IMG/VR virus record: IMGVR_UViG_3300033153_010090
Strand: one strand, 5' to 3'
Length of the DNA: 20,000 bases
DNA from: an uncultured virus (IMG/VR IMGVR_UViG_3300033153_010090)
Taxonomy: Duplodnaviria > Heunggongvirae > Uroviricota > Caudoviricetes
The position numbers and the translations under genes are program-made. The notes beneath the pieces were generated by a model that was not told the origin of the DNA, did not search any database, and was given only the letters and a program-made list of their open reading frames with translations. This document shows positions 1 to 20,000 of the stretch, one piece after another; position 1 is the stretch's first letter, and every line of letters begins with the position of its first letter.

Positions 1-38
1 CTTATGGTAGACTCCATCCGAATTCAGGAGAGTCCATC

Positions 39-284
39 ATGAGTACCATCTCTCAGCTTCGAGTTGAGATGCACGAGAAGAACGGCCGGAAGGGCCAGTT
101 CTTCGTCGGCAACATCAACCTCCCGGCAAATATTGACCTCGACAACCTCATCGTCTTCTTCTACCCAAGAGGAGATGGAGACCGAGATGTTGCCGAGCTA
201 CTCATCGAGCAGTGGAAGGACAAGAACGGTGACTCGGACAATTCGTCTCCGAATCCTCCGCAATCTCGTAGCGGTAGAAAATAG
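39..284 (+). CDS. hypothetical protein (81 aa)
   Basis: ORF with upstream AGGAG RBS; phage-like codon usage; no recognised motif. Confidence 0.7.
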   Translation: MSTISQLRVEMHEKNGRKGQFFVGNINLPANIDLDNLIVFFYPRGDGDRDVAELLIEQWKDKNGDSDNSSPNPPQSRSGRK

Positions 285-391
285 ATCAACTTTCAGTTTG
301 ACCCTCGTTCTTCAGCGGCAGTAGTCTGAATTTGATGACCCCTGTTCTCGACGAGAAATCCTTCATATAACCCTCTGTCCGGGAGAGTTCC

Positions 392-640
392 ATGGCCAAC
401 ATGGATCTACTGTCTACGTGCCCCCAATGCCGCGGGGTGTGGCTCACTTCAACCATGAATGGGGGCTACTGCCACGTTTGTGCAGGACATCGAGAAGCTG
501 CGCTGCGAAGAGCACAGCAAGTGAAACCCACCAACGTAGTGCACAGACAACACGTGGCACTACACAACGAGGCAAAGCGTGGAATCAAAGAAGCCAGACT
601 TATGTCCAGAATGCTGGAAGGAGAAACTCGACGGCTGTGA
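392..640 (+). CDS. hypothetical zinc-ribbon protein
   Basis: GGGAGA RBS; CPQC...CHVC pairs; overlaps next ORF by 62 nt. Confidence 0.55.
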   Translation: MANMDLLSTCPQCRGVWLTSTMNGGYCHVCAGHREAALRRAQQVKPTNVVHRQHVALHNEAKRGIKEARLMSRMLEGETRRL

Positions 641-929
641 TGACACCTCGGTGCAGTCAGGTCCATGCTCCTTCGGACGCTGCTCCAACGATGCTGAACG
701 CGAAGCGGAACGCATCCAGGCCCAAGCCAAGACCGTAATCCCTCAGCTGTACTGGAGACGCTGCTACGGCTGGGCCACCAACGACAAAGGCACACGCTAC
801 CCGGTCATGTCCATCGCGAACTCTGGTCACGACGGCATCACCCTGGTCCTCAGCAGCGGTACGTTGAAAGCCAAGAAGGCTTCCTCCTTCAAGATCCAGA
901 TCGACCGATACTACGACGACCGTAATTGA
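579..929 (+). CDS. hypothetical protein with N-terminal Cys cluster
   Basis: 116-aa ORF with CPEC...C...C; start uncertain. Confidence 0.6.
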   Translation: MESKKPDLCPECWKEKLDGCDDTSVQSGPCSFGRCSNDAEREAERIQAQAKTVIPQLYWRRCYGWATNDKGTRYPVMSIANSGHDGITLVLSSGTLKAKKASSFKIQIDRYYDDRN

Positions 930-939
930 CCGCGGTCAA
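926..939. promoter_or_regulatory. perfect 14-bp palindrome TTGACCGCGGTCAA, operator-like
   Basis: At a gene boundary; one-mismatch copies at 5042-5055 and 19911-19924. Confidence 0.5.
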
Positions 940-951
940 CTAGGAGACAGA

Positions 952-1416
952 ATGGTGTCCATCCCGTTGCACCCTGAGAAGGGTGTGAACCCTCGTGTCA
1001 TCGTGTGTGCGAACTGCGGAACCAGCACTGGCGTGGCCATGATGGGGAGGAAAGACAAAGTGTGGAAGTGTCTCAGCTGCAACCTCCACCACATCGGGGG
1101 AAAGCCTGAGAGTGGAAAGTGTCACTGTGGCGCGGACAACTTCGAGGACAAAGGAGCACTACCCGATAACGCCAAGATCCCTTGTGACCTCTGCGACGAC
1201 TGCATGGCAAAGGAGCAAGCGTGCGTGGAGGAGGTGGAGAAGGGCGGAGTCTACTGGCGCTGTCTGGACTGCAAGGCCACTGGCGCGATCAAGGCTGAAG
1301 CTGCCACTGCCCAGGAGGTACGAAAGGCCCATGGCATCGAGGCGCCGGCACCGTGTGGTGTGGAGGTGACGAAGGACGACTGCCCTGTTTGCAGCGAGCC
1401 TTCGGAAGAGAAGTAA
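952..1416 (+). CDS. multi-zinc-finger hypothetical protein
   Basis: AGGAGA RBS; several CxxC pairs (CANC, CLSC, CDLC, CLDC, CPVC). Confidence 0.8.
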   Translation: MVSIPLHPEKGVNPRVIVCANCGTSTGVAMMGRKDKVWKCLSCNLHHIGGKPESGKCHCGADNFEDKGALPDNAKIPCDLCDDCMAKEQACVEEVEKGGVYWRCLDCKATGAIKAEAATAQEVRKAHGIEAPAPCGVEVTKDDCPVCSEPSEEK

Positions 1417-1451
1417 AACAGCGTACAATCAGGGGCAAGGAGGAAGGACGA

Positions 1452-1730
1452 ATGGGCTCTCTGTCAGATGAATTGGTGAAGCACGGGATGGTCACTGCTG
1501 AGCGCGCCATGCGTGTCGAGCGCGACAAGGGCGTCAACGAGGTGTTCACGGAGAAGGAACGCCAGACCCAGCGGGAAAAGAAGCTCAGGAAAGTACTGAG
1601 AGACCTTCTCAAGAGCGTGGACGACCGGGGTGTGATAGCGGATCGAGTTGAGGCCTTGTCTGAGGAGTACCGCGATGTCTTCGACCAAGTCGCCACTGAG
1701 TTCTCCTTCGACGTCAACCTCGGCCGGTAG
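1452..1730 (+). CDS. hypothetical protein (92 aa)
   Basis: Start moved to the ATG after AGGAGGAAGGA; charged helical sequence. Confidence 0.75.
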   Translation: MGSLSDELVKHGMVTAERAMRVERDKGVNEVFTEKERQTQREKKLRKVLRDLLKSVDDRGVIADRVEALSEEYRDVFDQVATEFSFDVNLGR

Positions 1731-1755
1731 CGCGAGCGCCTCTTCGGAGGATTGG

Positions 1756-1944
1756 GTGAACAACAAGGTGATGGGGGCCATCCACACGGCGCGGTCCGTG
1801 ATCGATGAGCTCGAGCAACTGGTTCACTTCCATGGAGAAGAGAATCGTCTGAAGGCGAAAGCCAAGTTCGTCACGCTGAAGGACAAGGTCAACGAGATCT
1901 ACGTCGAGTGCCTCCAGTGTCCAGGTGATGAGGGGGAGCCATGA
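1756..1944 (+). CDS. hypothetical protein (62 aa)
   Basis: GGAGG then GTG at 1756; stop overlaps the next ATG (ATGA). Confidence 0.65.
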   Translation: MNNKVMGAIHTARSVIDELEQLVHFHGEENRLKAKAKFVTLKDKVNEIYVECLQCPGDEGEP

Positions 1945-2558
1945 TGACAATGCTCAAGAGGGTTTGGTTCGGTCTCTGGATCAGGGTCGCCTTCCTCCTC
2001 AACCTCCGGAAGCTCTCCTGTGGGTTCATGCGCTGGTGGAGCGGGGAGCGCAATGAGAAGAGGGCGAAACTCCCAAGGTTCAGCTCACCCAGCGAGCTAC
2101 AGACCTACGTCATGAACCGGTTCCAATACCGAAAGGACCAGTTCGAGTTGAAGGTCTTCAAGAACCGCTGGCTCTTCATGTGCGACTGGGTCACCGACCC
2201 TGAGGTCTTCCAGGCCAGGCTGGAGGACAGAATCACCAGGGATGGGGACTGCGACGACATCCACTTCTGGGCCGCGCACGCGCTCCTAGACGTCCCGGGC
2301 GTCACCGAGGTCTACCTCTTGTCCTCCGGCTTCATCGGAGGCGCCCACGCGACCACGGTATTCAAACACGAGGGGCAGTGGCGTCACCTGGACTACAACC
2401 TCTACAACCTGAAGGACCCGAACTCTGCGCCGGACGCGGTGACGGATCGGTACACCAAAGGTGGGAAGCCAAAGGAGACCACCTTCTGGAGCTTCGAGCG
2501 GGTCACCCATTCCAGCTGGAAGCCGGCCGCTATCGTCCCCATGAAGCTGCCTTCCTGA
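1941..2558 (+). CDS. transglutaminase-like cysteine protease family protein
   Basis: GDCDD catalytic-Cys motif, GAHA His, and WRHLD Asp, in the order of the transglutaminase-like Cys-His-Asp triad; hydrophobic N-terminus. Confidence 0.7.
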   Translation: MMTMLKRVWFGLWIRVAFLLNLRKLSCGFMRWWSGERNEKRAKLPRFSSPSELQTYVMNRFQYRKDQFELKVFKNRWLFMCDWVTDPEVFQARLEDRITRDGDCDDIHFWAAHALLDVPGVTEVYLLSSGFIGGAHATTVFKHEGQWRHLDYNLYNLKDPNSAPDAVTDRYTKGGKPKETTFWSFERVTHSSWKPAAIVPMKLPS

Positions 2559-2572
2559 TTTCGGTATAAGAA
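2559..2572 (+). promoter_or_regulatory. repeated phage promoter-like motif (TTTCGGTATAAGAA)
   Basis: One of 14 copies; followed by GGAGGCC RBS and ATG 2599. Confidence 0.7.
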
Positions 2573-2598
2573 TACCAGCACAACCATAGGAGGCCGAG

Positions 2599-3129
2599 AT
2601 GGATGAGAACATCGTCCGGGCGATTGGTGCAATCCTTTCGCACAGGGACAAAGAAGATCTCCGGGGAATCTTCGTTGGGTTCGCTATCGCGAAGGCGTTC
2701 GTCAACGAGAAGGGGGCTCAGGAGCTCTTCGAGAGTGGAGCCATCGCCGCTGACCGGGAGCTGAGCCTGCACCCCGGTCACGAAGGGGACGAGATCGAGG
2801 AGGTCACCAAGTACGCTGAGATGATCCGCGACTCCGCTGTGGAGTTCCTGCGGGTCAGGAAGCTCTCCGAAACCCTGCAGAAGGTTGCAGAGCTCTTCGG
2901 CCCAGAGATGGCGATCGAGTTGGCCAAGAAGTCGGGGGCCGCGGTCGTGATCGGCGACGAGAACGGTCCGGGGGTGGAAGGATCGACGATACCGGGTCTG
3001 TCTCGAGAGTTCATCGAGCAGTTCATGAAGGAGAACTGCAAGGAGTGCGGGAAGGAGGAGTGCCCTGCGCACCCCGACAACGATGACGATGTGGTGGGTG
3101 ACTACGACCCCAAGCGTCCGATACACTGA
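2599..3129 (+). CDS. hypothetical protein (176 aa)
   Basis: AGGAGGCC RBS; acidic; C-terminal CKEC...C..H. Confidence 0.85.
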   Translation: MDENIVRAIGAILSHRDKEDLRGIFVGFAIAKAFVNEKGAQELFESGAIAADRELSLHPGHEGDEIEEVTKYAEMIRDSAVEFLRVRKLSETLQKVAELFGPEMAIELAKKSGAAVVIGDENGPGVEGSTIPGLSREFIEQFMKENCKECGKEECPAHPDNDDDVVGDYDPKRPIH

Positions 3130-3275
3130 TGCTGATGTCAAAGAAACGTCAGCAGCTGGGGCTCTGGTGGCTACGCCGCGTCAACAAGGCCCTGGAGGGG
3201 AAGGACAGCCGTCGAAAGCTCGAGAAGCTGTCCCGGATGAGACCACCACGGTTCGAGCAGGAGGCCCTGCTGTGA
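3129..3275 (+). CDS. small basic hypothetical protein (48 aa, MLMSKKRQQLGLWWLRR...)
   Basis: TGATG overlap with upstream stop; ends just before a terminator hairpin; below the ORF-track cutoff. Confidence 0.5.
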   Translation: MLMSKKRQQLGLWWLRRVNKALEGKDSRRKLEKLSRMRPPRFEQEALL

Positions 3276-3280
3276 GCCGG

Positions 3281-3309
3281 AGGGAGCTGCCCTGCAGCTT
3301 CCTTTAGCC
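3281..3309 (+). terminator. hairpin + TTAGCC terminator-like element
   Basis: AGGGAGCTGC-CCT-GCAGCTTCCT followed by TTAGCC. Confidence 0.65.
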
Positions 3310-3321
3310 TCGAGGGTAGAG

Positions 3322-3633
3322 ATGGCCAAGAACACCAGACTTCAGCTCATCGACCAGGCCCTGGGTGACCTACCGGTAGGAGCTTCCAGGGACCTTCGTG
3401 TGGCGCTAGCGATAGCAGCAGCATCCGCCCAAGACGGGGAGGCCCGATCGTTCCTACACGACCTCCTGTCCATCGTGGAGCAGCGTGTCGCAAGGATGCC
3501 TGGGTACGACAGGGCAGAGATCAAGCGCATCTACAGCGCAGCGCAGACGTCCATCTCTTTCATCGACCACATCATGGCGTCAGCTCAGCCGGCGGAGGAT
3601 GAGGGAGAGAAGGACCCGTTCTCGATCAACTGA
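3322..3633 (+). CDS. hypothetical protein (103 aa)
   Basis: GAGGG RBS; helical sequence. Confidence 0.75.
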   Translation: MAKNTRLQLIDQALGDLPVGASRDLRVALAIAAASAQDGEARSFLHDLLSIVEQRVARMPGYDRAEIKRIYSAAQTSISFIDHIMASAQPAEDEGEKDPFSIN

Positions 3634-3733
3634 TGCAGCTTTCCTAACACCAGCGACAGAACGACCAGGCCGCCCAGGATTGAGGCCATGATGCTCAGGA
3701 CTGGACCCCAGACAAAGATGAGCGTCAGGCGAC

Positions 3734-4159
3734 TCATGTCTCATCCTCGGTGAGGACGGCAGGAGCCTGGTGCTCCGACCGCTCATCCTCGTCCAGGACC
3801 TCATTCGCGCTCTCAGGTGGCAGTTCACCGTCAGGCGGAGGTCCACCGGTAACCTGACGAGCAGGGGCCGCAAAGGGAGAGAGCGCGAGGCCGCCATCGG
3901 GCGTGGGCCAGAACACACCAGCCGGCGCCATGTCGGCCTGAATGCCGGGCGGCACGTAGAAAGTGCCCAAGATGGTGATGGGCGGCTTGCTAGTGTCGAC
4001 CGGAGCAGACCGAACGGACGGGGCGCCCGGGGGCGGCCCAGGAGGACCACCAGGGATCGCAGGACCTCCCATAGCAGGAGGTAGCTGACCGAGGTCAGTG
4101 ATGATCCGCCGTTCGTCCGGCGGTGGCATCTTCGGACGACCGTTGTCTCCTTCACCCAT
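3734..4159 (-). CDS. proline-rich, probably disordered hypothetical protein
   Basis: AAGGAGG RBS on minus strand; possible TTGACC-17-GATACT promoter at 4214-4186. Confidence 0.7.
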   Translation of the reverse strand: MGEGDNGRPKMPPPDERRIITDLGQLPPAMGGPAIPGGPPGPPPGAPSVRSAPVDTSKPPITILGTFYVPPGIQADMAPAGVFWPTPDGGLALSPFAAPARQVTGGPPPDGELPPESANEVLDEDERSEHQAPAVLTEDET

Positions 4160-4276
4160 GACTTCCTCCTTGATGAAACCAGCAGAGTATCATTCTGGCA
4201 CGAAGAGAGGTCAAGGACAACTTTTTGCGGTTTCTCTGTAACCACAGAAAACTCTTCTTCACTACTCACCGCCGTA

Positions 4277-4358
4277 TACCCCCCCCCCCTAAGAATATAA
4301 TACACTGAACACATGAATTGTTTATATATAGTATTAGGAGTAAGGGGGGAGGGGGGTA
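4277..4358. repeat. C11 / G6AG6 inverted homopolymer arms around an AT-rich core
   Basis: TA-C11 at 4277-4289 and G6-A-G6-TA at 4344-4358 flank about 54 nt of AT-rich DNA in a divergent intergenic region. Confidence 0.55.
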
Positions 4359-4461
4359 CTTTTTCTGTCACGGAGAGACTCTCTCTTCTCCCTGTAGAGA
4401 AATCGCCGTTGGCGATGAATGGTACATTCTCTGTTAAAACAGCGTGCACTACAGGCTTTGT

Positions 4462-4475
4462 TTTTGGTATAAGAA
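4462..4475 (+). promoter_or_regulatory. repeated phage promoter-like motif (TTTTGGTATAAGAA)
   Basis: Matches the 14-copy motif, including the downstream AGGTG. Confidence 0.65.
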
Positions 4476-4547
4476 AGGTGCGGAGAAACGGTGATGGCCT
4501 CCATGACTCCGCTGGAGGTATGGGCCCTTCGGGGCCCTGCCTCTTTT
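4476..4547 (+). ncRNA. candidate small RNA or attenuator leader with an anti-RBS segment
   Basis: Lies between the promoter motif and a GAGGTA-T-GGGCCC-TTCG-GGGCCC-TGCCTC-TTTT terminator; contains TGATGGCCTCC. Confidence 0.4.
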
Positions 4548-4566
4548 GACTTCCTGAGGAGTGCAC

Positions 4567-4950
4567 ATGTTCACGCACAAAGAGATCGTCGGGGCTCTCG
4601 ACATCAACCACCGGCAGCTTCTTTATTTTACGGATAAAGGGATCGTCTCTCCTGCTCAGCGAGCTGCGGGTCGAGGCTCCACTCATGTCTACTCGAATGA
4701 GGGCGTGGCAGAGACTCGGCTTGCCATCCTCCTGCGCGACGCGGGCTTCACCTTCGAGCGCATCAAGGACATGCTGGACGTCTACCGCGCTCTGGTGGAG
4801 GAGGTGCAGCCTGGTCATCGATTGATCATTGACGGCGACCAAGCCTACCTCTCTGACCTTGGAGAGCAGCCCTTCGACAGTCCCGTCGGTCTCTCCCTCG
4901 ACCTCACCGGCCTCGGTGCTCCGCTGCCCTCCGCCGAGAACGCCAGCTAG
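4567..4950 (+). CDS. MerR-family HTH transcriptional regulator
   Basis: FTHKEIVGALDINHRQLLYFTDKGIVSP...GSTHVYS...LRDAGFTFERIK fits the MerR winged-HTH pattern; GAGGAG RBS. Confidence 0.85.
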   Translation: MFTHKEIVGALDINHRQLLYFTDKGIVSPAQRAAGRGSTHVYSNEGVAETRLAILLRDAGFTFERIKDMLDVYRALVEEVQPGHRLIIDGDQAYLSDLGEQPFDSPVGLSLDLTGLGAPLPSAENAS

Positions 4951-4971
4951 TTCGGCCCTCCTTCTTGGGCT

Positions 4972-5043
4972 GGTGTCGCTCAGTAGCCTCCTGGTAATCC
5001 CCCCGCCAGGTCAGGGCTGCTGGGCGACACCCTTTTCTCTTTT
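4972..5043 (+). terminator. long hairpin followed by a T-rich tract
   Basis: GGTGTCGCTCAGTAGCC pairs with GGCTGCTGGGCGACACC (17 bp, two G-U), inner CCTGG/CCAGG stem, then CTTTTCTCTTTT. Confidence 0.6.
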
Positions 5044-5066
5044 GCCCGCGGTCAATTAGACCCTGA

Positions 5067-5080
5067 TTTCGGTATAAGAA
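5067..5080 (+). promoter_or_regulatory. repeated phage promoter-like motif (TTTCGGTATAAGAA)
   Basis: CCTGATTTCGGTATAAGAATA is identical to the copy at 2554-2574. Confidence 0.7.
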
Positions 5081-5247
5081 TAGTGTGAAGAAGGAACGTG
5101 AGTTCCGTCTTCGGGTCCGCTGATCCGTCTTGCGGTGGTGCGGGTCTATGTAGTCGGGTTTTACCGCCACCCGGCGAGGGTCTGTGCTTCAAAGGTACCA
5201 GGCAGACCCGGAGAGAGTGTGCGCGCTGCGGCAGCACCTCTCTTTAG
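5081..5247 (+). ncRNA. candidate structured non-coding RNA (~165 nt)
   Basis: Own promoter motif and hairpin-TTAG end; consecutive stems including GAAGA-A-GGAAC-GTGA-GTTCC-G-TCTTC (GNRA loop) and GGGTCTG/CAGACCC; no well-spaced RBS. Confidence 0.45.
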
Positions 5248-5272
5248 TTTGTACTCAGAATTCTTAGCCCCT

Positions 5273-5286
5273 CTTCGGCATAAGAC
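5273..5286 (+). promoter_or_regulatory. repeated phage promoter-like motif (CTTCGGCATAAGAC)
   Basis: Variant copy upstream of AAGGAGG RBS and ATG 5322. Confidence 0.6.
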
Positions 5287-5321
5287 AGGTAGATAGCCCC
5301 ATCTTTGCCAAGGAGGAACTG

Positions 5322-5948
5322 ATGCAGAGCATTCCAATCTCTGTGGGCAAGAAACTCGAGAAGCTCTACCGCGAGAGGATTCAGCATGGAGAGTGGAAGG
5401 ACTGGCTTCCGGTGGACTTCGATTATGGGTTCGTCTGCTGCATCGGAGCAGGCCCGTGGACACTCAAGAGACGCTACGATGTGCAAGAAGCAGCGATGAA
5501 TTGGTATCGAAGCAACGAACCCATGGAGTTCATTGGTGAGCGCCAGCTGCAGGTGAGCTGCTACCCACTGCAGTGGCAGAACAGCATGCTCGAGCGCATG
5601 TGTCGCTACCTCTACGACGGTGGCTGGACTATGGAGTCGTTTGGCTACGCGCTCATCGGTCTGGCTGAGAAAGAGATGTGGAGTGACGCGCTCCATGTTC
5701 TCCATCACGCTGCCAACAATGGCCGGCGCACCAAAGTGGTCTCGCTCTACGCACGCGACTTCTTGAAGATCCCTGCGTTCCCGATTGACCGCCATGTCAA
5801 ACGCGTACTCGTCGCGAACGGACTTCCGACGAAGGAGGACGTCCTCATCAGTGAGTGCTTGGACTATGGCCTCGACCCCTGCAGGGTGGCCCGGTCTCTC
5901 TTCTACGCCAGCGTGAGTTCGGGTAACCCAGCTCACAATTCGGAATAA
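5322..5948 (+). CDS. HhH-GPD superfamily (endonuclease III-like) DNA glycosylase, divergent
   Basis: TKVVSLY...AFPIDRHVKRV matches the HhH Lys plus the (F)PVDxHVxR catalytic-Asp motif; no C-terminal 4Fe-4S Cys cluster. Confidence 0.65.
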   Translation: MQSIPISVGKKLEKLYRERIQHGEWKDWLPVDFDYGFVCCIGAGPWTLKRRYDVQEAAMNWYRSNEPMEFIGERQLQVSCYPLQWQNSMLERMCRYLYDGGWTMESFGYALIGLAEKEMWSDALHVLHHAANNGRRTKVVSLYARDFLKIPAFPIDRHVKRVLVANGLPTKEDVLISECLDYGLDPCRVARSLFYASVSSGNPAHNSE

Positions 5949-5951
5949 GAA
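5938..5951 (+). promoter_or_regulatory. repeated phage promoter-like motif (ATTCGGAATAAGAA)
   Basis: Its TAA is also the stop codon of the upstream gene; followed by AAGGAGGCCATATG. Confidence 0.65.
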
Positions 5952-5975
5952 GAGTAGACAAACCAAGGAGGCCAT

Positions 5976-6140
5976 ATGCCAGACAACGACTCCGCTGATG
6001 ATCTCATCGAGATACTCAGCACCATCCGAGAGGACCCGGAGTACCAGCAGGGGGTATGCCCGAACTGCGACGAGCACACACTTGAATTCAACGAGAAGCA
6101 CGAGGCCTGCGAAGACTGCGGGTACTCATGCGAAAGGTGA
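5976..6140 (+). CDS. small zinc-ribbon protein (54 aa, MPDNDSADDL...CPNC...CEDCGY)
   Basis: AAGGAGGCC RBS after the promoter motif; two CxxC pairs; below the ORF-track cutoff. Confidence 0.75.
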   Translation: MPDNDSADDLIEILSTIREDPEYQQGVCPNCDEHTLEFNEKHEACEDCGYSCER

Positions 6141-6142
6141 CC

Positions 6143-6646
6143 ATGACGCACACCCATCAAAAGCTCATGAAGAAGTTGCAGGAGCTCACCCTCCAGTACA
6201 TGGAGATCGGCGAGATACTGCGGGACATCCGTGACAACGAGGTCTTCAAGGAGGAGGGCTGCAGTTCCTTCAAGGAGTACATCGAGCAGTACGCCGACAT
6301 CTCGTACGAGACCGCATACCGGTGGATGAGGATCCACCATGTCTTCGCCGGACTGCGCTTTCCGAAGGGGCTCATCCTCGGGGCCACCAAGATGTATCTG
6401 CTGTGCGGGTTGGTGACACAGGAAAACGTCACCGAGATGCTTCGCTGGGCAAACGTGGCCCCCACCGCAGAAATCCGGTTGGCTCTTCGGAGTCAACGGA
6501 ACCGCACTCTCTCCCTCTGGCTCACGGAGGCTGAGTACAAGAGAGCGGTGAAGTACATCAAAGACAGCGTCAAGGCAGGAGCTCCCACGCAGGGGAGTGC
6601 CGCGATGTTCCTCCTCGACATGGGTATGGACAAGTTGGCGGCCTAG
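6143..6646 (+). CDS. helical putative DNA-binding protein (DUF3102 / plasmid-partition-associated-like)
   Basis: IGEILRDIRDNEVF...SFKEYIEQ...ISYETAYRWM resembles the G-x-x-L-x-x-I-R...F-x-x-Y...S-x-x-T-A-Y pattern; family assignment tentative. Confidence 0.6.
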   Translation: MTHTHQKLMKKLQELTLQYMEIGEILRDIRDNEVFKEEGCSSFKEYIEQYADISYETAYRWMRIHHVFAGLRFPKGLILGATKMYLLCGLVTQENVTEMLRWANVAPTAEIRLALRSQRNRTLSLWLTEAEYKRAVKYIKDSVKAGAPTQGSAAMFLLDMGMDKLAA

Positions 6647-6651
6647 CCGCC

Positions 6652-6679
6652 GGGAGCCTCTTCGGAGGTTCCCTTAGCC
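6652..6679 (+). terminator. hairpin + TTAGCC terminator-like element
   Basis: GGGAGCCTC-TTCG-GAGGTTCCC-TTAGCC. Confidence 0.75.
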
Positions 6680-6696
6680 AAGAAACTGGACCTGAA

Positions 6697-6710
6697 ATTC
6701 GGCATAAGAA
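6697..6710 (+). promoter_or_regulatory. repeated phage promoter-like motif (ATTCGGCATAAGAA)
   Basis: Directly after a terminator and before AAGGAGGCCATCA. Confidence 0.7.
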
Positions 6711-6736
6711 AGGTGTCGGAAAGGAGGCCATCAATT

Positions 6737-7222
6737 ATGAAGGACTACCGACAGATCTTCGAAAGTGGTATTCACATGCTTCCCCAGGTCATCACGACCT
6801 GTCGCGATGCCGGAGTCAGCGACGAGGAGTTCCTCAAGCTGTGCGCTGACATCGGGAAGTATTTCACGGCAGTGTCCAAGCTCAAGAGCGCGGACGACTT
6901 GCCCGAGTTCCTTCAGCAGAAGCGGATGCGCGCGCTCGATGGTCGTATCATCAAGAGCGGCGTCGCGGTCTTCGAGCGGCTGGGCGGGGTCGACCTCGAC
7001 CTCGACTTCAGCAACGTGCCCATGGAGGAGGGCACGGAGTCGGATGAGGTCATCGAGCAGATGGTCTCCGGCTTCGAGGACCCGGCGGCGGTTCAGACGG
7101 TGGATCCCCCCATCGTCGAGGTCGCTCCGGTCGCTCCGGTCACACCGACGATGAGCTTCGCGCAGGCCGTCGTCAGCAACAAGATGAAGGAGTACGTCGC
7201 GCAGGTTCGGGGCCAGGCGTGA
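6737..7222 (+). CDS. hypothetical protein (161 aa)
   Basis: Start moved to the ATG after AAGGAGGCC; acidic. Confidence 0.85.
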   Translation: MKDYRQIFESGIHMLPQVITTCRDAGVSDEEFLKLCADIGKYFTAVSKLKSADDLPEFLQQKRMRALDGRIIKSGVAVFERLGGVDLDLDFSNVPMEEGTESDEVIEQMVSGFEDPAAVQTVDPPIVEVAPVAPVTPTMSFAQAVVSNKMKEYVAQVRGQA

Positions 7223-7228
7223 GCCTGG

Positions 7229-7260
7229 GGGATGGGGGCTTCGGCCCCTGTTCCTTAGCC
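7229..7260 (+). terminator. hairpin + TTAGCC terminator-like element
   Basis: GGGATGGGGGC-TTCG-GCCCCTGTTCC-TTAGCC. Confidence 0.75.
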
Positions 7261-7276
7261 TGAATTGAGGTGTACG

Positions 7277-7290
7277 TTTTGGAATAAGAA
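7277..7290 (+). promoter_or_regulatory. repeated phage promoter-like motif (TTTTGGAATAAGAA)
   Basis: After a terminator and before AAGGAGGCCACATG. Confidence 0.7.
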
Positions 7291-7324
7291 GGGTAGTAGG
7301 AATCAACTTTGCCAAGGAGGCCAC

Positions 7325-7696
7325 ATGAGCAAACTGACAATATGGGCACAGGTCCTCGTGAGAGGCTTGTGGAAGAGGATGGAGTTCCCTGAGCTTGAGC
7401 GCGGAGACCTCTTCCGCCTCTACGACGAGGAAGGCAAGCCCGTCGACGGTGGGGAGGTCCATGTCGCGGATGCGGAGCCGTTCGAGCGGGAGTCGCTCTG
7501 GGCTGTGAAGTCACACCTCGCCGGCCGTGGCGAGCCGGTGCGATACGTGGATGTAGGCTCGTGCAGCTACTGTGTCATGAACAGCGACAGTGCCTGCAGA
7601 GCTGTGAGCAGACAGTGCCCGCCAGATGGTGTGACGCCGGACTGGTGTCCTCTTCGTGAGGGGCCGGTCTTTATCAGCTGGGTCGGTAGTGATTGA
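7325..7696 (+). CDS. hypothetical protein with C-terminal Cys cluster
   Basis: AAGGAGGCC RBS; CSYC...C...C...PDWCPL. Confidence 0.8.
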   Translation: MSKLTIWAQVLVRGLWKRMEFPELERGDLFRLYDEEGKPVDGGEVHVADAEPFERESLWAVKSHLAGRGEPVRYVDVGSCSYCVMNSDSACRAVSRQCPPDGVTPDWCPLREGPVFISWVGSD

Positions 7697-7722
7697 CTCA
7701 CAGAGGCTGGAAGGAGGCCATC

Positions 7723-9330
7723 ATGATCGAATTCGATACGAAAGCGTTCAACGCTGCGATGGAGAAGCTCGACAAGGAGCTTCCCGACGAGCTACCTGAG
7801 GTCAAGCGGTTCCACGCTGCGGCTCTGGTCGTCGGTGGGGACATGAAGGGAGACAACTTCTGGATCGTGATGGCTGTGACCTTGCTCGGTGTTAACGAAG
7901 GCTGGGAGTGGCCGTACCTGCTCGAGCACACCGTGAAGATTCTCCCCATCTATGTCAAGGGGTCCGGGTCGAATAAGAACCGCGGGATGCGCTTCACTGA
8001 GTTCTGGATCGATACCAACTGGGACTTCAGTTACCCCATCAGCATCTTCGCTGAGGTCTTCAGGCCCATCGCCATCGCACACAAGAAGTGCTGGTCTCTC
8101 CCGGCCACTGTCGAACGCGCCAAGGAGATCTGGGAGCAGGAGTACGCCTCGTGGGAGAAGGCTCTCCACACGCGTGTGAACAAGAATGGTGACCGGTTTG
8201 TCGATCGCACCTACCACATGATGAAAGAGATGGGTTCGACGAAGAAGCACGTCATGAAGGGCAGAGCTATTGGGAAGAGCACCGCCATGCAGTGCCCAGT
8301 TTGCAAGCAGACGAAGGATCTTGACCCCACCAATCCGTGGCACCTTGGAAAGTCCATGTGTTGCCCGGACTGCAAGCCATTCATGGCTGGTCCGCGTGGC
8401 ATCAGGTCTGATGTTCCGCACATGGACCCGGCAGACGATCTCCGCCCCGCAGTGAACGCCATGGTGCAGGGCCAGGAAGTCGACAGGATGATAGCGGCAG
8501 GCGTTGATCCGGCCACACCAAACTCAGAGGTGACCGCAATGATCGCCTACCAGACGAAGGGGCCCTACGCCTCACACCTGGACTTCGTGCACATGCGCGA
8601 GCACCTGCAGCAGAAGATATTTGCTGCGCTACACGTACCAGCAGAAATGCTTGGTGTGGTGGGTAGTGAACCTGAGAAGGTGAGCGTCGCTGAGTCCTTG
8701 GAGAAGACCAAGGACATCCCCATCTTCTCAACGATGACTGGGCGCATGCAGTGCAAGGAGCCGAACATCAGCAACCTCCCCAGGAGTGAGAAGATGGATG
8801 ACGGACAACGAGCATCAGACCAGATCCTCATCTGCGAAGGGCAGGAGTTCCTCGTTGACGGTGACTGCGTCATAGTGTGGGACCGAAACGGCTTCAGGAA
8901 GAAGCAGGGCAGTCAGTTCGTCCATGGAAAGTTCGTCCAGGACGACACCCACGATGGCCACATGTTCCTTCGCAGAGGCAGCCCTGTGAGGCTGATCGAC
9001 TCCGATGGCAAAGAGATCGGCCGGGCCGTCATCCGCGGTGATGGGGAGCTCGACGTTCTCGAGGAGGCCCTCGACATCAAGCTGGGGAAGAGCTTCTGGG
9101 CCGTGGTCGGCATTGACCGAGATGACCCCTCTGTCTGCCACGGAAAGGTGATGGCCTTCTACTACAAGTACCACGAGGACTCAGCTTACACTCACAACGT
9201 CATTCACCTGCGCCTGGATAATGGCCATGTCGCCCACTGCTCCGACAAGGAGCTCTTCAGGACACAGGAGAAGGCTGAAGCGCAGAGGATGAAGCTCCTG
9301 GAAGGGAGCAATGATGACGGCACCGATTGA
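7723..9330 (+). CDS. mosaic hypothetical protein (535 aa) with terminase-, portal- and PolA-like motif fragments
   Basis: AAGGAGGCCATCATG start; KGRAIGKST, RGIRSDVPHMD, AGVDPA, KIFAALHVPAEMLG, TMTGRMQCKEPNISNLP. Confidence 0.85.
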   Translation: MIEFDTKAFNAAMEKLDKELPDELPEVKRFHAAALVVGGDMKGDNFWIVMAVTLLGVNEGWEWPYLLEHTVKILPIYVKGSGSNKNRGMRFTEFWIDTNWDFSYPISIFAEVFRPIAIAHKKCWSLPATVERAKEIWEQEYASWEKALHTRVNKNGDRFVDRTYHMMKEMGSTKKHVMKGRAIGKSTAMQCPVCKQTKDLDPTNPWHLGKSMCCPDCKPFMAGPRGIRSDVPHMDPADDLRPAVNAMVQGQEVDRMIAAGVDPATPNSEVTAMIAYQTKGPYASHLDFVHMREHLQQKIFAALHVPAEMLGVVGSEPEKVSVAESLEKTKDIPIFSTMTGRMQCKEPNISNLPRSEKMDDGQRASDQILICEGQEFLVDGDCVIVWDRNGFRKKQGSQFVHGKFVQDDTHDGHMFLRRGSPVRLIDSDGKEIGRAVIRGDGELDVLEEALDIKLGKSFWAVVGIDRDDPSVCHGKVMAFYYKYHEDSAYTHNVIHLRLDNGHVAHCSDKELFRTQEKAEAQRMKLLEGSNDDGTD

Positions 9331-9763
9331 CGACTTCCGTGGTGAGTACAAGTGGCTCTCTAACTTCTGGCGAGAGCCATTCCGACACTGCGAGAAGATC
9401 TGGCCCAGCTCAGAGCACGCCTTCCAGGCAATGAAGACCCTGGACCCTGAGATGCAAGAGGAGATTCGCACTGCAGTATCTCCTCGAGAAGCCAAGCGCT
9501 TGGGCAGCCCTAGAAACACCCGGTTGGTTCTCCGTCCAGGATGGGACGCCGTGCGTATTGACGTGATGCGACATATCCTGCGGGCCAAATTCAGGTCGGC
9601 CCGGCTCGCCAAGATGCTCCTGGACACTGGCGATGCCGAGCTCGTCGAGGGCAACACATGGAAGGATGACTTCTGGGGCGTGTACAACGGGAAGGGAGAG
9701 AACTGGTTGGGTCGCCTCCTCATGGAGATCAGAGAGGAGATCAGAGATGTGTCAAACAACTGA
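9311..9763 (+). CDS. NADAR family protein (YbiA-like N-glycosidase / ADP-ribose hydrolase)
   Basis: LSNF, SSEHAFQAMK, AKRLG, AKF, LLDTGDAELVEGN, DDFWG and GENWLGRLLMEIR motifs. Confidence 0.92.
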   Translation: MMTAPIDDFRGEYKWLSNFWREPFRHCEKIWPSSEHAFQAMKTLDPEMQEEIRTAVSPREAKRLGSPRNTRLVLRPGWDAVRIDVMRHILRAKFRSARLAKMLLDTGDAELVEGNTWKDDFWGVYNGKGENWLGRLLMEIREEIRDVSNN

Positions 9764-10181
9764 GCCAGAGCGCTATCCACCGTTCGAGTGGAACCTCAAT
9801 CGCATGAAGAGCGGGGCATACAATGGTTGCGTCTACAGTTCTGTGTGCAGCCTCGAGGCCAACCAGCTACTGAGTATTACCGCGCACAAAGTGGTGCAGA
9901 TGCTCATCCCAGCGCTCGACACTCAGCCGACAAGAGCGCACATAGCGATGTCTCTCCAGGGAGCGTTCTCCAACCTCGTGGCCTCGGGTGTGCTCTTCAA
10001 GCTCGGCTCCCAGTACATCGTGGACATCAAGGCCTTGCTCGACATGATGTTGAGTGAGGATGTGGAACCTGTGTCCAAGGGGCCCTGCCACACCTGTGGG
10101 GGGAACGGTTACCTCTCCGGCTATGGTCACGGCAGAGAAGACTGCCCTGACTGCGACGGTACTGGCGACGAGACTCCCTGA
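9747..10181 (+). CDS. hypothetical protein with C-terminal DnaJ-type zinc finger
   Basis: GAGGAG RBS; CHTCGGNG...CPDCDGTG. Confidence 0.75.
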   Translation: MCQTTEPERYPPFEWNLNRMKSGAYNGCVYSSVCSLEANQLLSITAHKVVQMLIPALDTQPTRAHIAMSLQGAFSNLVASGVLFKLGSQYIVDIKALLDMMLSEDVEPVSKGPCHTCGGNGYLSGYGHGREDCPDCDGTGDETP

Positions 10182-10196
10182 AATAACCCACGGTCA

Positions 10197-10210
10197 ATTC
10201 GGTATAAGCA
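10197..10210 (+). promoter_or_regulatory. repeated phage promoter-like motif (ATTCGGTATAAGCA)
   Basis: Before AAGGAGGCCATCATG (ATG 10234). Confidence 0.7.
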
Positions 10211-10233
10211 TGATGAGCAAGAAGGAGGCCATC

Positions 10234-10467
10234 ATGCTCAGCAAGGTCTTGTCGTTCGTTTTCTCCCCCTACTTCTTCATCGTCAGCTGCTGGAATGCGT
10301 TCGTCCTGAGCTCCCGCTACAACTTCAAGGCGGGTGTCATCCTCGGGGAGCGCAAAGCGCTGACGGGCAAGGAGTTCACCAACGTGGACATTCAAGTCCT
10401 CGCAGTCCGGCTCATGGAGGAGGACCAGGTCCTCTCTGAGCATCGCAGGAGGCATGGGAGGGAGTGA
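10234..10467 (+). CDS. hypothetical protein with hydrophobic N-terminus (77 aa)
   Basis: Start reassigned from the promoter and RBS motifs; followed by a hairpin-TTAG element. Confidence 0.75.
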   Translation: MLSKVLSFVFSPYFFIVSCWNAFVLSSRYNFKAGVILGERKALTGKEFTNVDIQVLAVRLMEEDQVLSEHRRRHGRE

Positions 10468-10470
10468 GGT

Positions 10471-10497
10471 GAGGAAGGGCCCGCGCCTTCCTTTAGG
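10471..10497 (+). terminator. hairpin + TTAG terminator-like element
   Basis: AGGAAGG-GCCCGCG-CCTTCCT-TTAGG. Confidence 0.6.
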
Positions 10498-10550
10498 TCT
10501 CAAAAGGGAAAGGGCCCCAGCTGGTCCGCCGGAGCCCTCCCTTGGTCGCT

Positions 10551-10748
10551 TCAGTGCTGGCTATCCCATGCCACGGGTGACCCCAGACTAGGAAGTGGAG
10601 GCCTATGGCTTCGGTAGATGGGAGTTCCCGGTGGGGGACCAACCCACCGAAGGAGCGCTAGCAGCTGGTGTGGTATGGACGTCCAGGATTCCGGCGCAAT
10701 CGCGACCAGGATATACCAGAGCCCAAGAACCAGGACTAGCTGCAGCAT
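10551..10748 (-). CDS. possible small membrane protein (65 aa)
   Basis: GAGGCCATG start; MLQLVLVLGLWYILVAIA hydrophobic stretch; minus-strand hairpin + TTTT at about 10502-10542. Confidence 0.4.
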   Translation of the reverse strand: MLQLVLVLGLWYILVAIAPESWTSIPHQLLALLRWVGPPPGTPIYRSHRPPLPSLGSPVAWDSQH

Positions 10749-10788
10749 GGCCTCATGGTAAACACCTCTCGGGCAAATGTCCACTCAC

Positions 10789-10817
10789 TTGACTACACCT
10801 GATGTTTCATTTAGCAT
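10789..10817 (+). promoter_or_regulatory. sigma70-like promoter
   Basis: TTGACT-17 nt-TAGCAT, ending 30 nt before ATG 10848. Confidence 0.55.
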
Positions 10818-10847
10818 CTCGGCCAGTAACTACAAGGGATTATCAAC

Positions 10848-11276
10848 ATGACGAAGAGACTCATTCTGATGGTAGGGTTCCCGCGCAGCGGGAAGAGCAC
10901 GAGGGCCCGTGGGCTTAGTCACCAACTCGGTGCACCCATCGTCAACCCGGACAGCATCCACAAGGTGGTGCACGGCACAGCCTACCGTGACGAGGCGAAC
11001 CCCATCGTCTGGGGCGTCGCCAAGACCATGGTCCGCGCTCTCTTCGAGGCTGGGCACGACGTGGTCATCGTCGACGCGTGCAACAACACCAAGCAGCGGA
11101 GGCAGGAGTGGAAAGACTGGTCTGGGGAGATCTGGGAGCGAGACTACGTCGAGTGCGGCACCTCTGCGGAGGAGTGCCTCAAGCGTCTGGACGACTCCAA
11201 CCAGCAGCTCACCAAGATCATTTGGCGGATGGCTCGACAGCACGAGTCCGTGAACCAGAAGGAGGAGACTCCATGA
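10848..11276 (+). CDS. P-loop kinase, AAA_33 / polynucleotide-kinase-like
   Basis: LILMVGFPRSGKST Walker A; VIVDACN...RR..W; C..R lid motif. Confidence 0.85.
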   Translation: MTKRLILMVGFPRSGKSTRARGLSHQLGAPIVNPDSIHKVVHGTAYRDEANPIVWGVAKTMVRALFEAGHDVVIVDACNNTKQRRQEWKDWSGEIWERDYVECGTSAEECLKRLDDSNQQLTKIIWRMARQHESVNQKEETP

Positions 11277-11863
11277 AAGACGCTCGAGTCATCGAGGAGG
11301 CCATGCACGCCAAGGGCTACGCGGTTTTCACCGACACCGCCAAGGGGTACGACCTCAACATCTTTGGCATCCGAACGACGAACAACGACGCCAACACATT
11401 CAACGACACCGTCGGGGTGATGTACCTCTACGAAGGTCGCTGGTGCTGCTTCCTATTCCCGGCCACGACTGACCCGGGAGTCTACTACCGCGAGAATCCG
11501 ATGAACGTCGACGGCACGGCCATCCTGGTCCCTGGGCAGTACCGCGGCGCCTACAAGATCGGGGAGCACAAGCACTACCCCGCGTTGGTGCAGAAGAAGG
11601 CCGTGAAGGTCTACCGCGACAACGACGAGGACAAGCAGCTGGACATGAAGACGGAGACCGTCAAGGAGGGGTACTTCGGCATCAACATCCACCGGGCAAA
11701 CTCGGCCGCGGCAAGCACCCTGGTGAACAAGTGGAGCGCCGGCTGCCAGGTCATCGCTGACCCCTACCAGTTCGAGTTCCTGATGTCACTGTGCCACAAG
11801 GCCGCCAGCCTCCACGGCAACGGCTTCACCTACACCCTTTTGACCGAGGACGACTTCGCGTAG
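11273..11863 (+). CDS. putative cell-wall enzyme with YkuD/L,D-transpeptidase-like catalytic motif
   Basis: AAGGAGG RBS; ATTDPG, PGQY and GINIH-x13-WSAGCQV (H...SxGC). Confidence 0.6.
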   Translation: MKDARVIEEAMHAKGYAVFTDTAKGYDLNIFGIRTTNNDANTFNDTVGVMYLYEGRWCCFLFPATTDPGVYYRENPMNVDGTAILVPGQYRGAYKIGEHKHYPALVQKKAVKVYRDNDEDKQLDMKTETVKEGYFGINIHRANSAAASTLVNKWSAGCQVIADPYQFEFLMSLCHKAASLHGNGFTYTLLTEDDFA

Positions 11864-11872
11864 GAGGACCCA

Positions 11873-12250
11873 ATGATCCAGAAGTTGCTACTCGACGAAC
11901 TTGAGCTTGGCGCCGAGTTTTCACCTTCTCGAGCTATCCGCATCATGGCCGAAAGGATCAACGAGCTTGTCACTGCTCACAATGAGACAGTCACCGAGCT
12001 GCACGAAATCGGGGAGCAATTCCTGATCTTGGTGCAGCATATGGGGGTGGAGCAGAAGGATCATGAAGAATACGAGCTCAAATCATTCCTCAAGCTGCTC
12101 TGCTACCGGCCCATCCAGGTAGAGAAGTTCACCAAGGGAAGGGAGTCCGCGCGGGAGCTCGTGGACAAGCTGGTCACGGACGGTGACATCTTCATCGAAG
12201 ATGGGCTGATGAAGGCCACGGAGAAGACCCGGAAGGTGGTGCTGTCGTGA
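11873..12250 (+). CDS. hypothetical protein (125 aa)
   Basis: AGGAGG RBS; tightly spaced in operon. Confidence 0.8.
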   Translation: MIQKLLLDELELGAEFSPSRAIRIMAERINELVTAHNETVTELHEIGEQFLILVQHMGVEQKDHEEYELKSFLKLLCYRPIQVEKFTKGRESARELVDKLVTDGDIFIEDGLMKATEKTRKVVLS

Positions 12251-12306
12251 AGAGAAGAACCAAGCAGGTGGTGTTCGCCTACGAGTTCCCAGACAAGGAG
12301 TAGAAC

Positions 12307-12600
12307 ATGAAGTGCTACCACTGCGGAAAGCATGTCGACGCGCCGAAAGACATGCCAGACAACTCTGTTGCGCTGTGCCTCCCCTGCGCGGAGAGTGCCC
12401 GGGTCAAGTGCCATGACTGTGGTGCGCCGATCATCGCGGCCAACAACGTCACCATCGAGCACCCGGACGTCAACGAAGGGGAGCCCTTCACCCTCTGTGG
12501 GCCGTGCGCTGTGGCCAAGGCAGAAGTGGCGTCGAAGCTCCCAGACTTGACCGATGATCAGCGTGAGTTCATCGACAGCATCAAGAACATGGTGGAATGA
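12307..12600 (+). CDS. zinc-finger hypothetical protein
   Basis: AAGGAG RBS; four CxxC pairs. Confidence 0.8.
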   Translation: MKCYHCGKHVDAPKDMPDNSVALCLPCAESARVKCHDCGAPIIAANNVTIEHPDVNEGEPFTLCGPCAVAKAEVASKLPDLTDDQREFIDSIKNMVE

Positions 12601-12601
12601 G

Positions 12602-12868
12602 ATGACCAGCATCATGCAGACCGCGCGAGAGGTAATTGCGCTCGAAGACGATGGCAGCCTGGCGACGTGGGACCTATACGCCGAAGCTGCTCATCCGTTG
12701 GCGAGGACGGTAGTGGAACTGGAGAAGACCACCAAGCTCGTGCGCAGCAAGATCGACGTGGCCCTGACGCTGATGTTGCGTCGCGAACACATGGACGTCG
12801 GCGCAGAAGTGGAGAAGATCTTGCGCAACGCCCTGAGGCTCATCGACGCTGAGAAAGGTGGAGGGTGA
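12602..12868 (+). CDS. hypothetical protein (88 aa)
   Basis: ATG directly after the upstream stop. Confidence 0.7.
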   Translation: MTSIMQTAREVIALEDDGSLATWDLYAEAAHPLARTVVELEKTTKLVRSKIDVALTLMLRREHMDVGAEVEKILRNALRLIDAEKGGG

Positions 12869-12869
12869 G

Positions 12870-13103
12870 ATGGACAACGAAGGCGGACTCTTGAAGCGCT
12901 GTGCCATGCGGTACGCCAATCTCTGGCTCGACTGGGGATTTCCTGTGGGCATAGCAGTTGTCGCGCTCGTCATCACCGTCATAGCTGTGCGCTGGGAGTT
13001 CATCCATGCGCACTTCACCAAGCCTGTCACCGAGCTGACCTTTGGCGACCTCATCATGCTGGCGGGGATCGTCGTGTTCATGCTCTTTGGAGCCAAGAAA
13101 TGA
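12870..13103 (+). CDS. small two-TM membrane protein
   Basis: GGAGG RBS; two hydrophobic segments and a KK C-terminus. Confidence 0.7.
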   Translation: MDNEGGLLKRCAMRYANLWLDWGFPVGIAVVALVITVIAVRWEFIHAHFTKPVTELTFGDLIMLAGIVVFMLFGAKK

Positions 13104-13822
13104 AGGTCGCCGTCCACAAGGTTACACTGGCCGTCGTTGACCACGATGAGCTTGGCCCGGAAGAAGTGGTGAGGACGCTGGAGAATGCGCGGTACCCCAA
13201 CCGGTGCATGAGTCCTCATGGGATGGACATCGAGACCAAAGAGGTGGACTGGCACGACCAGCACCCACTGAACCTCATCCACAAGCAGGCCGAGGCGTTC
13301 AGGGAGCTCTTTCCTCCTAACGAGGCTGGGGAGCTACGTGCGTGGCAGAAGCGGGTCGTGGACGCAGTCTCCAGGATCACCACGGCGGTGACCTGGGGTG
13401 CGGAGGTAGCCACCATCATCGAGGGCTGGGTGGAAGAGAAGCTGAGGCGGACGAAGGACCCGATACAGCGCTTCCACAACCTCTGCCAGGGCCTCGAGGA
13501 GCATGCGGACGAGAGCCCCTACGACCGGAAGGCCTGGGACGAGATGGACGAGGAGCACAAGAGGCTATTAAAGGCCGCCAAAGAGACGCGGGAGCTCGTC
13601 GACGGGGCGCTGAAAGAGGGCCTCATCGGACAGCACCATGATGGGCACTACATCCTGCAGCTCAGCCCGGAGAAGTACGACGCGTTTTGTGTGGCGGCTG
13701 GGAGGAAGCCGAAGACCATTGGAGAGGAAACTGGTGAGTCCTGCTCCGGGTGCGGCCGCCCGAACACCTGGCACCCGGACTGCCCGGACTGTGAGGCTGC
13801 GACCAAGAAGGAGAGGCCATGA
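13100..13822 (+). CDS. hypothetical protein with C-terminal zinc ribbon (240 aa)
   Basis: ATGA overlaps at both ends; CSGC...CPDC. Confidence 0.8.
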   Translation: MKVAVHKVTLAVVDHDELGPEEVVRTLENARYPNRCMSPHGMDIETKEVDWHDQHPLNLIHKQAEAFRELFPPNEAGELRAWQKRVVDAVSRITTAVTWGAEVATIIEGWVEEKLRRTKDPIQRFHNLCQGLEEHADESPYDRKAWDEMDEEHKRLLKAAKETRELVDGALKEGLIGQHHDGHYILQLSPEKYDAFCVAAGRKPKTIGEETGESCSGCGRPNTWHPDCPDCEAATKKERP

Positions 13823-14046
13823 CTGAAGGTGAGAAGGCTATGTACAGAGCGCTGTTCGTTGCTACCTACGAGACCGAGTGCTGGCGAAGAGTCTCGACGG
13901 GAAAAGACATAGATGCCGTTGAGATTGTGTGCATCGCAGCTGAACGTGCGCGCAACGTCGTCACCGCCGCCCGTGCCGCCCTGCTCCCCCTGAGGGAGGG
14001 CTGGGACAGCGACATCGCCGAGGCCTTGTACGAAGCACTGGCATGA
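13819..14046 (+). CDS. hypothetical protein (75 aa)
   Basis: GGAGAGG RBS; ATGA overlap. Confidence 0.7.
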   Translation: MTEGEKAMYRALFVATYETECWRRVSTGKDIDAVEIVCIAAERARNVVTAARAALLPLREGWDSDIAEALYEALA

Positions 14047-14216
14047 ACGCTGCCAAGATTTGCCCATGTGGCGCCGGGATGAAGGTCGTCGTCAGGTCGA
14101 AGGAAGAGTACTACCACTGTACCGGTTGTGGCCGTGAAGGCCCTCGGATGCAGAAGCGGTCTCAACCCCACAGACGCCAATGGAGGCTAAGAAAACGGCC
14201 CTTGTTTCCGGCATAA
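14043..14216 (+). CDS. small zinc-ribbon protein (57 aa, MNAAKICPCG...YHCTGCG)
   Basis: ATGA overlap; stop codon lies inside the next promoter motif; below the ORF-track cutoff. Confidence 0.55.
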   Translation: MNAAKICPCGAGMKVVVRSKEEYYHCTGCGREGPRMQKRSQPHRRQWRLRKRPLFPA

Positions 14217-14219
14217 GAA
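14206..14219 (+). promoter_or_regulatory. repeated phage promoter-like motif (TTCCGGCATAAGAA)
   Basis: Before GGGAGGCCACATG (ATG 14242). Confidence 0.7.
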
Positions 14220-14241
14220 TAGTGCAGGAAAGGGAGGCCAC

Positions 14242-14487
14242 ATGAGTGACAAGCTCATCGCTGTTGGGGAGAAGATTTCCACGGCGCTTCGCAAGGAGGG
14301 AACAGCTCCTCCGAACCTTTTCACCCTAGGCACCTGGCTCGCAAGGGTGCTCTCGTCCGGGGACTTCGACGTCCTGGACGAGTACGAACGCGAGGTCGGA
14401 GAGGACAAGGCCAACGAGTGGTTGGCTGGGGTCCTCACGACTACTAACCTATACCAGGACGCGGGTGATGGCCACGTCTCTGCGTGA
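14242..14487 (+). CDS. hypothetical protein (81 aa)
   Basis: Preceded by promoter motif and GGAGGCC RBS. Confidence 0.8.
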   Translation: MSDKLIAVGEKISTALRKEGTAPPNLFTLGTWLARVLSSGDFDVLDEYEREVGEDKANEWLAGVLTTTNLYQDAGDGHVSA

Positions 14488-14572
14488 ATGCGCTTGGGAG
14501 CATCGTACGGCGGCAGACCAGAGATTGTACCCAACTGGCTGCGGGTCCTGCGGGCGTTTGTACCGGCGCAGC

Positions 14573-14609
14573 GGGTCGGGGGCTTCAAGCCCCCGGCCCC
14601 GTCTTTTAG
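14573..14609 (+). terminator. hairpin + TTTTAG terminator-like element
   Basis: GGGTCGGGGGC-TTCAA-GCCCCCGGCCC then CGTCTTTTAG. Confidence 0.7.
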
Positions 14610-14627
14610 TTAAAATACCCGCGGGTA

Positions 14628-14641
14628 ATTAGGCATAAGAA
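14628..14641 (+). promoter_or_regulatory. repeated phage promoter-like motif (ATTAGGCATAAGAA)
   Basis: Preceded by the palindrome TACCCGCGGGTA (14616-14627). Confidence 0.65.
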
Positions 14642-14686
14642 AGATGGCAGAGAATGCCGCCATGTTCCCGTAACAAAGGAGGCCAC

Positions 14687-15031
14687 ATGGCAAACATCTC
14701 TGAGGTCGAGTTCTATTCGATCACTGAGCGACTGGAATCCTTGGAGGGTCGTCGCTCGAGCTACAGGCAGTTGGAACCTGCCTGGTTGAAGAAGGACCGC
14801 GGCTTTCGGCGTTTCGCGGAGGAGTTCCTCCCGCTGCGCGCCAAGTTCGAGAAGGCCCTGGTTCTGGACGACGACGACCTCTTCGGTGATGTCGTCAGCT
14901 GCTCCCCCCTGGCCCGGGATACCGATTACGAGGAGCGGCTCTGGTGGGCTCAGTTCACCGATACTCCGCGTGGACAGGGCCGTGGGCTTCGGCCGAGTAT
15001 TGGAGACTTGGCTGTGTCGGTCGGTGGATAG
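14687..15031 (+). CDS. hypothetical protein (114 aa)
   Basis: AAGGAGGCCACATG start. Confidence 0.8.
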   Translation: MANISEVEFYSITERLESLEGRRSSYRQLEPAWLKKDRGFRRFAEEFLPLRAKFEKALVLDDDDLFGDVVSCSPLARDTDYEERLWWAQFTDTPRGQGRGLRPSIGDLAVSVGG

Positions 15032-15104
15032 ACCTGCAGCGAGTAGGCCCAGGCAGCATCAGCTGTCTTCGGGCCCTCGCTGGCGCCCTTCCCAGGGGCG
15101 CGGG

Positions 15105-15144
15105 AAAGGAGTCAGGTTGAGCATTCGCTCTCCTCCTTTTAGCC
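15105..15144 (+). terminator. hairpin + TTTTAGCC terminator-like element
   Basis: AAAGGAG...GAGC-ATTC-GCTC...CTCCTTT-TAGCC (bulged stem). Confidence 0.55.
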
Positions 15145-15161
15145 TGCAATACCCGCGGCTA

Positions 15162-15175
15162 ATTCGAGATAAGAA
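15162..15175 (+). promoter_or_regulatory. repeated phage promoter-like motif (ATTCGAGATAAGAA)
   Basis: Context AATACCCGCGGCTAATTCGAGATAAGAA is nearly identical to 15588-15615. Confidence 0.7.
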
Positions 15176-15198
15176 TGATGGAGGAAAAGGAGGCCACC

Positions 15199-15552
15199 AT
15201 GATGACGTTTGACGAGGTCAAGACTCTTCTCGATTCGTGTGTGCGTAGCGAATGCCGGGACCATGCGTTCGGCGACCGAGAGATCTTCTGGGAGACCGCC
15301 CAGGGGACTCTGGTGGCTGAGGGCTACAGCGGCGGCTCCGGCGCGTCGGTGTGCTCGGAGGCTGATGGGGATGGGAAGGAGCTGCGTGACTTCCCGCAGT
15401 TCACGGAGAAGCAGACCTACGAGCTGCTCTCCTGCGGCTCCCGCGGCCAGATCGACCGCAACGACGCTACCGGCCCGGACACCTACCAGGAGGGTGCCTG
15501 CATGCCCGGCCTGACGCTCGCTGGTGTGCGGAAAGAGTTGGTCGGCGAGTAG
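15199..15552 (+). CDS. hypothetical protein (117 aa)
   Basis: AAGGAGGCCACCATG start. Confidence 0.85.
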   Translation: MMTFDEVKTLLDSCVRSECRDHAFGDREIFWETAQGTLVAEGYSGGSGASVCSEADGDGKELRDFPQFTEKQTYELLSCGSRGQIDRNDATGPDTYQEGACMPGLTLAGVRKELVGE

Positions 15553-15555
15553 CCG

Positions 15556-15585
15556 AGGGAGAGTGCCTGACTCCTCTCCTTAGCC
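15556..15585 (+). terminator. hairpin + TTAGCC terminator-like element
   Basis: AGGGAGAGT-GCCTG-ACTCCTCTCC-TTAGCC (imperfect stem). Confidence 0.6.
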
Positions 15586-15601
15586 AAAATACCCGCAGCC
15601 A

Positions 15602-15615
15602 ATTCGAGATAAGAA
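15602..15615 (+). promoter_or_regulatory. repeated phage promoter-like motif (ATTCGAGATAAGAA)
   Basis: Before AAGGAGGCCATCATG (ATG 15638). Confidence 0.7.
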
Positions 15616-15637
15616 GAGTACAGAAAAGGAGGCCATC

Positions 15638-15808
15638 ATGAGCGAGAAGATTCAGCGGGAAAGCCATCTGCCGGGGAAGCTCGAGGAGAAGCTCGTGGAG
15701 CTCGAGGAGGTGATGAAGCAAAGCCGTGCTGCCCCTGAAGGAAGCGTGGAGAAGGTCAAGCTCATCCAGAAGGAGAACGAGCTCCGACGCGCACTGCTGG
15801 GACAGTAA
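15638..15808 (+). CDS. small coiled-coil hypothetical protein (56 aa, MSEKIQRESHLPGKLEEKL...)
   Basis: Promoter motif and canonical RBS; below the ORF-track cutoff. Confidence 0.75.
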   Translation: MSEKIQRESHLPGKLEEKLVELEEVMKQSRAAPEGSVEKVKLIQKENELRRALLGQ

Positions 15809-15900
15809 ATACGCCGTGTGTTTCAACCAAGAAGGAGGCTGATGTGTTGAAGGTGACGAACACGAGCAAGGAGCAGGTGAACCCCGCCAGCTAGTCCATG

Positions 15901-15927
15901 GAGAGCGCCCGCGGCTCTCTTTTAGCC
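15901..15927 (+). terminator. hairpin + TTTTAGCC terminator-like element
   Basis: GAGAGC-GCCCGCG-GCTCTC-TTTTAGCC. Confidence 0.65.
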
Positions 15928-15996
15928 TACAGAGTAGTGGGTCTTCTTCTCTTGGCCTGGGCTCCGTGTGAAGATGCTGATTCTGGAGGTGTGCTC

Positions 15997-16662
15997 ATGG
16001 ACTCATGTACGTTGTGGTCGTTCAGCGATGAGCTGGAGAAGATTGCCAAAGCTCGAGCGACAGCGCGACAGCTGCGCAAGATGGTGAAGAAGCTCTACCC
16101 CGAACAATCCGGGATGGACCTTCACGATCTTCGTGACCTGCGCATCGCGACACACCACGGTACTGGCGCTAGACAGGTTCCGCTGAAGCAGCGGCTTGAA
16201 TCATACAAACAATGGAAGAAGACGGGTACCCTACCGAGGATAGAGAACTCCGATACAGGCGCCCTGCAAATCTCCAAACACCAAGGCTCCCACCCCATCA
16301 AGTATGTTCGGAGTAAAGAACCAGTCAAAGTCTTCTCCGGTGGCGGTGAGGAAGGCCTCGAGCGTGCTGTGAGAAGCCCCGGTACCCCACTGGACAGCAG
16401 GTTCGTCATCCCCGGCCAGCAACGCACGCAGGATGTCGGCCTCTACGCTGCAAAGGACCCTAGACACGTCGGACCCTATATCGGCAAGAGTCCTATCCGC
16501 AGAGATACCCCAGCTGTCGCAGAAATCACCGTCCCGCGGTCGAACGTCGTCGAGCATGGCTACGAGACCGTGATTCCAGGTGGGACCAAGATGAAAGCCC
16601 TCATCCGACCCGAAGGCTACCCCCGCGGCTTCAAAACCCAGACGCCTACCATCCCTCGCTAG
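15997..16662 (+). CDS. basic hypothetical protein with DELEKIA leader; possible ADP-ribosyltransferase-like C-terminal half
   Basis: GGAGG RBS; FSDELEKIA; VKVFSG...GLYAAKD...Y...VAEITVP...ETVI pattern (fold call tentative). Confidence 0.7.
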   Translation: MDSCTLWSFSDELEKIAKARATARQLRKMVKKLYPEQSGMDLHDLRDLRIATHHGTGARQVPLKQRLESYKQWKKTGTLPRIENSDTGALQISKHQGSHPIKYVRSKEPVKVFSGGGEEGLERAVRSPGTPLDSRFVIPGQQRTQDVGLYAAKDPRHVGPYIGKSPIRRDTPAVAEITVPRSNVVEHGYETVIPGGTKMKALIRPEGYPRGFKTQTPTIPR

Positions 16663-17151
16663 CCCCCACCTCCCCACGAAAAATCCGCGGGAGTGACTCC
16701 CCACATCCCCCAAAGAATTTCTCACCGTGTGGTTACTACATAGCCACCGTGCCCGCACCGTCTCGCTCTCCTTTAACCGCTCTCTGTCTCATGCCCATCT
16801 ATGACCATATATTTCCCCCAGCCCCCTGCGATAGGTGGTCCTCTGTGTCTAAGTACCCGCCCCCCTACCACCATACTGTTAGCCATACTTAGCTCAGACT
16901 CTTGTGCTGTACGTGAGTGACACTCACGTGGCTCTGACCTGTCCCCCCACTCATGCTCACTAGAGAGTGATACACGCTGTGTACGATAGCCATAGGGGTG
17001 AGCCTGAGGAGGTGCACGGTGGACAGTACACCTATGGGCCCTATGAACCCTACAGTCCCCTTCCCCCTTGTGCAGGATGGCCCGTGCTGTGTATCATGTC
17101 GTGGATTAAGCCCTGTGGGGCTAGGCCCCAGGCGGGGCGTTTGGGGGTCTC

Positions 17152-17679
17152 ATGTCTCAGGAGCGTCTGGTAGGGGAAGTGCCTGTGGTTCGCTTTGAGC
17201 TGGAATATGCCGATGGCCGGATTCGCCGCCTTTTGGGTGAGGACGCTGAAGCGTGGAAGAGCTGGCTTGATGGGGCTGCTGCTATGGCAGAGAATCACAA
17301 CATTCTTGCGCCCAGGGGGATGAAGTGGATAGACATCCCGACACTAGGGGAGCCGAGGGGCAGGACGAAGGAGCTGGTTACAGACGACTCTCCGCCGGGG
17401 CCGATACAGACCTCCATGGAGCGAGCTCTATACGACGAGTACCTGGGGGTGGACTTTGGAGAGCAGCCGTCCAGGGTAATCATCGCCGGCGCTGCGGTGA
17501 AGAAGCTCGACCTACACAAGGAGCCGAGGGGCAAGACCGAGGTGCACAAAACCTTCGACGGCCCTGTAGCGATCACCATGCCGCCTTTGGCGCCTGTGGA
17601 GGCTGAGAGCCTGACATTGAGCAGCGGCCCGGGCGTTCAGGCGGCCTACCAGATGGGGGATGAGGAGGATAAGTCATGA
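17152..17679 (+). CDS. hypothetical protein with terminase-like motif fragments
   Basis: ILAPRGMK, PRGRTKELVTDD and YLGVDFG; ATGA overlap with next gene. Confidence 0.75.
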   Translation: MSQERLVGEVPVVRFELEYADGRIRRLLGEDAEAWKSWLDGAAAMAENHNILAPRGMKWIDIPTLGEPRGRTKELVTDDSPPGPIQTSMERALYDEYLGVDFGEQPSRVIIAGAAVKKLDLHKEPRGKTEVHKTFDGPVAITMPPLAPVEAESLTLSSGPGVQAAYQMGDEEDKS

Positions 17680-17900
17680 GTGGAGACATGGTTCTGAGGT
17701 CGGAGATCGGGCATCCAGTGTTCAGCAGCACAACGCTGAAGATGGAGATGGACCTCATGGTCACGATGGATGTAGGCGCGCTAATCGAAGAACGCGGGGC
17801 AGGCTACAAGGCCTTCTTGGCGAAGCTGGTGATCGAGGTGTCCAAGCACCTGTCCTGCGACCGCACGCTGGAGGACATGTTCAACCAGGGAGAGTCATGA
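17676..17900 (+). CDS. hypothetical protein (74 aa)
   Basis: GAGGAGG RBS; ATGA overlaps. Confidence 0.75.
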   Translation: MSGDMVLRSEIGHPVFSSTTLKMEMDLMVTMDVGALIEERGAGYKAFLAKLVIEVSKHLSCDRTLEDMFNQGES

Positions 17901-18304
17901 GCAAGCAGCTGGTCAGGCTTCTCTACGCCGGCCTGGAGCGGGACGTGGGCTTCGACAGCCAGGACTTCCAGCGCATCCGTGGCGCCATCGAGGACATCCC
18001 CGGCGTTCGCAGCTGCAGGGAGCTCAAGAGTGTTGGGCCCAGCGACCTCATCCACCGGCTCACCTTCTTGGCCGAGGTACGGGCGAGGATGGAGAAGGCC
18101 TTCAAGGGCCCTGTTGGTCCGCCGTCGGCCTGTGCAATGGCGCTACTGGTGATTGACGAGATGGGAGAGGAGCAGAGCAAGAAGCTCCGGGGCGATTCGG
18201 AGGAGAAGGAGGAGCTGAAATGTGCTTGTGGCTGGGAGGGGACAGTGCTGAGTGACCGACTTCGCCACACCACTTGCCCGCGCTGTGGGGTGCTGGTGTT
18301 CTAG
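17897..18304 (+). CDS. hypothetical protein with C-terminal zinc ribbon (135 aa)
   Basis: GGGAGA RBS; CACG...CPRCG. Confidence 0.75.
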   Translation: MSKQLVRLLYAGLERDVGFDSQDFQRIRGAIEDIPGVRSCRELKSVGPSDLIHRLTFLAEVRARMEKAFKGPVGPPSACAMALLVIDEMGEEQSKKLRGDSEEKEELKCACGWEGTVLSDRLRHTTCPRCGVLVF

Positions 18305-18930
18305 TCAGTGGTGAAGGGCAGGAAGTCCTGAACATGCTGGCCCAGGGTCTTGGGCTGCTTCACCTTGGCCATGGCTGCATCGATAGCCGGGCTCTTGGCA
18401 CCTTGACCGCGCATCTTGGCGGCCACGTCCATGCTCTTGTTCAACGACGCCTGGCGAGCACCAAGGTTGGACAGCGGTGGGATCTTGCCGCCCTTCGTGG
18501 CCTTGCCCAGGCTACCAATGGCCTTGCCGATGTCGGGGATGCGCAGCTTGAAGCCTGCCAGCTTCTCCTCGGCCAGGAGCTCGAGCTCTGCCCTCTTCTC
18601 AACTTGTCGAGAGATCTTCCTGGAACTCTTCCCTCTCTCGATAAGCCGCTTACCCGCAGGCGACGTTGGGTCTGCAGCTGCAGCACGACCTCGACCGCGG
18701 GCCCTCAGCCGCGCACGAGAGTAGAACTCACCTGTGCTGATTGGAGAGATGTCACCTTGGTTCAAAGACCGACGTTTCGCCTTGAAGTTCTTGTGTAGCT
18801 TGGACATCTGATTGAGCACGTTCTTCGACCTGGCCTGCTTCTCCAGTTCTTCTTGGGCCAGTTCTTCTAGCTCCAGCTCTTCAGCTGCCATCTTATCCAG
18901 CCCGATGCGTTCGATCAGCTCACGGATCAT
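18301..18930 (-). CDS. basic hypothetical protein with acidic leader and repeated (D/E)KxA motifs, possibly virion-associated
   Basis: GGAGGTGA RBS; DKMA, EKQA, EKRA, EKLA. Confidence 0.75.
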   Translation of the reverse strand: MIRELIERIGLDKMAAEELELEELAQEELEKQARSKNVLNQMSKLHKNFKAKRRSLNQGDISPISTGEFYSRARLRARGRGRAAAADPTSPAGKRLIERGKSSRKISRQVEKRAELELLAEEKLAGFKLRIPDIGKAIGSLGKATKGGKIPPLSNLGARQASLNKSMDVAAKMRGQGAKSPAIDAAMAKVKQPKTLGQHVQDFLPFTTD

Positions 18931-18967
18931 GGGTCACCTCCAAGGCCCAATCGTGCCATGGACCGCG

Positions 18968-18995
18968 GGCTAAGAGAAGTCCATGAGGACCTCTC
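18968..18995 (-). terminator. hairpin + TTAGCC terminator-like element
   Basis: Minus strand GAGAGGTCC-TCAT-GGACTTCTC-TTAGCC. Confidence 0.7.
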
Positions 18996-19008
18996 AGCGC
19001 TCGAGCAG

Positions 19009-19122
19009 CTAGCTCTTGAGCGCAATGTGAATCACGATGGCCAGAGCGATGAGCACAACCCCGAAGGGCAACGTGAACACGCCGACCAAGCCGATGAGCG
19101 TAGCGACTCCACGCGCTGCCAT
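19009..19122 (-). CDS. small membrane protein (37 aa, MAARGVATLIGLVGVFTLPFGVVLIALAIVIHIALKS)
   Basis: Own promoter motif, AAGGAGG RBS and terminator; almost fully hydrophobic; below the ORF-track cutoff. Confidence 0.75.
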   Translation of the reverse strand: MAARGVATLIGLVGVFTLPFGVVLIALAIVIHIALKS

Positions 19123-19143
19123 GGCGTCCTCCTTCCTCTACTC

Positions 19144-19157
19144 TTCTTATACCGGAA
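19144..19157 (-). promoter_or_regulatory. repeated phage promoter-like motif (TTCCGGTATAAGAA)
   Basis: Minus-strand copy directly after a hairpin-TTAGCC element. Confidence 0.7.
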
Positions 19158-19159
19158 AC

Positions 19160-19189
19160 GGCTAAGAGAAGCTCGTGTGAGCGTCTCCC
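19160..19189 (-). terminator. hairpin + TTAGCC terminator-like element
   Basis: Minus strand GGGAGACGCTC-ACAC-GAGCTTCTC-TTAGCC. Confidence 0.65.
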
Positions 19190-19199
19190 GTTGGGTGAA

Positions 19200-19469
19200 T
19201 CAGTCCTCCAGGTAGGGGTCCAAGGCCACGTTGTAGCCGCCGGCGTGGGCGAGCCACATGTAGTCGTGGGCCTTGCGAGCCGTCATTGCAACGGCCTGGG
19301 AGAACTGCTCGCGGATGGGCTTGGGCATATGCTTGCCGTCACGCTGGAAGATCTCCATCAGGAGCTTCGCGTTCTCAAGCTCGGCAGCACCTATGCGGTA
19401 GAACACCTGCATCCGAACAAGGTGGGTCTTGGCGCGATCGTAGTCCTGTGCCATGTGCAGAGGGTTCAT
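19200..19469 (-). CDS. hypothetical protein (89 aa)
   Basis: AAGGAGGCCATCATG start after the promoter motif. Confidence 0.85.
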   Translation of the reverse strand: MNPLHMAQDYDRAKTHLVRMQVFYRIGAAELENAKLLMEIFQRDGKHMPKPIREQFSQAVAMTARKAHDYMWLAHAGGYNVALDPYLED

Positions 19470-19492
19470 GATGGCCTCCTTCTTTGGTACCT

Positions 19493-19506
19493 TTCTTATA
19501 CCGAAA
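19493..19506 (-). promoter_or_regulatory. repeated phage promoter-like motif (TTTCGGTATAAGAA)
   Basis: Minus-strand TGATTTCGGTATAAGAA, same as the copies at 2556 and 5064. Confidence 0.7.
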
Positions 19507-19531
19507 TCAAGGAGTCAGCTGCAGGGCACAC

Positions 19532-19786
19532 TCATGCAACAGCCCGCTCCCTCTGGGTGCTTTCCCAGAGGTCAGCGAGACTGTCGACGATGGTTGGGTT
19601 GTTGTAGCGGGCTTTGAGTTCAGACTGGACAGCAGAGAGATAGTGTCGAGTCCGACTCATCTCGGAGCTGGTGAAGTCCGAAGAGCGCAGCGCAGAAAGG
19701 TAGACTCTCTCGATCTGCTCCAGCCTCTCCGTTGAGAGCAGGTCCATCCTGTATGGGCTCGTCTCCGCGACTCGTGGTCGTCCCAT
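19532..19786 (-). CDS. hypothetical protein (84 aa); frame ambiguous
   Basis: Protein-like helical sequence, but it overlaps ORF 19620-19847, which has the better RBS. Confidence 0.45.
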   Translation of the reverse strand: MGRPRVAETSPYRMDLLSTERLEQIERVYLSALRSSDFTSSEMSRTRHYLSAVQSELKARYNNPTIVDSLADLWESTQRERAVA

Positions 19787-20000
19787 TGTCGTACATCCCC
19801 CTCACATCTGCTGCCATCTCGAGGTCCGTCGGTCTGAAGTAACTCATCGCATCCTCCCACCCAAAGGGGCGGAATCCTGTCTACCGTAGCATGAGATGTC
19901 AAGCAGTGAATTGACCGCGGTCGATTGAAGGTCTGGATGGCAGATAATGCCATGGCTCCAACGGCACTAGCTCGCAATGGTACACGAGTTGTCACACAGC

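Follow-up and report, generated by a model that had tools for sequence, protein, structure and literature searches.

A candidate leader RNA complementary to the shared ribosome-binding sites of cassette genes in an uncultured phage

Upstream of a MerR-family gene of an uncultured phage, a promoter-like motif runs directly into a predicted intrinsic terminator, and a segment between the two is the exact complement of the ribosome-binding site (RBS) with which several other genes of the same phage begin. Does this short unit encode an RNA acting in trans on those genes, a leader acting in cis on the MerR gene, or neither? A trans-acting shut-off RNA for the regulon and an attenuator of the MerR gene were the two functions proposed in the first-pass annotation. 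Both fit everything we computed, but the evidence does not separate them, and in the following we weigh them together with the remaining explanations. The window, i.e. the whole stretch of 20,000 nucleotides that was analysed, has a G+C content of 58.7% and looks like the early/accessory region of the phage. A family was assigned to few of the 42 scanned ORFs, most being without one. The coordinates of all features are compiled in Table 1.

The unit upstream of the MerR gene and its surroundings

The promoter-like motif TTCGG[TC]ATAAGAA occurs in 14 copies in the window, 12 on the plus and two on the minus strand, if up to four substitutions are allowed and ATAAG is kept. All copies are oriented with the gene they precede. 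The motif contains a -10-like TATAAG. Downstream of the motif, a conserved NRRT precedes a purine, which we take as the probable transcription start on the grounds of its spacing and its position 7 nt past the hexamer. Seven of the 14 copies are closely preceded by a GC-rich hairpin that frequently has a UUCG loop and is followed by a (C/U)UUAGCC tail. Thus, the genes sit in terminator-promoter-RBS cassettes. Within about 12-40 nt after nine of the 14 copies, GGAGGCCA is found together with a start codon. As the RBS motif and the start codon follow so closely on the presumed start sites, the 5′ leaders of the cassette mRNAs would be very short, at about 18-22 nt.

Two further observations concern the cassettes. 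The full cassette RBS GGAGGCCATCATG is also present at 7713-7725 before the gene of a 535-aa protein, where no promoter core lies directly upstream; the motif therefore travels with start codons and not only with promoters. Furthermore, a perfect 14-bp palindrome, TTGACCGCGGTCAA, occurs at 926-939, 5042-5055 and 19911-19924. It has seven matches at up to three mismatches versus 0.83 expected, and degenerate copies of the ACCCGCGG type are located immediately upstream of four promoter copies (about 10186, 14617, 15151 and 15591). This palindrome is possibly the operator of a dimeric regulator, which might be the MerR-family protein.

The unit under study starts with one of the 14 motif copies. 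The first-pass annotation had placed it at position 4462; the copy is indeed present, but its core begins at 4463. Its -10-like TATAAG occupies 4468-4473 and is directly preceded by TGG, providing an extended -10-like TG. Transcription would start at the conserved purine G4480, the first base of hairpin P1. P1 alone amounts to -8.6 kcal/mol, and its loop displays UGAUGGCCUCC; the U of AUG can form a further, G-U pair with the adjoining G4491. The RNA thus folds as had been proposed, and opening of the anti-RBS (4492-4502) is predicted to cost 4.1 kcal/mol. The UUCG terminator announced downstream of the promoter copy was likewise found. Its hairpin (4515-4543; stem GAGGUA.GGGCCC / GGGCCC UGCCUC) has a full-stem energy of -23.5 kcal/mol and is followed by UUUU at 4544-4547, only four U residues. 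In style it is similar to the hairpins upstream of other promoter copies. Folding of the 72-mer gave a minimum free energy (MFE) of -36.4 kcal/mol (z = -3.3). Promoter copy 4463 and terminator 4515-4547 would constitute a self-contained unit yielding a candidate RNA of ~68 nt (4480 to about 4547).

The ATG of the MerR gene at 4567 is located 20 nt after the terminator and is preceded by the Shine-Dalgarno (SD) sequence GAGGAG at 4555-4560. No promoter copy lies between terminator and gene. At the sequence level, the candidate unit has a terminator in the 5′ UTR, directly 3′ of a promoter-like core and 5′ of a gene without a promoter of its own.

Table 1. Positions of the features in the window and of the sequences aligned to it.
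Feature	Position	Strand	Remarks
Promoter-like core TTTGGTATAAGAA	4463-4475	+	one of 14 motif copies; presumed promoter
Hairpin P1, GCGGAG (4480-4485) / CUCCGC (4507-4512)	4480-4512	+	6 bp, 21-nt loop; MFE and centroid folds
Anti-RBS TGATGGCCTCC	4492-4502	+	in P1 loop; exact complement of cassette SD-spacer-start motif
Antiterminator-like hairpin, CCUCCA (4498-4503) / UGGAGG (4513-4518)	4498-4518	+	excludes P1 and lower terminator stem
Intrinsic terminator (predicted)	4515-4547	+	12-bp interrupted stem, UUCG loop, UUUU; from fold
MerR-family HTH gene, 127 aa	4567-4950	+	Pfam MerR_1, E 5.5e-9
Exact target RBS, gene 6737	6723-6733	+	after promoter 6698; net -10.2 kcal/mol
Exact target RBS, gene 7723 (535 aa)	7713-7723	+	no promoter core directly upstream; net -13.4 kcal/mol
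Exact target RBS, gene 10234	10224-10234	+	after promoter 10198; net -11.9 kcal/mol
Exact target RBS, gene 15638	15628-15638	+	after promoter 15603; net -8.2 kcal/mol
Exact target RBS, gene 19469..19200	19469-19479	-	after promoter (-)19505; net -15.8 kcal/mol
Partial target (9 nt, GGAGGCCAT), gene 5976	5967-5975	+	net -14.3 kcal/mol
8-nt target (GGAGGCCA), gene 7325	7316	+	net -7.4 kcal/mol
8-nt target (GGAGGCCA), gene 14242	14233	+	net -13.1 kcal/mol
8-nt target (GGAGGCCA), gene 14687	14678	+	net -0.6 kcal/mol
8-nt target (GGAGGCCA), gene 15199	15189	+	net -13.1 kcal/mol
Promoter-like copies	2560, 4463, 5068, 5274, 5939, 6698, 7278, 10198, 14207, 14629, 15163, 15603	+	
Promoter-like copies	19156, 19505	-	
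NADAR domain	9311-9763		
Polynucleotide-kinase-like P-loop protein	10848-11276		
PHROG-3000 protein	within 11078-11863		
X3, marine sediment	4279-4514		12 base differences, 2 gaps in 236 nt
X2, marine sediment	4370-5009		54 base differences, 5 gaps in 640 nt
X1, marine sediment	4422-4637		12 base differences, 1 gap in 216 nt

The source's gene caller placed no gene in 4160-4566, and none of the seven small ORFs in the gaps 4160-4566 and 5068-5321 is present in the protein collection. A scan for tRNA and tmRNA found none. Rfam returned no match at gathering scores in the whole window; at E values of up to 5 it returned two in the region 4100-5400, both spurious and neither overlapping 4476-4547. 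Two candidate frames were rejected. A minus-strand gene start at 4504 has GGAG only 2 nt from its ATG and no promoter copy, and its ORF was not called. A 78-aa frame (4313-4549) had 35 matches among 1.84 billion representatives, all of them long repetitive proteins of 511-5022 aa, which we take as low-complexity artefacts. On the minus strand, a frame of 420 codons (3580-4842) extends over the small-RNA unit, the whole intergenic region and some of the MerR gene. It overlaps two source-called genes and is in all likelihood a spurious frame of high-GC DNA.

Two neighbouring elements deserve mention in their own right. The divergent intergenic region contains an inverted repeat, GTATAC(11)T / AG(6)AG(6)TAC, at 4274-4359 with a 52-nt AT-rich spacer and minus-strand sigma-70-like hexamers nearby; the repeat perhaps represents an origin-like element or the region that controls the leftward gene. 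Downstream of the MerR gene, promoter copy 5068 leads into ~170 nt of structured RNA (MFE -73.3, z -2.4) ending in a hairpin and UUU before promoter 5274. In this unit (5068-5262) the source called no gene, and no notable complementarity to the cassettes was seen for 5081-5250. It may represent another non-coding RNA or else a short ORF rich in Cys (GTG 5098, 49 aa).

Complementarity to the cassette ribosome-binding sites

The complement of the anti-RBS, GGAGGCCATCA, had been reported at the RBS of five genes, and all five sites proved to be exact (four on the plus strand, starting at 6723, 7713, 10224 and 15628, and one at 19469-19479 on the minus strand). Four of them read GGAGGCCATCATG, and pairing therefore reaches the AUG with one extra G-U pair contributed by G4491, as the first-pass annotation had stated. 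At the fifth site (6723) the ATG is 4 nt further on. When one mismatch is tolerated, GGAGGCCATCA has eight matches compared to 0.69 expected, a number reached by none of 200 shuffles. The shorter GGAGGCCA occurs 12 times in the window, ten times on the plus and twice on the minus strand. Eleven of these copies are in sense orientation, nine after promoter copies, one at gene start 7723 and one inside ORF 11108-11863. Antisense orientation relative to local transcription is confined to the twelfth, at 4495. Moreover, the exact 11-mer complement of the RBS variant that is repeated most often sits in the sole promoter-proximal segment with a terminator immediately behind it.

When the window is modelled as a first-order Markov chain, the 11-mer is expected 0.010 times per 20-kb strand and 1.3e-5 times in a leader of 35 nt. 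Given CCTCC, which is found 34 times on the plus strand, the probability that the six 5′ bases match as well is 3.3e-4 in the same model. The signal is the complement to a repeated RBS motif, not the matching of five sites. Other exact 11-nt complements of the 68-nt RNA arise in the window by chance, namely those of 4531-4541, 4524-4534 and 4490-4500 in a target of 40 kb, and in a blind duplex scan some coding sites score equal to RBS sites. The observation itself is confirmed as real and non-random.

As judged by folding combined with duplex and cofold prediction against the start sites, a check akin to the one suggested along with the original proposal, pairing turned out to be selective for promoter-proximal genes and to spare MerR. 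The mean energy of the loop-to-start-site duplex was -21.3 kcal/mol for 11 promoter-proximal genes versus -14.2 kcal/mol for 31 others (Mann-Whitney p 1.6e-4) and was reached by none of 500 loop shuffles, figures which, like those of the cofolds, rest on a hand-made list of gene starts, restate the prompting complementarity and are not independent of it. With presumed 5′ ends, cofolding gave a net gain of -7.4 to -15.8 kcal/mol in ten of 12 cassette 5′ ends, and the terminator stayed intact. Gains were weak or nil for genes 14687 (-0.6), 2599 (-2.8) and 5322 (0.0), and the gain was 0.0 at the MerR start site. According to these models, the seed would be accessible, complementary to the target start sites and able to form 11-12 contiguous pairs with five targets.

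Outside the window, the pattern of promoter plus RBS was found at two loci in IMG/VR. One of them (L003, 43% GC) looks like a chance match. The other (L004, 59.5% G+C) carries two promoter-like copies, GGCATAAGAAAAGTG and GGTATAAGAAGAGTA, at 2117-2140 and 4995-5034, one of which is then followed by GGAGGCCACCATG. In the 9 kb examined it has no protein in common with the window, and it may stem from the same host lineage or reflect the same polymerase specificity. The pattern of promoter plus anti-RBS was not found in IMG/VR. Its one match in genome contigs (L005) is located inside a membrane-protein ORF and is taken as chance.

Action in trans, attenuation in cis and other explanations

The explanation that we tentatively prefer, while holding it at less than even confidence, is that a leader-derived small RNA would act in trans to keep the early cassette genes from being translated and that read-through of the terminator would supply MerR. 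The candidate RNA, produced from the promoter class of its targets, would accumulate; a hairpin at the first base together with a terminator hairpin at the end usually makes a small RNA stable. The UGAUGGCCUCC of the P1 loop would form 11-12 contiguous pairs with the SD sequence, the spacer and the AUG of the short leaders. The RNA would thereby occlude the ribosome-binding sites of the cassette genes and bring about a delayed, RNA-based damping or shut-off. Polymerases reading through the terminator would make the MerR mRNA, which would escape because its RBS (GAGGAG...) differs and is not complementary. Speaking against action in trans, the product of a single small-RNA gene would need to suffice for silencing at least ten mRNAs that originate from promoters of its own class. 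It is possible, if somewhat doubtful, that a lytic-type phage times its development in this way by RNA and not by protein, with one early-class leader RNA that mirrors the private SD-spacer-AUG signature and shuts off the whole early regulon, and with a co-transcribed MerR that escapes by virtue of its different RBS.

Alternatively, the unit could be a leader or attenuator that acts in cis only and sets the level of MerR, a reading that we likewise consider possible without finding it probable. The short RNA would then be a by-product, and complementarity beyond CCUCC a coincidence. The position of the MerR gene 20 nt behind the terminator and without a promoter copy of its own favours this explanation, and so does the folding of the leader. 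Pairing of CCTCCA with TGGAGG had been suggested to compete with the lower terminator stem, and computation of both folds bore this out. The resulting antiterminator-like hairpin (-8.2 kcal/mol) is nearly as stable as P1. It is the MFE structure of the nascent RNA up to 4537 and ties up the GAGG that extends the terminator hairpin to the U-tract. As judged by folding, the leader can thus adopt the mutually exclusive antiterminator and terminator structures of an attenuator. Since the competing folds are near-equal and the antiterminator-like fold comes first in the nascent chain, the attenuator reading is structurally sound. The CCUCC part also has an explanation in cis, because it pairs with GGAGG at the terminator base. 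Moreover, 5′ UTR terminators with two modes of read-through are described as common in phages (PMC10914365). However, once 4543 has been transcribed, P1 and the full terminator win by about 9-10 kcal/mol. No sensor is evident: at gathering scores Rfam contained no matching riboswitch or leader family, and the leader ORF has no stop before the terminator. Furthermore, UGAUGG is needed by no cis fold, yet it matches the cassettes with the low conditional probability given above. In a variant of this explanation, the nascent leader would sense early mRNAs or 30S subunits.

Less probable is that the unit is a relic of cassette shuffling, i.e. a promoter-RBS-gene-terminator unit minus its gene, with a remnant SD sequence and ATG (GGAG...ATG 4494), an RNA without selected function and a match due to chance. 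The region is built of terminator-promoter-RBS cassettes, half of whose promoters have the upstream GC hairpin and UUAGCC-type tail, and it contains with 5068-5250 a second promoter-to-hairpin unit without a called gene. A further point in favour is the behaviour of relatives, whose homology breaks exactly at a cassette end.

Neither megablast of 3500-5500 against the phage collection nor tblastn of the 535-aa protein and MerR against phages gave a match. In IMG/VR, the exact 29-mer was absent and searches with MerR and the 535-aa protein found no relatives. The MerR alignment against JGI metagenome contigs and GTDB genome contigs returned none; a search of the JGI metagenome contigs with the MerR homologue P0005 gave two loci only (L001 and L002, 38% identity to it), which have no other protein in common with the window. 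Five MerR homologues of 71-85% identity, all beginning with MFTH, come from metagenomes, and the divergent upstream gene (3734-4159, minus strand) has a homologue of more than 90%. The MerR protein itself is recorded on a contig of 134,485 bases. To judge from equal-sized longest contigs (5464 and 5568), MerR and this divergent gene seem to share contigs in two relatives. A search of sequencing runs identified three DNA runs from two studies, with small shares, and no RNA run among the matches listed.

The segment is covered at about 90-95% identity by the sediment relatives, whose flanking pieces differ at about 7.5-12%. Among the differences listed, X3 lacks 2 nt at 4488, a loop position on the 5′ side of the anti-RBS, and beyond 4514 its contig no longer resembles the window. 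Relatives lose homology exactly after the GGAGGCCATCA ending at 6733, and X1 continues into a homologue of the 19469(-) gene, suggesting that the cassettes act as shuffling joints. Nevertheless, several points disfavour a mere relic. The chance expectation of the 11-mer is low, transcription of MerR would depend on the relic, 4279-4514 is kept at least as well as the coding flanks in relatives, and in two of them MerR has apparently remained linked to the divergent upstream gene.

It is distinctly unlikely that GGAGGCCATCA is also, or instead, a DNA operator just downstream of the start sites, bound by a phage protein, possibly MerR, and that its inverted copy at 4492-4502 would confer autoregulation. 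Conservation of the spacer CCATC beyond the need of an SD sequence is in line with this idea, as is the distance of the inverted copy from the promoter core (16 nt, compared to 12-13 nt for forward copies), and each site contains half of a palindrome in which TGATGG is joined to CCATCA. However, the 7713 copy lacks a promoter, a comparison of variants shows the motif to go with the start codon and not with the promoter, and a better operator candidate exists in TTGACCGCGGTCAA with its degenerate copies just upstream of several promoters. Least probable of all is a leader peptide of 47-48 codons from ATG 4494 (or GTG 4491), which has the SD-like GGAG (4482-4485) 8 nt before its ATG and a frame open to 4637, but runs through the terminator without a stop, overlaps the MerR start by 71 nt out of frame, has its SD sequence buried in the P1 stem and no entry in the protein collection, and leaves GCCTCC unexplained.

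Relation to known regulatory systems

Shut-off of phage early genes is known to be achieved through proteins, namely T4 RegA and RegB, repressors and RNA polymerase modifications. RegA is a translational repressor, and RegB an endoribonuclease that cuts GGAG in early SD sites. Repression of the cassette genes by a leader-derived RNA, the explanation preferred here, would share with RegA and RegB a post-transcriptional early shut-off via ribosome-binding sites. In contrast to these, the proposed effector is an RNA and not a protein. A limited literature search did not find a described phage RNA that is aimed at the shared RBS of a whole early regulon. If the explanation is true, an RNA that silences such a regulon by way of a ribosome-site signature common to its genes and private to the phage would add a new layer of regulation, and this would explain why the bases between SD sequence and AUG are conserved in the cassettes. 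Although the phage is uncultured, the unit is small enough for synthetic reporters.

Mechanistically, such an RNA would be a plausible variant of the c4 RNA, of the C-rich-loop anti-SD sRNAs and of the 5′ UTR-terminated RNAs of phages. c4 arises by processing of the transcript that also contains its target, whereas the candidate RNA would be ended by a terminator, and no sequence or Rfam relation between the two was found. c4 of phages P1 and P7 is portrayed as a small phage RNA whose complementary sequences, thought to be in loops, pair around the RBS of an mRNA and block its translation (PMC12197685). Pairing with the RBS of phage mRNAs from a loop is also what we propose here. In the account of c4, however, the target is one antirepressor operon of a temperate phage and the purpose immunity; here, the predicted targets are ten or more separate early transcripts with a private RBS.

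In Staphylococcus aureus, the Rsa RNAs and RNAIII use an unpaired C-rich loop motif to pair with the SD sequences of several mRNAs. These are host RNAs with a short UCCC seed. The proposed SD pairing from a hairpin loop resembles that of the C-rich-loop anti-SD sRNAs of Gram-positive bacteria (cf. PMC2790875). Unlike in those sRNAs, complementarity amounts to 11-12 nt and extends through the spacer into the AUG, and it would therefore be specific for the phage's own cassette genes.

The surroundings of the unit are reminiscent of the PeSLs (promoter-early stem-loops) of T4-type phages, which are presented as repeated composite terminator-promoter units bordering small early genes and marking the joints at which shuffling occurs (PMC2839356, PMC4122927). 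Here, too, repeated stem-loop terminators and promoters are located at apparent shuffling joints. The phage is not recognisably of the T4 type: no T4-type family is present among the 42 scanned ORFs, and searches of the phage collection with DNA and the 535-aa protein gave no match. In contrast to PeSLs, the cassettes include near-identical RBSs, and an anti-RBS RNA does not figure in the cited descriptions of PeSLs.

The closest counterparts in architecture come from virulent Pseudomonas phages, for which 42 5′ UTR terminators and 29 ncRNA candidates are reported from ONT-cappable-seq (PMC10914365). In phiKZ, a species of ~71 nt upstream of PHIKZ221 is described as an RNA of premature termination in the 5′ UTR (PMC10914365). 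The unit before the MerR gene resembles these loci in combining a promoter with a 5′ UTR terminator; in the Pseudomonas phages, the short RNA was observed to predominate and the read-through mRNA to be the minor product (PMC10914365). Those RNAs are thus observed and, in the account given there, carry no assigned targets, whereas the RNA described here is predicted from the sequence and comes with a specific predicted target set. If repression of the cassette genes in trans holds true, the abundant and so far unexplained 5′ UTR-terminated short RNAs of virulent phages would gain a testable function.
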